Below, piece by piece: positions 1 through 64,000 of a stretch of 64,000 nucleotides of DNA (positions are counted from its first letter, which is position 1; every line of letters starts with the position of its first letter). A program made the translations under genes and the position numbers. Location of the stretch: NCBI GenBank assembly GCA_963801355.1, contig CAWDEM010000008.1:2848001-2912000 (forward strand). The letters run 5' to 3'. The notes beneath the pieces were generated by a model that was not told where the DNA came from, did no database searches, and saw only the letters and a program-made list of their open reading frames with translations. The DNA is from Ignavibacteriota bacterium (lineage in GTDB: Bacteria > Bacteroidota > Ignavibacteria > UBA10030 > UBA6906).

Positions 1-2034
1 GTTCGTCCAGTCCGCTTTGATGGTCACAATCCCCGACGAGCGCAGTTTCTCCTGCACGCGCCGGTCCGCAATGATGGTCCTCTCGTTCACCTTGCACGTC
101 AGGCACCATTCCGCGGTGAAGTCAAGAAAGACCGGGCTTCCCTTCTGGAGCCGGGATTCGAGCAGGGGCAGGGAAAACGTTTCCCATGCCACCTCGTCGG
201 AAGCGGCGGCACCGGTGGAAGATGTCGCGGCCGGCGTTCCCGTGATGGCAGCGCGAGCATCCAGGAGGGCCCCGATGAAAAGGTAATACCCCGACACGAC
301 GAGAACCGCGGCCACAACCCACGTAGTCCAGACGGCTGCCCGGGAGGCAGTCAATGTCGCAAATCGCCCGATGAGCCAGCATGCAAGGCCGATGACGAGC
401 AGGAAAGCGCCGGTCCAGATGACTCCCTCCATCCCGAGTTGTTTCCCGAGGATATACAGAAGCCAGAGGAGCGTCGCCATCATCAGAAAACCCATGAACT
501 GTTTTGCGGTCTCCATCCAGGCGCCGGGTTTCGGCAGAAAGCGCTGCCATGCCGGACGGGCTGTAAGCAGGAGATACGGGAGGGCCATGCCAAACGCAAC
601 TGCGGCAAAGATCAACAGGATGATTCCTGTGGGTTGGACAAATGCAAACCCGAGGGCGGATCCCAGGAATGGTGCCGTGCATGGCGTTGCCAGAATTGTG
701 GCAAATACTCCCTCCGCAAATGAGGAGGCATACCCTTTGCCTTTGTCCTGCTCCTGCTGAGCGATCACCGAACTGACGCCGGCAACAGCAGCCCCGGGAA
801 GCCTGATCTCGAAAACACCGAAGAGACTCAACCCGAACGCAAAGACCAGGGCACTCATGGCGATGACAAATACGGGTTCCTGGAATTGGAAGCCCCAGCC
901 CACCTGCTGACCCGCCACTTTGAGCATGATGACCAGAAGCGCCAGGGTTAGGAACGATGCCAGTATCCCCAGGGAGAACATCCAGCCCAGCCGCCGCACT
1001 TTCTTCGGTGCGTCGCCCGCCATCTTCACGAGACCGAATACCTTGAGTGCGATGACCGGGAGAACGCAGGGCATAATATTGAGGAGGAGGCCGCCCAGAA
1101 TTGCAAACCCGATGTACACGATCAACGGAACATCTCCCCCTTGCGATTGGACGGTGACGAATTCCCTGTCCAGAGGGGATGCAGAACGGGCTTCAGTATA
1201 GGCGATCTCCAGCCCTTTGCGCACTCCATCGGCGGTCCGGTAGACAACCACGCCGCGGATCTCCCGGGGGGATTCTGTTCCCCCCGGTGCCAGCGGAACA
1301 TGGATTACCGCCTCGTTGGCTGACACGACAGTGATTGTGCGACCGTTGACCGGCACAGTATCAGACGAAGGAAAGAAGTCGGGCACATCAGGGCCCTCGA
1401 GGGTGAGCGGCACACCGGGCACCGGTGTCACCTTCACGCGTAACGTATCCGCCGCCGTTGTCATAGCGACGGCGATATCGCCTGTTTCTTCCGGAGGCCG
1501 TGGGAGTGCATTGCGGTAGTGTTCAATGTGTGCTGCCCCCGGTGAAGGAGCCGGACGCTTACCGAGCGGGAGGCTCAGTGACACCGCGGCACTCCCGGGG
1601 ACGCAGGTATTCTCGCACTCGAGCCACGAGATTTCAGCCTGGATGTTCACCGCTCCACGGGGAGGCAGTGCAGCGGGGAGCTGCATCGTTGCGAGCAACA
1701 TAGTCTCCGTGGAGTATCCGTAGGTCAGCACCTGGCCCGCTTCGATCTTCTTTTCAGGCAAAGGCCACTGGAGCCCGGAGACGACAGTACCTTCGGGGAC
1801 CGTCCAGCGAACCGTGGTTGCAAGTCCGCTCTCACCGGGATTTTTCCAGTACGTATGCCAGCCGGAATCCATGCGGAGGAGAACACCGATGGTAAAGGGC
1901 GATCCCGGCGTTGCCGTAGCAACATCGGCCACGAGGCGTGCGTGGGTGTGGTTGGATGCGGTGACGGCACAGGAGAGAAGCGGCGGAAAGAGCACCGCGG
2001 AGACAATGAAGGCGGGAAGGACAAGGTTCAGCAC
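1..2034 (-). CDS. dsbD: Protein-disulfide reductase DsbD family (N-terminal domain, TM domain, thioredoxin domain); runs off the window edge
   Basis: Absent from the ORF track because no stop lies in the window. Manual translation from GTG 2034 gives WHTYWKNPGESG, TM cysteines NIMPCVLP and LATPCTAP, and thioredoxin FLDFTAEWCLTCK...IKADWTN. GAGGT lies upstream. Exact start uncertain. Confidence 0.9.
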   Translation of the reverse strand, partial: MLNLVLPAFIVSAVLFPPLLSCAVTASNHTHARLVADVATATPGSPFTIGVLLRMDSGWHTYWKNPGESGLATTVRWTVPEGTVVSGLQWPLPEKKIEAGQVLTYGYSTETMLLATMQLPAALPPRGAVNIQAEISWLECENTCVPGSAAVSLSLPLGKRPAPSPGAAHIEHYRNALPRPPEETGDIAVAMTTAADTLRVKVTPVPGVPLTLEGPDVPDFFPSSDTVPVNGRTITVVSANEAVIHVPLAPGGTESPREIRGVVVYRTADGVRKGLEIAYTEARSASPLDREFVTVQSQGGDVPLIVYIGFAILGGLLLNIMPCVLPVIALKVFGLVKMAGDAPKKVRRLGWMFSLGILASFLTLALLVIMLKVAGQQVGWGFQFQEPVFVIAMSALVFAFGLSLFGVFEIRLPGAAVAGVSSVIAQQEQDKGKGYASSFAEGVFATILATPCTAPFLGSALGFAFVQPTGIILLIFAAVAFGMALPYLLLTARPAWQRFLPKPGAWMETAKQFMGFLMMATLLWLLYILGKQLGMEGVIWTGAFLLVIGLACWLIGRFATLTASRAAVWTTWVVAAVLVVSGYYLFIGALLDARAAITGTPAATSSTGAAASDEVAWETFSLPLLESRLQKGSPVFLDFTAEWCLTCKVNERTIIADRRVQEKLRSSGIVTIKADWTN

Positions 2035-2061
2035 GGATCGCCCGATACCTCGCAGGGCCGC

Positions 2062-2250
2062 TCATGGGTGATCCCCGTCCTGTTCCTCCTTCTTCTTGTC
2101 TTTATCGGGGTCGGGCGGATGAAGAAAATTCGCCTTCCAGCGTTTTCGCGTAAGCAGCACAAAGAAAATGAAGATGAGGAGACCTATGCCCCCGATGAGC
2201 AACAGATTCCACCCCACGAATGATACAGCGTCCGTTTCCGGGCCGATCAT
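2062..2250 (-). CDS. Small single-pass membrane protein (62 aa), unknown function
   Basis: One hydrophobic helix followed by a basic/acidic tail; GGAG RBS and its own promoter upstream. Confidence 0.65.
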   Translation of the reverse strand: MIGPETDAVSFVGWNLLLIGGIGLLIFIFFVLLTRKRWKANFLHPPDPDKDKKKEEQDGDHP

Positions 2251-2289
2251 GGCAGTTCTCCGTAGTAATGCGCAGCTGGATTCCAGTGG

Positions 2290-2318
2290 AATATAGAGAA
2301 TCGAGGGGGTGGAAGCAA
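2290..2318 (-). promoter_or_regulatory. Sigma70-type promoter TTGCTT-N17-TATATT for the small ORF and dsbD
   Basis: -35 at 2318-2313, -10 at 2295-2290, exact 17-nt spacer. Confidence 0.6.
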
Positions 2319-2323
2319 GGCAA

Positions 2324-2908
2324 CTACTTCTTCAGCCACTCTCCCAGCATGGTGGAGATCACGTCAGGAGAGAGCGCGGGGGAGGTGAGCATGCCGTGCA
2401 CGAGTCGTTGGCGCAGGGCTTCATACAAACAGACACCGGCGGCAACGGAGACATTCAGACTCTCGATCATGCCGCGCATCGGGATGATCGCCAGGGCATC
2501 CGCCTGCGCGGCAGCCTCATCGGACACGCCGCGGTGTTCGTTGCCGAGCACGAAGGCGGTCTTGCGCGTGAGGTCGAGGTCATACAGCATCCGCGCCGCC
2601 GGGTCCAACCGCGTCGCGTAGATGGCAAACCCCTCCTCCCGGAGACGGGCATAGCACTCCGCGACCGAGGTGTGCCGGCGATGCAGGACCCATTTGTTCG
2701 CGCTCGAGGAGCTTTTTCTTCCGATGCGCGGGAACTTCTCAATAGTATACAGCAGTTCCACCTGCAACACACCCACCGCGTCACACGTCCGCAGCACCGC
2801 GCTGACGTTGTGCGGGTCATGGATGTTTTCCAGCACCACCGTCAGATCCGGCAGGCGGCGCGTTACTGTCGCGGTAATACGGCCGATGCGGCGGGCGCTA
2901 CGGGACAT
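2324..2908 (-). CDS. trmH: TrmH/SpoU family tRNA (Gm18) 2'-O-methyltransferase
   Basis: SPOUT motifs LENIHDPHNVSAVLRTCDA, LGNEHRGVS, IPMRGMIESLNVSVA. Confidence 0.88.
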   Translation of the reverse strand: MSRSARRIGRITATVTRRLPDLTVVLENIHDPHNVSAVLRTCDAVGVLQVELLYTIEKFPRIGRKSSSSANKWVLHRRHTSVAECYARLREEGFAIYATRLDPAARMLYDLDLTRKTAFVLGNEHRGVSDEAAAQADALAIIPMRGMIESLNVSVAAGVCLYEALRQRLVHGMLTSPALSPDVISTMLGEWLKK

Positions 2909-3788
2909 GGTGTTCCTCCGGATGGAACTGCAGGACGACGATGGCCCCGATCACCACGACCGCGCCCAGCATCTGCAACGGTTGCAGGAATTCTCCAAGG
3001 AACACTGCCGCAGACGCAATAGCCACGACCGGTTCAATCGTACTGGTCAGAATCGCCCGGGACGGCGCAACCCTGCGCAAGCCGGCGAAAAACAGGGAGT
3101 GCGGAATCAGCAACGAAAAGACGGCAAGCAACACCAGCGGCAGAATAACCTCTGTGCCGGGAATCTGTGCAACGAGCTTCCAGGGCGGATTGATCACCAG
3201 CCAGAACAGCGACGCGAATCCGATGGAATACACCGTCATTGTCCAGACGTTTTGCGTGCGGAGAATATCGCGCGTGAAGACCGTCAGAAACGCAAACCCG
3301 ATGATAGATCCGATTCCCGAAAGCAGTGCCAGCGGCGTGATTTTTATCACCCCGGAATCATACCCGCCCACCGCCAGGAAACATCCCAGCAGTGAGAGAA
3401 GGGCGACGAGAATCCTGGGTACGGTGAACCGTTCCTGCCCGTTCCATACCTCATAACCGATCACCAGCAGCGGTGCGGTATACTGGATCAGGATCGCCGT
3501 CGCGACGGTACTCTCTTTGATCGTGTAGTAGTAGGTGAAATTGGTCCCGGCAACGCCGATGAATCCGAGCAGGGCGAATTTCCAGAGGTCGCTCCATGGG
3601 ACGGACAGGACATCGCGGCGGAACAGCACGGCAAAGAGGTACAGCAGCAGAAATGAGACGGTGACCCGCACCTGCACAACCAGTACGGCATCAAGATGGT
3701 AACGGAAGAGGGCCTTTGCTGCCGTGGCGGAGAGACCCCAGAGCATGGCTGCACAGAGAATCATGACGTTAGCCCGGAGGCGGGTCAT
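2898..3788 (-). CDS. EamA/DMT family transporter
   Basis: ~10 TM helices; LWG, ATAILIQYTAP and EPVVA...FLGE motifs. Confidence 0.9.
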   Translation of the reverse strand: MTRLRANVMILCAAMLWGLSATAAKALFRYHLDAVLVVQVRVTVSFLLLYLFAVLFRRDVLSVPWSDLWKFALLGFIGVAGTNFTYYYTIKESTVATAILIQYTAPLLVIGYEVWNGQERFTVPRILVALLSLLGCFLAVGGYDSGVIKITPLALLSGIGSIIGFAFLTVFTRDILRTQNVWTMTVYSIGFASLFWLVINPPWKLVAQIPGTEVILPLVLLAVFSLLIPHSLFFAGLRRVAPSRAILTSTIEPVVAIASAAVFLGEFLQPLQMLGAVVVIGAIVVLQFHPEEHHVP

Positions 3789-4345
3789 GCGGCGGGGGGG
3801 GGTTCGGCGGATGGCGGCGCGTTCGCTTCGTCGGCCTTGCGCCGGTAGTAATCACTCTGCTCGGTGTCTCCGGCGAGTTCGTACAACGCGGCCATGCGCA
3901 GATACAACGGTGCGGGATTCTCGACGTGTGCGAGACCGCACCGGACGAAATCCATCAGAATGCCGAGCGGCGGGATGTTCAGGTCGGGGTCGTAGCAATC
4001 GCACGCATCCAGATACGGGTCGGGTGCGGACGGCCGTAGCAATGCCGCCTTCTGGTAGTAGTACAGCGCAAGCTCGTAATTGTCGTCCGTTGCAGTGGTC
4101 ACCTCAAAGACGCTGGCAAGCCAGAGGTAGACGTCGAATCCGAGATCAGGAAACTCGGACGCAAGCTTTTCGCCGAACAGACGGATTTCGTCCGCGGTCA
4201 GTGACTGATTCCAGAACAGCAGACGGTAGAGCTCAACGTCGTTGATCTGCTGCGTCAGGGCAGATTGGAAAACGTCGAAGATCTCGTTGAAATCTGTGGA
4301 GGTGGAAAAAGTCTTCCGTATGTCGTCAAGGGAATAGAGGTGCAT
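3785..4345 (-). CDS. Hypothetical alpha-helical, TPR-like protein
   Basis: ALYYYQKAA and LYLRMAALYELAGD TPR-like segments; ATGA overlap with the EamA gene. Confidence 0.7.
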   Translation of the reverse strand: MHLYSLDDIRKTFSTSTDFNEIFDVFQSALTQQINDVELYRLLFWNQSLTADEIRLFGEKLASEFPDLGFDVYLWLASVFEVTTATDDNYELALYYYQKAALLRPSAPDPYLDACDCYDPDLNIPPLGILMDFVRCGLAHVENPAPLYLRMAALYELAGDTEQSDYYRRKADEANAPPSAEPPPAA

Positions 4346-4408
4346 GATGTGACGCGCCAGATGAACGTAAGAAACGGTGTTTTCAAAAGCAACCGGGCCC
4401 GGTTGCAG

Positions 4409-6886
4409 CTATTTCACAAGAGTCATCTTCCGCGTAACGATGCCGGCGCCTGAGGACAATCGATAGATGTAGACCCCGCTTGCCATCGCTCCCGCATCCC
4501 ATGTCACCGTGTAGTTGCCGGGCTCCTTCTGCTCATCGACCAGGACGGCCACCTCCCGGCCGAGAAGGTCATAGACGCAGAGCCGCACCCACCTCGTGCC
4601 AATTGCCTCGTGCCTATTGCCTATTGCCTGGTGCCTATCGTCTGTTCCCGGTACTGTGTAGCCTATCGTCGTCCCCGGATTGAACGGATTCGGATAGTTT
4701 TGCTCAAGTGACATCCGTGCGGGTCTCCCGGCGTCAGCCACACCGAGAAGCGCGGGGCCGTAAAGGACCACGCGGAGATCGTCCAAGGAGAATCCGTCGC
4801 GTTGCAGGTAACTGTCGCTCTCAAGCCTGAACCGCAGCATTGCCCGGGTTCCCAGGACGGGCGCAAGATCCATGTTCTCGCTCACCCACGTGCTTCGGGT
4901 CCGGTCGTACCCGTGCGCATCAGGCGCCTGCTTGCCGCCGCTTGCTCCCGAGCCCTGCCGTGTATGGCTCCCGGGCAGCGAAACCCAGGTGCGTCCGCTG
5001 TCGCGGGATGCCTCCACAAGGCAGAAATCATACTCGGGTTCAATGTCCCAGCGCGCCATGAATCGCAACTCGGCGGCCGTGCCGAACAGAGGAAGCAATT
5101 GCTGCAGTGAGTAGGTGCTGGAGTAATTGTTGGGGTAATCGCCCCATGGACTGTCGCCATACGCACCGGGTCCCGAGTACGCGGTGCGCGTAGTGAAACC
5201 CCACGTCGTCAACGATCCGGTACTCTGCGATTCCCACAGAGGGCTCGTGCTGTCGGCATGATCGGAAAACAGCAGCGCCGGATTGCCGAGCCGGAACGAC
5301 ACTGAGTCCTGGAAATAGCCGCCCGGGAATTCCCCCAGCACTCGTAGGGTGGTCCTGGCGCCTCCGGCCGATCTCGTGCTGCGCTGCACCACCAGCGGGA
5401 CATACGTGCTTTCCTCCAGCGCCACCTTCCGGGGCGCAGGAAGGATCACACCGGGATCGTCGCTCGTGAAGTGCAGTGTGGCCGTGGTGGATCGCGCGCC
5501 GGCCCCGGTGTTCACCAGCAGCAGATTCACCCCCGCAGTGTCGCCGTCCACAACCGGATCGGGCCCGCCGGAGGCCATTGCATAGTGTTGACCCGCACAG
5601 CGTGTCAGAAAAATGTTGGCGTCGAGGTTGGCGTCGGCCAGCGGCACAATCCTGGAAGGAACGGGCCAGAACCCGTCATCTGCGCCACCCACCTCCGGAG
5701 TCATCGCGATAATCCGCGGCTTCATCGATGTCTCGCCGTACATCCAGTCATCGGAATCGCCGTTGGTGGAGTAGCCGATCATGTCCCCGCCTGTCCCGTG
5801 CGGGTAGTAGTTGACCGCGGTGAGGAATTCCGCAATACGCGAATAGAGAACGGAATCCGGGGTGGCATCATCACTGAACCCCCAGGGATGAATCAGCACA
5901 TTGCCAAAACCGTGGTAATTGAGCGTGCAGCCCGGCTTCTTGACCGCGCACAGATCCCGTATTGCCTGCGTTTCCGGTTCGGAAAAGGGGACGGCTCCGC
6001 GGTACGAGTTGTCTGACGGCACCGGGCTCGATCCAATGTCGTCATACCCCCACTGGAAACCGTAGTTCCTATTGAGGTCGACACCGAATGAACCATCCGC
6101 ATTGGCGCGACGGTTCTTCCGCCATAATCCCCCTCCGGAAGGAAACGCGGCGGCATTCATGGCATAGCCGTCCGGGTTCACCACCGGCACAACATACACC
6201 TCGCGCGAGTTGAGCAGGGCGGTGATATCCTCGTTCACCCCATAATGCTCGAGCAGGTACCAGATAAAGTACACCAGAACCATCATTCCCTGCGGTTCAC
6301 GCGCGTGGTGAAGTGCCGTGAACAGTGCGCAGGGTATGTCGTTGCCGGCGACGGGTGCTCCGGATATCCGAACCCCCCAGAGAGTGCGTCCTTCAAGAGA
6401 ACAGCCGATGGAATCGCGCTTCCCGATCAGGTGCGGATAGCGTGCGTGCATGGTGTCAACTTCCGCTTCGAGCTCCGCAAGTGTCAGATACCCTCCCATC
6501 GACCCCAGGTGGAAATTGTGCACACGGGATGCAGGGAGCGCGGCAGGCCGGTCGGCGAGCAGCCGGGCGGCATACGCAGCATGCCAGTCCGGCACTACGA
6601 TATCCACGCCGAATCCCGCAGCGCGCACGTCGCGCAATTCAACTTCATCAAGCGTGATCTCCAACGCGGAGGAGTCGCGAAGCCGCGCCCCCTCGAGTGC
6701 GATCCCGAGTCGTGCAATGCGCTCCACATCGGCCCTGGAGGTGAGTGCAATGCGCACGGTGCTGGAGCGCGAAGGAGCATCCGCCGTCGCCATCGCGCCA
6801 CCCGTCACGACGATGCACAACAGGGCGATCATGGCTCCTGGTGAAGGAGCGTGGAGGGGGGTTGTCTTTGGAGATCCGTTTCTCAC
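4409..6886 (-). CDS. M14 zinc carboxypeptidase (carboxypeptidase T-like) with beta-sandwich domain and T9SS type A CTD
   Basis: HHARE, VNPDGY, WRKNRR, GVDLNRNY, NYH; CTD EQNYPNPFNP...SGVYIYRL...RKMTLVK. True start may be the second Met (MIALL). Confidence 0.9.
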   Translation of the reverse strand: MRNGSPKTTPLHAPSPGAMIALLCIVVTGGAMATADAPSRSSTVRIALTSRADVERIARLGIALEGARLRDSSALEITLDEVELRDVRAAGFGVDIVVPDWHAAYAARLLADRPAALPASRVHNFHLGSMGGYLTLAELEAEVDTMHARYPHLIGKRDSIGCSLEGRTLWGVRISGAPVAGNDIPCALFTALHHAREPQGMMVLVYFIWYLLEHYGVNEDITALLNSREVYVVPVVNPDGYAMNAAAFPSGGGLWRKNRRANADGSFGVDLNRNYGFQWGYDDIGSSPVPSDNSYRGAVPFSEPETQAIRDLCAVKKPGCTLNYHGFGNVLIHPWGFSDDATPDSVLYSRIAEFLTAVNYYPHGTGGDMIGYSTNGDSDDWMYGETSMKPRIIAMTPEVGGADDGFWPVPSRIVPLADANLDANIFLTRCAGQHYAMASGGPDPVVDGDTAGVNLLLVNTGAGARSTTATLHFTSDDPGVILPAPRKVALEESTYVPLVVQRSTRSAGGARTTLRVLGEFPGGYFQDSVSFRLGNPALLFSDHADSTSPLWESQSTGSLTTWGFTTRTAYSGPGAYGDSPWGDYPNNYSSTYSLQQLLPLFGTAAELRFMARWDIEPEYDFCLVEASRDSGRTWVSLPGSHTRQGSGASGGKQAPDAHGYDRTRSTWVSENMDLAPVLGTRAMLRFRLESDSYLQRDGFSLDDLRVVLYGPALLGVADAGRPARMSLEQNYPNPFNPGTTIGYTVPGTDDRHQAIGNRHEAIGTRWVRLCVYDLLGREVAVLVDEQKEPGNYTVTWDAGAMASGVYIYRLSSGAGIVTRKMTLVK
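4594..4642. repeat. Seven tandem heptamers (nnnTGCC) inside the T9SS CTD coding region
   Basis: TCGTGCC AATTGCC TCGTGCC TATTGCC TATTGCC TGGTGCC TATCGTC. Confidence 0.85.
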
Positions 6887-6889
6887 CGC

Positions 6890-9800
6890 TCACCGGAGGA
6901 GTAGCATAGTGCGAACCAGACTGACCGTACCCGATTGAAGACGGGCGATGTACAGACCGCTTGCCAGGCCCGAGGCATCGAAGCGCACACTGTAGTATCC
7001 CGCCGGCTTCTGTTCATCCACCAGCACCGCCACCTCCCGGCCGAGCAGGTCGTACACCTTTAGAATTATGAATTGTGGATCCACAATTGAGAATTGTAGG
7101 GTCGTACCCGGATTGAAGGGGTTCGGGAAATTCGGCAGGAGTGCGAAGGTGGTGGGTGGGGACATGTCCGGAGATGTGACATCCACCGCGAGGTCTCCGG
7201 TCCCGCCGAATTGATAGTAGCGTGCAGCAAACTCCTGCAGGTAGAGATTGGCGATGGCGGCGTCATGCACAATCAGCGTGTTCTCATTGTTCGAGTTTTC
7301 CGCCGCGCTCGACCAGTTGTGGGAGCCGGTGATGACCGCCGGATATGCGCCGGCCCATCCGGCATCGAGAATGGCATACTTGTGATGCAGGAGCCCTGTG
7401 CCGGACTTCAAATGCAGATCGAGGCCCCGCCCGAGGAGGTAGTCATACTCCGACCCGGTGTCATCCCGGTTGTCCATCACACCGTGGATGGTGACGCCGG
7501 CGTTCTTTCTCGCCAGCACGGCATCTGCAAGGTCGTCGCGCGTGAATGTCAGGAGGGCGAAGTTGATGGAGTGCGTCGCGGAAGAGAGTGCACCGGCAAT
7601 GTGGCTCGTGGTCATGTCGCTCGGACTGAAGTAGCATTCCACATCCCGTCCTCCGATGCGGAAGCGATGCGGGGTGTTGTTGGTCTTGCGGGCGCCGAAT
7701 CTCGAGGCTGACGGACCGGGAGTGTCCGTGCTGCTCCCCCACATTTCATCGAACTCCAGCGTGTACGCGCCGGCCAGGGCCGGATCCTGGATCTCCATGG
7801 CATTCTGGTAATCGTCATTGGTCCCGGGCAGGGTGGGATTCCATGATCCGGTCCAGACCCATACGCTTTCCGGGGCGCCTCCCCGTCCGTCAATCACCGC
7901 GAACTTGTTGTGCATCAATCCTGCACCGGCATTTGCGGCGTCAAAGGCATCGGTGATGAGCGGGATCCCCGCCGACACGAGACTGCTCAATGGTGCCGTG
8001 GAGCGGTTGTCCTGTTCACAGATCACGCGCACGCTGACCCCCCGCGCCCTGGCTGCAATGAGAGCATTTGCGATGTCAGTTCCCGGGCCGGGCGTGCCGC
8101 TCAGGCTGTAGAACGCTGCATCGATGGATCGCCGGGCGCTATTAAGCCTCCCGGCGATCAGCGTCACCAGATTCTGGCTGCCTGCAGCGGGTGGTGTCGT
8201 GACCACCGAGGGCATGACGCTTTTGTTGAAGTACACGTTGATGGCGCCCGATGCCGCAGCCGGCGATGCGGTACTGACGACGAGGTCGCCCGCACGGCTT
8301 GTGTCCACCCCGCTGACCGAATATGCCTGCACATGATACACCGTGGCGGCGGCAAGCCCGCCCACCGGAACGTTGTGCAGCGTACGGAGCACTGTGTCGG
8401 GTGCGACAATGCCGAGTTCATAGCGTGACGTCCTCCCGTAACGCAGCCCCGAGGTGCCGGACCGTGTTGTCGTCCAGGAGAGCGCGAACGATGACGGCGT
8501 GATATTCCCTTCGACCGGCATGGTGGCGATCACGGGACCCGACGAAATGATATCCGCGGTCGACCGGGGCATGATCTGGTAGCCGCCGATGTACGGAGCG
8601 GACCCGACGAATTGGCCCACGACGCCTATGATGTCACACGCAGAGGCCGGGATGACCCCGCCTACAAGATTCGTATTGTTGTCAATGCGAATCTGCGTCG
8701 AATCCGTCAGGTCATACAGGACATAGTTCGTGTTTGACCCCCAAGTGCCGCTTCCGGCGACCATGGCACCGTTGATCCTGACAAGACGGCCCTCGTAAGT
8801 CTCGACGCCGCCCGCACCATCGTCCGCAATCTGTGAAACCGTGACAACGACCGGCTCGACAGTATTCCCGGCTGACACGATTGCATGGAGAGCCGGGTTC
8901 ACAATCTCGGTCAGTCCTGAAAACGGCTGCACGAGTCCGGAAACGACTACCTCATCGCCCAGCGTCACCGCCGTCGAGAACACCGATCCATACACGGCCA
9001 TCCCCCCTGTGTTGTCCTGGATGTAGGAGGGGCCGCCAAATTCGTTTGCAACGGTGACGACACCACGCACGGTGACGAGCGTATTATTCCGCAGGGGGAC
9101 ACCGTTTGCGTCGTTCGACTTCACGAGGGAGATGGGGACCGGAATCCCGTACACAAACACTGAGGCTTGTGACGATAGTGCGAAGATGGAGTCCGGGTGC
9201 GTGCCGGTGAAGGCCTGGAATGTAAACGACGCTGTGGAGTCGGGTGGAGTGATACTCAGCAGCGTGAACTGAAGGCTGTCCATACCGGAGAGGGTGATTC
9301 CGCTCAGCATGATGGTATCACCCGAGACGGCGATGAGCGGGGAGCTTCCGCCGGCTGTAGTGATGTCAGTGGCGGAGTGCGACCAGCTCCATGACGCGGG
9401 CACCTTCACGTGTGCATTGGTGATCACGTACGGGCTTTCTCCCTGCACGGTGAATGTCAGCGCATGGGGAGTCCCGCCCGAGAGCGTCGCAGGCGAAATC
9501 CGCACCTGGCCTTTGCCAACTCCGCCAGCGGCCAGACTTGCGTCGGTCTCCTGGCCTGCGGTGATGGACCACGGGCCGGCGAACACATTGTCGCGCGAAC
9601 CGTCGTCATTCACCGTGACCAGGGAATCAATGATGCCGGCGGGAACGGCGATCTTGAATCCGCCGGCGCTGAAACCGTATCCTTCAGCAATTGCGTTGTC
9701 TTCCGTGCGGTATGTCCCGACGACGGTGCCTCCCGAGTAGGCGAGCACTCCTTTGTTCACTGCAGGTGATACCGGCCGCATGATCCATCCGCCGGCGCTC

Positions 9801-10249
9801 TGCATATTCAGGACCGAGAAGGATCTGGATGCCGAAGTAAGGTTCGTCGATGTGGCGGTGGATTTCGCCGCACGGACTGACGCTGTGACACCGAGGCCGG
9901 TGTTATGTTTTGCGTAAATCCAGCCCGACCAATTCCCGACTGCGTCGATGGGAACCAGCGGACAGGAGGCAGCGTATGCGGTGGCATTGCTCCATGCAGT
10001 GCCGTTCCACATATACTCATTGTTCGTTCCCGAATAGATTTTGAGGTAGGCCTGGCTGTTGGCCCCGGCCGTCCATCCCTGAATTCGCACAAACACTGCG
10101 TACGGAGTCCCCGTCGAACCGGTCCCTCCCCCGTCTGCGATTGCCTGTGGAACAGTCACGGCTGTCAGGCTGGCCTGGGAAAAAAGATTGAACAGAGGGA
10201 GGGACAATAGTGCCAGGGTGGCGGAGATCCTGCTGCTGAACAATTGCAT
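6890..10249 (-). CDS. Secreted phospholipase D-superfamily (nuclease-like) protein with OB-fold modules, FnIII-like domain and T9SS CTD
   Basis: Two HKD motifs (MHNKFAVID..TGSWN, LHHKYAILD..TGSHN); OB module LVTVRGVVT...YIQD...GDEVVVSG...YEGRLVRI; CTD NFPNPFNP. Signal peptide from Met 10249. Confidence 0.85.
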   Translation of the reverse strand: MQLFSSRISATLALLSLPLFNLFSQASLTAVTVPQAIADGGGTGSTGTPYAVFVRIQGWTAGANSQAYLKIYSGTNNEYMWNGTAWSNATAYAASCPLVPIDAVGNWSGWIYAKHNTGLGVTASVRAAKSTATSTNLTSASRSFSVLNMQSAGGWIMRPVSPAVNKGVLAYSGGTVVGTYRTEDNAIAEGYGFSAGGFKIAVPAGIIDSLVTVNDDGSRDNVFAGPWSITAGQETDASLAAGGVGKGQVRISPATLSGGTPHALTFTVQGESPYVITNAHVKVPASWSWSHSATDITTAGGSSPLIAVSGDTIMLSGITLSGMDSLQFTLLSITPPDSTASFTFQAFTGTHPDSIFALSSQASVFVYGIPVPISLVKSNDANGVPLRNNTLVTVRGVVTVANEFGGPSYIQDNTGGMAVYGSVFSTAVTLGDEVVVSGLVQPFSGLTEIVNPALHAIVSAGNTVEPVVVTVSQIADDGAGGVETYEGRLVRINGAMVAGSGTWGSNTNYVLYDLTDSTQIRIDNNTNLVGGVIPASACDIIGVVGQFVGSAPYIGGYQIMPRSTADIISSGPVIATMPVEGNITPSSFALSWTTTRSGTSGLRYGRTSRYELGIVAPDTVLRTLHNVPVGGLAAATVYHVQAYSVSGVDTSRAGDLVVSTASPAAASGAINVYFNKSVMPSVVTTPPAAGSQNLVTLIAGRLNSARRSIDAAFYSLSGTPGPGTDIANALIAARARGVSVRVICEQDNRSTAPLSSLVSAGIPLITDAFDAANAGAGLMHNKFAVIDGRGGAPESVWVWTGSWNPTLPGTNDDYQNAMEIQDPALAGAYTLEFDEMWGSSTDTPGPSASRFGARKTNNTPHRFRIGGRDVECYFSPSDMTTSHIAGALSSATHSINFALLTFTRDDLADAVLARKNAGVTIHGVMDNRDDTGSEYDYLLGRGLDLHLKSGTGLLHHKYAILDAGWAGAYPAVITGSHNWSSAAENSNNENTLIVHDAAIANLYLQEFAARYYQFGGTGDLAVDVTSPDMSPPTTFALLPNFPNPFNPGTTLQFSIVDPQFIILKVYDLLGREVAVLVDEQKPAGYYSVRFDASGLASGLYIARLQSGTVSLVRTMLLLR
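7063..7097. repeat. Five heptamers (GAATTGT-like) containing a perfect 18-bp palindrome, within the T9SS CTD
   Basis: GAATTAT GAATTGT GGATCCA CAATTGA GAATTGT; AATTGTGGATCCACAATT at 7071-7088. Confidence 0.75.
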
Positions 10250-10577
10250 GTATTCGAAGACCCTGTTTTTATTAGGCAATTTCGGTGTTGGGGGATCCTC
10301 CCCCGGTACGGATACTGCAGTAAAAGATACCGATACCGCATCCTATGCGCAAGGCGGTTTCAGGGCTTGCGGCTTGTTTCTTTTGAGAAATCTTCTGACA
10401 TTGTGCCACCTCATTCAGACGTTTATCCACTCCGTCCAATTCTCATCTCAGCAGACTTTCTTTTCATGCGGGGGAGTACGCTGTTGGTGCGGGTCCGGGG
10501 TGAACAAAGCGAGCTCTTCAATTTCAGATCGCAACAGTAACCCATAATTCATATTCCACAATATCATGAGGTAGCGT

Positions 10578-13487
10578 ATGGTCAGGAATATTGTGACCGT
10601 TTTGTTGCTCCTTCTTGTGCATGCGTACGCACTGTCCCAGGGTGAAATCCGCGGGCGGTTGACGGATGCCGAGGGGAAGGGTCCGCTGGTGGGTGCAACA
10701 GTGACACTCACCGGGACCAAGATGGGTGCGGTGTCTGATGTGTCAGGGGACTTCGCAATTACCAACGTGCCTCTGGGTACGTACACCGTGCGTGTCGCCT
10801 ATGTTGGGTTTGTTTCCGTCCAGCGAAGGGTCACGGTGGGTTCTGAACCTGTCACGGTGAATCTCGCTCTGACGCCGACGATGATTGATCAAAGCGAAGT
10901 CATCATTGAAGTCAACCGTGCGAAGGAACGCGAGACACCGGTGGCGTTCAGCAACATCGACAAGATGGATATCGAGCAGAAGATCCACGGCCAGGACGCG
11001 CCGCTGCTGGTCAAGGGCACTCCCGGTGTGTACACCTACTCCACCGACGGTGTCGGCAATGGAGAGGCCCAGGTCTATGTGCGCGGGTTCACCCAGTCCT
11101 ATGTACAGGTGCTGGTCAATGGTATACCCACCAATGACCCCGAATCGAACTCGGTGTACTGGTCGAACTGGGGTTCCGTTTCCTCGGCTGCCGCATCGAT
11201 TCAGATACAGCGCGGTGCGGGCTCTTCGCTGTACGGCGCAGGCTCGTTTGGAGGTTCGTTTAACATTGTCACTGCCGATGCGCCCGCCCAGCCAAGATAT
11301 GATCTCAACCTCAGCATGGGCTCCCCGTTCAACTCCCTCATAGGCATCGGCATCAACACGGGTCTCATTGACAATTCGTTTGCCGCGACTCTCCGTCTGG
11401 ACCGCAAGGTCGCCGAGGGCAGCAGGGTGAGCGGACGCTATGAAGGGATCAACTACTACACGTCGCTTGCATGGTATATCAATCCGCAGCAGAGTTTGAA
11501 GTTCGTCCTTCATGGTGCACCACAGGAGCACGGCTATTCCTGGAGCAACGATGTCAGTTACTTCAAGATGTACGGCTACGGCGCCAACCCGGCTCCACTG
11601 CTCCCCCGCTATGTCGTCAATGCCCTGCCGGCAAATGCCAACAACGATCTGCCCAACTACGCGCTGCTGGATGACAGCCGTGAGCTGGCGGATCCGAATT
11701 ATGTGAACCTGGCCCATAATTTCTACCATAAGTCGCAGGCGGAGCTTCACTACCGCTTCGACGTGAGTCCGAATTCCTCCATCCAGGCGACAGCTTTCTA
11801 TTCAAAAGGGCGTGGGGGCGGGTCTAGCATGAACAGCCTCGGCACGGTGTTCTCCCGCGGATCCGACGGCACGATCACTTCGCTGGTCGGTCCGGACGGG
11901 ACGGTCAATTCTCCTCTAGTCGCGAAGAACACGTATCTGGCGAATGCCTACCAACGCATCAGCTATTCGTTCCACCAGCAGGGCGGAATCCTGGCCAGTT
12001 TTACCACGCGCCCGGTGGATTTCCTGGGTGTCACCGCCGGGGGCGAGTTCCGCTCATGGACGGCCGATCACCCGGGCCACTTCACCAACCTGTACGGTAA
12101 GAAGTCAGTGAACTTCAGTTATGCACGTTATGACACCGCAGGGAGGGTAATGAGCTCGACGTTCTCCCGCAAAGTGTACCAGGGTGACCTGGACGGCCCG
12201 AAGAGTGACATCGGCAACATTTTCGGCTGGACCATGGCCGGCGCAAACGATGCAGCGTATGCAACGCAGTACAGGAACTACCGGGGCCAGACCCCGCAGT
12301 ATACCATCTTCCTGCAGGGAAACTGGCTGTTCGACCGCTTGAACCTGGTCACCTCGATCCAGTACGTGTGGTACAAGTACAAGCTGACCGAATATATGCC
12401 AAGCGAGAATGCCATCGGCCGGATGCTCACACGCGCGCAAGAGACATCGCGCGGGGGACTCACAGAAGGTCCGACCGGGAGTGGCACGTTCCTCATGAAG
12501 GACAATGCCGCTTCTTCACCGCGCTGGTACGAGTTTGACCTTGTCAACGAGAATCGTTCGCGCGGCTTCTGGCAGCCGAAGTTCGGCGCTAACTACAATG
12601 TGACCGACAATCTGAACGTGTTCGGCAATTGGGCTCATGTCGAACGATTTGTGGACCTCGGGGTCTACTACAACCAGGGACGCGTCGATCCCGGCGTCGA
12701 AGACGAGAAGTCCAATCAATACGAAGCCGGCATCGGCTGGACATCTCCTGCCCTGCGGACAAAGCTGAATGGCTATTACATGACCTGGGAGAACAAATCC
12801 GCCCGGATCACGGATCTCTCCAAGGCCGGTGAGCCGGGGTATGACCGGAACGGCAACCGCTCCGAGCTCGTCGGGAAATCGGTGCACCAGGGCATTGAAG
12901 CTGAAGTAACCGTCATGCTCGACGACCTGGTGGGGATGAAGGGTTGGGAGCTGACCGGCATGTTCACGCTGATGGACAACCGTTGGAAGACAGTGCTGGA
13001 CAAGGTCATGCGCGATCCGAACACGGGCGCACGCCGCGCATTCAATGCCTCGGCACTGAACGCGCAAGGGAAGCGCGACACGCTCTTCTTCGACGAGCTG
13101 GTAAACACCCCGGTCGCGAGCGGCCCCCAGACGATGTTCTCCGTCGGCTTCAACTATCGCGGAGAATCCTTCTTTTGCGGAATGGGCGTGAACTATTTCT
13201 CCCGCATCGTTGCCCTTGACGGCGGAAGCTTTATGGCCGTCGACGGCGGCTGGGTGATCGTCAACGCCAAACGGAAGTTCGACGCGAAGTTCGACACGAA
13301 GCTGCCTGCTTATACCATGGTTGACTTCAACGCCGGTATGAACTTCTCTCTGTTCGGTCTGACCAATACCGCATCCGTCCAGGTACTGAATGTACTCGAC
13401 AACGAGTTCTTCGCAAATGCGGACCGGTCCGGCGTGATCCCCGGAATCGGCCGCGCATTCAGGTTTAACCTGAGCACGGGTCTCTGA
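10578..13487 (+). CDS. TonB-dependent receptor with N-terminal carboxypeptidase-regulatory-like domain
   Basis: Signal peptide, PLVGATV, plug VYVRGF...VLVNGIP...IQIQRGAGSSLYG, C-terminal GRAFRFNLSTGL; GAGG RBS. Confidence 0.93.
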   Translation: MVRNIVTVLLLLLVHAYALSQGEIRGRLTDAEGKGPLVGATVTLTGTKMGAVSDVSGDFAITNVPLGTYTVRVAYVGFVSVQRRVTVGSEPVTVNLALTPTMIDQSEVIIEVNRAKERETPVAFSNIDKMDIEQKIHGQDAPLLVKGTPGVYTYSTDGVGNGEAQVYVRGFTQSYVQVLVNGIPTNDPESNSVYWSNWGSVSSAAASIQIQRGAGSSLYGAGSFGGSFNIVTADAPAQPRYDLNLSMGSPFNSLIGIGINTGLIDNSFAATLRLDRKVAEGSRVSGRYEGINYYTSLAWYINPQQSLKFVLHGAPQEHGYSWSNDVSYFKMYGYGANPAPLLPRYVVNALPANANNDLPNYALLDDSRELADPNYVNLAHNFYHKSQAELHYRFDVSPNSSIQATAFYSKGRGGGSSMNSLGTVFSRGSDGTITSLVGPDGTVNSPLVAKNTYLANAYQRISYSFHQQGGILASFTTRPVDFLGVTAGGEFRSWTADHPGHFTNLYGKKSVNFSYARYDTAGRVMSSTFSRKVYQGDLDGPKSDIGNIFGWTMAGANDAAYATQYRNYRGQTPQYTIFLQGNWLFDRLNLVTSIQYVWYKYKLTEYMPSENAIGRMLTRAQETSRGGLTEGPTGSGTFLMKDNAASSPRWYEFDLVNENRSRGFWQPKFGANYNVTDNLNVFGNWAHVERFVDLGVYYNQGRVDPGVEDEKSNQYEAGIGWTSPALRTKLNGYYMTWENKSARITDLSKAGEPGYDRNGNRSELVGKSVHQGIEAEVTVMLDDLVGMKGWELTGMFTLMDNRWKTVLDKVMRDPNTGARRAFNASALNAQGKRDTLFFDELVNTPVASGPQTMFSVGFNYRGESFFCGMGVNYFSRIVALDGGSFMAVDGGWVIVNAKRKFDAKFDTKLPAYTMVDFNAGMNFSLFGLTNTASVQVLNVLDNEFFANADRSGVIPGIGRAFRFNLSTGL

Positions 13488-13491
13488 CGGC

Positions 13492-13541
13492 AGGCAATGG
13501 CCGTTAGGCACTTAGGCAAGAGGCGACAGGAAGCAGGCAAT
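13492..13541. repeat. Degenerate AGGCAAT-type heptamer array after the TBDR stop
   Basis: AGGCAAT GGCCGTT AGGCACT (T) AGGCAAG AGGCGAC AGGAAGC AGGCAAT. Confidence 0.65.
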
Positions 13542-13571
13542 ACGTAGCGGTAAGCTGCACTGCGTTGTACG

Positions 13572-13609
13572 AGCGGCGGAGCCCCCTTGTGGGATCCGCC
13601 GCTTTTTTT
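13572..13609 (+). terminator. Rho-independent terminator of the TBDR gene
   Basis: Stem AGCGGCGGA/TCCGCCGCT followed by a T run. Confidence 0.9.
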
Positions 13610-13706
13610 GTTCAATTGCTTTTTCGCTCCGTTTTGGCGAGATTTAATGAGTTGACTGTCCGTTCACACCAGAGAGCTTCACGTTCACTTTCTCAGAGAG
13701 GTTCCC

Positions 13707-14783
13707 ATGCACAAGAAACTGTTCATCCCGGGTCCTACAGAAGTCGCCCCTGATGTCCTGGAAAAAATGGCCACACCGATGATCGGCCATAGAAGCAAGG
13801 ACGCTTCAGCCTTGCAGCATGACATCAGCGACAAGATGCGCAAAGTGTTTCACACCGCCAATCCGATTCTCCTTTCCACGAGTTCCGGCTCGGGACTGAT
13901 GGAGGGCTCGATCCGTTCGCTGACCGCCAAGCGCGCCGCGGTGTTCTCCGTCGGTGCATTCGGCAATCGCTGGTTCAAGATGGCCGAGGCCAACAATGTC
14001 GGCGCAGACAAGTTCGAGTCGGAGTGGGGCAAGCCGACCACGCCGGAGATGGTTGACAAAGCACTCGCAACAGGCAAGTACGACGTGTTCACGGTGACGC
14101 ACAACGAGACCAGCACCGGCATCATGAACCCGGTGGAAGAAATCGCCGAAGTCCGCAGGAAGTATCCCGACGTGCTCTGGCTCGTCGATGCTGTCAGCTC
14201 CATGGCGGGCGCCAAGATCGAAGTGGACAAACTGGGTATCGATGTCTGCATCACCTCCACCCAGAAGGCCCTGGCCCTGCCTCCGGGCATGGCGATCTGC
14301 TCTGTCACTCCGCGCGCACTCGAGCACGGCAAGCAGGTGAAACATCGCGGCTGGTATCTGGACATCCTCGAGATCTACAAATACATCGAGACGAAAGATT
14401 ATCAGTATTCCGCGACTCCTTCGCTCTCCCATATGTTCGCCATGAACTATCAGCTCGACCGGATTCTGGCCGAGGGCCTGGAAAACCGCTATGCACGCCA
14501 CAAGGCAATGGCAGAGTATACACGCGCATGGGCGAAAACGAATTTCGCGCTCTTTCCCGAGGAGAAACACGCGTCTGTCACCCTCACCACCATCACCAAT
14601 ACGCGCAACATTTCGGTCAAGGGACTGAATGACGCGCTGGGCAAGGAAGGCTTGCAGATTTCCAACGGTTACGGCGACCTGAAGGAGAAGACCTTCCGCA
14701 TCGCCCATATGGGTGAATTGACGATGGACGATGTGAAGCAGGTCATTGCAGCTATCGACCGGATTCTCCCCACGTTGAAGTAG
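13707..14783 (+). CDS. Class V PLP aminotransferase (serine-pyruvate/alanine-glyoxylate type; possibly phosphoserine aminotransferase)
   Basis: LFIPGPT, THNETSTG, VDAVSS, STQKALALPPG (PLP lysine), FRIAHMG. Confidence 0.9.
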   Translation: MHKKLFIPGPTEVAPDVLEKMATPMIGHRSKDASALQHDISDKMRKVFHTANPILLSTSSGSGLMEGSIRSLTAKRAAVFSVGAFGNRWFKMAEANNVGADKFESEWGKPTTPEMVDKALATGKYDVFTVTHNETSTGIMNPVEEIAEVRRKYPDVLWLVDAVSSMAGAKIEVDKLGIDVCITSTQKALALPPGMAICSVTPRALEHGKQVKHRGWYLDILEIYKYIETKDYQYSATPSLSHMFAMNYQLDRILAEGLENRYARHKAMAEYTRAWAKTNFALFPEEKHASVTLTTITNTRNISVKGLNDALGKEGLQISNGYGDLKEKTFRIAHMGELTMDDVKQVIAAIDRILPTLK

Positions 14784-14871
14784 CTCCCGGAACTTCCGTT
14801 TCACGCATTCAAGATCTCCCCATCGCCGGTGGCAGCAGCGCGATGGGGAGACCTGCTAAAGGAAAAGTGCT

Positions 14872-16113
14872 ATGGCGACAATTCGTCCGTTCAAAGGGTA
14901 TCGCCCGCTCCCGGAATACGCAGCGCGCGTCGCGGCCAAACCGTACGACGTCCTGAACTCCGCCGAGGCGCGGGCGGAGGCGGCGGGAAACCCCCTGTCG
15001 TTCCTCCATGTGGGCAAACCCGAAATTGACCTGCCACCGGATATACATCTGTATGACGACAGGGTCTACCGCAAAGGGAAAGAGAATCTTGAGCGGCTCA
15101 TTCGCGACGGGATACTGCGCGAGGATCCGTCCCCGTGCCTGTATGTCTATGCCCAGACGATGGGCACCCATACACAGTACGGTGTTGTGGGATGTGCTTC
15201 CGTGGCAGAGTATCTCAACGATACCATCCGGAAACACGAACTCACCCGGAAGGACAAGGAGGATGACCGGACACGACACGTGCAGGTCACCAACGCTCAT
15301 TCCGGTCCTATCTTTCTCACCTATCGTGCGCAACCGGCTCTCGACGCAATTGTCGGCCGTGTGTGTGCCGGAGTGCCCGCGTTTGATTTTGTTGCCGGCG
15401 ACGGCATTCGCCACCAGCTCTGGGTCATTCGCGACTCCGCGACAATCGATGCCATCACCGCCGCCTTCCATGCCATTGCCTATCTGTACGTCGCCGACGG
15501 TCATCACCGTTCCGCGGCGGCGGCACGAGTGGGACGCGACCTGGCGGACGCCAACCCCCACCACCGCGGCGATGAGGAGTACAACTTCTTCCTCGCAGTG
15601 TTCTTCCCGCACAACCAGCTGCGGATCATGGACTACAATCGTGTGGTGAAGGATCTGAACGGGAAAAGCGAGTCCGAATTCCTGGTGGAAATTCAAGAAC
15701 ATTTCACTGTGACCGGGGCACCGGGAAGGCACAAGCCGGCACAGAAGGGTGAATACGGCATGTACCTCAACGGCACCTGGCACATCCTGCGAGCAATGCC
15801 GGCCTTGCTGAACGTCGCCGATCCTGTCGAGCGGTTGGATGTCTCGATACTGCAGAAGTACCTGTTGTCGCCGGTGCTCGGCATTGACGATCCGCGGACA
15901 AGCAAGCGCATTGACTTTGTGGGCGGCATACGCGGATTGGAGGAGTTGGAGAAACGGGTGAATGCAGGGGAGATGACGGTCGCGTTTGCACTGTATCCCA
16001 CTTCCATCGACGAACTGCTCGCCATTGCCGATGCGGGGAAAACCATGCCGCCAAAATCAACGTGGTTCGAACCGAAGCTGCGCGACGGGGTGGTTGTCCA
16101 TATGGTCAGCTGA
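14872..16113 (+). CDS. DUF1015 family protein
   Basis: MATIRPFKG, PYDV, IRKHELT, LYVADGHHR, MPPKSTWFEPKL. Confidence 0.92.
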   Translation: MATIRPFKGYRPLPEYAARVAAKPYDVLNSAEARAEAAGNPLSFLHVGKPEIDLPPDIHLYDDRVYRKGKENLERLIRDGILREDPSPCLYVYAQTMGTHTQYGVVGCASVAEYLNDTIRKHELTRKDKEDDRTRHVQVTNAHSGPIFLTYRAQPALDAIVGRVCAGVPAFDFVAGDGIRHQLWVIRDSATIDAITAAFHAIAYLYVADGHHRSAAAARVGRDLADANPHHRGDEEYNFFLAVFFPHNQLRIMDYNRVVKDLNGKSESEFLVEIQEHFTVTGAPGRHKPAQKGEYGMYLNGTWHILRAMPALLNVADPVERLDVSILQKYLLSPVLGIDDPRTSKRIDFVGGIRGLEELEKRVNAGEMTVAFALYPTSIDELLAIADAGKTMPPKSTWFEPKLRDGVVVHMVS

Positions 16114-16621
16114 CGATCACTTCTTCCGGATAGGCTTCGGGGTTCCTTTTGCAGTAAGTGCGCGGTATGCAAGGTAGGCTGCACCGCCGATCTGCACGGT
16201 CCCGAGGACCGTTCGATAAATCCTGAACTGACTGTCTTTCGCCCATTGTGCACGAAGTGTTGCCGTCAGATCAGCCTTGGGTTCGAGCAATCCTCCGAGC
16301 AGCGGAGGAGGGATGGCTGTCTTTTGCCAGACCGCGAAGAATGACGTGTCTGCAGAAATGTCCTCGAATTGCAGGATCCGCGGCAGGAGAAGCGTCGCCC
16401 TGCCGGTGGAGAGACCCGGATCCGTGATGATTATCCCCCGGTGGAGTGCGGTGTCCGCAGGGGGGCTTACGGCTTGCTGTTGACTGCGTGCGATGAACCG
16501 AAAAAAGAATCGTCATCAGCACTAGTGCGGCTACTTTCTTCATGCGGTCGATCCTATATGACGCATCATCCACACAGTCAATGTACTCCCGAGTAGTCAC
16601 AGCCATTCCGGCGTTGTTCCG

Positions 16622-17272
16622 TTACAACTCTTTGATAAGTTTCACAACCTTCCAGATAAAATTCACGTCCCGTTTCTTCACGGTCACGGGATCGTATTCC
16701 GGATTCAGCGGAATCAGGTGGATATAGTTTCCTTCGAACTTCACTTTCTTCAACGTATCTTCGCCGTTCACGCGGGCGACGCAGACATCCCCGCTGCGGG
16801 CTTCCTGTTGCGGGCTGACAATCACGACATCGCCGTCTTCGATGCGCGGTGACATGCTGTTCCCCTTCACCTTCAGGGCGAATGCCTGCGCATCCTTCAC
16901 GTCATCCACCGTGACGTAGTCATCCGCAAAATCAGGGTGGAACAGCGTGGCAACCTTACCGGCGGGGACCGCGGCAATCAGCGGCAGGTCCACCGTTTTC
17001 ACACGCCGCCGGTTGCTCCCGGGAAGTGTATATACGTTTTCCGGCCGTGAGGGTGAAGGATACATTTCACCTTCACCCGTGAGGAGCCAGCTTGCCTGCA
17101 CTCCCGTGGCGCGCGCGAGGCGCGTGATGGCAATGCCGTCGGGCACCTGTTCCCCCTTCTCCCAGCGCTGCAACGTGCGCGTCACGATGCCGGCCTTGCC
17201 CGCCAGACTCGCCTGATCCAGCTCCTTGTTTTCCCGCGCGGAACGCAGACGTTCGCCAATGGTCGTTTTCAT
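16622..17272 (-). CDS. XRE-HTH + S24 peptidase repressor (LexA/phage cI-like), 216 aa
   Basis: IGERLRSARE...LQRWEKG HTH; VPAG Ala-Gly cleavage site; KGNSM serine and TLKK lysine intact. Start taken at MKTTIG, not the ORF-track extension. Confidence 0.9.
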   Translation of the reverse strand: MKTTIGERLRSARENKELDQASLAGKAGIVTRTLQRWEKGEQVPDGIAITRLARATGVQASWLLTGEGEMYPSPSRPENVYTLPGSNRRRVKTVDLPLIAAVPAGKVATLFHPDFADDYVTVDDVKDAQAFALKVKGNSMSPRIEDGDVVIVSPQQEARSGDVCVARVNGEDTLKKVKFEGNYIHLIPLNPEYDPVTVKKRDVNFIWKVVKLIKEL

Positions 17273-17284
17273 AAATACCCCGGA

Positions 17285-17335
17285 GACATTTTTGTCAAGA
17301 CCGCACTTGACAAGACGACATTTATGTCGTATCTT
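17285..17335 (+). promoter_or_regulatory. Promoter TTGACA-N17-TATCTT with two GACA-N4-TGTC operator palindromes
   Basis: -35 at 17307-17312, -10 at 17330-17335; ACGACATTTATGTCGT at 17315-17330 in the spacer; GACATTTTTGTC at 17285-17296. Confidence 0.85.
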
Positions 17336-17397
17336 GAACGGGAGAAAGATACGGAAATCCGATGACGCTGTCAAGGGCAAAAATGGGAGGCACGACG

Positions 17398-18309
17398 ATG
17401 CAGGAAACAACACGGTACTATGTCGGAATCGGGGGCTGGGAACATGATCTGCTCAATGGTTGTCTTTATCCGGACGCGGGGGCGACATCATCGCAGAAAC
17501 TCTCCTATTATGCCCGGTGGTTCAACACTGTGGAAGTGCGGCCGACATTCTGGGACGACACGCTCGATGCCGGTGATGCCCGCGAATGGGTGCTTGCCGT
17601 GCGGGAGCAGAAAGACTTCCTCTTCTCTGTGAAGCTCCACTCCGCGCTCACACACAAACACGCGCTCGCCGTACCGAAGACCGGGAACATGGAATCCCTC
17701 CTGGAAATGCTCAACAGTCACGGGCGTCTTGGAGCGGTTCTGGCCCAATTTCCGTACAGTTTCACGAATACAGGCGCCAACCGCCAGTATCTGGAAATGA
17801 TCGCCATCCGGTTCGCCGCGTTTCCACTGCACGTGGAGCTCCGCCATGCATCATGGGACTATCCGGGACTTCACGCCCTGCTGTCCGAATTGAAGGTCGG
17901 ATCTGTCAATGTGGATTTACCGCGCATCCGCCAGCTCATTCCCTACATTCCCCGGATGAGCGGTGACCGGGCTTATCTCCGGCTCCACGGGCGAAACGAA
18001 AAAGGATGGCTGCTCAACACCTTCGACGGACGGTATGACTATCTTTACAACAACCGTGAGATGCAGGAGATCCGTCGTCGTGTCTTCGCCCTCCCTCCGG
18101 ACTGCTCCCGTGCATTCGTGGTGTGGAACAATACGACCGCAGGAAAAGCCGTCGCAAATGCCCTTCAATGCATGGCGATGCTCCGGAGCAACGGCACAAT
18201 CCCGGCACCTCCCCTCGCACTGCAGGCATTCCCCTGGCTTAAGGAGTTCACGCGCACGGCATCGGGCGATGCACCGTTGTTCGGGGATAAATACCGGGAG
18301 GCGATGTGA
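17398..18309 (+). CDS. DUF72 (YecE-like) TIM-barrel protein
   Basis: YVGIGGW, YARWFNTVEV, FLFSVKL, AQFPYSF, VELRHASW, YLRLHGRN, YDYLY; GGAGG RBS before ATG 17398. Confidence 0.9.
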   Translation: MQETTRYYVGIGGWEHDLLNGCLYPDAGATSSQKLSYYARWFNTVEVRPTFWDDTLDAGDAREWVLAVREQKDFLFSVKLHSALTHKHALAVPKTGNMESLLEMLNSHGRLGAVLAQFPYSFTNTGANRQYLEMIAIRFAAFPLHVELRHASWDYPGLHALLSELKVGSVNVDLPRIRQLIPYIPRMSGDRAYLRLHGRNEKGWLLNTFDGRYDYLYNNREMQEIRRRVFALPPDCSRAFVVWNNTTAGKAVANALQCMAMLRSNGTIPAPPLALQAFPWLKEFTRTASGDAPLFGDKYREAM

Positions 18310-18329
18310 AGATGAATCCCTCGCGCTGA

Positions 18330-19088
18330 CTAGCGGTTCGGTCTCTTTTTGCGGACGTCTGTCCGGCCGTCTCGCCGCGAAGAACCGTTAGGGCGGCCGG
18401 CCTGGTTGGAACCTTGAGAACGGCCGGGTTGATTGGAGCGGTGAGAACCGCCTGACTGGTTTGAACGGTGAAAACCGCCGGCCTGGTTGGAACCTTGAGA
18501 ACGGCCGGGTTGGTTGGAGAATTTGGAGCGGTCATTGTGCCCGGTGCCGAACGACCGTTGCGGCCGGCTCCCCGGACTTCCCCCGGGCCGGGGCAGGAGC
18601 GAGGAGAGTTCGTCCACAAAAGATCCCTGGAATTCATACGCGAGAGGATGTGGGGCGAGTCCCGCGCGGACGGGGATCATTGCCACCTCGCGGATGACAT
18701 TGCGCAGCTCCTCCGTCTTTCGCAACACACGTTCGCGGTAGGTGCGTTTCCACAGACGGGGACCTGCAGTACCAGCCGTTGCCGCCGCTGCAGCGATGCG
18801 GAAAGCGGCAAGGAACAACTTCATGTTCGCCCCCTCTTCCTTCCCCCGAATGAGCAGGGTGAGAGTTGAGGGCTGGAAGGTGTAGATCAGGACTTCGAAA
18901 TGGTGCGCCAGGCTTTGATCGCGCAATGCGCCGAGCACCGCACGCACTTCCTCCCGTCCGGCAAATACCGGTCGCGCTTCCAGCGTCTCCAGTGTAACAA
19001 CATACCTGTGCCTGCCGCGATAATCGAATCGCGGTTTGGGCTCTTCACCCGCACTGTGCAGCTGCATGATTTCTGTAGTCGCCATCAT
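18330..19088 (-). CDS. REP-associated tyrosine transposase (RAYT/Y1)-like protein lacking catalytic residues, with low-complexity repeat tail
   Basis: FDY...YVVTL, LWKRTYRERVLR and PVRAGL match the RAYT scaffold; expected MPxHxH reads QPSTLT and YIxxNP reads EVAMIP. Confidence 0.72.
   Translation of the reverse strand: MMATTEIMQLHSAGEEPKPRFDYRGRHRYVVTLETLEARPVFAGREEVRAVLGALRDQSLAHHFEVLIYTFQPSTLTLLIRGKEEGANMKLFLAAFRIAAAAATAGTAGPRLWKRTYRERVLRKTEELRNVIREVAMIPVRAGLAPHPLAYEFQGSFVDELSSLLPRPGGSPGSRPQRSFGTGHNDRSKFSNQPGRSQGSNQAGGFHRSNQSGGSHRSNQPGRSQGSNQAGRPNGSSRRDGRTDVRKKRPNR
18385..18519 (-). repeat. Five 27-bp (9-aa) tandem units SNQxGxxxx
   Basis: SNQPGRSQG SNQAGGFHR SNQSGGSHR SNQPGRSQG SNQAGRPNG; 36-bp exact duplication at 18396-18431 and 18477-18512. 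Confidence 0.9.
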
Positions 19089-19170
19089 TTGCTATGAACA
19101 AGGTGGCACAGTGCACGTCCCAACAATGATCCTCCGAGTTCTTTGCTAGCAGAAGATCGTTGGGACGGCA

Positions 19171-19434
19171 TTAGAGATTCACACCGTGAGCAGTCAGATA
19201 CTGGCGAATCCGGTCCAGCGCTTCCGATTCACTGATGCGCAAACGTACACACGAGGCGCGAACCACCGACTCCAACGGATCGTGCCGGTTTCGCAGCCAG
19301 AGAAACATGTTGTAGCCCAGCCGGTCGAGGTCGTGGGGGTCCTCAACAGGAATTCCCGCGACACTGCCGTAAGCCAGCTTTTCGAGACTCTCGGGCGGTG
19401 CCGGTTTGACCGTGGAAGGAGCTTTCGTTGTCAT
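19171..19434 (-). CDS. Hypothetical protein (87 aa)
   Basis: Compact ORF filling the gap between genes, preceded by a consensus promoter. Confidence 0.7.
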   Translation of the reverse strand: MTTKAPSTVKPAPPESLEKLAYGSVAGIPVEDPHDLDRLGYNMFLWLRNRHDPLESVVRASCVRLRISESEALDRIRQYLTAHGVNL

Positions 19435-19469
19435 ACACGGAGTCCAGTCTTACATGAAAGTGGTGCACC

Positions 19470-19498
19470 AATATACAGATTCAAGCAGATGTTTACAA
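19470..19498 (-). promoter_or_regulatory. Promoter TTGTAA-N17-TATATT upstream of the 87-aa gene and RAYT-like gene
   Basis: -35 at 19498-19493, -10 at 19475-19470. Confidence 0.6.
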
Positions 19499-22240
19499 TT
19501 GATATCCGAGCATCAGGTAGACCAGGAACGGTCCCTGTTGAACCGGAATATTCGGGAGAGACCGACTGAAATAGAAACTCTTCCCCACCCCTAAGGCAGC
19601 CGGTCCGACCGGTGTCGCCAGAGCGAGCTCGAGACCGATACCATGAAGGAGGGAGCTGAATGTGATTTCCTCGGGAACCGCTGAAATGGTTCCGAGGTCA
19701 TACCGCGCTCTCAGATACGCATCAAACAGCAGTTGTACGGGCAGAAGGTAGCGCAATTCTGCGTTGACCAGGACAAGCTGCCGCCCGCGGCGGTCATCCT
19801 CGCGCAAACCGTAGAACGACTCGCGCCCCCCGAGGCGGAACTGCTGTGCCAGAGGCATCGTCCTGTCCGAGATCCCCATCGTGAATCTTGGATGAAACGT
19901 CAGGTGCTTTCCCCAGCTCCCGTAGCTCTCGTACATGAGATACAGGGAATTATAGCCGATCTCGCTCCCCAGTCCCTCCAGGGAGAACTCATACGAAAAC
20001 TTCAGCCCGACACCTGCCGTCGGAAACGGATAACTGTCCTTCGTGTCGATGACCGTACTCAGGCGCACCAGAACAAGCCGGTAGCGTTCGTCGAGCGTTG
20101 TCAGGCGGTCGAGGTTCACGAGCCGGACCTTCTGCCACAGGAGGTCCACTGACGTGTTGCCCAGCCGCTCCAGCAGGCTGCCGAACGAAATGCCGAAACC
20201 GTACCGGATTTCCCTGTATTCGCCGATACGATCGCGCTTCCAGCGGTTTGGCTGCTCCTGCGGGGGCGTCGCATACATATAGCTGTCGTAGGAACGGTGG
20301 AACGCATTGACACCAAATGTTACATAGCTCTCAAAGAGGCGTTGCGCCTTGTACTCGAGCGTGAGGTCGCCGTTGCGCGGCCCCCCTGCAATGGTGAACC
20401 CGAGTTCCATGCCTGTACCCTGGAAGTTCTCATCCCGGATATCCAGCAAGCCCTGCAGCTGCCTCTCGTCGTCGGCGCGCATACCGAAACGCACCAGTTG
20501 CGACGGACGTTCTTTGATGCGAATGGTGAGGCGGATGCGGTCGTCCACTGCGGTGATTTCCAGATAGACGAACTCAAACAACTTCGTCCCGCCCAGGTTC
20601 GAGAGACCTCTCCGTGCTTTACCAATCTCAAATACGTCCCCGGTCGTCAGAGGAAACTCGCGGAGTATGAACGGGTCCTGCGTGCGTTCTCCGCCCTGAA
20701 CATCGATGGCGCGGATAACGCCTTCGTCCAGCTCAAGCGTCAGATTCCCGGTTGCTTCATCGAGGTACGCTGTGTCGATCTGTGCAAGCGAAAGCCCTCC
20801 CGCACGGTATGCACGGAGCACCGCTTCGACCATCCGCTCGGCGGTCTCCGGGGTCATCATGGCACCCTTGATGGGCGCAACGATCTTCTGGAGCATTCCC
20901 TCGCTGACGTACGTGCACCCTTTGAAGCGCACATCATGGATCACAGGGTTGAGGATGCCCGAGAACCGCACATCAGTACCGCCGGCATTGCTTCGCACCA
21001 CAGCACTCACGTCCCGGTACTGTCCGGTGGTGTAGAGTTCATCCAGGAATGTGCGAATGGCCGCCGGGGATCCCCAGCGGTGTACTCCGGGCAGCGTACA
21101 GCGATGGAGGATTGAATCCGGGATCGTCGATGTGTCGTATTCCCACCTGACCGGTTCCTGCAGGGCCGACGTGTCCGCTCCGATCAGGAGCTTCGCTCTG
21201 CTCCTTTCCAGCAGCCGCAGGATATCCGGCATACAACGCTCCGCGGTCGCCTCACCGAGACGGATCAGGGTATCCAGACCGCGAAAAGAAGATCCCGGGT
21301 GGCGGCCGATCTCCGGCGTAAGCACGTAATCCGCCAGCTCCAGGCCGCGCTCGTTCACCCGCTCCATCATGATGCCCATGATCTGGTCGGCGGTTTGCCA
21401 GGGTGCTGTCATTTCGTCGGCTGTCCGCAGACCGCTTGTCGTATTGACGGCAATGACGAGATCGCAGCCCGCCGAACGGGCAACGTCGATAGGAACGTTT
21501 GACACAAGTCCGCCGTCGACAAGCCGCATGCTGTCGCGTTCGATCGGAGTGAAGAGCAACGGCACGGTCGAACTTGCGCGCAACGCTTCCGCAAGCGAGC
21601 CGTCGCGCATGACCACACGGCGTCCCGAAATAAGGTCGGTGGCAACTGCGCGGAAGGGAATCTTGAGATGGTCAAAATCGGGAAACGGATGGTACAGGGC
21701 CTGGAGGATTTTGTCACTCAGGAAATCGGTGAGGCGCTGGCCGGACGAGAATGCAGATGGGAGGACCGGAGCAAGCCCCTCGAACCGTACCGCGATGAAG
21801 CTGCGGTCATCCACGAGTTTCTGATCCATGAACAGTTCGGTTCGTTTCGTCTCATCCGACAGCGAGAGCACCTCGTCCCAATTGGTGGTCACCGCAAGTG
21901 ATTCGAGTTCCGCCGGCGAGTAGCCCGCTGCGTACAGCCCTCCCACGATCGCACCCATGCTGGTTGCCGCGATAAAATCCACCGGGATATTGTGCCGGGC
22001 GAGGACCTTCAGCACGCCGATCTGGGCGATGCCGCGCGCACCGCCGCCGCTCAGGACGAGGCCCACGCGCGGCCGGACAAGAGGACGCTCCCGGAGTATG
22101 TCAGCCGGCGTGCACCACTCCGGTTGGTAGTGCGGACGGAGAACACATACGGTATCGGCGGCCAGCGCCGGAGAGACATCCAGGGCGAAGAGAGCCAGCA
22201 AGACAGCCGTCAGGGCGCGGCGCACGGTGTCCGCCAGCAT
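19493..22240 (-). CDS. Patatin-like phospholipase + POTRA + Omp85 barrel (PlpD/type Vd-like)
   Basis: LSGGGARG, ATSMG nucleophile elbow, VDGG, POTRA segments, C-terminal LMLGYQL. Start at Met 22240 or GTG 22264. Confidence 0.9.
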   Translation of the reverse strand: MLADTVRRALTAVLLALFALDVSPALAADTVCVLRPHYQPEWCTPADILRERPLVRPRVGLVLSGGGARGIAQIGVLKVLARHNIPVDFIAATSMGAIVGGLYAAGYSPAELESLAVTTNWDEVLSLSDETKRTELFMDQKLVDDRSFIAVRFEGLAPVLPSAFSSGQRLTDFLSDKILQALYHPFPDFDHLKIPFRAVATDLISGRRVVMRDGSLAEALRASSTVPLLFTPIERDSMRLVDGGLVSNVPIDVARSAGCDLVIAVNTTSGLRTADEMTAPWQTADQIMGIMMERVNERGLELADYVLTPEIGRHPGSSFRGLDTLIRLGEATAERCMPDILRLLERSRAKLLIGADTSALQEPVRWEYDTSTIPDSILHRCTLPGVHRWGSPAAIRTFLDELYTTGQYRDVSAVVRSNAGGTDVRFSGILNPVIHDVRFKGCTYVSEGMLQKIVAPIKGAMMTPETAERMVEAVLRAYRAGGLSLAQIDTAYLDEATGNLTLELDEGVIRAIDVQGGERTQDPFILREFPLTTGDVFEIGKARRGLSNLGGTKLFEFVYLEITAVDDRIRLTIRIKERPSQLVRFGMRADDERQLQGLLDIRDENFQGTGMELGFTIAGGPRNGDLTLEYKAQRLFESYVTFGVNAFHRSYDSYMYATPPQEQPNRWKRDRIGEYREIRYGFGISFGSLLERLGNTSVDLLWQKVRLVNLDRLTTLDERYRLVLVRLSTVIDTKDSYPFPTAGVGLKFSYEFSLEGLGSEIGYNSLYLMYESYGSWGKHLTFHPRFTMGISDRTMPLAQQFRLGGRESFYGLREDDRRGRQLVLVNAELRYLLPVQLLFDAYLRARYDLGTISAVPEEITFSSLLHGIGLELALATPVGPAALGVGKSFYFSRSLPNIPVQQGPFLVYLMLGYQL

Positions 22241-22268
22241 CGGGGAATTTGCGGGTGCCTGCACGGAA

Positions 22269-23366
22269 TCACCTCGGCACATCCGTGCTGAGCCGGAACC
22301 GGAGAACCAATCCCTGTTCCTGGTCCAGCACATACAGTATCTTCTCGAAGAAGGCAAGGCCGCTCGGCCTGCGCAACAACCCGCCTGAGCGCTGCAACCC
22401 GAATGACTCGCTGCGCATGAATCCCCGGCTGGTAAATTTGAACACGCTGTCGAGCGCCGCATCGGCAACAAAGATATCCCGCCGTGACGGGTCGATGGCG
22501 ACAGCAGCCGGACGTGCATAGCGGTTCGGGCGGATGAAGTCGACCAGACGATCATCCAACCTTGCCGGATCGAATCGCGGCAACCATCCCTGGAACTCGC
22601 TTGTGCTCTGGTACACCATCCATAACGCCCCGTACGCCACGCCGTCAGAGGACTGTGCAAGGACAAAATCCCGGCTGTTGGGAAAAGCGGCGATGGCGGT
22701 CGGGTGGTTGATGTTGACAATGCCGGTTCCGATGCCGGTGACAAACGCGGGAAGGGGCGTGATGAATTTGTCGGACGCGTCGAATTGCAGCACCCGCGCG
22801 TCCGGATCAATGAAGCTCGTGTTGTCCGTTCCGTCGCGCACCGCGAGGTAGGTATTGTCGCTCAGCACGGCAATGCCCGGGAATCGCCGCCGGGGATGGG
22901 CGAGTTCCCGCCAGACGGTGTCGATGGGTGCCACGTCCAGGCGATGTGCCGAATCGGCTGACGCCGAGACCAGACGGAGACGGAATATCGCTCCCACCGT
23001 ATCCCCGTTCGTGGCAATCAATTCACCGCCCACCAGCAGGTCAAGACGCGAATCCTGAGACAGCGATACGGGATGGAGCATGGCACGCGTGCTCAGGACA
23101 CCACCTGCTCTGTTCAGCATCACGATGCGGTTTGCGCGCGTATCGGCGACATAGAGCAACTGATCCCGGCCGAGAAGAATTCCCTCGGGCTCTGTGAACC
23201 CGCCGAACGGCGGCTCGATCGTTACATAGGCCGTGTCAATCAACGTCGCCGGCTGCTGTGGAAGGCTTCCCAGATCCATGGGCGAATCGCACCCTGTCTC
23301 CAGTGATATCCAGAGCAGGGCCGCGAGACACGCGGCACGGCGTGCTATGTGCATCGGTGTCTGCAT
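22269..23366 (-). CDS. Lipoprotein with NHL/beta-propeller repeats
   Basis: Lipobox-like ETGC; PEGI...LYVADT, PAAVAID...IFVAD, PSGLAF...LYVLD. Confidence 0.75.
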   Translation of the reverse strand: MQTPMHIARRAACLAALLWISLETGCDSPMDLGSLPQQPATLIDTAYVTIEPPFGGFTEPEGILLGRDQLLYVADTRANRIVMLNRAGGVLSTRAMLHPVSLSQDSRLDLLVGGELIATNGDTVGAIFRLRLVSASADSAHRLDVAPIDTVWRELAHPRRRFPGIAVLSDNTYLAVRDGTDNTSFIDPDARVLQFDASDKFITPLPAFVTGIGTGIVNINHPTAIAAFPNSRDFVLAQSSDGVAYGALWMVYQSTSEFQGWLPRFDPARLDDRLVDFIRPNRYARPAAVAIDPSRRDIFVADAALDSVFKFTSRGFMRSESFGLQRSGGLLRRPSGLAFFEKILYVLDQEQGLVLRFRLSTDVPR

Positions 23367-24430
23367 CAGTATGTCAGCATAAGCGAAATCCGGTGCACGG
23401 ATCCCAGCCGGTTAAAGTTCGAGTATGCATAATCGGCCTGCACCGTGGTGAATCCGGTGGCCACACGGAACCCTGCGCCGAGCGCGTAACTCTCCTCGGA
23501 TGTTTCATCCCCTGCAAGCAGCTTCTGGCCGATGGTACGCTTAATGCCGCCCCGGAGAAACAGGGTCTGCTGCCACGCGTACTCCACACCGAGGCGGACG
23601 TTCTCCGCATTGTCGTTCGGATGATTCAGCTGGACCGACGCGGTGAGCCGTTGGTCATCCGTCATCCACGGCTCCATCGCAAACCCGAGCTTGAAGAGCG
23701 TCGGCAGCGAAAATGACTGGAATGAAGTCACCTGCGTGCCGTCAAGCTGCGGTGCCGTTCCCGCCGCCGCCACATCGGCCCCGAAATTGCTGATCACCAC
23801 GGCGAACCGCGACGTCCCCAGGCCGGTCCAGTAGAACGTCCCGAGATCGATCATGACCGAACGCATCGTGAGCATATCCAGCGTCTCTTGAACATACCGT
23901 ACCGTGGCCCCGAAGCTGAACTGTTCGGTCATCTTTCGTGCGTACGTAAGGCCGATCCCGACATCACCGAAAGAGAAGTATCTCCCCGTTCCCAGGGGCT
24001 GGGTCTCCGTAGTTATCTCCATATCGGTCATGTGCAGCGACGAGAACGAGAGACCGAACGCGTCAGCTTCGGTCAGATGGTATGTCACGCCGAGATAGTC
24101 GTGATTGATATCTGCGACATACCCGGTGTGGGACGCGAACAGTTCGTTCTCGGCGGTCTGCGTAAGCCCGGCGGGGTTCCAGTAAAGCGCAGAGGCGTCG
24201 TTCGCGACGGCCACGAACGACTCACCCATGGCCACGCCGCGCGCACCAACGCCGATCTTCAGGAACTGGAACGCGGAAATGCCTGCACGTTGTCCCCCCA
24301 GGTTGGGCACGAGCTGCGCATAAAGAGTCCCGGAAGCGACGAGGAGGCAGAAACAAAAAAGCCACAGCGCGGCTGCCGGACGCCGGCCGGGTTTTCTCTT
24401 CCATCTCCTATATGTTGCTGCTGCGGGCAT
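23366..24430 (-). CDS. PorV/PorQ (UPF0164) family outer-membrane barrel
   Basis: FLKIGVGARGVAMGE...DASALYWNPAGL signature; C-terminal HRISL. Confidence 0.88.
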   Translation of the reverse strand: MPAAATYRRWKRKPGRRPAAALWLFCFCLLVASGTLYAQLVPNLGGQRAGISAFQFLKIGVGARGVAMGESFVAVANDASALYWNPAGLTQTAENELFASHTGYVADINHDYLGVTYHLTEADAFGLSFSSLHMTDMEITTETQPLGTGRYFSFGDVGIGLTYARKMTEQFSFGATVRYVQETLDMLTMRSVMIDLGTFYWTGLGTSRFAVVISNFGADVAAAGTAPQLDGTQVTSFQSFSLPTLFKLGFAMEPWMTDDQRLTASVQLNHPNDNAENVRLGVEYAWQQTLFLRGGIKRTIGQKLLAGDETSEESYALGAGFRVATGFTTVQADYAYSNFNRLGSVHRISLMLTY

Positions 24431-24451
24431 GGTTCCCGGGGATTCCTTTTC

Positions 24452-27364
24452 TCAGAACCTGAACGACAGGCTGCCCCGGATGGTCCTCGGGTTCAGATAC
24501 CGCGTCGGGTCGTAAGGGAACGGCGAGATATTTCCCGACAGCTGCGGATATAACGGGTCATTGTAGCTCGTCGGCGTCGGATCACCGTATTCATACGCCC
24601 TGCCGGTGATCGGGTTGACGATCTGTGTATTCCGGTTGTCAAAGAGATTCTGGATTTCGATACTCGCGACCAGTTTGCCGAAACCCAGGTCAATGAGTTT
24701 TTCGATGTTCAGATCGACGTAGAACCAGTAGGCGCCGCTCGATCCGTTCAGGTTGTCGAGGTTGGGGATATATTGCGGGCGCCCCGTAGTGGCTTCGACA
24801 CCCGTCAGAATCTGCGGCGTATAGCGCTTGCCCGACTGGACAAAAACGCGCACGAACGCATTCCAGTCGTCCAGGAAGCCAACCCCGAAGAGCGGCTCAT
24901 CCTTCGGGACGGTGAAGTTGAGATACAGGGATGCCTGGAACGGTCGGTCCCAGATCAGATAGTTTTCGCGGATGTTTTCGGGCTCCCCCTGCTGGAGACG
25001 GATGAGATTCTCGTTCGGCGTGGAACTTTTTCCTGTGAAAACGGAATACGAGCCAGACAGGGTACCCCGGAACCAGTTGCCGAAACGCGTCTTGTATTCG
25101 ATTTCAATGCCCCGGTTGCGGCAGTAATCGGAATTGAGGTAGGTTGTGTAGTACTGCGCGCCGCCGGAGCTTTTCGCACGCAACACCGACTTCTCCGTGC
25201 TGTAATCATAAATATCTTTGTAGTATGCCGTCACGGTGAGGACATCGCTGCCCGATATCTGGTTCCGCAGCCCGAGTTCATAGGCGACCGTTGTTTCGGG
25301 ATTCAGATTGGGATTGCCGACCGGATCAGTAGAGCGCACCGACACCGATGTTCTACTGAGCTTGGAATATATGTACTGCGGGCGCGGCAGCTTCGAGAAA
25401 TGGCAGTAGGAGAAGAAGAGCGTCTGGTTGTCTGACACCGGATGGGAAATGCCCAGTCGCGGGCTGAGTCGCGCTTTGAACCGCCGGCCGAACAGCTCGA
25501 ACGTATCGTTGAGATACGCTTCCCGCAACGCCGGCGAAACGATCAATGCGAGCGATGGATCCTTCGCGACATCATCCACATATTTGCCCGGTGCCCAGTA
25601 CTCCAGCCGCAGTCCGGCATTCAGCAGCATGCCGCTCAACGTGATATTGTCCTGGGCATACACCGCCCCCTGGAGCGCGTGAATGTTGTATACATCGTTG
25701 TCAAACCCGAGTGGCTTCACCCATGGACGGAAGATATCCACCATCTGCATCTCCTGGTACCGTACTTCAATGCCGGTCTTGAACTTGTTCGTCTCGGTGA
25801 AGAAGTTCGTCAGATCGCACTTCAGGGTGTACTCCGTGCTGAAGTGATCGCGCCATTTGTTGGGTGATCCCAGATCATAGAACCCGTCGCCCGGCACAAC
25901 GCCGACCGTATCACGGCCCAGGTTGTAATAAAGTATAGGATAGGTCACGATATCCTGCGGTTCGAGGTACGCACCGAACGGCTTGCCGTTGGCATCCCCG
26001 CGCACGTGTGCTGTGTAACGGCTCAACTTCACTTCATAAAACATCTGCTTGCTCAACGTGTGCATCCACGAGAGCGAGTGCTGCATGTTGATCTGTGTGA
26101 ATGTCGCTGCACTGTCGGGAATAAACTGGAAGAGGTACTGGTATCCCGGATTGGGTTCCACGCGTTCTAGTGTCGCCTGTATTGCCTGCGTGTTCTGGTC
26201 GATGACCACGGATTGGTTGAAGGCATAGGAAAGCTTCATCGTGGAATTGGGCTTCCACGTGAGCTTCGTCAACCACGAATAGTTGTTGCTCCTCTTCGGC
26301 GCCCAGCTTGAACCGTTGAATATCGATGAGTAGAGCCCGCCGGGCGCCTCGACAACCCATGCCGTCGGTCGGCGGTCCAGTCCGACGGATTGCACCCAGC
26401 GGGTGTAGTTATCGCTGAGATTTGCATACACCGTTCCAAAAAAGGTCACCGTACCGGGTACCTGTACGCCGAGAGCCGGGAGCAGATAACCCGTGATCGG
26501 TTCCGGCCCGCTCAGATTGAGATCATAGATGTCGGTGTTCCAATTCGAGCGGGAGTCATTGTTGAAACCAAAATGATCGGTCTTGTACCCGATCGATCCG
26601 CTGTACCTGTCCGAGCCTTCCCGTGTCGTAATGTTGACGATGCCCGAGGTCGCCTGTCCGTATTCAGCGTTGTAGCCGCCGGTGATGACTTCGACCTCCT
26701 GGATTGCCGAGGGACTCAGCTGGAGTCCGAACCCCGAACCGGCCATCGGATCCTGCACGGAGATCCCGTCGAGCAGATAGGCATTCTCGTGCGTCCGCCC
26801 GCCGCGGATGTGAATCTCGTTATCGGCCATGATGACCCCCGGCTGCATGGCAACGACCGACTGCACGTTCTGCAGCGCGGCGGCCTGAATGTCGGCCTGG
26901 TTGATATTCCTGCGGCTGGCGGTCTCCTCGATATCGAACAGCGGCTTCTCGCCGATAATGACCACGTCCTGACCGATCGTCAGCACGGTCTCTTCCAGTT
27001 TCGCCCGGATCGACGCTGTCTCGCCCGGTTGGACTTTCACGTTCGTGAACTGCACAAGCTTGTAGCCGAGCAGTGAGACCTCCACCGTATAGGCGCCCGG
27101 GTTGACTTTTTCGATCCGCACGTTGCCGTCGATGTCACTGGTGGCCCCGTAGTAAGTCCCCTTCACGGTGACATTTGCGCCGGGGAGTCCTTCGCCGGTT
27201 TTTGCATCCACGACCGTGCCCATAATCCGGCCGACCGTCTGCGCCGCGGCAATCGGCGGAGCCGTGACACACAGCCCCGTGAGCAGAAGCGCGGTCAGAG
27301 CACTCACCCACCATCTCCTTGTGCCTGCCGGCACCATCGTGCGATATTCTCTCCGGTGGTTCAT
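24452..27364 (-). CDS. TonB-dependent receptor
   Basis: GLPGANV, IHIRGGR...YLLDG, GGYNAEYGQATSG, SPRLGISHP, GNPNLNPETTVAYELG, terminal Phe. Confidence 0.92.
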   Translation of the reverse strand: MNHRREYRTMVPAGTRRWWVSALTALLLTGLCVTAPPIAAAQTVGRIMGTVVDAKTGEGLPGANVTVKGTYYGATSDIDGNVRIEKVNPGAYTVEVSLLGYKLVQFTNVKVQPGETASIRAKLEETVLTIGQDVVIIGEKPLFDIEETASRRNINQADIQAAALQNVQSVVAMQPGVIMADNEIHIRGGRTHENAYLLDGISVQDPMAGSGFGLQLSPSAIQEVEVITGGYNAEYGQATSGIVNITTREGSDRYSGSIGYKTDHFGFNNDSRSNWNTDIYDLNLSGPEPITGYLLPALGVQVPGTVTFFGTVYANLSDNYTRWVQSVGLDRRPTAWVVEAPGGLYSSIFNGSSWAPKRSNNYSWLTKLTWKPNSTMKLSYAFNQSVVIDQNTQAIQATLERVEPNPGYQYLFQFIPDSAATFTQINMQHSLSWMHTLSKQMFYEVKLSRYTAHVRGDANGKPFGAYLEPQDIVTYPILYYNLGRDTVGVVPGDGFYDLGSPNKWRDHFSTEYTLKCDLTNFFTETNKFKTGIEVRYQEMQMVDIFRPWVKPLGFDNDVYNIHALQGAVYAQDNITLSGMLLNAGLRLEYWAPGKYVDDVAKDPSLALIVSPALREAYLNDTFELFGRRFKARLSPRLGISHPVSDNQTLFFSYCHFSKLPRPQYIYSKLSRTSVSVRSTDPVGNPNLNPETTVAYELGLRNQISGSDVLTVTAYYKDIYDYSTEKSVLRAKSSGGAQYYTTYLNSDYCRNRGIEIEYKTRFGNWFRGTLSGSYSVFTGKSSTPNENLIRLQQGEPENIRENYLIWDRPFQASLYLNFTVPKDEPLFGVGFLDDWNAFVRVFVQSGKRYTPQILTGVEATTGRPQYIPNLDNLNGSSGAYWFYVDLNIEKLIDLGFGKLVASIEIQNLFDNRNTQIVNPITGRAYEYGDPTPTSYNDPLYPQLSGNISPFPYDPTRYLNPRTIRGSLSFRF

Positions 27365-27370
27365 GGCGGG

Positions 27371-29131
27371 TTAGAACACCATTCTGTTCACGACTTGATT
27401 CGGGCTGAATTGCCGCAGGGTCTTCTCAAAGAACGCCGCAATGCCCAGGGGATTCCCCTGCACCGTGTTGTTTAGCAGGTGAAGCGGCAGACCGACAAAG
27501 ACGATTGTTTTCTGTCCGTCAATCACCGCAATATTCGGGGAGCCGGTGTATCGTTGCGGCACTCTGGTATCGGGCTGCAAGTGGTAAATGTACCGTGCAT
27601 CAGAGCGGCGGTAGACCGGTCTCAGGAACACCGAGTGGATGGTGGGGGATGCATTGAGCGCCAGCTGGGGATAGATGTCCGCCGGATTTGTGCTGTCGGG
27701 GTAGACGGCGTAGTTTGCCGGCAGGCGCGAGTCACCTGCCGATGGCGGCGGCGGAGCCGGCGGCGGCAATGTCACGCTGCTCACGCTGTCAATTGGCGCA
27801 AAATCACGCAGTGCACCGCGCGGATCGCTGGTGTTCAGAAACATCGTCGAGAAGAGCACGCGACCGCCGTTCTGCAGGTATGTGAATACCGTCAGCTGTG
27901 CCACGGCGAGGCTGGGAATTTCGTCGGTGTACCAGATGACATAATCGTAGAGCAGGAAGGTCTGCACAAGCGCCGGATCGGCAAATTGCGGTACCAGCCG
28001 TCCGAATTTGCCGGCTTCTTTTTCCGATGCCGTCAGGCCAAGACCGATATTCAACTGGTCCACACTGGCGAACTGCCCGCCGGGAACCGCTGCCAACGCG
28101 CTTTGATACGTCGACTGGGCCAGCTGCGCGTCAAACCGGGTATAGTCATTGACCAGAAGAAGTCTGCTGCCGGGTTTCTTGACATACCACCGGTCTGTGG
28201 AACCCGGGAGTCTCAGGGTCGGACTGTATTCACCGGCGACATCGCGGACTTGCACATACAGCGCGTTCTCGGCATTCAGTTTGAGATTGGGCAGCTGGCC
28301 GATGAGACGGCGCCCGAGGAATTTGCCGCTATAGAGGTCGGCCGTGACGGTGGCGCTCGCGGCATCGCTCCGCACCCGGGGCACGACGAGCGTCAGGATT
28401 GTGTCCCGCAGCGTCACGGTCACCCAGGCACCCGTTGCACCGGTATCATTGAGGGCGACGCGGTATGACGCCAGCGTGTTGTCGCCGTCCGGATCCGTTC
28501 CCTTGAAGCCTACCGTCGCCACGGTAAACGTCGTGTCGGGCAGCTTCTGCACGGTGTTGGGATCGTTTGGAGCGGGGAGCAAACCGATCGTTGGAGGTGT
28601 GTTGCGTATCGGAAACGTCTGCACGGCTCCCACCGGATCGACCGCCCTGCTCAGATCATCAAGGCGCGTATCGCTGCCATCGAACAGGCCATCGTCATCC
28701 TTGTCCCAGAATGGAAACGGCAGCATTCTCACCGCGCTCTGCTCCGGCAAGCCGGCGAAGCCGTTGTCCACCGCACGCACAACGACGGCAAACCTCCTGA
28801 ATAGGGTATCCATGGGAAAGAGCAGGGTGGAATCGTTCTTCGTCACCCAGGAGTAGCGCAATGTATCGGGCGACGGAAGGGTTGTCACGTTTCCGGACAC
28901 CACCTTGAAGGAAAACAAAAATCCGCGGACGAGTCCGTTCGGCGACTCGCCCCACCACCGCAGGCGAGTTCTGCTCACACCCGTGCCGATGTCGCCCTCG
29001 GGATAGAGCCACAGAAACGTCTGCGGTGGTTTTCCGGCCACCGGATTGTCTGCCACGTGTTCACTACAGGCAGACATCAGCAGCGTACACGCGAACAGCA
29101 ACGCAAGCAATATGGGAGTTGGGCGTGACAA
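27371..29131 (-). CDS. Large lipoprotein of unknown function
   Basis: Lipobox LMSAC after a TTG start; Ig-like segments and a DKDDDG calcium-loop-like motif. Confidence 0.75.
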   Translation of the reverse strand: MSRPTPILLALLFACTLLMSACSEHVADNPVAGKPPQTFLWLYPEGDIGTGVSRTRLRWWGESPNGLVRGFLFSFKVVSGNVTTLPSPDTLRYSWVTKNDSTLLFPMDTLFRRFAVVVRAVDNGFAGLPEQSAVRMLPFPFWDKDDDGLFDGSDTRLDDLSRAVDPVGAVQTFPIRNTPPTIGLLPAPNDPNTVQKLPDTTFTVATVGFKGTDPDGDNTLASYRVALNDTGATGAWVTVTLRDTILTLVVPRVRSDAASATVTADLYSGKFLGRRLIGQLPNLKLNAENALYVQVRDVAGEYSPTLRLPGSTDRWYVKKPGSRLLLVNDYTRFDAQLAQSTYQSALAAVPGGQFASVDQLNIGLGLTASEKEAGKFGRLVPQFADPALVQTFLLYDYVIWYTDEIPSLAVAQLTVFTYLQNGGRVLFSTMFLNTSDPRGALRDFAPIDSVSSVTLPPPAPPPPSAGDSRLPANYAVYPDSTNPADIYPQLALNASPTIHSVFLRPVYRRSDARYIYHLQPDTRVPQRYTGSPNIAVIDGQKTIVFVGLPLHLLNNTVQGNPLGIAAFFEKTLRQFSPNQVVNRMVF

Positions 29132-29165
29132 GATAGTGCGTGGATCCGTTTGACTTCGCTCACTG

Positions 29166-29204
29166 CATCCCCCTGCCCCACCGAAGACGGCGGGGAGGGG
29201 GATG
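29166..29204 (-). other. Intra-operon GC-rich stem-loop without U tract
   Basis: CATCCCCCT-G-CCCC...GGGG-AGGGGGATG inverted repeat. Confidence 0.7.
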
Positions 29205-29217
29205 AAATGATCATTGT

Positions 29218-31473
29218 TTACTTCAAGAGTACCATCTTCTTTACCGCGCTGAACGAGCCGCTCTGGATGCGGACGAAGTAGAGGCCGCTAGACAATGCAG
29301 ATGCGTTGAACCGCACCGTGTATGCCCCCGGCGCCTTCATTTCGTTCACCAGCGTGGCGACCTCCTGCCCGAGCAGATTATACACTTTCAGCGTGGTCAT
29401 CCCCGCCGCCGGCAGCATGTACTGAATCATCGTGCTGGGGTTGAACGGATTCGGGTAGTTCTGAGCAAGTGCGTATGCTGCCGGCACATCCGTCCCTGAC
29501 CTATCCGCAACGTCCGTAAACACCACGTCCACAAAGTCTGCATCCGTGCGCGGCACGAACTTGTACTGCTGAAAGCTGTAATACACAATACCCGTAAGCG
29601 AGCCGATCTTGTCCCCTACACGCAGGATCGTCTTGCCACTGCTGGTGTCGGCAGGAACGTTGGAATACTTGTTCTTGCCGCTCCGCTGGACAACCACCCC
29701 ACCGCTCCCGTCATTCACGTTGTATTCGGTCGGATCGGAGAACGTCGGATAGATGTCAGTGACCGTCACATTGTTCAGACGCACGAGCATCCCTTCGTAC
29801 GCCTCTGCGGAGGCAATGCCGTTACTCGCGTTCAGCGAGCCCGTCGTCCGCACAACCGCTACCGGCTCGGCGTTGCCGCTCGACACTTTTACTATACCGG
29901 TGATGTTACCAAGCCGTGTGACATCAAACTGCTCCTGCACCGTACCGGTGACGCTGATGCTGTCGCCGTTCCGCAGTGCGGCCATCTGCCGTTGTGCTAT
30001 CGTATCAGCCGTTGTCAACCATATCCCGCTCCAGGGCTGATTCGTGCTCTGCATGTACCAGGCATTCGTGCTGCCCCCGGTAGCCGGGGAGAGGGATATC
30101 CGCAACGTATCCGCAGTCATGATACCCGACAGCGTCACCACCGCGCCGAGATAGGGACTCCTGCCGTTGATATACGGTGTGTACTGCACGTCGGCAATCG
30201 TCAAGGCACGCGCGAGGGAGGTGTAGAAGAAGGCGCCAAAGGATGTGTCCGCCGCGATTCCACTGTTCGCGGAGGAATTTGCGAGACGGACAACCTGCGC
30301 GAAGGAGTCTACTACCTGTATGAAGTACTTCACGGTCATGTTGGCGACCTGTTTGGGAATCACACCCACGTACGTGGTATCCGACGCCTGATAGTTCATG
30401 GGCACCGTCTGATATGGGGCGTTGTTCACACTGTAGAGAAGCGAGACCGTATTGGGGGAAGACCCGTTCGTCTGTTTGGTCACCTTGACACTGACCGTTG
30501 CCGTCGTGTCGGGGGTGACGATCACGGGGTTCCGGCGGTGCGTGGTGATAAGCGGCGGCACGGGATTGGGGTTGAAGACGATGTCTCCCGGATAAATCGG
30601 GCAGATTCGGTATCCGCGGGGCGCTTCCTGTCCTGACGAAGTCGTGATTATTCCGCGGAGCGTGTCAATGCGTGCCCCGGTTCCGAGGTTCTCGTAAATC
30701 TTTGCCCAGTTCGAGTCCGGTGGCCAGAGAGGAAGTTGGCTCGTCCCGTGGCCGAGCGTAAAATAGTGCGACCAGTCGTAATCACTGATTTCGTTGCCGA
30801 ACGCATCCACAACACTGAATGTCCCCCGGCCTGTGTTCACTTTGTTGTTGAAGGTGACATCGTGAATCTCCACGTACATTCCTTCCAGAGGCTCCCCGCC
30901 GGAATACAGGATTTTTCCCACGGGGGAGAGGCCGGTGTAGAAATCTCCGGTTTTCTTCACGACGGGTTTTGGCAGTGGCGCAGTTCCGATGATGGTGATG
31001 GGGTTGCCGGCGAGCGGCGCAATCTGTGTCGCGCTGAAGCCGCGGTTAACGGGAAACTCGCTGATGACACCGGTGAGCGTGATGATATCGCCGGGCGTGA
31101 CGTTCAGGAATCCGTCTTGCTTGAGCTTCGTGGAGTCAGCCAGGTTTCCACGCAGGAGAATGCCGGCATATTGTTTGATACCCGATGTGGTGTCGTACAG
31201 CAGCATGGTCCAGATATCCGTCGTATACGTGATGACACCCGGGGGCACGACGACAATACCGACCGTCGTCACAGTATCACCCATATACGGCGATGTTTGC
31301 AGGGTCCACCGGACTTGATTGACATTGACGCTGAAATTCCTCAGCGTGTCGGCAACAGTCAACGACTCCGCCGGAACCTCCTGCAACTGCCGTATGCTGG
31401 CAAAAGGATATTGCGCCGTGGCGACCATCGCCATAGCAACGAGCAACACCATCACCGCTATCAGTCTGTTCAT
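29218..31473 (-). CDS. T9SS-secreted protein with tandem OB-fold (YhcR/ExeM-like) modules
   Basis: Two SPYxGxxVT...GDxIxxTG...EGMxV modules; CTD QNYPNPFNPST...KKMVLLK; GGAGG RBS. Confidence 0.8.
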   Translation of the reverse strand: MNRLIAVMVLLVAMAMVATAQYPFASIRQLQEVPAESLTVADTLRNFSVNVNQVRWTLQTSPYMGDTVTTVGIVVVPPGVITYTTDIWTMLLYDTTSGIKQYAGILLRGNLADSTKLKQDGFLNVTPGDIITLTGVISEFPVNRGFSATQIAPLAGNPITIIGTAPLPKPVVKKTGDFYTGLSPVGKILYSGGEPLEGMYVEIHDVTFNNKVNTGRGTFSVVDAFGNEISDYDWSHYFTLGHGTSQLPLWPPDSNWAKIYENLGTGARIDTLRGIITTSSGQEAPRGYRICPIYPGDIVFNPNPVPPLITTHRRNPVIVTPDTTATVSVKVTKQTNGSSPNTVSLLYSVNNAPYQTVPMNYQASDTTYVGVIPKQVANMTVKYFIQVVDSFAQVVRLANSSANSGIAADTSFGAFFYTSLARALTIADVQYTPYINGRSPYLGAVVTLSGIMTADTLRISLSPATGGSTNAWYMQSTNQPWSGIWLTTADTIAQRQMAALRNGDSISVTGTVQEQFDVTRLGNITGIVKVSSGNAEPVAVVRTTGSLNASNGIASAEAYEGMLVRLNNVTVTDIYPTFSDPTEYNVNDGSGGVVVQRSGKNKYSNVPADTSSGKTILRVGDKIGSLTGIVYYSFQQYKFVPRTDADFVDVVFTDVADRSGTDVPAAYALAQNYPNPFNPSTMIQYMLPAAGMTTLKVYNLLGQEVATLVNEMKAPGAYTVRFNASALSSGLYFVRIQSGSFSAVKKMVLLK

Positions 31474-31506
31474 CGTACTCCTCCGTACAAGAAATTGTGC
31501 ATGTAG

Positions 31507-33636
31507 TTATTTGATGATTAAGAATTTTCCTGTCTGAATATCTCCGCTGTCCGTGTCCTTCACGCTGAACAGGTACAAACCGGTGGCAATCGCCTGGTCG
31601 AACTTCGTAATCAGATCCCACGCATGTTCGCCGCCCGACATCTGCAGTGGCACGTCGTTTCCGCCGAACCGCTGGAACCAGTTGATGTCCGCACCGCTGT
31701 ATGTCGCTGCATCGTGCGCGAACTCGGCAATGATGTCCCCCGCAAGCGTGTAAATCCTCACTTCGCACCGCCCGGGGAGATTGGTGAAGTAGAGCTTTCT
31801 CGTCCGTTCCCCGCCGGCATCCCAGATCGCATTCGCATAGTAGGGGTTCGGGTAGACGCCCACCCTTTTCGTCCCGTCATTCGGGGCGGTGCCGGGAATC
31901 ACGCGGGCAAGGACGGTCTTGCTTTCCAGCGAGGTGACACCCGCCGAAGAGTCGCCCTGATCGAACGCTGCAACCCCGTAGACGTATTGCCATCCGTTCA
32001 GATGACTGATCGCGACATCCCGGGGCGGAAAGCGGTACCAGTACTGCACGGTGTCGCCCGTGAAGATCTTTGGCTGATCCAGCAGGATTCTTCCGAAGCC
32101 GGTGTTGTAGCCGATGTTGTCGTCGGCGCGGTCAAACTCGCCGACAAGCGGAAGATTCAGCAATAGGTTGGCAGGATCGGTGAAATCCGTTCCCGCATTG
32201 GACCGGTAGATGCGGTAGCCGGCAAAATCAAGCGAACGGGAAATAGGGTCGAGTGACAGCTCGGCACTGGACTTGTCCCAGTACACCGCCACATTCTGGT
32301 TCTCCACCTCCGCACGTACTTTGGGAGCCCTGGGCGGCTGCGGCAGACGATAGTGATCGAGTTTTCCGTTGCCATTCAGGTCCTCACCGGCATCCAGAAG
32401 ATTGTTGCCGTTCACATCCTCGCCATCATAGGCCTGCTGGCACAGGTTTGCGTTTGCCATGAGCTTGCTCCGCTGTTCGCGGGTGTCCTGCCGGGCCGGC
32501 TGCGTTCCCGTCTTCCGCGCACAGATCACACCAAAAACAACGTTGAGCGAATCTCCCGGTCTGAGTGTGGCGAACGGACCGGAGGAGAGCAGGGTCGTCA
32601 TGTTGTCCGCCTGTGTGCGCAGCGGAACAATCTTGTCCGGCGGAAGTGAAGCTGCCAGGCGTTCATATCTGCTTCTCGCTCCGAGGATGTTCTCCGCGTC
32701 GTCCTGGGGGGAGAAATAGTCAATGTCGCCGCTGGAACTGCTAAAACGCCAGGCGTTGTAGTAGGTCCGGCGCGCCAGTGCACCCACCGAGTCAATCTCA
32801 TTGGGGAAGGGAACGGCTCCCAGGAGTTTGATGCCGATATAGGAATCCGCGGCTGGGGGTGTGGGGATGCCGTCGAAATCGAACGTATATCCCATGCGCA
32901 GAGTGTCAAGGTATCCGTTTCCGCCGTGCTGAAAGTAGCCCGTTGTCCCCGGTCTGACACTGTTGGTGTTGCGCACGACGTTGTTCGTCCAGAGTCCGAC
33001 GTACACGGAATCAAGCGTGTCCACGCCGGCATTGTAGACCGTGTAGTTGAGAATGACAAAGAAATCGGCAAACGGGAAGTTCCACGCATAGCTTTCCTGA
33101 TGCACGCGCAAACCAAGGGGAACACTCTGGTCGGGCGCCGTACTGTCGCGCACGAGAAAATCGGAATAGTCAGCCAGGAAATCCTGGTGGCTGATGGCAT
33201 TCTGGTCAAAATAAGGAAGTTCTGAGAGAGAAGACCGTTGAACGATGGATGTTTCCTGGAAGGAGCGGAACTCGATTCCCTTGCCGGTCGTGGTGGACAC
33301 GCGGTCACTGGAACCGGTGGAGACATGGATCTGGCCGGTCCGCCTCGAAACCGCACCTACCCAGAGCGCACCCTGATACAAGTGCTCCACCCGGGAACCG
33401 CGGGGATATTCACAGGATGGTTGGTTCGGCCAGTAGGCATTCCGGGTGCCGATTGTGCCGAAGTTGGTGACCGTCAGCCCGATGCTGCCCGCTGTGGTAT
33501 AGAATCGATCCGTGTCCTCCTGGATTTTCTGGAGCCCGGGAAGTGAAACGCGGTCGTCGTCGCCCGTCTGTGCCACAAACCCGGGGGCTAGCAATGACAG
33601 ACAGAGACCCCCCCCAAGTAAGCCCTTACGGATCAA
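31507..33636 (-). CDS. Secreted hypothetical protein with FnIII-like segment, Ca-binding loops and an atypical T9SS-like C-terminus
   Basis: TNFGTIG..CEYPRGS, GEDVNGNNLLDAGEDLNGNGKLD, FAGYRIYRS, VYPNPY...FTNLP..IYTLAGD..WDL..GLYLF..GKFLIIK. TTG 33636 chosen because the promoter lies inside the ORF-track extension. Confidence 0.8.
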   Translation of the reverse strand: MIRKGLLGGGLCLSLLAPGFVAQTGDDDRVSLPGLQKIQEDTDRFYTTAGSIGLTVTNFGTIGTRNAYWPNQPSCEYPRGSRVEHLYQGALWVGAVSRRTGQIHVSTGSSDRVSTTTGKGIEFRSFQETSIVQRSSLSELPYFDQNAISHQDFLADYSDFLVRDSTAPDQSVPLGLRVHQESYAWNFPFADFFVILNYTVYNAGVDTLDSVYVGLWTNNVVRNTNSVRPGTTGYFQHGGNGYLDTLRMGYTFDFDGIPTPPAADSYIGIKLLGAVPFPNEIDSVGALARRTYYNAWRFSSSSGDIDYFSPQDDAENILGARSRYERLAASLPPDKIVPLRTQADNMTTLLSSGPFATLRPGDSLNVVFGVICARKTGTQPARQDTREQRSKLMANANLCQQAYDGEDVNGNNLLDAGEDLNGNGKLDHYRLPQPPRAPKVRAEVENQNVAVYWDKSSAELSLDPISRSLDFAGYRIYRSNAGTDFTDPANLLLNLPLVGEFDRADDNIGYNTGFGRILLDQPKIFTGDTVQYWYRFPPRDVAISHLNGWQYVYGVAAFDQGDSSAGVTSLESKTVLARVIPGTAPNDGTKRVGVYPNPYYANAIWDAGGERTRKLYFTNLPGRCEVRIYTLAGDIIAEFAHDAATYSGADINWFQRFGGNDVPLQMSGGEHAWDLITKFDQAIATGLYLFSVKDTDSGDIQTGKFLIIK

Positions 33637-33675
33637 TTGCGAGTATCCATTGGTGACGTGAACGAAGGAATTAAT

Positions 33676-33704
33676 AGTATACCCCTTTGGGGCTGGAAAG
33701 TCAA
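33676..33704 (-). promoter_or_regulatory. Near-consensus promoter TTGACT-N17-TATACT heading the seven-gene envelope operon
   Basis: -35 at 33704-33699, -10 at 33681-33676. Confidence 0.8.
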
Positions 33705-33746
33705 GTTGCATTTCTGAGGGAATTTTGGCACTTTTCTGTACGAACG

Positions 33747-35948
33747 ATGACGTTTCTCAACCCACTGGTGCTGTTTGGCCTCGCAGCGGCGGCCATCCCC
33801 ATTTTGATCCACCTGCTGAACATCCGTAAACTGAAGGTCATTGATTTCAGCTCTCTCCGGTTTCTCAAGGAGCTGCAGAAGACACGGATGCGCCGTCTGA
33901 AGCTCCGGCAGTGGCTCATACTCCTGTTGCGAACGCTTTTGATCATTTTTCTCGTGCTCGCCTTTTCCCGTCCCGCTCTGAAAGGTTCGTTTGCTGGACC
34001 GGGCGGTGGGCGTGCATCAAGCACGGTGGTCATCCTTCTGGACGATTCTCCGAGCATGGGAATGAGAAACGACCACGGAGTGCTGTTTGACCAGGCACGC
34101 GAAGCCGCTTCACAGCTCCTGAGCACGACCCCGGCTTCCGATGAGGTCTACCTTTTCCTCCTCTCGGATATTTTTGATCCCCATGCCGCGCCGGTCCCGG
34201 TGACTCCCGAGGCGGCATTAAAAGCCCTGAAGGGAATGGCTGTATCGCAGCGGTCGGTGCCGTACACTTCCTTTGTCGCACGCGCACTTCGTGTACTGGC
34301 GTCATCCCATAATGCAAACAAGGAAATCGTGCTGATGACCGACGGTCAGGGAACCGCCTTCTCGCTTGCGGACACAGCGGCGCTTGCGGATCTGCCGCAC
34401 GGCACGGACGCAGGCGTGTTCCTGACCGAGATCCTGCCGTCTCTTCGCGACAACGGTGCGGTGACATCGCTGACTGTGGAAAGCCGCCTCCTCTCCCTGC
34501 AACGCCCGATTGCCTTCCGCGGCACACTGACAAATTTTGGCAACCGGCCGATCACCAACACGCTGGCGAGTCTCTATCTGGATGGGGCGCGCGTCGCCCA
34601 GCAATCCGTGAGCGTGGCACCCCATGCGACCGCCGCTGTTTCGATGGCCGCGGTGGCAAAACGGAGGGGCGTTCTTACTGCATCACTGCGTATCGACGAC
34701 GACGTGCTGGACATCGACAACAGCCGCTTCTGTGTGCTTCGCATTCCCGCCCGGATAGCCGTCACGTGCATCGGCACGACTGCCGCCGATACGCGATTCC
34801 CGAGCCTAGCACTCGCTACCGCAGCCGATTCCACACAGGCCGGCGTCTTCAGTGTACAACAGATCACACGCGACCGCATACAGTTCACCGACATCAGCGC
34901 CCGGGATGTTCTCGTGCTGTGCAATATCCGCTCTTTGACCCCCTCCGAAGTCACCCGCATCGCCGGGGCTGTCAAGTCTGGCAGGAGCCTGGTACTCTTC
35001 CCGGGCAAGGAGACGGACTATACGGAGATGAACAAGGGGCTTCTCGCGGCACTCGGAATCCCCGCTGTCACGCCTGCTGATCCGGGTCTGCTGGCACCCG
35101 GGCAGACGGGTTTTCTGAGTTTCTCCACCGTCGACTACGGACACCCGATCTTCGAGGGGATGTTTCTCCAGGAACCGGGCAAACGCGGCAGTGCTCCGGC
35201 CATCGAATCTCCCCGCATCCGGACCGCAGCCGGCCTCCGCACAGGCACAACCGGTATGGCGATCGTCAGCATGAGCGACGGACGACCGTTCCTGTGCGAA
35301 TACACTGCAGGCAAAGGGCGTGTGCTCATGTTTGCCGTTGAGAGCGGGGCTACATGGTCGGATTTTCCTTTCAAGGGGGTATTTGCTCCGCTTCTGCACC
35401 GTTCAATCATGTATCTTGTCTCGCAACACGGGGACATTGAAGATGCCACCGTGGGGGATCGTCTCAGGTTTCCCGTGCGCATGACGGCGGAAGAATCGGG
35501 CCGGGGGTATCTGGTACGGTCTCCTTCCGGAGGCGAAGAGCGCGTGCAACCCGAGCAGCACGCCGCATCGGGGATCACGGTTTTTCAGACCTCGCCGTCC
35601 AGGGAAACCGGATCATATTTGCTTCTGCCGGCAAATGGTGCACCGAACAGCACGGAGCCGATGCAGGCGATCGCGGTGAACACCGCCGCCCCTGAGTCGG
35701 ATCTCGCGCAGGTCGAAGAAGAGGCGCTGTCGGCGTTCTGGAATCGCATGGGGATACCGGCGGAACGGGTCCGGCGCCTCGACGCGCCGGGCGATCTGCT
35801 TCGTGTTGTGCGGGAGGCCCGCATCGGCGTCGAGCTCTGGGCATATTTCCTTGCACTGGCTCTTGCCTGCGCCCTCATAGAAATGGCGCTCGGCAGGGCG
35901 GGTGCATCCACCATCGACAAGGAGGGTCATGTTGAACACAGCCAGTAA
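33747..35948 (+). CDS. BatA/aerotolerance N-terminal double-TM + vWA domain membrane protein
   Basis: MTFLNP...IPILIHL...FSSLRFL...LAFSRP; MIDAS-like LDDSPSM; TDGQ; C-terminal ELWAYFL TM. Confidence 0.88.
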   Translation: MTFLNPLVLFGLAAAAIPILIHLLNIRKLKVIDFSSLRFLKELQKTRMRRLKLRQWLILLLRTLLIIFLVLAFSRPALKGSFAGPGGGRASSTVVILLDDSPSMGMRNDHGVLFDQAREAASQLLSTTPASDEVYLFLLSDIFDPHAAPVPVTPEAALKALKGMAVSQRSVPYTSFVARALRVLASSHNANKEIVLMTDGQGTAFSLADTAALADLPHGTDAGVFLTEILPSLRDNGAVTSLTVESRLLSLQRPIAFRGTLTNFGNRPITNTLASLYLDGARVAQQSVSVAPHATAAVSMAAVAKRRGVLTASLRIDDDVLDIDNSRFCVLRIPARIAVTCIGTTAADTRFPSLALATAADSTQAGVFSVQQITRDRIQFTDISARDVLVLCNIRSLTPSEVTRIAGAVKSGRSLVLFPGKETDYTEMNKGLLAALGIPAVTPADPGLLAPGQTGFLSFSTVDYGHPIFEGMFLQEPGKRGSAPAIESPRIRTAAGLRTGTTGMAIVSMSDGRPFLCEYTAGKGRVLMFAVESGATWSDFPFKGVFAPLLHRSIMYLVSQHGDIEDATVGDRLRFPVRMTAEESGRGYLVRSPSGGEERVQPEQHAASGITVFQTSPSRETGSYLLLPANGAPNSTEPMQAIAVNTAAPESDLAQVEEEALSAFWNRMGIPAERVRRLDAPGDLLRVVREARIGVELWAYFLALALACALIEMALGRAGASTIDKEGHVEHSQ

Positions 35949-37179
35949 CCGGGAGCGCGCCATCCTCGTCGGAGTGACACTGCAGGCGTCGGGACGCGAA
36001 CGGACGCAGGAATACCTTCAGGAATTGACGCTGCTTGCCGACACGGCGGGAGCCGAGGTCGTCGCACAGATCATTCAGGAACGCCACTCTATCGATGCCG
36101 CGTTCTACATCGGCAAGGGGAAGGCTGAAGAGATTGCGTTCCTGGTCGAAGAGAAAAGCGCCACCCTGGTGATCTTTGACGATGACCTGAGCGCGGTCCA
36201 GGTCCGCAATCTCCAGAAATTGTTCAAGGTCAAGATCCTGGACCGGAGCGGCGTGATCCTCTCCATTTTCGCCTCACGGGCGCGGACCCGCGAGGCAAAG
36301 ACTCAGGTGGAGCTGGCGCAATTGCAGTATATGCTTCCCCGCCTCACACGGCAGTGGACACATCTTTCGAAGCAATACGGCGGCATCGGCACCAAGGGCC
36401 CGGGCGAGACGCAAATTGAGACCGACCGGCGGGTGCTGCGCACGCGCATCGGCACACTCAAGGAGAAGCTCACCCAGATTGACCGTGAACGTGCCATCCA
36501 GCGCAAGGGACGCGAGCACTTCACACGCATCGCGCTGGTGGGCTACACCAACGCGGGAAAATCCACGGTGTTGAACTGGTTTTCCGCCGCCGATGTGCTC
36601 GCGGAAGACCGGCTGTTTGCCACGCTCGACTCAACCGTGCGGCTGGTCAAACTCTCCCCCGTCCATGTCGTGCTGCTCTCCGACACCGTAGGCTTCATCC
36701 GGAAACTCCCGCATCACCTGGTCGCGTCGTTTAAGAGCACACTCGATGAAGTGCGCGAGGCGGACATGCTCCTGCACATCGTGGATGTCAGCCATCACCT
36801 TTTCGAGGAACAGATGACAGTGGTGCATGAGACGCTCGACGACATCGGCGCAACGGGAAAACCTACCATCATCGTGTTCAACAAGATTGACCGGCTTCCC
36901 AACCGCAATGTCGTGGGGTACCTCACGTCGAATCATCCGGAAGCGGCATTTGTTTCCGCCACGCGAGGCATCGGCATGAACGCGTTGCAGGAGAAACTCA
37001 TTACGATCCTGGATGCGGAGGTCGTGGAGCAGGAAATCAACGTCAGACACAAGGACTACGCCATCATCGCACGGATACATGAAGCCGGCCAGGTACTCTC
37101 CACGGAGTACGACGGAGAGATGGTGCGCCTGCGGTTCCGCATGCGGAAAGTGCTCGTGGAACGGCTCTTAAAGAAATAA
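35929..37179 (+). CDS. hflX: Ribosome-splitting GTPase HflX
   Basis: GPGETQIETDRR, GYTNAGKS, LFATLD, DTVGF, NKID; AGGAGG RBS before ATG 35929. Confidence 0.96.
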   Translation: MLNTASNRERAILVGVTLQASGRERTQEYLQELTLLADTAGAEVVAQIIQERHSIDAAFYIGKGKAEEIAFLVEEKSATLVIFDDDLSAVQVRNLQKLFKVKILDRSGVILSIFASRARTREAKTQVELAQLQYMLPRLTRQWTHLSKQYGGIGTKGPGETQIETDRRVLRTRIGTLKEKLTQIDRERAIQRKGREHFTRIALVGYTNAGKSTVLNWFSAADVLAEDRLFATLDSTVRLVKLSPVHVVLLSDTVGFIRKLPHHLVASFKSTLDEVREADMLLHIVDVSHHLFEEQMTVVHETLDDIGATGKPTIIVFNKIDRLPNRNVVGYLTSNHPEAAFVSATRGIGMNALQEKLITILDAEVVEQEINVRHKDYAIIARIHEAGQVLSTEYDGEMVRLRFRMRKVLVERLLKK

Positions 37180-37202
37180 CCACTCACTGCCCGGAATATC
37201 AC

Positions 37203-37976
37203 ATGCTCAACGTCGCCATCGAAGCCGCCCGCGAGGCGGGACGTTTCCTCAGACTCAGCGTCGGGAAAGTCCGTAATGTGGAACAGAAGCAAGGGGAGGA
37301 GCGAAACCTAGTTTCAGAAATCGACCGGGGCGCGGAAGAACGGATCATCGGCATCATCAAGCGGCACTATCCCTCGCACGCAATCCTCGCGGAGGAGAGC
37401 GGCGGCAGCGAGGCGCCGGCGGACCACCGGTGGATCATCGATCCCCTGGATGGCACCACGAATTTCCTGCACGGCGTTCCCATCTTCTGCGTCAGCATCG
37501 GCGTGGAACAGCGGGGAGAAGTCGTGGCGGGCGTTGTGTATGACCCCTGCAGGGACGAGCTGTTCACAGCGGAAAAAGGGAAAGGGGCGTTCCTCAACGG
37601 CAAACGCCTGAAGGTCTCCGGCAATGCGCGGATGATCGAGAGCCTGCTGGTCACGGGCTTCCCGTATGACATCGCAGCAAATCCTGATGCCGCGGTGGAA
37701 CGGTTTGTAGGGTTCCTGATGGCGGCACAGGGTGTGCGGCGGCTCGGCTCGGCAGCCCTGGACCTCTGTTATGTTGCAGCCGGGAGATTCGATGGATACT
37801 GGGAGGTATCTCTCAACCCGTGGGACATGGCGGCGGGAGCGTTGTTCGTGCGGGAGGCGGGCGGGATGACAACCGATATGACCGGCGCACCCCTGAACAT
37901 CTACCGGAAACGTGTGGTCGCCAGCAACGGGCTCATCCACGGGGCGATGCTGGAGGTTCTCCGCACAGGGCGGTAG
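37203..37976 (+). CDS. suhB: Inositol monophosphatase family protein
   Basis: WIIDPLDGTTNF, RRLGSAALDL, PWDMAAG. Confidence 0.92.
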   Translation: MLNVAIEAAREAGRFLRLSVGKVRNVEQKQGEERNLVSEIDRGAEERIIGIIKRHYPSHAILAEESGGSEAPADHRWIIDPLDGTTNFLHGVPIFCVSIGVEQRGEVVAGVVYDPCRDELFTAEKGKGAFLNGKRLKVSGNARMIESLLVTGFPYDIAANPDAAVERFVGFLMAAQGVRRLGSAALDLCYVAAGRFDGYWEVSLNPWDMAAGALFVREAGGMTTDMTGAPLNIYRKRVVASNGLIHGAMLEVLRTGR

Positions 37977-39320
37977 TCAGTGGAGCTGCGGTGTTGACCA
38001 GGGGGTGACACCCTGGTTGTCAACGATGGACCGGATACGGGGCCGCAGCTGTACGGGTGCGTCGCCGATCGTGATGCAGGACGCCAGCTCATCGCGGACA
38101 CGCTCCACCACTTCACTGCGGTCCGAAAAGATTTCTGCGATTGTGCCGCCCCTGTCAACCCGGTCGCCAGTCTTCTTCTTCAACACGATGCCGGCTGTGG
38201 CATCGATGATGTCGTCGGCTTTCTGCCGGCCGGCACCAAGTTCCGTCGCGAGCACGCCGATCCGCCGTGTCGCAAAACTCTGCACATAGCCCTCCTCCTG
38301 ACTCGTGAGTTCGGCGGCGTACCGGGGCTTGGGGTACCGCTCCGGCTGCTCCAAGTAGGTGATGTCCCCACCCTGCCGGCGAACAATCTCCAGAAACTTC
38401 TGATATGCCCGTCCGGACCAGAGTGCGGACCGGCATTGCTCCATCCCTTCCTGCACCGATGCCGCCTTCCCGCCGAGCCAGACCATGGCGCCGCCCAGAA
38501 CGTAGGTCACCTCCATGAGGTCGGCGACATTCTTGCCGCGAAGGCATTCGACACATTCCATCACCTCCACCCAGTTGCCGATCGCCGTTCCAAGCGGTTG
38601 GTCCATTTCGGTCAGGAATGCCACCACGCGTTTCCCCGCACGCGTCCCGATGGCCACGAGGGCTTTCGCCAGAGACTCGGCATCCTCGTAATTCCTCATG
38701 AAGGCACCGTCACCGGTTTTCACGTCCAGCACAAGCGCATCGATGCCTTCCGCCAGCTTCTTGCTCATAATGCTTCCGGCAATGAGCGGGACAGATTCAA
38801 TGGTCCCGGTGACGTCGCGAAGGGCATACATCTTCCGGTCCGCCGGGGCAATTTCCGCCGTCTGACCGATGAGGACGAGGCCGGTTTCGGCGATGACCCT
38901 GCGGAATTCATCGACAGAAAGGTCGGTGCGAAACCCGGGGATCGACTCAAGCTTGTCCAGTGTACCCCCTGTGTGCCCGAGACCCCGTCCGGAGATCATC
39001 GGCACGGGGACTCCGCACGCCGCCACCATGGGGGCAAGAATGAGTGACACTTTGTCGCCCACGCCGCCGGTGGAGTGTTTGTCCACTTTGATGCCGGGGA
39101 CATCGGAGAGATCCACGACAACGCCCGAGTGGAGCATGACGTCGGTGAGCGCCGAGGTTTCCTCCCCGGTCATGCCGCGGAAGTACACAGCCATGAGGAA
39201 CGCGGACATTTGATAGTCGGGTATTCTCCCTGCGACGTATCCGTCAAGCAGCCAGAGAATTTCCTCGCGTGTCAGTGCGCCGCCACCGCGTTTCTTGTGT
39301 ATGAGTTCAACGGGATTCAT
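37977..39320 (-). CDS. pdp: Pyrimidine-nucleoside/thymidine phosphorylase
   Basis: DKHSTGGVGDK, SGRGLGHTGGTLDKLESIPG, SIMSKK. Confidence 0.93.
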   Translation of the reverse strand: MNPVELIHKKRGGGALTREEILWLLDGYVAGRIPDYQMSAFLMAVYFRGMTGEETSALTDVMLHSGVVVDLSDVPGIKVDKHSTGGVGDKVSLILAPMVAACGVPVPMISGRGLGHTGGTLDKLESIPGFRTDLSVDEFRRVIAETGLVLIGQTAEIAPADRKMYALRDVTGTIESVPLIAGSIMSKKLAEGIDALVLDVKTGDGAFMRNYEDAESLAKALVAIGTRAGKRVVAFLTEMDQPLGTAIGNWVEVMECVECLRGKNVADLMEVTYVLGGAMVWLGGKAASVQEGMEQCRSALWSGRAYQKFLEIVRRQGGDITYLEQPERYPKPRYAAELTSQEEGYVQSFATRRIGVLATELGAGRQKADDIIDATAGIVLKKKTGDRVDRGGTIAEIFSDRSEVVERVRDELASCITIGDAPVQLRPRIRSIVDNQGVTPWSTPQLH

Positions 39321-39892
39321 TGTTCTCGGTCACTCTCCCCGACATGTTCCCTCCGGGCCACGAGAAGCAATCCGATGATCGTTTTGGCATCGGTAATCTC
39401 GCCGCGGTCAATCATCCCCAGGGCGTCCTGAAGACGCACGGTGCGCAGCGACATGGTGAATTCCCCCTCTTCCCTCTTGTGACCTCCAGGCGACAGCCGG
39501 AGGTTCCCTCCGCGGAAGATGTGGAGGACTTCATCGCAAAACCCCGGCGATGTATGGAATGCACAGAGCTTTGTCAGCGATCCCGCGATCCAGCCGGTCT
39601 CCTCCTCCAGTTCGCGTGCTGCACAGTGCACGGGGTCCTCACCGGGTGCGAGCTTCCCTGCCGGCAGTTCCAGTATGTGCCGCTCAATCGGATAGCGGAG
39701 TTGGTCCACCAGGATCACCCGGCCGTCATCGGTGAGCGGCACGACCGCCGCACCTCCCGGGTGGTGTGCTACTTCGCGGACGGTCTTCGTCCCGGAGGGA
39801 TATTCGACCTCGTCCACGTAGAGGTCGATGATGCGTCCGGTGTAGAGGCGGGTGCGGGAGAGCTGCTTCAGTTCCACCGGCGCGTCAGGCAT
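39317..39892 (-). CDS. NUDIX hydrolase (ADP-ribose pyrophosphatase-like)
   Basis: ELPAGK...CAARELEEETG Nudix box; SPGF; DAKT. Confidence 0.9.
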   Translation of the reverse strand: MPDAPVELKQLSRTRLYTGRIIDLYVDEVEYPSGTKTVREVAHHPGGAAVVPLTDDGRVILVDQLRYPIERHILELPAGKLAPGEDPVHCAARELEEETGWIAGSLTKLCAFHTSPGFCDEVLHIFRGGNLRLSPGGHKREEGEFTMSLRTVRLQDALGMIDRGEITDAKTIIGLLLVARREHVGESDREQ

Positions 39893-40469
39893 TGCCCCTG
39901 CTCCCGGGTTTCACTGCGGGGATACCCTGAGCACAGAGCGGACAGGCATCGGGTCTGTACGTAACGGCATGCAGGCGGAGCACGGGAACGAGCGGCTCGG
40001 GCGCCTGGTCGAACCGCACCGTCCCACCGCTCCGGTCGACGATGCACGCCACCCCGGTGAGTGCGCCGCCCCGCTCCAAGACAAGCTTGACCACTTCCTG
40101 TACCGAGCCGCCGGTGGTCACGACGTCTTCGCACACAAGCACGCGCTCGCCGGCGGCGATCTCGAACCCCCGGCGGATCTGCATGATGCCTTCTTTCCGC
40201 TCGGCGAAAATCGTGCGAACGTCAAGCTGACGCCCCACTTCCTGAGCCACCACGATGCCTCCCATGGCGGGCGCCACGACGACATCGATGCGGTGAGCAC
40301 GGAAGTGCTCTGCAATCACCCGGCAGAGTGTTTCACAGTGGCGCGGATGCTGCAGGACCCTGGCACACTGGAAATACTGATTACTGTGGAGCCCGGAGGT
40401 CAACAGAAAGTGCCCTTCCAGGAGTGCACCGGTCTCTTTGAATATGCCCAACACCTGGTCCTGATTCAT
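39885..40469 (-). CDS. pyrE: Orotate phosphoribosyltransferase
   Basis: GHFLLTSGLHS, VLVCEDVVTTGGS, KPGSR; start MNQDQ. Confidence 0.93.
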   Translation of the reverse strand: MNQDQVLGIFKETGALLEGHFLLTSGLHSNQYFQCARVLQHPRHCETLCRVIAEHFRAHRIDVVVAPAMGGIVVAQEVGRQLDVRTIFAERKEGIMQIRRGFEIAAGERVLVCEDVVTTGGSVQEVVKLVLERGGALTGVACIVDRSGGTVRFDQAPEPLVPVLRLHAVTYRPDACPLCAQGIPAVKPGSRGNA

Positions 40470-40511
40470 GGGGATCTGCGTGCAGTGAAGTGGGAGTGGT
40501 GTCCGGAGCAT

Positions 40512-41162
40512 TTACAGGGAGAATCGTACTCCGGCGTGAGTAGTGATGAGCAGGCCTGTATCGGGATCATTGAACACATACATCGCGCCGCCCTGCACTT
40601 GCAGGGCAATGGTCCGGCTGACATAGTAATCAAGCCCGGCAGAAACCGAACCTGCGAGATGAAACATCGCGGGAATTTCATAATACGTCCGGCGTACGCC
40701 GTTGAGGATCGCCTTATATTCGGCTCCCGTCATGCGAAGAACGCCGACCTCTGCTCCGAAAAAGGGAGACATCCGGAGGCCGGGGCGCACGTAGTTCCTG
40801 ACAGCGAGAAACAGATAGACGCCGGTGAGATGGGTAACCTGCGGAATCACGTCTGGAAATTTTTCTGCAAAGGCCCCGCGGCGAAAGCTGAACAGCGCCA
40901 CCTCGCTGCCGACACCGAACCGTACAAGATCATTGGCTCTAAAAAGAAATTCCACGCCGCCCGACGGACCGCGCATCCAGAACTCTTTGAGCCCGGCATG
41001 GGACAGCGGCACGGTCATGCCCCCGGTGATCTCGAGCGTCCTGTCACGCGGAGAATACACGATCCGGGGAATCTCTTCCTGGTCGTCACGAGAGAGCTGT
41101 GCAATACCGCACAACGGCAGACCCAGCATGACGATCAGCAGGATCGATTTGAGCGGGATCAC
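40512..41162 (-). CDS. Outer-membrane 8-stranded beta-barrel-like protein
   Basis: Signal peptide, alternating strands (SPFFGAEVG, AGLDYYV), C-terminal AGVRFSL; GTG start overlaps the upstream TGA. Confidence 0.7.
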   Translation of the reverse strand: MIPLKSILLIVMLGLPLCGIAQLSRDDQEEIPRIVYSPRDRTLEITGGMTVPLSHAGLKEFWMRGPSGGVEFLFRANDLVRFGVGSEVALFSFRRGAFAEKFPDVIPQVTHLTGVYLFLAVRNYVRPGLRMSPFFGAEVGVLRMTGAEYKAILNGVRRTYYEIPAMFHLAGSVSAGLDYYVSRTIALQVQGGAMYVFNDPDTGLLITTHAGVRFSL

Positions 41163-41629
41163 CAGCCTCTGGCTCTCCGCAGTCCCATGATGTGTTCGCA
41201 ATGTTTCTCCCCATGGCGCGCGTAGGTTTCGAGAGTCCCCTGCATCGTTACTTCCCCCCGTTCCGGATGCAGTGCTGTGCGGGACCAGGCGCTTTCCGGC
41301 AACCGTTCAAGGAAATCCGCCCAGCGGCGGTGCAATCCGTCGAGCAGGTCAAGGGATGGTGCAACTGCACCATGTGCCGCGTCATCGTTTGCCGCCCAGA
41401 CATTCTGATCGTATGGTGTGATGGTGGGGCGTTCCTGGTTCACCATCCATTTCATGCGCAGGTAGGCATGCAGATGAGAGTCAGCCAGATGATGGACCAC
41501 CTGACGCACCGTCCATCCCCCCTCGCGGTACGGTGTATCGAGCTGGGCGTCGCTGAGCCCTGCGATAGTCGCCCGCAGTTTCGCGGGCAGTTCCCTGAGC
41601 GTACGGAGTTGCATTACACGATCAGCCAT
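41159..41629 (-). CDS. YfiT/DinB family thiol S-transferase-like protein
   Basis: LDTPYREGGWTVRQVVHHLADSH, PYDQ..W, HGEKH. Confidence 0.88.
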   Translation of the reverse strand: MADRVMQLRTLRELPAKLRATIAGLSDAQLDTPYREGGWTVRQVVHHLADSHLHAYLRMKWMVNQERPTITPYDQNVWAANDDAAHGAVAPSLDLLDGLHRRWADFLERLPESAWSRTALHPERGEVTMQGTLETYARHGEKHCEHIMGLRRARGW

Positions 41630-41702
41630 GAAGGGCTCCCTGCAATGTGACACTCTGTAAGGAATGAACTTCCTGTCTCTCCCGCAACACGTCCGCTGTC
41701 CG

Positions 41703-42518
41703 TCAGGTGCCACCGACCGGTGCGCGGCGCACCAGCCCCATGCGCTGGCCGAGAAACCGTTCCCCCACCTCCGTGAATTTTGCCGGGATATCACTCACAA
41801 AGAACCGCAGATTGGGCTTCTGGACACTCGGATTGCGGAGGTCATGCGCATCAAGCACCTGACCCACTTCTGCGGCCGTCGCCCCGCCCGAATCGATCAA
41901 GGTCACACCGGTTCCCGTTGCGGCGGCAATCGCCCGGCGTAACACGGGATAGTGCGTACAGCCGAGGATCAGTGTGTCAATCTTTTCCAGCATGAGGGGG
42001 AAGAGATATTCCCGCGCGACGAGATCCGTGACCTGGTGATCGCTCCATCCCTCTTCGGCCAGGGAGACAAAAAGCGGACAGGCCTGGGAAAACACCTGGA
42101 CGTCGGGGGCGATCTGCCGCAGGGTGTGGGCGTAGGCTTTGCTGTTCACCGTGGCGCGGGTACCGATGATGCCTATGCGTTTCTTGCGTGTCGCTGCCAC
42201 CGCGGCGGCGGCACCCGGCACAATCACGCCGACGACCGGCATCCGTGCACGCTTCTGCACGACATCCAGAGCCACGGCCGACACGGTATTGCATGCGACG
42301 ACGACGATCTTGACGTCATTCCCCAGGAGGAAGTCGACGTCCTGGGCGGCATATTCCCTCACCACCTCGGGCGATTTGGATCCGTACGGCACGCGTGCGG
42401 TGTCGCCGAAGTAGACGATGTTCTCATGGGGGAAGGCCTGCGTCAGCGCACGGACAACCGTCAAGCCGCCGATGCCGCTGTCAAAGACGCCGATGGGTTT
42501 TTGCCGTGGAGCGCTCAT
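41703..42518 (-). CDS. murI: Glutamate racemase
   Basis: FDSGIGGLTV, VPYG, VACNT, LGCTHYP. Confidence 0.96.
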   Translation of the reverse strand: MSAPRQKPIGVFDSGIGGLTVVRALTQAFPHENIVYFGDTARVPYGSKSPEVVREYAAQDVDFLLGNDVKIVVVACNTVSAVALDVVQKRARMPVVGVIVPGAAAAVAATRKKRIGIIGTRATVNSKAYAHTLRQIAPDVQVFSQACPLFVSLAEEGWSDHQVTDLVAREYLFPLMLEKIDTLILGCTHYPVLRRAIAAATGTGVTLIDSGGATAAEVGQVLDAHDLRNPSVQKPNLRFFVSDIPAKFTEVGERFLGQRMGLVRRAPVGGT

Positions 42519-45162
42519 CAGGTGTCAACTCCGTTTTTTCACTGATCGCTTCGAGAATACTCTTGCGGACCGCCGCCTGCTGCTCATGGTCGCGCACGGG
42601 GGCACCCTGGCGGTCCTGCACATAAAACGAGTCTACGATGCCATCGACACGGGTGGCGATTTTGGCGAAACAAATGTTCAGACCGAGACGGGAAATAGTC
42701 TCCGTGACCCGGTAGAGGAATCCCACCGAATCCGGCGCATAGACGTCGATGATTGTATAGTCCGCGGTGTCTTCGAACGTGACGTCGGTGCGGATGAAGG
42801 GATTGGCGGGCGAGTGCCCCCGGCGGCGGCGCCATTTCCGGTGATGCGCACTGAAGAGCTGAGCAGGCTCGATCCGGCCCGTGACCAGGGCACGCAAATC
42901 CTCCGCCACTTTGAGGCACACCTGCTCGTCGAGTTGCCGGTGTCCGGTCTTGGCGGTAACGCGGAAGCGGTCGATCACAATCCCATCACTGCGCGTGAAG
43001 ATGGAAGCATCAAATATGTTGGCGTCGTTCGCGGCCAGCACCGCACAGAACCTGGAGAGGGCGAACGGGGCGTCATGACCGATCACGGTCACGTCGGTGT
43101 ATGCATCGTGGTGCCGGAAGAGCACCGAGACGTCTTCGAGTTCCCCGATGGTCCGGATGTGGTCTGCGATTTCCTCGGGCGGGAACACCGCCGGATAGGC
43201 GCCGCTGGAGATGCCCTCAAGATGAGACGAGGTGACCTCTCCCGGGAGCGCGCCGGCGAGGGCGGCGCTGACACCGGCGGCGGCGTCTGCGCGCTGGTCC
43301 GCCTGGAACCGGTTGATTTCCTCCCCGTGAAGATGCCGGCGGAGGATTTCCGCCGTCTGGCGGTACAGCTCGTAGAGGAGCGCGGCCTTCCATTCAGTCC
43401 AGACCCCCGGGTTGACGGCGGAGAGGTCGGCATAGGTGAGAACGTAGAGGTAATCGAGAAGGGCCGGCCTGGTGAACCGCGTGGCGAAATCGCGCAGCGT
43501 TGCGGGGTCATGGATGTTCCGGCGGAATGCCGTTTGCTCCATGATCAGATGATGGCGCACCAGAAAGCCAACATCATCGGCGAGCCCGGCCGCGCCGAGT
43601 CGCGTGAGAACCTTTCGCGCAATTTCCACCCCTGTCACCTCATGATCGGCGACACCCAGAGGCTTGGCGATGTCGTGCAGCAGCAGTGCAAAGTAAAACA
43701 CTTCCTTGTCCGGCAACTGCCGGAACACATCGCCGAGGGGTCCCGGAGCATCGTTCAACCGCTCGGCGCTGGCGATCGCAATGAGGGTGTGTTCGTCGGC
43801 GGTATAATAGTGGTACATGTTGTGTTGGAAAAAAGCGACCAGCGCATCGTATTCCGGAAGGTACCGGCCCAGCAGTCCGGTCTCGGCCATGAGACGCAGT
43901 GTCGCACCCACACGCGGCGAGCGCAGGATATGCCGGAAGGACTCGGCGAGCGCGGGCGATTCGATGTCTCCGGGATGTATGCATTCAAGACTCCGTTCTA
44001 TCGTCGCGCGCGCATCGAAACCAAACTCCGCTTTTTCCTCCGCCGCCCGGCGGAGGAGTGCAAAGAGCTTCCCGGCGGAGGTGTATGCCTTGAAACTCGG
44101 GGGCACAATAACATTCCCGACGTGCAGAAACGGCTCGTCCTGAGTCACGGTGAGAGGAGGAGCGGAGGGTGCATGCGGCTCGAGATTCTGCCGGAACCGG
44201 TGCGCAAGCGACCGGTGCAGCCTGTGCACCGTGCGTGCATGCTGATAGTAGTCGGTCATGAATACCTCAACCGACCGTTTCCCCGCCTGATCACCGTAAC
44301 CAAGCCCGGCCGCCACGTCGCGCTGCAGGGTATATTCCAGGGTATCATCCGCCATGCCGCGGAGGAAATGCATTTCGTGCCTGACGCGGAGGAGGAACGA
44401 AAACGCCTCCAGAAGGCGTTGGGCGTCCTCCTGCCCGAGAACACCCCGCGTTTCCAGGATGTGGATCAATTCTTCGGTGGCGGGCACCCCGGAATCAGAA
44501 AGGAAAGGGATCCCGTCCTGAACACCCCGGTAGAGCCAGACCAGCGCATGCAGGTCGCGAAGCCCCCCGGCGCTCTTCTTGATGTTGGGTTCAAGCAGCT
44601 TGACGGAATTGCCGAATCGCTCATGTCTGCTCCGCACATCCTCATACACCCCGCCGATCAGCCAGGGATCGGGCGTTGTGCCGGATACCGAGGCAAGAGC
44701 GTCGGCAAGAACCCGTGCCGTGGCCGGATTCCCGCATACCAGACGCGATTCCAGCGCGGATGTCCAGGCGTCGAGTGTTTTCCCCTGGAGCGCCAGGACC
44801 TCGTCCACGGTCCGCACGCTGTGGCCGACTGTCAGACCTGCGTCCCAGAGCAAGTGGAGAAAACCGGTCGCCGCGCCCTGCTTCTGCTCGCGGGACATCG
44901 ACGTGCCGCACAGGACCATGACATCGACGTCAGAATGGGGGCAGAGCTCATTCCGGCCGTACCCTCCGGTTGCGAGGATGGCACACTGTTCCTGGAGGTC
45001 GGAGGGAACGCCCCGCACAAACGCGGTCGTGAGAGCCTTATCGGTAAGAAGCGTGAGAGAGCGCGCGGTGACCCGGCCATCAGCCCCGTTATGATGTTGC
45101 CTGGCAATTTCCTGCCTTCCCGTGCCCAAAAACTGCCGGATGCCGGCTGCGGATTCATTCAT
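42481..45162 (-). CDS. glnD: [Protein-PII] uridylyltransferase/uridylyl-removing enzyme
   Basis: GGYGR..LCPHSDVD, EPNIK...GGLRD, YHYYTADEHT, LLHDIAK (HD), two ACT domains. Confidence 0.93.
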   Translation of the reverse strand: MNESAAGIRQFLGTGRQEIARQHHNGADGRVTARSLTLLTDKALTTAFVRGVPSDLQEQCAILATGGYGRNELCPHSDVDVMVLCGTSMSREQKQGAATGFLHLLWDAGLTVGHSVRTVDEVLALQGKTLDAWTSALESRLVCGNPATARVLADALASVSGTTPDPWLIGGVYEDVRSRHERFGNSVKLLEPNIKKSAGGLRDLHALVWLYRGVQDGIPFLSDSGVPATEELIHILETRGVLGQEDAQRLLEAFSFLLRVRHEMHFLRGMADDTLEYTLQRDVAAGLGYGDQAGKRSVEVFMTDYYQHARTVHRLHRSLAHRFRQNLEPHAPSAPPLTVTQDEPFLHVGNVIVPPSFKAYTSAGKLFALLRRAAEEKAEFGFDARATIERSLECIHPGDIESPALAESFRHILRSPRVGATLRLMAETGLLGRYLPEYDALVAFFQHNMYHYYTADEHTLIAIASAERLNDAPGPLGDVFRQLPDKEVFYFALLLHDIAKPLGVADHEVTGVEIARKVLTRLGAAGLADDVGFLVRHHLIMEQTAFRRNIHDPATLRDFATRFTRPALLDYLYVLTYADLSAVNPGVWTEWKAALLYELYRQTAEILRRHLHGEEINRFQADQRADAAAGVSAALAGALPGEVTSSHLEGISSGAYPAVFPPEEIADHIRTIGELEDVSVLFRHHDAYTDVTVIGHDAPFALSRFCAVLAANDANIFDASIFTRSDGIVIDRFRVTAKTGHRQLDEQVCLKVAEDLRALVTGRIEPAQLFSAHHRKWRRRRGHSPANPFIRTDVTFEDTADYTIIDVYAPDSVGFLYRVTETISRLGLNICFAKIATRVDGIVDSFYVQDRQGAPVRDHEQQAAVRKSILEAISEKTELTPDERSTAKTHRRL

Positions 45163-45167
45163 GACTA

Positions 45168-45196
45168 AATATACCGAATGCGGGCGGGAGATTCAA
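45168..45196 (-). promoter_or_regulatory. Promoter TTGAAT-N17-TATATT 5 nt before the glnD ATG (leaderless candidate)
   Basis: -35 at 45196-45191, -10 at 45173-45168, ATG at 45162. Confidence 0.6.
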
Positions 45197-45280
45197 CGAA
45201 TCACCGGGGGGCAGATTCAACGTGGGCAGATTCATCGAGTCACCGGGCGGGAGAGCAGCGAATCACCGGGTGGGATCCCG
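45181..45280. repeat. 4-5 degenerate ~18-24-bp units (CGGGCGGGAGATTCAACGAATCAC) with GATTC/GAATC mini-hairpin
   Basis: Directly visible between the divergent glnD and small membrane protein genes. Confidence 0.75.
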
Positions 45281-45356
45281 GCGGCAGGGATTGCGCGTGG
45301 TCCCGGGAATCTCTATATTTGTTCCGGCAGTCATCCCATCACCAGTCGAGGACACC

Positions 45357-45626
45357 ATGGAACAGCAGCTCCCGCTTGGCCAGCCGCAAAACGCCGCACC
45401 GATGAGCACGAAAGATTGGGTCATTACTCTGCTCATCAGCTACATTCCGCTTGTCGGCCTCATCATGCTCATCGTCTGGGCCTTTGACAGCAGCACCCCC
45501 GCGAACAAGAAGAACTGGGCCAAGGCGTCGCTCATATGGATGTTGATCGGCATTGTCATCGCCGTCATCTTCTTTGCCGTATTCATGAGTGTCTTTATGG
45601 GTGCGATGTCGTCCTTCGAATCCTGA
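45357..45626 (+). CDS. Small two-TM membrane protein (89 aa)
   Basis: MSTKDWVITLL..IPLVGLIMLIVWAF...KKNWAKA; GAGG RBS; promoter TTGCGC-N17-TATATT at 45291-45319. Confidence 0.8.
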   Translation: MEQQLPLGQPQNAAPMSTKDWVITLLISYIPLVGLIMLIVWAFDSSTPANKKNWAKASLIWMLIGIVIAVIFFAVFMSVFMGAMSSFES

Positions 45627-45637
45627 GTTACCGAACC

Positions 45638-45672
45638 AGTGGGGTGGCCGTCACCGCCGCCCCACTTCGTTC
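45638..45672 (+). terminator. Probable terminator hairpin
   Basis: AGTGGGGTGGC/GCCGCCCCACT stem followed by a pyrimidine-rich run. Confidence 0.6.
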
Positions 45673-45718
45673 TCTCTCCACTTTCCTCCTCTATGTTCTC
45701 TCTCCACTTTCCTCCTCT
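45669..45718. repeat. 24-bp pyrimidine-rich direct repeat x2
   Basis: GTTCTCTCTCCACTTTCCTCCTCT at 45669 and 45695. Confidence 0.85.
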
Positions 45719-45753
45719 TTGCGTCCTTCCCCATATTTTTCTATGTTACGATC

Positions 45754-46203
45754 ATGGAGACTTCCTCCACAAAGGTCATCGCCCTGGTGCTCTGTCTGCG
45801 CGCATTCCCGGAAATCGCGTTGGGGCAGACGCGCGACGGAATCTTCGGACACCCGTGGGGTACTCCCCTCGCCGCCGTTGCTGAACCTCTCGCCCTGCGT
45901 ACTCCACGCTTCGAAGGAAACACCGCTCTCTACGCAACCGCCGTGCATGAGATCGGCGACGTCCGGATCGACGAGTGCCAGATCGAATTTGTCAACGGCA
46001 AACTCGCCGGTGTCATCGTGACGACACGAGGCGCAGACAACTCCGGCCGCCTGCTCGCACTTCTGCAACACTGGTACGGCGAAGGGCAGAGCCGTCATCC
46101 GGACGCACGAACATGGAGGACTGCGGAGACTCACGCCTCCTATGATCTCGATACCTTCGGTGATGCGTACGCATACTGGTATTCTCTGCAATTACAGAAG
46201 TGA
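45754..46203 (+). CDS. Hypothetical exported protein (149 aa)
   Basis: Signal-like N-terminus, DGIFGHPWG; stop 4 nt before hypA. Confidence 0.65.
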   Translation: METSSTKVIALVLCLRAFPEIALGQTRDGIFGHPWGTPLAAVAEPLALRTPRFEGNTALYATAVHEIGDVRIDECQIEFVNGKLAGVIVTTRGADNSGRLLALLQHWYGEGQSRHPDARTWRTAETHASYDLDTFGDAYAYWYSLQLQK

Positions 46204-46207
46204 ACAC

Positions 46208-46570
46208 TTGCACGAGCTCTCCATAGCCCAGAGTATTGTCGATATCGTCGGCCAGTACGTCCCGCCGGCAGAGCAGGAGCGCGTGCGTAAGGTCACGGTG
46301 CGCCTCGGCGCACTGGCCGGTGTCGTCCCTGACTCGCTCGCATTTTGTTTCACTGCGGTTATCCATCATACGCCCCTTGAGAATGCGGTGATGGAAATGG
46401 AGCATGTCCCATTCACGGTGGCCTGCCATTCCTGCAACCGCACGTCCGCGACGGAGCCGGGCATTGTCCTCTGCCCCCTGTGTGGATCGAGCGATACGGA
46501 CATCATCTCGGGAACCGAACTGCAGGTGGTCTCACTCGAAGTGGATGAATCAGCACCGGGTGCCCAATGA
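46208..46570 (+). CDS. hypA: Hydrogenase maturation nickel metallochaperone HypA
   Basis: TTG start giving MHELSIA; CHSC and CPLC zinc motifs. Confidence 0.93.
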   Translation: MHELSIAQSIVDIVGQYVPPAEQERVRKVTVRLGALAGVVPDSLAFCFTAVIHHTPLENAVMEMEHVPFTVACHSCNRTSATEPGIVLCPLCGSSDTDIISGTELQVVSLEVDESAPGAQ

Positions 46571-47229
46571 GCATCATTACGATCGAACGAAAAGTTCTGG
46601 AAAAGAATGACGAGGTGGCCCGTCAGAACCGGGCACTGTTTGCCGACCATGGGATCTTCGTGCTCAACATGGTGAGTTCTCCGGGAGCGGGCAAGACCAG
46701 CATTCTGGAACGGACCCTTGAGGAATTGCGTGACAGGCTCCGTATCGCAATCATCGAAGGAGATGTGCAGACGGATCTGGACGCCCTGCGTGTGGCGAAG
46801 TACAACGTCCCGGCCGTGCAAATTCTCACAAGAGGCGGCTGCCACCTCGAGGCGAATCTGGTGCGGGAGGCAATCGGCAACCTCTCACTGGACAGCATCG
46901 ACCTGCTGATCATCGAGAACGTCGGCAACCTGGTCTGTCCTTCCAACTACGATCTGGGTGAAGCAATGAAAGTGGTGGTCGCAAGCACCACCGAAGGTGA
47001 TGACAAGCCGCTGAAGTATCCGGCCATGTTCCGGAATTCCTCTGTTCTTATTATCAACAAGATCGACCTCATCCCGTACGTTCCCTGTGATCTCGGTGCC
47101 CTGAAAGACAACGCACTGCGCATCAATCCTTCGCTCACGGTCTTTGAGGTCTCCTGCACAAAGAAACTGGGGATAACACCCTGGTGCGAATGGCTGCTCG
47201 AGAACACCAGCCAGAAGCCGGCATCGTAA
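46567..47229 (+). CDS. hypB: Hydrogenase nickel incorporation GTPase HypB
   Basis: SSPGAGKT, GCHL, ENVGNLVCP, KYP, NKID. Confidence 0.96.
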   Translation: MSIITIERKVLEKNDEVARQNRALFADHGIFVLNMVSSPGAGKTSILERTLEELRDRLRIAIIEGDVQTDLDALRVAKYNVPAVQILTRGGCHLEANLVREAIGNLSLDSIDLLIIENVGNLVCPSNYDLGEAMKVVVASTTEGDDKPLKYPAMFRNSSVLIINKIDLIPYVPCDLGALKDNALRINPSLTVFEVSCTKKLGITPWCEWLLENTSQKPAS

Positions 47230-47323
47230 ATTTATTCCACACCTGCGTTTTCGCAAATCTGACAACACAGGAAGGATTGGTCTCGAGAAACGTCGAATAA
47301 CTCCCGTTTTGGGGGTTGCGACG

Positions 47324-47339
47324 TGGCATGGCTCTTGCG
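47324..47339 (+). promoter_or_regulatory. Sigma54 (-24/-12) promoter upstream of hoxE
   Basis: TGGCATGGCTCTTGCG, exact GG-N10-GC spacing, in the hypB-hoxE gap. Confidence 0.7.
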
Positions 47340-47405
47340 TCACCACCTTGAAGCAGCCGCTCTTTCTCCAAGGACTCACTTTCGAACCAACGAATACCGC
47401 AGAGC

Positions 47406-47924
47406 ATGCCATCAACGACGACACACCAACAGCATCCCAGCGGTGATAACCGGTTCAAGTTACTGGACCGCGCGATCACCAAGCACCAGGGACGCGGCGA
47501 CGCGCTCATCGAAGTGCTGCACGCCGCACAGGGTATTTTCGGTTTTCTCGAGAACGACCTTCTCATTTATGTCGCCCGCGCACTGAAACTGCCTCTCAGC
47601 AGGGTGTACGGCGTGGCGACATTCTATCACTTCTTCACCCTCAAGCCGAAGGGTAAGCACACCTTCGTCCTTTGCACCGGCACCGCATGCTACGTCAAAG
47701 GTGCGGCACACATCCAGCATGCGGCAGAAGAGTGCTGCAAGGTGAAATTCGGGCAGACAACCCCCGACGACAAGATCTCGCTTGTGTCGGCCCGCTGTGT
47801 CGGCTCCTGCGGACTTGCACCGGTCGCAGTCCTCGACAACCGGGTTGCCGGGAAGCTCACGCCGGCCAGCGCGGTGGAACGCCTGAAGGCATGGCAACAA
47901 CAACCCGATGAGGTGACCGCATGA
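47406..47924 (+). CDS. hoxE: Bidirectional hydrogenase subunit HoxE
   Basis: [29 protein letters not shown] (2Fe-2S). Confidence 0.93.
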
Positions 47925-49573
47925 CTGTGGAAGATCTTCAGGAACTTGCGGAACAGGAGCAGCGGCGTCAGCAACAGTTCACGCACAGGATCATGTATTG
48001 TGCCGCCGCCGGGTGTGTTTCCTGCGGCAGTGTCAATGTCCGCGACATGATCAAGAAGGCGTTGCAGGAAAAGGACCTTGCGGCGAAGGTGGAAGTGATC
48101 GGCACGGGCTGCATGGGCTTGTGCGGCGAAGGCCCCCTCGTGAAAATCCTGCCCGACAACACGCTGTATCAGCGCGTGGATGAAGCGGTGGCCCGCCGCA
48201 TCGTTGAAGAACATCTCGTGGGCGGCACAAAGCTGGAAGACCACATGGCCGACACCGCGCATCCCTTCTTTGCCGAACAGGTGAAGGTCGTACTGGAGAA
48301 CTGCGGCCGCATCGACGCAGAACGCATCGAGGAGTACATTGCCGTCGGCGGTTACGACGCCCTCGCAAAAGCCGTCACGGAATTGCAGCCGGGCGAGGTG
48401 ATCGAAGAAGTGCGCAAGAGCGGTCTCCGCGGCAGGGGCGGCGCCGGATACCCGACGGGCCTCAAATGGGGCATCGTCCGCAAGGTCGCCAGCGATACCA
48501 AGTATGTGATCTGCAACGCCGACGAAGGGGACCCCGGCGCGTTCATGGACCGGAGTGTGCTTGAAGGAGATCCGCACAGGATCCTGGAAGGAATGGCCAT
48601 CGCCGGTTACGCCGTCGGCGCGCAGCAGGGATTCGTGTACGTGCGCGCGGAATACCCGCTGGCGATCGACCGGCTCAAGAGCGCAATCAAACAAGCCGAA
48701 CGCCTCGGCTTGCTGGGCCACCGCATTTTCGAATCGCAATTCAATTTCCGCATCGATCTGCGCATCGGTGCAGGAGCGTTTGTGTGCGGCGAAGAAACAG
48801 CGCTCATCCGATCGATCGAAGGACGCCGCGGACGTCCCCGCCCGCGCCCCCCCTATCCTTCGGAAAAGGGACTCTGGGGCATGCCCACGCTCCTGAACAA
48901 CGTGGAGACCTTTGCCAACATTGCACCCATTATCGCACGCGGCGGCGCATGGTTTACCGGCATCGGCACACCGAAGAGCCCGGGGACCAAAGTATTCGCA
49001 CTCGCAGGCGAGATCCGCAATACGGGATTGATTGAAGTCCCGATGGGCATCCCCCTCCGCAAAATCGTCTTCGACATGGGGGGCGGCACCCCGGAAGGGA
49101 CTGAATTCAAAGCCGCCCAGACCGGCGGACCGTCGGGCGGATGCATCCCGAAGGAACATGTCGACATACCCGTGGACTACGAGTCCCTCACCACGCTCGG
49201 ATCCATCATGGGCAGCGGCGGCATGATCATCATGAACTCCACGTCCAATATGGTGGATGTGGCGAGGTATTTCATGGACTTCTGCCGCGATGAGTCGTGC
49301 GGGAAATGTGTCCCCTGCCGCGTCGGCACCGTCCATATCCACGGCCTGCTTGACAAAATCGCCAAAGGCAAGGGTACGGCAGATGACCTGGCCATACTGG
49401 AAGAGCTGTGTGTCATGGTGAAAGAGACCAGTCTCTGCGGCCTCGGTCAATCGGCGCCCAACCCGGTCCTCTCAACGCTCCGTTTCTTCCGCCACGAGTA
49501 CGAGGCACTCCTGAAACCGGTGGAGACCTTCGTCGCTTCGGGCAACGGACACGACACGACTTCGCACGCATAG
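47921..49573 (+). CDS. hoxF: Bidirectional hydrogenase diaphorase subunit HoxF
   Basis: [36 protein letters not shown]. Confidence 0.94.
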
Positions 49574-49586
49574 CAGGAACACACCC

Positions 49587-50321
49587 ATGGCTATCGTTAC
49601 ACTCACCATCAACGGCGAACAGGTAAGCGCGAAGGATGACGAGACGCTCCTGCAGATCGCCCGACAGCACAAGATCGACATCCTGACATTATGCCATCTC
49701 GACGGTCTTTCCGACGTGGGCGCCTGCCGGCTCTGCCTGGTGGAGATTGAGGGATCAAACAAGCTCGTGCCGGCCTGCACCGCACGCCCCATTGAGGGCA
49801 TGGTGGTGCGTACCGATACCGAACGCCTCAAGAAGTACCGCAGAATGATCATTGCGCTCCTCGCGTCCGAGGGCAATCACCAGTGTGCGGTCTGTATGGT
49901 GAACAACCACTGCGAACTGCAGAATCTGGCGTATGACGTCGGGCTGCTGTACGTGCGGGTGCCGTACCTGTACAACCAGAAAAAGATCGACGCCTCGCAC
50001 GAAACCTTCATCATCGACCGTAACCGCTGCGTGCTCTGTACCCGGTGCGTCCGCGTGTGCCACGAGGTCGAAGGGGCGCATGTGTGGGACATTGCCGGGC
50101 GCGGCATCGACTGCGAAATCATCGCCGACCTCAACCAGCCGTGGGGATCGTCCGAGAGTTGCACCTCCTGCGGGAAGTGCGTGCTCGTGTGCCCCACGGG
50201 AGCCCTGGTGAAAAAAGGCGAGAGCGTAGCGGAGATGGAAAAGCAAACGCAGTTCCTGAAGTATATTGTCACCGCCCGCAGCAAGGGCGAGTGGATCAGT
50301 TTCGAACAAAACGAAGAGTAA
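49587..50321 (+). CDS. hoxU: Bidirectional hydrogenase subunit HoxU
   Basis: GACRLC, HQCAVC, CVLCTRC, CTSCGKC..CP. Confidence 0.94.
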
Positions 50322-50338
50322 TCCTGAGATCCCCTACT

Positions 50339-50875
50339 ATGAAACCTCGAGTCGCAACAGTCTGGCTGGGCGGGTGTTCCGGCTGCCATATGTCCTTACT
50401 CGATCTGGACGAACGCCTGATCGAACTGGCTGAGAGGATGGAGCTGGTCTATTCGCCCATCGCCGATATTAAAGAGTTCCCGCGCGATGTTGACGTGACG
50501 CTGGTGGAAGGGGCTGTCGCCAACAACGAGCACGAGGAGATGGCCCATATCATACGCCGCAACTCCCGCTTCGTGATCTCGTTCGGCGATTGTGCGGTAA
50601 CGGGCAATGTCACCGCGATGCGCAACGGCCTGGACCCCGAGAATGTGCTCCATCGCTCCTACGTGGAACTCGCAGACACTACTCCCCGCATCCCCCGCGG
50701 GTATCCCACGATCGCAGAACTCCTCAAAGAAGCCCGGCCGCTGCACGAATTCGTCAGGGTCGACGCCTTCATTCATGGGTGCCCGCCCACCGCAGACCAG
50801 ATCTGGTCCGCCGTCAGCGAACTTCTGCAGGGAAGAACCCCGGCGTTGACCCATGTCTTCCTGCGGTACGGATGA
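50339..50875 (+). CDS. hoxY: Hydrogenase small subunit HoxY
   Basis: WLGGCSGCHMS, GDCA, GCPP; start MKPRV. Confidence 0.94.
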   Translation: MKPRVATVWLGGCSGCHMSLLDLDERLIELAERMELVYSPIADIKEFPRDVDVTLVEGAVANNEHEEMAHIIRRNSRFVISFGDCAVTGNVTAMRNGLDPENVLHRSYVELADTTPRIPRGYPTIAELLKEARPLHEFVRVDAFIHGCPPTADQIWSAVSELLQGRTPALTHVFLRYG

Positions 50876-50888
50876 GAGGAGAGCGCAC

Positions 50889-52313
50889 ATGAACACCATT
50901 ACGATCAACCCCGTCACCCGTATTGAAGGCCATGCCAAGATCACCATACAGGTGGACGCCAAAGGCGTGGTGAAAGACGCCCGCTTTCACGTCAATGAAT
51001 TCCGCGGCTTCGAAAAGTTCTGCGAAGGCCGGCCGATGTGGGAAATGGGCGGCATAACCTCGCGGATCTGCGGCATCTGTCCCACAAGCCATCTGATCAC
51101 CTCCGCCAAGGCGGGGGATGCCATCCTTGCGGTGGCCATACCGGAGACCGCCGAAAAACTGCGCCGGATGATCACTCTGGCCCAGTGGCTCCAATCGCAT
51201 GCGTTGAGCTTTTTCCATCTTTCCTCCCCTGACTTTCTCCTCGGCTTCGATGCCGACCCGGCGAAAAGAAATATCATCGGCCTGATCGCCCACGATAAGG
51301 AATTTGCGAGACGGGGCATCCGTCTCAGGAAGTTCGGCCAGGAGATCATCGAGGTACTGGGCACGAGGAAGATCCACACGCCCTGGGCCGTTGCGGGCGG
51401 CGTGCGCGAGCCTTTCGACCCCGCGAAGCGCGACTATCTTCTCGGTTGGATACCGGAAGCCCGGGACACCGCCCTGATGGCCCTGGACACTCTCAAGAAG
51501 ATCCATGTCAAGTTTCAGAACGATATCCCCAATTTCGGAAACTTCCGCTCCCTGTTCGTCGGTCTCGTGGCGCCGGACGGCGCGCTGGAGTATTACGGCG
51601 GCCGGCTCCGCATTATGGATGGGGCGGGCAACGTGATCGCCGACAAGATCGATCCCGCAGAGTACCACGAACACTTTGGCGAAGCGACCGAGGATTGGTC
51701 ATACCTGAAATTCCCATACTACAAGCCGTTCGGGTACCCGAAGGGGATGTACCGGGTCGGCCCGCTCGCCCGGGTGAACATCTGTGACTACATCGATACC
51801 CCCCTCGCGGAAGGCGAACGCAAGCTGTTCAAGGCAATCGCCGGCGAGGCGGAAACGGTGAACAATTCCTTCTACTATCACTATGCCCGGCTGATCGAGA
51901 TCCTGTACTCCGTGGAGAAGATCGAGGCTCTCTTGAATGATCCGGCCATCCTCGGCCAGAACATCCGCGCCAGGGCAATGATCAATCAGACCCACGGGGT
52001 CGGCGCATGCGAGGCGCCGCGCGGAACACTCTTCCATGATTACACGGTCACCGATGACGGTCTCCTGCAGAAGGTCAACCTCGTCATTGCCACCGCACAG
52101 AACAACCTCGCGATGAATCGCACCGTACGCCAGCTGGCCATGCAGTATCTGGACGGGACGAAGTTGTCCGAAGGCATCTTGAACCGCATCGAGGCCGGCA
52201 TCCGCTGCTTTGATCCGTGCCTTTCCTGTTCGACGCATGCCATCGGGATGATGCCACTGCACGTGCAGGTGATCGATGAAGACCACCGCGTACTGTCCGA
52301 TCTCCGTCGATGA
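50889..52313 (+). CDS. hoxH: Group 3d [NiFe] hydrogenase large subunit HoxH
   Basis: TRIEGH, L1 RICGICP, L2 DPCLSCSTH plus a cleavable C-terminal extension. Confidence 0.95.
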   Translation: MNTITINPVTRIEGHAKITIQVDAKGVVKDARFHVNEFRGFEKFCEGRPMWEMGGITSRICGICPTSHLITSAKAGDAILAVAIPETAEKLRRMITLAQWLQSHALSFFHLSSPDFLLGFDADPAKRNIIGLIAHDKEFARRGIRLRKFGQEIIEVLGTRKIHTPWAVAGGVREPFDPAKRDYLLGWIPEARDTALMALDTLKKIHVKFQNDIPNFGNFRSLFVGLVAPDGALEYYGGRLRIMDGAGNVIADKIDPAEYHEHFGEATEDWSYLKFPYYKPFGYPKGMYRVGPLARVNICDYIDTPLAEGERKLFKAIAGEAETVNNSFYYHYARLIEILYSVEKIEALLNDPAILGQNIRARAMINQTHGVGACEAPRGTLFHDYTVTDDGLLQKVNLVIATAQNNLAMNRTVRQLAMQYLDGTKLSEGILNRIEAGIRCFDPCLSCSTHAIGMMPLHVQVIDEDHRVLSDLRR

Positions 52314-52747
52314 AACCGGCGCTCCTGATCGGTCTCGGCAACACATTGAGGGGTGACGATGGCGTGGGGATTCGTGTTGCGGAACGGGCACGGACGCGCT
52401 TTCCGGAGCTTGACGTGCTCAGCGTCCACGGACTGTCTCCCGAACTTGCCGAGACCGTGACGCACTACGACATAGTGATGATTGTCGATGCGAGCGTGGC
52501 AACAGACACACTGCGCGTGACCGAAGTATTGCCCGCCGTTTCAGGTGAAAAGATCCGCTCGCACGTCATGTCTCCGGCCGGTATACTCGGACTTGCAGCG
52601 ACACTCTACAGCCGCGTTCCGCGCCGGTCGGTGCTCATTGAAGTTCCCGCAGCGGAGTGCGACTTTGCCGACGCACTTTCGCCCCGGGCGGCGGGTCAGA
52701 TCGACTCCTGTCTCGACCTTGTGGGCTCGTATCTTGTGAGGTCCTGA
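52310..52747 (+). CDS. hoxW: Hydrogenase maturation protease
   Basis: GLGNTLRGDDGVG, IVDA, SH; ATGA overlap with hoxH. Confidence 0.88.
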   Translation: MKPALLIGLGNTLRGDDGVGIRVAERARTRFPELDVLSVHGLSPELAETVTHYDIVMIVDASVATDTLRVTEVLPAVSGEKIRSHVMSPAGILGLAATLYSRVPRRSVLIEVPAAECDFADALSPRAAGQIDSCLDLVGSYLVRS

Positions 52748-52750
52748 TCT

Positions 52751-55081
52751 TTGAAGCAACGTGTGCATGGCGTCATTCGCGGAGCTGTCCAGGGGGTCGG
52801 ATTCCGCCCCTTTGTGTACCGCCTCGCCCGGGAACTCCGGCTCACCGGTTGGGTGAACAACGCCAGCCAGGGAGTCGTCGTTGACGTCGAAGGAGATCCC
52901 GCCGCCGTTTCCGCATTTCTCCACCGTCTCCGCCACGAGCATCCGCCCCGGGCATTCATACAGAGCTTTGAGTACGCATTCCTCGATCCCGCCGGCGCCA
53001 CGGACTTTGTCATCCGCCCCAGTGATCCCTCCGGAGAGAAGACCGCACTCGTGATGCCGGATATCGCGTTGTGCGATGATTGCCGCAACGAGCTTTTCAA
53101 TCCGCAGGACAGGCGCTACCGGTACCCCTTCATCAATTGCACCAACTGCGGGCCCCGGTTCAGCATCATCACCGCACTCCCCTATGATCGCCCACACACC
53201 ACCATGCGGGGTTTCACTATGTGTCCCGCGTGTCAACAGGAATATGACGATCCCGCCAACCGCAGATTCCACGCACAACCCAACGCCTGTCCGGTTTGCG
53301 GCCCCCGCGTTGCGCTGTGGGACGCGGAAGGGCACGTCACGGGCACCGATGAGGATGCGCTTGCCCGCGCTGTGATCGCCCTGCACAACGGCAAGATCGT
53401 CGCGGTCAAGGGAATCGGGGGATTTCATCTGATGGTTGCAGCATCTGACGCTGAAGCCGTGAGCCGTTTGCGCGCACGGAAGCACCGGGAGGAAAAACCA
53501 CTTGCACTGATGTTCCCCACGTTGCAGGCGGTGCGCACTGTTTGCAGTGTGGACGGACCCGAAGAACAGATGCTGACGGCACCCGAAGCCCCGATCGTCC
53601 TGCTGCACCGCCTGCCGGGACATACACCGGCAGCCGTCGCAGAGAACGTGGCCCCGCACAATCCCTACCTCGGCGCCATGCTGCCGTATGCACCTCTCCA
53701 CCACATCCTGCTCCGCGATGCGGACCGGCCCCTTGTGGCCACGAGCGGGAATCTTTCCGATGAACCGATCTGCACCGACGAACAGGAAGCTCTCCACCGC
53801 CTGTCGGGAATCGCCGATCTGTTTCTTGTCCACAACCGCCCGATCGTACGGCACATCGATGATTCAATCGTCAGGATCACTGACGGGCGCCCGACGATCC
53901 TGCGCAGGGCGCGCGGGTATGCACCGCTCCCCCTCCGGCTTCCCGCCACCGTCCCGGATCTGCTCGCAGTGGGAGCACACCTGAAGAATACCATCGCCAT
54001 CTCCCGGGGTCGCGACCTGCTAGTCAGCCAGCATCTGGGAGACCTCGAGACCCGTGAGGCGTACGAGGCATTCCGGTTGGAGACGACGCAGATGGAGACG
54101 CTCTTCGACGCCCATCCCGTCGCAGTTGTATCTGACTCCCATCCGGACTATCTTTCTTCTGTGTATGCGAGGTCGCGGCAGGAGAGAAATATCCGCGTGC
54201 AACACCATGTCGCCCATGTGGCGGCATGCATGGCGGAAAATGAAATCCGCGACCCGTTCCTCGGGGTCGCGTGGGACGGCACCGGGCTCGGCGACGACGG
54301 CACGATCTGGGGCGGGGAATTCTTCCTGGTGAGGGAGAAAAGGTTCGAACGCGTGGCTCATCTCCGGACATTCCCGCTTCCCGGCGGAGATCAGGCTGTA
54401 CGCGAACCACGGCGTTCGGCGCTCGGTCTCCTGTTCGCACTGGCCGGCGACGATGCGTTCACATGGCAGGGCATCATCCCGCTCCAGGCATTCACCGAAG
54501 GTGAGCGAACGACGCTGCACCGTATGCTGACGCGCGGCATTAATTCCCCCGTGACCTCCAGCGCAGGGCGGCTGTTCGATGCCGTGAGCGCGCTGCTGGG
54601 CCTCCGCCAGCGGAACAGCTTTGAGGGACAGGCGGCAATGGAGCTGGAGTGGATCGCGGACGGCTCGGTGACGGATGCCTACCCCGCCACGGTGACCGTG
54701 TCTCGTGCCCGTTCCGGCGACAGCGGGCTTCCTGGACAACGCGGGGATCCCGGCGACACCGGGCGTCCCTGCGTCATCGACTGGGAGCCGATGATCCGCG
54801 CTCTTATAAAAGAACAGCAGGCGGGAGAACCTATCGCAGCCATCGCCACCCGCTTTCACCGGACGCTTGCCGGGAGCATAGTGACCGTCGCGCAACAGAT
54901 CGGGTGTGAACGCGTGGCTCTCACGGGTGGTTGCTTCCAGAATGCCCTGCTCACGCACTATACAGTCGAAGCACTGACAGCTGCAGGTTTTCGCGCGTAT
55001 GTCCATCAGCGCATCCCACCCAATGACGGGGGGATCGCGCCCGGACAGATAGCTGCAGCAGCGTATATGGATTTACTATAG
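52751..55081 (+). CDS. hypF: Carbamoyltransferase HypF
   Basis: VQGVGFRPF, zinc fingers, KGIGGFH, HHVAH, PPNDGG. Confidence 0.96.
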   Translation: MKQRVHGVIRGAVQGVGFRPFVYRLARELRLTGWVNNASQGVVVDVEGDPAAVSAFLHRLRHEHPPRAFIQSFEYAFLDPAGATDFVIRPSDPSGEKTALVMPDIALCDDCRNELFNPQDRRYRYPFINCTNCGPRFSIITALPYDRPHTTMRGFTMCPACQQEYDDPANRRFHAQPNACPVCGPRVALWDAEGHVTGTDEDALARAVIALHNGKIVAVKGIGGFHLMVAASDAEAVSRLRARKHREEKPLALMFPTLQAVRTVCSVDGPEEQMLTAPEAPIVLLHRLPGHTPAAVAENVAPHNPYLGAMLPYAPLHHILLRDADRPLVATSGNLSDEPICTDEQEALHRLSGIADLFLVHNRPIVRHIDDSIVRITDGRPTILRRARGYAPLPLRLPATVPDLLAVGAHLKNTIAISRGRDLLVSQHLGDLETREAYEAFRLETTQMETLFDAHPVAVVSDSHPDYLSSVYARSRQERNIRVQHHVAHVAACMAENEIRDPFLGVAWDGTGLGDDGTIWGGEFFLVREKRFERVAHLRTFPLPGGDQAVREPRRSALGLLFALAGDDAFTWQGIIPLQAFTEGERTTLHRMLTRGINSPVTSSAGRLFDAVSALLGLRQRNSFEGQAAMELEWIADGSVTDAYPATVTVSRARSGDSGLPGQRGDPGDTGRPCVIDWEPMIRALIKEQQAGEPIAAIATRFHRTLAGSIVTVAQQIGCERVALTGGCFQNALLTHYTVEALTAAGFRAYVHQRIPPNDGGIAPGQIAAAAYMDLL

Positions 55082-55105
55082 CCTGTATGATACCACGGAG
55101 TGACT

Positions 55106-55369
55106 ATGTGTCTTGCAGTGCCCGGAGAAGTTCTTGCGATCGACCGCAGCGTAACCCCTGTCATGGGAACGGTCAGCTTCGCAGGTGTGCAGAAGCAGGT
55201 GTGCCTTGAGTGGCTGCCGGAAATCAACGTGGGAGAATATGTCATTGTGCACGTCGGTTTCGCCCTGAGCAAGGTTGACAGGGAAGAAGCGCTCGAAACA
55301 CTGGAGATGCTCCGTACGATGTATGACCTCGCCGACGACGGGGATGCCCCTCCGGAGAACCGGCCGTGA
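55106..55369 (+). CDS. hypC: Hydrogenase chaperone HypC
   Basis: MCLAVPG, VHVGFA. Confidence 0.95.
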
Positions 55370-56460
55370 AGTTTGTCGACGAATACAGGGACCAGGAGAT
55401 CGTCCGGAACCTTCTCCAGGCGATCCATGCTGAAACGACCCGTCCGTGGACGATCATGGAAATCTGCGGCGGACAGACCCATGCCATCGTCAAGCACGGC
55501 CTGGATACACTCCTCCCTTCCACCCTCACGCTCGTGCACGGCCCGGGCTGCCCGGTATGTGTGACACCCCTTGCGCTCATCGACAAGGCCGTAGCCATCG
55601 CTTCACTCCCCGACGTGATCTTTGCATCCTTCGGCGATATGTTGCGCGTTCCGGGTTCGGAGCGGGATCTGCTTTCCGTGAAGGCGGGGGGCGGCGATAT
55701 TCGCATCGTCTACTCTCCCCTCGACGCTGTCGCGCTCGCCCGGCGGAATCCCGGCAAACGGGTCGTCTTTTTTGCCGTAGGGTTTGAGACCACGGCACCG
55801 GCAAACGCGATGGCCGTATTGCAGGCCGAACGGGAATCGATAGAAAATTTTTCCATCCTCTCCGCGCACGTTCTCGTACCCCCGGCGATCGCAGCTCTCC
55901 TCTCGTCGCCGGCCAACCGCGTGCAGGGATTTCTCGCTGCCGGGCACGTCTGCGCGGTGATGGGGTACGAAGAGTACATTCCTCTTGCCGAACGGTTCCG
56001 CGTCCCGATTGTCATCACCGGCTTCGAGCCGGTGGATATTCTTCAGGGAATCCGGATGACCGTACAACAACTCGAGAGCGGCCGCTCTGAGGTGGAAAAT
56101 CAATACGCCCGGATTGTGCGCCGCGAGGGGAACCCTGCAGCACGCGCAGCCATTGACCGGGTATTCCGGGTGATCGACAGGCAATGGCGGGGAATCGGCA
56201 CCATCCCCCTCAGCGGGTACGGCTTGCGCCCGGAGTACCAACGGTTCGATGCCGATGAGCGATTTGCAGTGCAGCACATTCTCACGCGTGAACCGGAAAT
56301 CTGCATAGCCGGGAGTGTTCTTCAGGGATTGCGGAAACCACATGAATGTGAGGCTTTCGGCCGCCAGTGCACACCGGAACATCCGCTGGGAGCCCCCATG
56401 GTGTCATCCGAAGGGTCGTGCGCCGCGTACTTCAGGTATTCCAGGATACATCATGGCTGA
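55366..56460 (+). CDS. hypD: Hydrogenase maturation protein HypD
   Basis: [30 protein letters not shown]. Confidence 0.96.
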
Positions 56461-57513
56461 TGAACAACCCGACTTCGAAGGGTTCTCCTGCCCTGTTCCC
56501 ATTGCCCGCTACAAGCATGTGCTCCTCGCACACGGGGGGGAGGAAAACTCACGCACGAGCTCATCGAAAAGCTCATCCTTCCTGAATTCCGCAACCCCGG
56601 GCTTGAGCAGATGCACGACGGCGCCATGTTCACCATTGGAGCGGCACGGCTGGCATTTTCCACCGACGGCTATGTGGTGCATCCCCTGTTCTTTCCTGGA
56701 GGCGACATAGGAGAGCTCGCCGTCAACGGTACGGTAAACGATCTCGCAATGTGTGGTGCACGGCCGCTGTACCTCTCGTCGGCCCTGATCATCGAGGAGG
56801 GATTGCCGGTGGATGACCTCTGGCGCATCGTGCATTCCATGCGGCAGGCAGCACGCTCCGCCGGTGTTGCGCTTGTCACCGGCGATACAAAGGTCGTCGA
56901 CCGCGGCAAGGGGGACGGCATCTTCGTGACAACATCCGGCATCGGGGTTATTCCGCCGGGAGTCGACATCAACCCGCATCATGCGCGTCCGGGTGATGCG
57001 ATCCTGATCAACGGACCGATTGCGCAGCACGGCATAGCGATCATGTCCGTCCGGGAAGGTCTGCAATTTGGGACAGCAATCGAAAGCGATACGGCGGCTC
57101 TCCACGGATTGGTGGAGCACATGCTTTCGGTCGCGCCGGGAATTCATGTCCTCCGGGATCCGACACGCGGCGGTGTTGCAAGCACGCTGAATGAAATCGC
57201 CGGACAGGCGGGCGTGGGCATGACTATCCATGAGTCGGAGATCCCCGTCGATGAAGAAGTCCGGGGTGCATGTGAACTTCTCGGGTTCGATCCCCTGTAC
57301 GTCGCCAACGAAGGAAAGGTAATCGCTATTGTCGCGCGGGAGGATGCCGGGCCGGTGCTGGCCGCAATGCGGGCTCATCCCCTTGGAACACGCGCCGCGG
57401 TCATCGGGGAAGTCACCGCCGAATACCCGGGCATCGTGACGCTGAGGAGCAGCATCGGTAGCTCGCGCATCGTCGATATGCTTTCGGGGGAGCAACTTCC
57501 CCGCATCTGCTGA
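56453..57513 (+). pseudogene. hypE: hypE with a 1-nt frameshift in a G7 tract (real frameshift or sequence error)
   Basis: ATG 56453 frame reads SCPVP...LLAHGG; the body (GKLTHELI..., GTVNDLA, GDTKVV, RDPTRGG, LPRIC) is in another frame. One extra G at 56534-56540 restores HGGGGKL. Confidence 0.88.
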
Positions 57514-57546
57514 CCCGCTACGTTTTCTGTGGCGGGATCAGACTTC

Positions 57547-58188
57547 TCAGACTTCGGCTGTGCGCTTCTGCTCCGTGGGATCCACCGTCCCGAACACATA
57601 GTCCCACACCGGCGTGCTGACCCCGAACCCCTTTCCGGGATCATGATAGTGATGCAGCACGTGATGGTGCTTGACCTTTTGCCAGACACCGTTCTTCAGC
57701 GGTGCGTGATGTGTGGCATAGTGGATTTCGTCATAGAGCATGTAGCCGACGAGGAAGCCCGCAAAGAAGGGGAAGATGTACTTCATCCCGAGGATCAGGG
57801 AGAACAGGAAATAGAAGAGCAACGCCAGCGGAATACTGACCACCGGTGGCATCACGAGGCGCTTTGAGTCATTCGGATACTCGTGATGTACCCCATGCAT
57901 CATGAAATGCAGATATTTGCCGACCTTGCTGGTCGGCTCGTAATGAAAAATATACCGGTGCAAAACGTATTCTGTCAATGTCCAGATGACCAGGCCGCCC
58001 ACAAACAGGAATATCCCGGTTGTCCGTGTCAAACCCGGTGTCACTGACGCACGGTACAGGAGGTAGCTGACAACCGGAATGTACAGGATCAGCGGAACAC
58101 TCCAGTGGACATGCGAGAATATCTCAAGAAAATCGCTCTTGAACAGACGCGCGGATTCATCCTTGTTCGACGTATAGAGTTTTGCCAT
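57547..58188 (-). CDS. Fatty acid hydroxylase/sterol desaturase family (FA2H/Scs7-like)
   Basis: His boxes YVLHRYIFH, HGVHH, HYATHH, HHVLHH; RLVMPP; FGVSTPVWD. Confidence 0.9.
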   Translation of the reverse strand: MAKLYTSNKDESARLFKSDFLEIFSHVHWSVPLILYIPVVSYLLYRASVTPGLTRTTGIFLFVGGLVIWTLTEYVLHRYIFHYEPTSKVGKYLHFMMHGVHHEYPNDSKRLVMPPVVSIPLALLFYFLFSLILGMKYIFPFFAGFLVGYMLYDEIHYATHHAPLKNGVWQKVKHHHVLHHYHDPGKGFGVSTPVWDYVFGTVDPTEQKRTAEV

Positions 58189-58267
58189 AGGTACCTCTCA
58201 TTCTGAAATATGCTCGCACAACATAGGCGTTTTTTACGACTTTTCCAATTCTCCTGGAAACCACACC

Positions 58268-59104
58268 ATGCGTCCCGCCCGCCATCTCCTTTACGCCTTC
58301 TTCATTCTCCTGCTCGCATGGCATTCCGGAGCCGCGCAATCGGGCGCCGATACCCTCTTGCCTTCATCGCTGGTCTGGTTTCCCTCACAGCGGATATTCC
58401 CCCGGATGGTTGCTGACGGGATCAGTCACCAGTTCGGTGTGAGCAAGGACCTTTCGTCGGCAATGATTCATGGGAGCATCGGCGGCCTCGTACCGGTTCT
58501 GGATGTCAACTTCGAAATGACGACATGCCAGATCGGTGCAGGTGCGACGGTCCTCACAAGTTTCATCAAGAGACCCCGGCTCCTGCAGATGGAAACCGTC
58601 GACTTCCTTCTGGAGTTCCCGGTGGATATCCGGCTCACCGAGCGGCTTGCGCTGCGGACAGGTTACGGCCATTTCAGTGCGCATTTCGCAGACGACGGAA
58701 TCGAGATTCTCGGCCGGTCATCGGTCAACTATGCGAAGGACTACCTGCTGCTCCTGGGCGCCTGGCGAATTCTGGCGGTTGATGGGGTTCTGTACGCCGG
58801 GGGCCACTGGAACTTTCACTCCCTGCCTGAGGAGGGAAGTCGCTGGACGATGCAGTGGGGTGTCGAGACAGGGAACCTGCTGATCTTCCCCGAAGTCTTT
58901 CTCTATGCCGCACTGGACCTGCGATGGAAGTCCGAAGCCGCCTGGGCCGCCACCGGGAGTTATCAATGCGGACTCAGGCTGCTCCCGCGGGAGGAACGGG
59001 CACTGCGGATTGCCTATACATACCGCACAGGGCCTGATGATCGGGGACAATTTTATCAACAGAGGGCTGACGTGCACCTTGTAGGCGTCTACCTCGATTT
59101 CTGA
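58268..59104 (+). CDS. Outer-membrane barrel, DUF1207-like
   Basis: Signal peptide, HFSAHFADD motif, RGQFY, terminal Phe. Confidence 0.65.
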   Translation: MRPARHLLYAFFILLLAWHSGAAQSGADTLLPSSLVWFPSQRIFPRMVADGISHQFGVSKDLSSAMIHGSIGGLVPVLDVNFEMTTCQIGAGATVLTSFIKRPRLLQMETVDFLLEFPVDIRLTERLALRTGYGHFSAHFADDGIEILGRSSVNYAKDYLLLLGAWRILAVDGVLYAGGHWNFHSLPEEGSRWTMQWGVETGNLLIFPEVFLYAALDLRWKSEAAWAATGSYQCGLRLLPREERALRIAYTYRTGPDDRGQFYQQRADVHLVGVYLDF

Positions 59105-59108
59105 CCGC

Positions 59109-61580
59109 TCACAACCTCCCCGCAAGTATCACAACACATTTTGCAGCAAAGGTCACCCCTCCGGCACCGTCGATGGCTTCGAGAATCGCGACGTAGGCGC
59201 CGATCCGTACACGCACCCCACGGTCATCGCGGCCATCCCACACCAGGCGTCCTTCCGCTCCCGCAGGTGTGATGTTTGCCAGTTCGCGGAGAGATCTGCC
59301 CCTCACGTCAAAGAGCCGCACCCGAATGAGAGAGCTCCGTACCGGCAGCGAGTAGCTGAGCACCGCAACGTCATCCACGCCGTCGCCATCAGGAGAAAAC
59401 GGGTTCGGTGCCACCTGCAGCGCAGCGACAGGCGGAAGGACTTCAACGGCAATGCTGTTCCCCACTCCCGGCGTTCCCCCTGAAGGATCCACGCATGTTC
59501 CCCAATTCGTCCGGACCGCGCCGCTGAGCGCCGGATTGATGAGTTCCAGCGAACGTCCCCGGGTGTCCGGAATGTCCGGCGAGTGGAAAGAGGGCGAGAA
59601 CTCCAAGCTGTCCAGCACCACGCCGCCTGCGCTCTTCAGTACAAGGACGTCACCATCGTTGTTGAGGCCGAGACCGGTGGCATTCATGCAGAGGACTGTC
59701 GCGGCATCAGCCTGGCGAAGTGAGGGAAACCATGCCGGTCCCGTGCTGTCGGCCACGATGACCGCGCACGTTCCGGGGGATACACGAATCGAACGGCCCC
59801 CGGGCTTCCACTGGTTGATGCTCCCTCCTTCCGTCGGTCGATCGGAAAGCACGCAGTCGTCCAGTTCCACCGCAACGGTGGAGCTGTTAATCAATTCGAC
59901 GAACTCAGGCATCCCCGCCAGGGGCTCATACATGATCTCGTTGATGCGCACCGAACCCGGGAGAGTGGGAATGATCACCGCGGCCGAGACGCTGTTGTTC
60001 GACTCCCGCTCATCACCGTCCATGAAGACCTGTGCGCGGAGTGAGTGCTTGCCGGGCACCGGCGCGACCCACACATAGTCGCACACAAGTGCATCCCCCG
60101 GCGCAATGGTCGCGTTGCTGGGAATACGGTCAATAACCTCCGCATCGCCGGCAACGCTGTCCCGGTTCATATCATCGTAGAGGAGTATGCTCCAGTCCGG
60201 CGCGGCTGCGCGGCCGGTATTCGAAATCATGATGGAAACATCGCAGATGTCTCCGCTACATCGCCCGGGAAAACTCATCTGCACGGCGGAAAGATCCGAT
60301 GTCCGACGGGCCATACTGTTGGTCCTCCCCGGTGTGGCGCCCGCACTGTCTACTGACGACACCCAGTTGCCCGCGGCATTCGAAGGACCTTCACCGTCTA
60401 TCCGCTCGAGCGAAACACCCGGACCGCCACCCCACGCCGGAAGATACCCGACACTGTCTGCGCAATGTCCGGTTCGTGCATACAAATGGAGGAAGTCCCC
60501 GCCATTGTTCAACGAAGGGAATCCGTCGGTCTGCAGGATGCGTGAGGTGATCCTCCGGCGTGATCCGGCAAGCGCCGCTGTGTCAGGAGTCAGGACAACG
60601 AGCTCGCCGGGATCCAGCAGAACGGAAGCGCCGGCGATGGTGTGCCGCAGCGTGATACTGGCATCACTCAGGCTCCATCCTTGAATATCCGTCTGTTCGT
60701 GCCCCGTGTTCATGAGCTCAACCCATTCCGGCTCCCCTGAACGCGGCGTGTACATGATTTCGTTGAAGATCACCGAGTCCGGCCGGGTACCGCCGGCGAA
60801 CCGCGCCGTCACCTGTATATCATCCATGCGAAATGTTCCGCTCGTCCCCGTTGACTCCGGAAGAACACGCCATCGCAGGACAACCGCGCTCTCTCCGGTC
60901 GCCGCGTCAGGAATCATACACGCGGCCGCCTGGTAGACACCGCTTCCAGCATCCCTGCCGATTATGCCGAGGGAAAATGGAAACGTCACACCGGCATCCA
61001 GCGACATCTCCACGGCAACCTGCGCGATAAATGTTCCCGAACGACGCACCGCCATACGGACCCCGTCCGGCTTCTGCCCCCGGCAATCTATGACCGGTGT
61101 GACCAGCCACTGTTCCAGTGTGGCATTTGTTGTCAGGACCGCACCCGGCGGGGAAAACACCGTGGAGGAAGTTGTTCCCCAGTCGTTTGTTCCCGGTGTT
61201 TTTCTCTGTGATGACCGCCATCCTGCCGGCAATGCAGGGGGAGCGACGCTGTCGAAGGCCTCCTGGAAGATCAGAATGGTGTCCTGGGCAGCAGGCTGAG
61301 CAGGTTTCTGCGCAGTTTCCTGGGAAGTATCCCGGGCTTCCTGAGACACCGGAATGGTATCCCGGGCTTCCTGAGACATCGGGATGGTATCCCGGGCCAC
61401 GCGAGAAATCAGGATCGTATCACGGGCGTGCAATTCCAGCGCCACAGCAATCACTGCAATCCAGAGCATCCGGAACATCGAGGACTTCCGGGACTTCCCC
61501 AACATCCGGGACTTCCGGAACATCCCAGACTTTCGGAGCATCCGGGACTTCCAGACAGGACGGGTTTGATGACCAGACAT
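59109..61580 (-). CDS. Secreted lamin-tail-domain protein with CARDB-like and FlgD-Ig/type B CTD-like C-terminus
   Basis: Two (I/F)NEIMYxP...E(W/F)VEL.N LTD modules with TPG..NS; PNPFSPDGDGVDD; WDGRD..G.Y. Start uncertain (Met 61580 or later). Confidence 0.82.
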   Translation of the reverse strand: MSGHQTRPVWKSRMLRKSGMFRKSRMLGKSRKSSMFRMLWIAVIAVALELHARDTILISRVARDTIPMSQEARDTIPVSQEARDTSQETAQKPAQPAAQDTILIFQEAFDSVAPPALPAGWRSSQRKTPGTNDWGTTSSTVFSPPGAVLTTNATLEQWLVTPVIDCRGQKPDGVRMAVRRSGTFIAQVAVEMSLDAGVTFPFSLGIIGRDAGSGVYQAAACMIPDAATGESAVVLRWRVLPESTGTSGTFRMDDIQVTARFAGGTRPDSVIFNEIMYTPRSGEPEWVELMNTGHEQTDIQGWSLSDASITLRHTIAGASVLLDPGELVVLTPDTAALAGSRRRITSRILQTDGFPSLNNGGDFLHLYARTGHCADSVGYLPAWGGGPGVSLERIDGEGPSNAAGNWVSSVDSAGATPGRTNSMARRTSDLSAVQMSFPGRCSGDICDVSIMISNTGRAAAPDWSILLYDDMNRDSVAGDAEVIDRIPSNATIAPGDALVCDYVWVAPVPGKHSLRAQVFMDGDERESNNSVSAAVIIPTLPGSVRINEIMYEPLAGMPEFVELINSSTVAVELDDCVLSDRPTEGGSINQWKPGGRSIRVSPGTCAVIVADSTGPAWFPSLRQADAATVLCMNATGLGLNNDGDVLVLKSAGGVVLDSLEFSPSFHSPDIPDTRGRSLELINPALSGAVRTNWGTCVDPSGGTPGVGNSIAVEVLPPVAALQVAPNPFSPDGDGVDDVAVLSYSLPVRSSLIRVRLFDVRGRSLRELANITPAGAEGRLVWDGRDDRGVRVRIGAYVAILEAIDGAGGVTFAAKCVVILAGRL
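61327..61427 (-). repeat. 30-bp (10-aa) tandem repeats ARDTIxxSQE
   Basis: GTATCCCGGGCTTCCTGAGACA recurs with period 30. Confidence 0.85.
61465..61554 (-). repeat. Ten 9-bp units encoding (RKS/RML/xMF)n in the signal peptide n-region
   Basis: AGCATCCGG/GACTTCCGG/AACATCCGG units. Confidence 0.85.
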
Positions 61581-61686
61581 CGAGTATTCCCCGAAAACAG
61601 TACCGGATTCCCTCCGGGGTCTGCCATTATTACCTGCGAGGTTGATTTTTTTCGAGAGATTGTCTATATAGGCATGAAAAGAACCC

Positions 61687-62052
61687 ATGCCCCCTATCCG
61701 CATACTTGTAGCTGATGATGAAGACGCCCTGCGCGAGCTGCTGTGTGAACAGCTGACCGTGATGGGATACCAGACGGAGTCAGCCGGTGACGGCGAAGAG
61801 GCCATCCAGAAGTTGCAGGACGGAACGTTCGCGCTGGTACTCCTCGACATCAACATGCCAAAGAAGACCGGGCTGGAGGTACTGCAGTATATCCGTGAGC
61901 AGGGTATGCAGACGCGCGTGATCATGCTCACCGGCCGGCTCGGCTATTCCGTCGGGTCGGAGAGCATGAAGCTCGGTGCCGACGAATTCATCACGAAGCC
62001 GTTTGACCTCAACTATCTTGAACTTGTCATCAAGCGGATCCTCCCGGCGTAG
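61687..62052 (+). CDS. Single-domain response regulator (receiver only)
   Basis: ILVADD, LLDINMP, MLTG, KPF. Confidence 0.92.
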   Translation: MPPIRILVADDEDALRELLCEQLTVMGYQTESAGDGEEAIQKLQDGTFALVLLDINMPKKTGLEVLQYIREQGMQTRVIMLTGRLGYSVGSESMKLGADEFITKPFDLNYLELVIKRILPA

Positions 62053-62055
62053 TGT

Positions 62056-63300
62056 GTGCAACTTTCATACAAAGAACTTCTCGATCGATCGTTACATGCC
62101 GTACCGACCGCCACGGATCTCTCCGGGGATGTCTGCACGGCGGCATCCGGACGCCGCTGCTCCCTCTGCAACGCGTCCCGTATGACATACGGGACTGAAC
62201 TCGCGGGAAAACGCGAGGCAGTCCGACAATTCTGGGAGCAATCATTCAGCCCTTCGCTGCTCCTTCCCCTTCGCCCCTCCCCACGGGGACGGCGGTATCG
62301 ATCCATCTCCAAACGCAAGCTCCATGTCCAGGGCCGGGACGTAGTGCTCGGACTGATCGATCCGGAGGAATCCGCAACGGGAGGCATTCTGCCGGTCAAT
62401 GCGTGCGACATCGAACCCGCCTCACACCAGGAAGTGTACCGGCGCGTCCTGACCGTGATATCTTCTCCGGCCTTACGCTCATTGATTGCGGCATTGAGCT
62501 ATCTGATTGTGCGCGGAGATGAACAGGACACGCTGGTGATTCTCAGCGTGTCGGCATCCTCCCCCTCACTCGTGAAATCGGCGAATGCCCTTTCCAAAAT
62601 CCTGACGGCGGCACCGTCAACGGTGCGTGCGGTCTACCTCCATGAAGACGACAGCGACGGCCGGTATTATCTCGGCTCCGGCAATCCGGCTGCACGCACC
62701 AGCCTGCGCAAACTCTACGGAGTGCAGGGACTGAAGCATGAGGTGGGGGGCAAACGGTTTTTCTATCCACCGGCATCATTCTCGCAGGTGAATCATCCGG
62801 CACTCACCACGCTCACTGAAACCATCCGCACGTTCCTGTCCCCCCACACCGGAGGGACGCTGCTGGATCTGTACTGCGGTTACGGGCTGTTCGGGTTGCT
62901 CTTCGCAAAATCATTTGACCATGTTCTGGGTGCGGATATCTCCCCCGATGCGATCGGCGCCGCCAACGACAATGCCGCACGCCAGGGTGCACGCAACGCC
63001 CGGTTTGTCCGGAGTACCCTGGATGAAGAATCCCTCGGCACGATCCTGCGCCGTTGCCGGCCGCCGGTCTCGGTCATCCTGGACCCACCCCGCGGCGGAA
63101 CAGCCGATGGTGTTCTCTCACTGCTGGCCGTCTTTACTCCGTCGCGCGTCGTGCATCTCTTCTGCAACGTCGACCGGATGCCGCAGGAACTCGCCGCGTG
63201 GGAACGGGAAGGTTATCGTGTGGAAGCCGCAGTGCCCGTCGACATGTTCCCCGGAACCGCAGCATTGGAGATTGTGGTGGGATTGACGCGTCAGGTGTAG
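62056..63300 (+). CDS. RlmD/TrmA family RNA m5U methyltransferase (no TRAM domain)
   Basis: C..CSLC..C Fe-S-type cysteines, SFSQVN, LDLYCGYG, LDPPRGG, catalytic CN, VDMFP. Confidence 0.85.
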   Translation: MQLSYKELLDRSLHAVPTATDLSGDVCTAASGRRCSLCNASRMTYGTELAGKREAVRQFWEQSFSPSLLLPLRPSPRGRRYRSISKRKLHVQGRDVVLGLIDPEESATGGILPVNACDIEPASHQEVYRRVLTVISSPALRSLIAALSYLIVRGDEQDTLVILSVSASSPSLVKSANALSKILTAAPSTVRAVYLHEDDSDGRYYLGSGNPAARTSLRKLYGVQGLKHEVGGKRFFYPPASFSQVNHPALTTLTETIRTFLSPHTGGTLLDLYCGYGLFGLLFAKSFDHVLGADISPDAIGAANDNAARQGARNARFVRSTLDEESLGTILRRCRPPVSVILDPPRGGTADGVLSLLAVFTPSRVVHLFCNVDRMPQELAAWEREGYRVEAAVPVDMFPGTAALEIVVGLTRQV

Positions 63301-63306
63301 GCCGGC

Positions 63307-63999
63307 TCAGCGCGGAACAGCAGGAAGCGATTCAAACGGCACATCCAGAAGCGGATAGCGCCGCCAGTCGCGGTAGTCGAAGTGCCACCATTCAGAAGGC
63401 TCCGCCGTAAACCCCTCTGCCAGCATCGCGGTCCGCAACAGTGACCGCATTCGCCGCTGCCGGGGTGTTCCCCCCTGATACGATCCGGCCGCACGGGGGC
63501 TGAATTCGTCAAACGGCGTGGGCATCTCAACTTCGTTGCCCGACTTCAGATCGTAGAGCGAGAGATCCACGGCACATCCGCGGTTGTGCTTCGAGCCCTT
63601 CACCGGCGATGCGACAAACTTCCGCAGCGCGGGAGGGGTCGCATCCCAGAATTGTTTCGTCACCGTCCAGGGGCGGTACCCGTCGAACACCAGAAGACCG
63701 TACCCCGCTTTCTGCAATGCTTTGTGAGCCCGCACAAGAGCCTCCCCTGCGGGCCTCTGAAGGAACGCCCGGGCGGAAGAGTACATCTGCCTGCCCATGA
63801 AATTCTTCGGGGTGGCGTACCGGATATCCAGGTGTATCGTCGAATCAAGGGTCACGACTTCCACAAGGTCCCGGGCCATCCGGACATCCCGGACGGGCTG
63901 GGCACATACCATGCCGGCAGCACACAGTGCGCAGAGCAGGAGAAGCGCCCCGCGATGGATTCCTGCACGGTGTTCCGTCAAATCTGCTGTTTCCCCCAT
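63307..63999 (-). CDS. D-Ala-D-Ala dipeptidase (M15D, VanX/DdpX family)
   Basis: DIRYAT..NF, FDGYRP, SKHNRGCAVD, EWWHF. Start is at the window edge. Confidence 0.92.
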   Translation of the reverse strand: MGETADLTEHRAGIHRGALLLLCALCAAGMVCAQPVRDVRMARDLVEVVTLDSTIHLDIRYATPKNFMGRQMYSSARAFLQRPAGEALVRAHKALQKAGYGLLVFDGYRPWTVTKQFWDATPPALRKFVASPVKGSKHNRGCAVDLSLYDLKSGNEVEMPTPFDEFSPRAAGSYQGGTPRQRRMRSLLRTAMLAEGFTAEPSEWWHFDYRDWRRYPLLDVPFESLPAVPR

Positions 64000-64000
64000 T

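What the first reader, a model, noticed from the sequence alone, without database searches (positions are those of the whole stretch)
18330..19088. Catalytically dead RAYT-like transposase with an intact ORF and a disordered repeat tail: possible domestication
Seen: an uninterrupted 252-aa ORF keeps the RAYT/Y1 scaffold (FDY..YVVT, LWxRxYxxRVLR, PVRAGL). The metal-binding HUH (normally MPxHxH) reads QPSTLT and the catalytic Tyr (YIxxNP) reads EVAMIP. It ends in a G/S/R/N/Q-rich tail with five 9-aa repeats and a basic KKRPNR end. Known: HUH and Tyr are required for HUH-endonuclease chemistry, and RAYT/TnpA bind ssDNA hairpins. Inference: losing all three catalytic residues without stops or frameshifts suggests a repurposed, non-cutting hairpin DNA/RNA-binding protein, with a tail resembling the RG-rich tails of RNA helicases.
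Basis: partly seen in the sequence, partly recalled or inferred. Interest (0 to 1): 0.78.

Follow-up and report, generated by a model that had tools for sequence, protein, structure and literature searches.

The report
Nuclease-dead RAYT transposase kept as host gene
This gene is a descendant of a REP-associated (RAYT) transposase that lost its whole cutting site long ago, yet one bacterial family has kept it as a conserved single-copy chromosomal gene with a basic floppy tail, so it probably now binds nucleic acid instead of cutting it.

Summary
Window 18330-19088 (-) is an intact 252-aa ORF with a RAYT/Y1-transposase fold. Its best structural match is E. coli TnpA_REP 4er8 (VIA Z 16.5; Foldseek E 1e-7). 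The HUH histidines, the catalytic Tyr and the Asn metal ligand read T, T, E and I.

It is not a decaying copy. The loss is shared by a strongly supported clade (SH-aLRT 100) of 39 cluster representatives, none of which has H, H or Y. The 108 live relatives in the same hit set keep all of them.

The gene has one copy in its 4.8-Mb genome. It sits in the same chromosomal slot in 30+ relatives, often with its start overlapping the stop of an upstream SDR gene. The core evolves under purifying selection (omega 0.06-0.23 for close pairs).

Strong matches occur only in the window's own taxonomic family: 11 of 13 genomes there against 0 of 387 elsewhere in the class. The genome holds no REP family.

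All orthologues carry a basic, disordered C-terminal tail of 7-444 aa, and different lineages built different tandem repeats in it.

Domestication is well supported. The proposed job, binding structured DNA or RNA without cutting it, is inferred and untested. My literature searches found no description of such a dead RAYT clade.

The parts
18330..19088 (-). Complete ORF of the nuclease-dead RAYT-like protein (252 aa; stop codon at 18330-18332; the true start may be the second ATG at 19085)
   Evidence: homologues; single copy in the genome
18609..19037 (-). Folded core, residues about 18-160, with a Y1/HUH (RAYT-type) fold
   Evidence: The AF2 model has pLDDT 89-98 over residues 21-160. Foldseek: 4er8_A E 1.1e-7, TM 0.74 normalised to the target. 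VIA-align: Z 16.5, rmsd 3.3 over 147 residues. NCBIfam NF047646: E 1e-11, 44.9 bits, below its cut-off of 80.
18858..18866 (-). Former HUH motif, now T75-L76-T77
   Evidence: Read from the sequence. Aligned to H59-M60-H61 of 4er8. This column is H in 108 of 108 live homologues and variable in the dead clade.
18675..18689 (-). Former catalytic helix motif Y-x-x-x-N, now E134-V-A-M-I138 (Tyr nucleophile -> Glu; Asn metal ligand -> Ile)
18333..18593 (-). Basic disordered C-terminal tail, residues 166-252 (pI about 12, net charge +13 counted from residue 159)
   Evidence: pLDDT 46-52 in the model. Composition S18 G17 R15 P8 Q8 N8 %. Omega 0.36 against the nearest relative, compared with 0.087 for the core.
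18382..18518 (-). Five tandem 27-nt (9-aa) repeats inside the tail. Copy number differs between close relatives.
   Evidence: There is a 27-codon indel against the G002 copy. P0002 and P0003 have fewer units.
19116..19167 (.). 12-nt inverted repeat in the 82-nt spacer between the upstream 87-aa gene and this ORF. It is specific to this genome and not conserved in the same-genus loci examined.
   Evidence: I1, 92% complementary, 28 nt between arms; upstream regions compared; no terminator-like site found
19171..19434 (-). Upstream 87-aa gene of unknown family. It is a synteny neighbour, not a specific partner.
   Evidence: Found in 58 of 61 genomes of the order, whether or not they hold the dead RAYT. 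No hit in Pfam, PADLOC or PHROGs.

Best explanation
The gene encodes a domesticated, nuclease-dead descendant of a RAYT-type (TnpA_REP-like) Y1 HUH transposase.

Shown: an ancestor within one bacterial family (MAGs labelled Ignavibacteriae, Ignavibacteriota or Bacteroidota) lost both HUH histidines, the Tyr nucleophile and the Asn ligand once. Since then the protein has been inherited vertically as a single-copy chromosomal gene in a fixed slot inside host operons. Its folded core is under purifying selection. The residues that hold the RAYT fold together are kept. The former active-site columns drift freely. A new set of residues (R28, R56, R97, E119, R120, S156, F157) became fixed. The core became more basic.

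Inferred: the protein works as a non-cutting binder of structured single-stranded nucleic acid (DNA or RNA stem-loops), using the surface RAYTs use to hold REP hairpins. The basic disordered tail, which several lineages expanded independently, adds non-specific or multivalent nucleic-acid affinity. Which nucleic acid it binds, and the cellular process it serves, are unknown.
For: Fold. The best structural match is E. coli TnpA_REP bound to a REP hairpin (4er8_A), with Foldseek E 1.1e-7 and VIA Z 16.5 over 147 residues. That stands clear of the IS608, ISDra2 and IS200 TnpA chains at Z 10-12.8 over about 100 residues.

Dead site. The profile-to-4er8 alignment gives H59/H61/Y115/N119 -> T/T/E/I. 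Among the 201 homologues collected, 108 read H-H-Y. Every one of the 39 rows in the window's clade has other residues, and those residues vary.

One origin. That clade has SH-aLRT 100.

Selection. 84 pairs with 0.1<dS<1.5 have median omega 0.31 (range 0.033-0.52). The 9 pairs with dS<0.5 have omega 0.06-0.23. The window against same-genus copies gives 0.094 and 0.066. Against the nearest relative the core gives 0.087 and the tail 0.36.

Host-gene behaviour. The complete genome holds one copy. There is one strong match each in 21 of 36 other genomes of the same family. The order TBDR-PorV-patatin/Omp85-87aa-(MarC)-(SDR)-deadRAYT-DUF72-LexA/S24-DUF1015 is shared across loci. In L043, L045 and L047 the SDR stop overlaps the dead-RAYT ATG by one base.

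Range. 12 of 401 genomes of the class have a match at E<=1e-30, and all 12 are in the window's family.

Pattern of constraint. The columns conserved only in live proteins are M72, D74, H75, H77, L79, Q114, Y134, N138 and position 9 (Arg in 94% of live rows), so all but the last lie at the active site. Fold columns are conserved in both groups. Median core pI is 9.8 for dead proteins against 8.0 for live ones. R78 of 4er8, a base-specific hairpin contact (PMC3479197 passages), aligns with R97, which is 96% conserved in the dead clade.

Tails. In the 32 orthologues measured the tail is 7-444 aa long, with pI 8.8-12 (at least 10 in 31 of 32) and a net positive charge in every one. Lineages carry different repeat units.
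Against: No binding data of any kind exist, and no candidate ligand was found. The genome has no REP or REPIN family. The hairpin upstream of the gene is not conserved in the same-genus loci examined.

Two of the three base-specific hairpin contacts of 4er8 (K82, R97) are not conserved here.

The neighbouring genes give no functional hint.

The gene is not found in 15 of 36 genomes of its own family, including several that are 100% complete. Four such loci show a clean gap with no remnant. So it is dispensable in some lineages.

Three of the 32 orthologues measured have near-neutral cores, pI 6.4-6.9.

dS is above 1 for many pairs, so those omega values are rough.
Confidence: 0.55

Rival explanations
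1. It is an ordinary decaying transposase pseudogene that happens still to be open.
For: The catalytic residues are gone. Pfam Y1_Tnp does not match it at all.
Against: The same loss is shared by a 39-row clade with SH-aLRT 100. Omega is 0.06-0.23 for close pairs. The gene is single-copy and syntenic across genera. No frameshifts were seen: the one apparently split copy (G002) is interrupted by an assembly gap of N, not by a mutation.
Confidence: 0.02
2. It is still an enzyme and uses other residues for nucleic-acid chemistry, for example the clade-specific invariant E119/R120 or one of the conserved tyrosines Y23, Y29, Y69, Y117 or Y151.
For: Several polar residues are invariant only in the dead clade: E119, R120, R28 and R56. 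Five tyrosines are conserved.
Against: Three of the five tyrosines (Y23, Y29, Y69) are flagged as equally conserved in live RAYTs, so these are fold residues and not new nucleophiles. Y117 and Y151 are not flagged there, so that table leaves them untested. All four metal or nucleophile columns are variable within the clade, with no compensating conserved H, D, E or Y at those sites.
Confidence: 0.05
3. It is a general basic nucleoid-, ribosome- or RNA-associated protein whose affinity comes mostly from the disordered tail. On this reading the RAYT core is only a stable scaffold or a dimerisation/protein-binding module, with no hairpin specificity.
For: Tails are always basic and were expanded repeatedly. 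No specific DNA repeat partner exists in the genome. The RAYT fold also matches ribosomal protein S6 weakly, at Z about 7.
Against: The core is under much stronger constraint than the tail (omega 0.087 against 0.36). It has its own clade-specific invariant basic residues. Some orthologues have tails of only 7-9 residues, so the core must carry the function.
Confidence: 0.2
4. It is a decoy or inhibitor that protects the genome from live Y1/HUH elements (IS200/IS605, RAYT/REP, rolling-circle plasmids or ssDNA phages). It would occupy their hairpins or poison their transposase.
For: The genome holds only one Pfam-level Y1_Tnp match and no REP family. Truncated or dead transposases acting as inhibitors are known from other transposon families; this point is recalled and comes from no call.
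Against: There is no match to PADLOC defence models. The gene sits in a housekeeping-type operon and not in a defence island. No test was possible.
Confidence: 0.1

Closest known systems
RAYT / TnpA_REP (REP-associated tyrosine transposase; E. coli structure 4er8; NCBIfam NF047646; class 2 of Quentin et al. 2018)
   Same: The fold, including helix alpha-D and the C-terminal part, matches (Z 16.5 over 147 residues). The fold motifs FDY..Y.VT, Y.F.P, LW...Y..R.LR and PV.AGL are shared. Like RAYTs it is single-copy, chromosomal and vertically inherited. RAYTs are described as single-copy in PMC5581495 (passages).
   Different: It has no HUH, no catalytic Tyr and no Asn ligand. The genome has no REP/REPIN family. 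It scores below the NF047646 cut-off (44.9 against 80 bits). It has a long basic disordered tail where E. coli TnpA_REP has a short C-terminus carrying a metal ligand (E161). The core is more basic.
IS200/IS605 TnpA (Y1 transposases of IS608, ISDra2 and IS200)
   Same: The HUH-type beta-sheet core matches (Z 10-12.8 over about 100 residues).
   Different: It is not multi-copy and not part of an IS. Pfam PF01797 gives no hit at E<=10. The catalytic residues are absent.
TldR (TnpB-like nuclease-dead repressors), as a parallel and not a relative
   Same: It shows the same evolutionary logic: a protein from an IS200/IS605-type element loses its nuclease residues and the host retains it. TldR is known to me here only from the search listings and abstracts of PMC10705468 and PMC13622181.
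   Different: The fold is unrelated (RuvC-type, RNA-guided). TldR has an experimentally shown function; this protein has none.

Membership tests
RAYT / TnpA_REP | Y1 HUH-endonuclease fold of the RAYT type | tested here: met
   4er8_A is the best match: Foldseek E 1.1e-7; VIA Z 16.5, rmsd 3.3, 147 residues aligned
RAYT / TnpA_REP | HUH metal-binding motif (H59-M60-H61 in E. coli TnpA_REP) | tested here: not met
   It reads T75-L76-T77. No member of the 39-row clade has either His.
RAYT / TnpA_REP | Catalytic tyrosine on helix alpha-D (Y115) with the Asn ligand at +4 (N119) | tested here: not met
   E134 and I138. These columns are Y in 100% and N in 96% of 108 live homologues, and variable in the dead clade.
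RAYT / TnpA_REP | A family of REP/REPIN palindromes in the same genome, usually flanking the gene | tested here: not met
   The top 14-mers occur at most 29 times. Those inspected lie in repeated protein-coding segments. The genome has 738 perfect 9-bp hairpins and no stem recurs more than 4 times. Only exact-seed methods were used, so degenerate low-copy repeats could be missed.
RAYT / TnpA_REP | Single copy per genome, vertical inheritance | tested here: met
RAYT / TnpA_REP | Score above the curated family cut-off (NF047646, 80 bits) | tested here: not met
   44.9 bits, E 1e-11
IS200/IS605 TnpA (Pfam Y1_Tnp PF01797) | Match to PF01797 | tested here: not met
   0 families at E<=10 for the window protein. 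Only 2 of 37 clade members reach E<=1, the best at 0.048.
IS200/IS605 TnpA (Pfam Y1_Tnp PF01797) | Multi-copy insertion sequence with subterminal hairpins | tested here: not met
   Single copy in a fixed syntenic slot
IS200/IS605 TnpA (Pfam Y1_Tnp PF01797) | Obligate interwoven dimer | tested here: inconclusive
   A homodimer prediction gave no verdict, which is no evidence either way.

The most novel reading that the evidence does not exclude
This is the first nuclease-dead, host-retained branch of the TnpA(Y1)/RAYT lineage, a TnpA counterpart of the TnpB-derived TldR repressors. On this reading the REP-hairpin-binding platform has been converted into a sequence- or structure-specific reader of stem-loops in ssDNA or RNA, for example at replication forks, transcription bubbles or mRNA 3' ends. 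Lineage-specific expansions of the basic repeat tail would tune multivalent or condensate-like binding.
Probability: 0.3. Interest if true: 0.8.

Novelty: new variant of a known kind. Interest (0 to 1): 0.62.

Why it matters
RAYTs are the textbook case of a domesticated bacterial transposase, yet the described ones keep the catalytic centre they share with IS200 (passage of PMC5581495). The main survey of the superfamily set aside proteins lacking the HuH and Y motifs as probably non-functional (PMC6006769, passage seen).

Here a whole clade without these residues has been kept under purifying selection in a fixed chromosomal slot across many genera. So the Y1/HUH fold can be reused without its chemistry.

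This gives a natural binding-only version of a hairpin-recognising HUH protein. That would interest people who study transposon domestication and bacterial nucleic-acid-binding proteins with disordered tails, and those who engineer HUH tags.

The limits are that the function is unknown and the hosts are uncultured.

Tried and rejected
1. The upstream 87-aa gene as a specific partner: rejected. It is present in 58 of 61 genomes of the order regardless of the dead RAYT. In most genera MarC and SDR genes lie between the two.

2. REP/REPIN partner repeats: none found by 14-mer counting or by perfect-hairpin counting.

3. The upstream hairpin at 19116-19167 as a conserved element: it is not conserved in the same-genus loci examined.

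4. Similar tails elsewhere in the genome: none. tblastn with the tail found nothing below E 0.006, and a composition scan flagged only this gene plus one unrelated ORF.

5. Extra globular domains in long tails: none above cut-off in 12 long members. One had an Extensin-like low-complexity hit at 71 bits, below its cut-off of 105.

6. PADLOC and PHROGs: no match.

7. PDB search with the single sequence: only chance hits at E>=0.93. The family profile was needed.

9. Homodimer prediction of the core: no verdict, score 0.00 against a mark of 0.42. This is no evidence either way.

11. The search for related loci with the broad alignment A2 failed for lack of a conserved stretch. It was repeated with the narrower alignment A3.

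12. A single P-II Pfam hit in one member of A2 was not followed up.

13. The first tree run used a Tyr column off by one and crashed at display. It was redone.

Full report
OBSERVATION. Window 18330-19088 (minus strand) is an uninterrupted 252-aa ORF. A 27-nt tandem array at 18382-18518 (5.1 copies, 75% matches) encodes five 9-aa units, and the protein ends in KKRPNR. Orthologues begin MATTE, so the second ATG may be the real start.

WHAT FAMILY IT COMES FROM. Pfam gives no hit even at E<=10. NCBIfam's REP-associated tyrosine transposase model NF047646 matches residues 26-153 at E 1e-11, but with 44.9 bits against a cut-off of 80.

An AlphaFold2 model built on 28 homologues is confident over residues 21-160 (pLDDT 89-98 per 10-residue block) and disordered from about residue 170 (pLDDT 46-52). 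Its best structural match is E. coli TnpA_REP bound to a REP hairpin, 4er8_A. Foldseek gives E 1.1e-7 and TM 0.74 normalised to the target. VIA-align gives Z 16.5, rmsd 3.3 A over 147 residues. That is well above the IS608, ISDra2 and IS200 transposases at Z 10-12.8 over about 100 residues. The ESM Atlas feature search also returns Y1_Tnp/RAYT clusters. The fold is therefore specifically RAYT-like.

THE ACTIVE SITE IS GONE. Passages of the 4er8 paper (PMC3479197) name the active site: Y115, H59-M60-H61, N119, H123 and E161. A profile of 37 family members aligns to 4er8 (E 2.1e-4) and places H59, H61, Y115 and N119 opposite T75, T77, E134 and I138 of the window protein.

I aligned all 201 proteins returned by the two homology searches and read these columns. 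108 read H-H-Y. The window's relatives carry R/T/Q/K/S/A/V/M/L/E at the first His, L/T/V/A/I/M/C/Q/S at the second, and E/D/T/Q/G/S/I/M/A/R at the Tyr.

A column-by-column comparison of 26 dead-clade representatives with the 108 live proteins shows three classes:
- Conserved only in live proteins: M72, D74, H75, H77, L79, Q114, Y134, N138 and position 9 (Arg in 94% of live rows). All but the last lie at the active site.
- Conserved in both groups (fold residues): Y23, G25, Y29, T32, Y69, P73, G82, F92, L112, W113, R123, V140, G143, L144 and G155.
- Fixed only in the dead clade: R28, L52, R56, M89, R97, E119, R120, S156 and F157.

IT IS A CLADE, NOT A WRECK. I built a maximum-likelihood tree of 82 core sequences. 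It held 47 of the 86 non-HHY proteins of at least 140 aa; the 39 dropped were mostly close relatives. It also held every third of the 105 live proteins, which is 35. The tree puts 39 rows, all dead, on one side of a branch with SH-aLRT 100. The other 8 non-HHY rows are scattered singly among live proteins. The tree used the quick method and is unrooted.

SELECTION. I extracted 38 distinct orthologous coding sequences from fetched loci and computed Nei-Gojobori dN/dS on the core, residues 1-165. The 84 pairs with 0.1<dS<1.5 have median omega 0.31 (range 0.033-0.52). The 9 pairs with dS<0.5 have omega 0.06-0.23. The window against two same-genus copies gives 0.094 and 0.066. Many pairs have dS above 1, where the estimate is rough. 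Pairs that include L039 are distorted, because that copy is cut by an assembly gap.

A separate comparison with that nearest relative gives omega 0.087 for core residues 89-158 and 0.36 for the tail, with a 27-codon indel inside the repeats. Both parts are therefore constrained, the core much more strongly.

HOST-GENE BEHAVIOUR. The window's genome (4.8 Mb, 8 contigs, 100% complete) has one copy; the next hit has E 0.07. It has a single Pfam-level Y1_Tnp match elsewhere.

Among 60 relatives, 21 of the 36 genomes of the same taxonomic family have one strong match each (E<=3e-39). Three more have only weak matches, and 12 have none. Ten of the 24 genomes of other families in the order have matches, the best at E 4.6e-25. 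The three I inspected (L026-L028) are live proteins with HxH and Y.

A sample of 401 genomes of the class gives 12 with E<=1e-30. All 12 are in the window's family (11 of 13, plus the window's own genome), against 0 of 387 in other families. A scan of one genome per species returned 34 loci, all from MAGs labelled Ignavibacteriae, Ignavibacteriota, Bacteroidota, Chlorobi or Chitinophagales.

tblastn of the window's neighbours against all loci shows a shared gene order: TonB-dependent receptor, PorV, patatin-POTRA-Omp85, 87-aa protein, dead RAYT, DUF72 (convergent), LexA/S24-like, DUF1015, aminotransferase.

I examined 22 loci for the gene just upstream of the dead RAYT:
- 13 have an SDR gene ending within 16 nt of the dead-RAYT start. 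In L043, L045 and L047 the stop overlaps the ATG by one base.
- 4 have a MarC-family gene there.
- 5, including the window's genus, have the 87-aa gene.

Four family genomes that lack the gene show the same neighbourhood with no remnant: the best six-frame profile hit is E 2.8. The gene can therefore be absent, and it was not found in several complete genomes.

NO REP PARTNER. The most frequent 14-mers of the genome occur at most 29 times. Those inspected lie in repeated protein-coding segments, which I read as secretion-tail and kinase motifs; that reading is mine. Of 738 perfect 9-bp hairpins, no stem recurs more than 4 times. The 12-nt inverted repeat upstream of the gene is not conserved in the same-genus loci examined. 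These methods use exact seeds and could miss degenerate repeats.

THE TAIL. In the 32 orthologues measured, the segment after the conserved GSFV motif is 7 to 444 aa long. Its pI is 8.8-12 (at least 10 in 31 of 32), its net charge is positive in every one, and it is rich in P, R, G, K and S. Different lineages carry different tandem units. The window has a 9-aa unit. P0065 has a 15-aa unit repeated about a dozen times. P0031, P0038 and P0075 carry further repeat units of their own, also about 11-15 aa long. No Pfam domain is present in 12 long members. No other protein of this genome has a similar tail. The conserved basic end and omega of 0.36 show that the tail is translated and constrained.

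MECHANISM. Shown: the protein has a RAYT fold, it lacks all alignable catalytic residues, and it has been kept as a host gene. Inferred: it binds structured single-stranded nucleic acid without cutting. The support is indirect:
- The fold is that of a hairpin binder.
- R78 of 4er8, a base-specific hairpin contact, aligns with the nearly invariant R97.
- The core is more basic than in live relatives (median pI 9.8 against 8.0).
- The clade fixed additional Arg residues.
- The tail is always basic.

Against this, there is no ligand, no binding data and no informative gene context, and two of the three 4er8 base contacts are not conserved. I put about 0.9 on 'dead and domesticated' and about 0.5 on 'non-cutting nucleic-acid binder'. 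The rivals are listed separately: pseudogene, alternative chemistry, generic basic protein, and decoy against Y1 elements.

COMPARISON AND NOVELTY. The protein works from the RAYT scaffold but fails the defining RAYT features: HUH, Tyr, REP association and the curated score. It should not be filed as a RAYT.

- The superfamily survey PMC6006769 states, in a passage I read, that proteins without the core motifs were taken as probably non-functional and that only those with HuH and Y were retained. I did not open its additional files.
- PMC5581495 describes RAYTs as single-copy domesticated transposases sharing the catalytic centre of IS200. In the passages I searched, the terms 'inactive' and 'HUH' did not occur.
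- Three full-text searches listed no paper on a catalytically dead RAYT or Y1 clade.
- The nearest parallel in logic is the TnpB-derived nuclease-dead TldR repressors, which I saw only as abstracts.

I rate this a new variant of a known kind. It is interesting to transposon and HUH specialists, but limited by the unknown function and the uncultured hosts.

Noticed in passing
window 19171-19434 (-): An 87-aa protein with no hit in Pfam, PADLOC or PHROGs is present in 58 of 61 genomes of the order. It is a widely conserved small protein of unknown function.
   Followed up: partly
window 19493-22810 (-): A 1105-aa ORF combines Patatin phospholipase, POTRA and Omp85 domains. The called ORF has a long N-terminal extension that may reflect an upstream start artefact.
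   Followed up: no
window 16622-17413 (-) and 17362-18309 (+): A LexA-like HTH + S24 peptidase gene and a DUF72 gene are divergent, and their called 5' ends overlap by 52 nt, so at least one start is probably called too far upstream. The pair is conserved next to each other in most related loci.
   Followed up: no
L042 about 7900-8000; L058 about 7817-8000: In L042 the roughly 70 nt upstream of the dead-RAYT start resemble the 3' end of the SDR gene that sits there in sister genera, although the SDR ORF itself is missing. L058 shows a weaker likeness. This looks like a remnant of an SDR deletion (by eye).
   Followed up: no
G000:C8:1730724-1731050 (L003): This is the only Pfam-level Y1_Tnp (PF01797) match in the genome, at 39.3 bits in an open frame of 198 aa. 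The search with the window protein did not detect it as related.
   Followed up: no
L016 (G007:C34), ORF of 595 aa: This orthologue has a 444-aa G/R/P-rich tail, the longest seen. I did not check whether the whole frame is translated.
   Followed up: partly
L039 / L025 (G002:C65): The copy in this same-genus MAG appears split into two frames, but the break is an assembly gap of N and not a mutation.
   Followed up: yes
genome G000, many sites, e.g. C8:2855072 (inside the window at about 7072): The most repeated 14-mers of the genome lie in repeated C-terminal protein-coding segments containing QNYPNPFNP-type motifs. I read these as secretion sorting tails; that reading is mine and comes from no family search.
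   Followed up: partly
P0088, P0091, P0104, P0156, P0177, P0194, P0200: These are isolated homologues inside the live RAYT-like part of the tree that each lack one or more of H, H, Y. They may be independent recent inactivations or sequencing errors.
   Followed up: no
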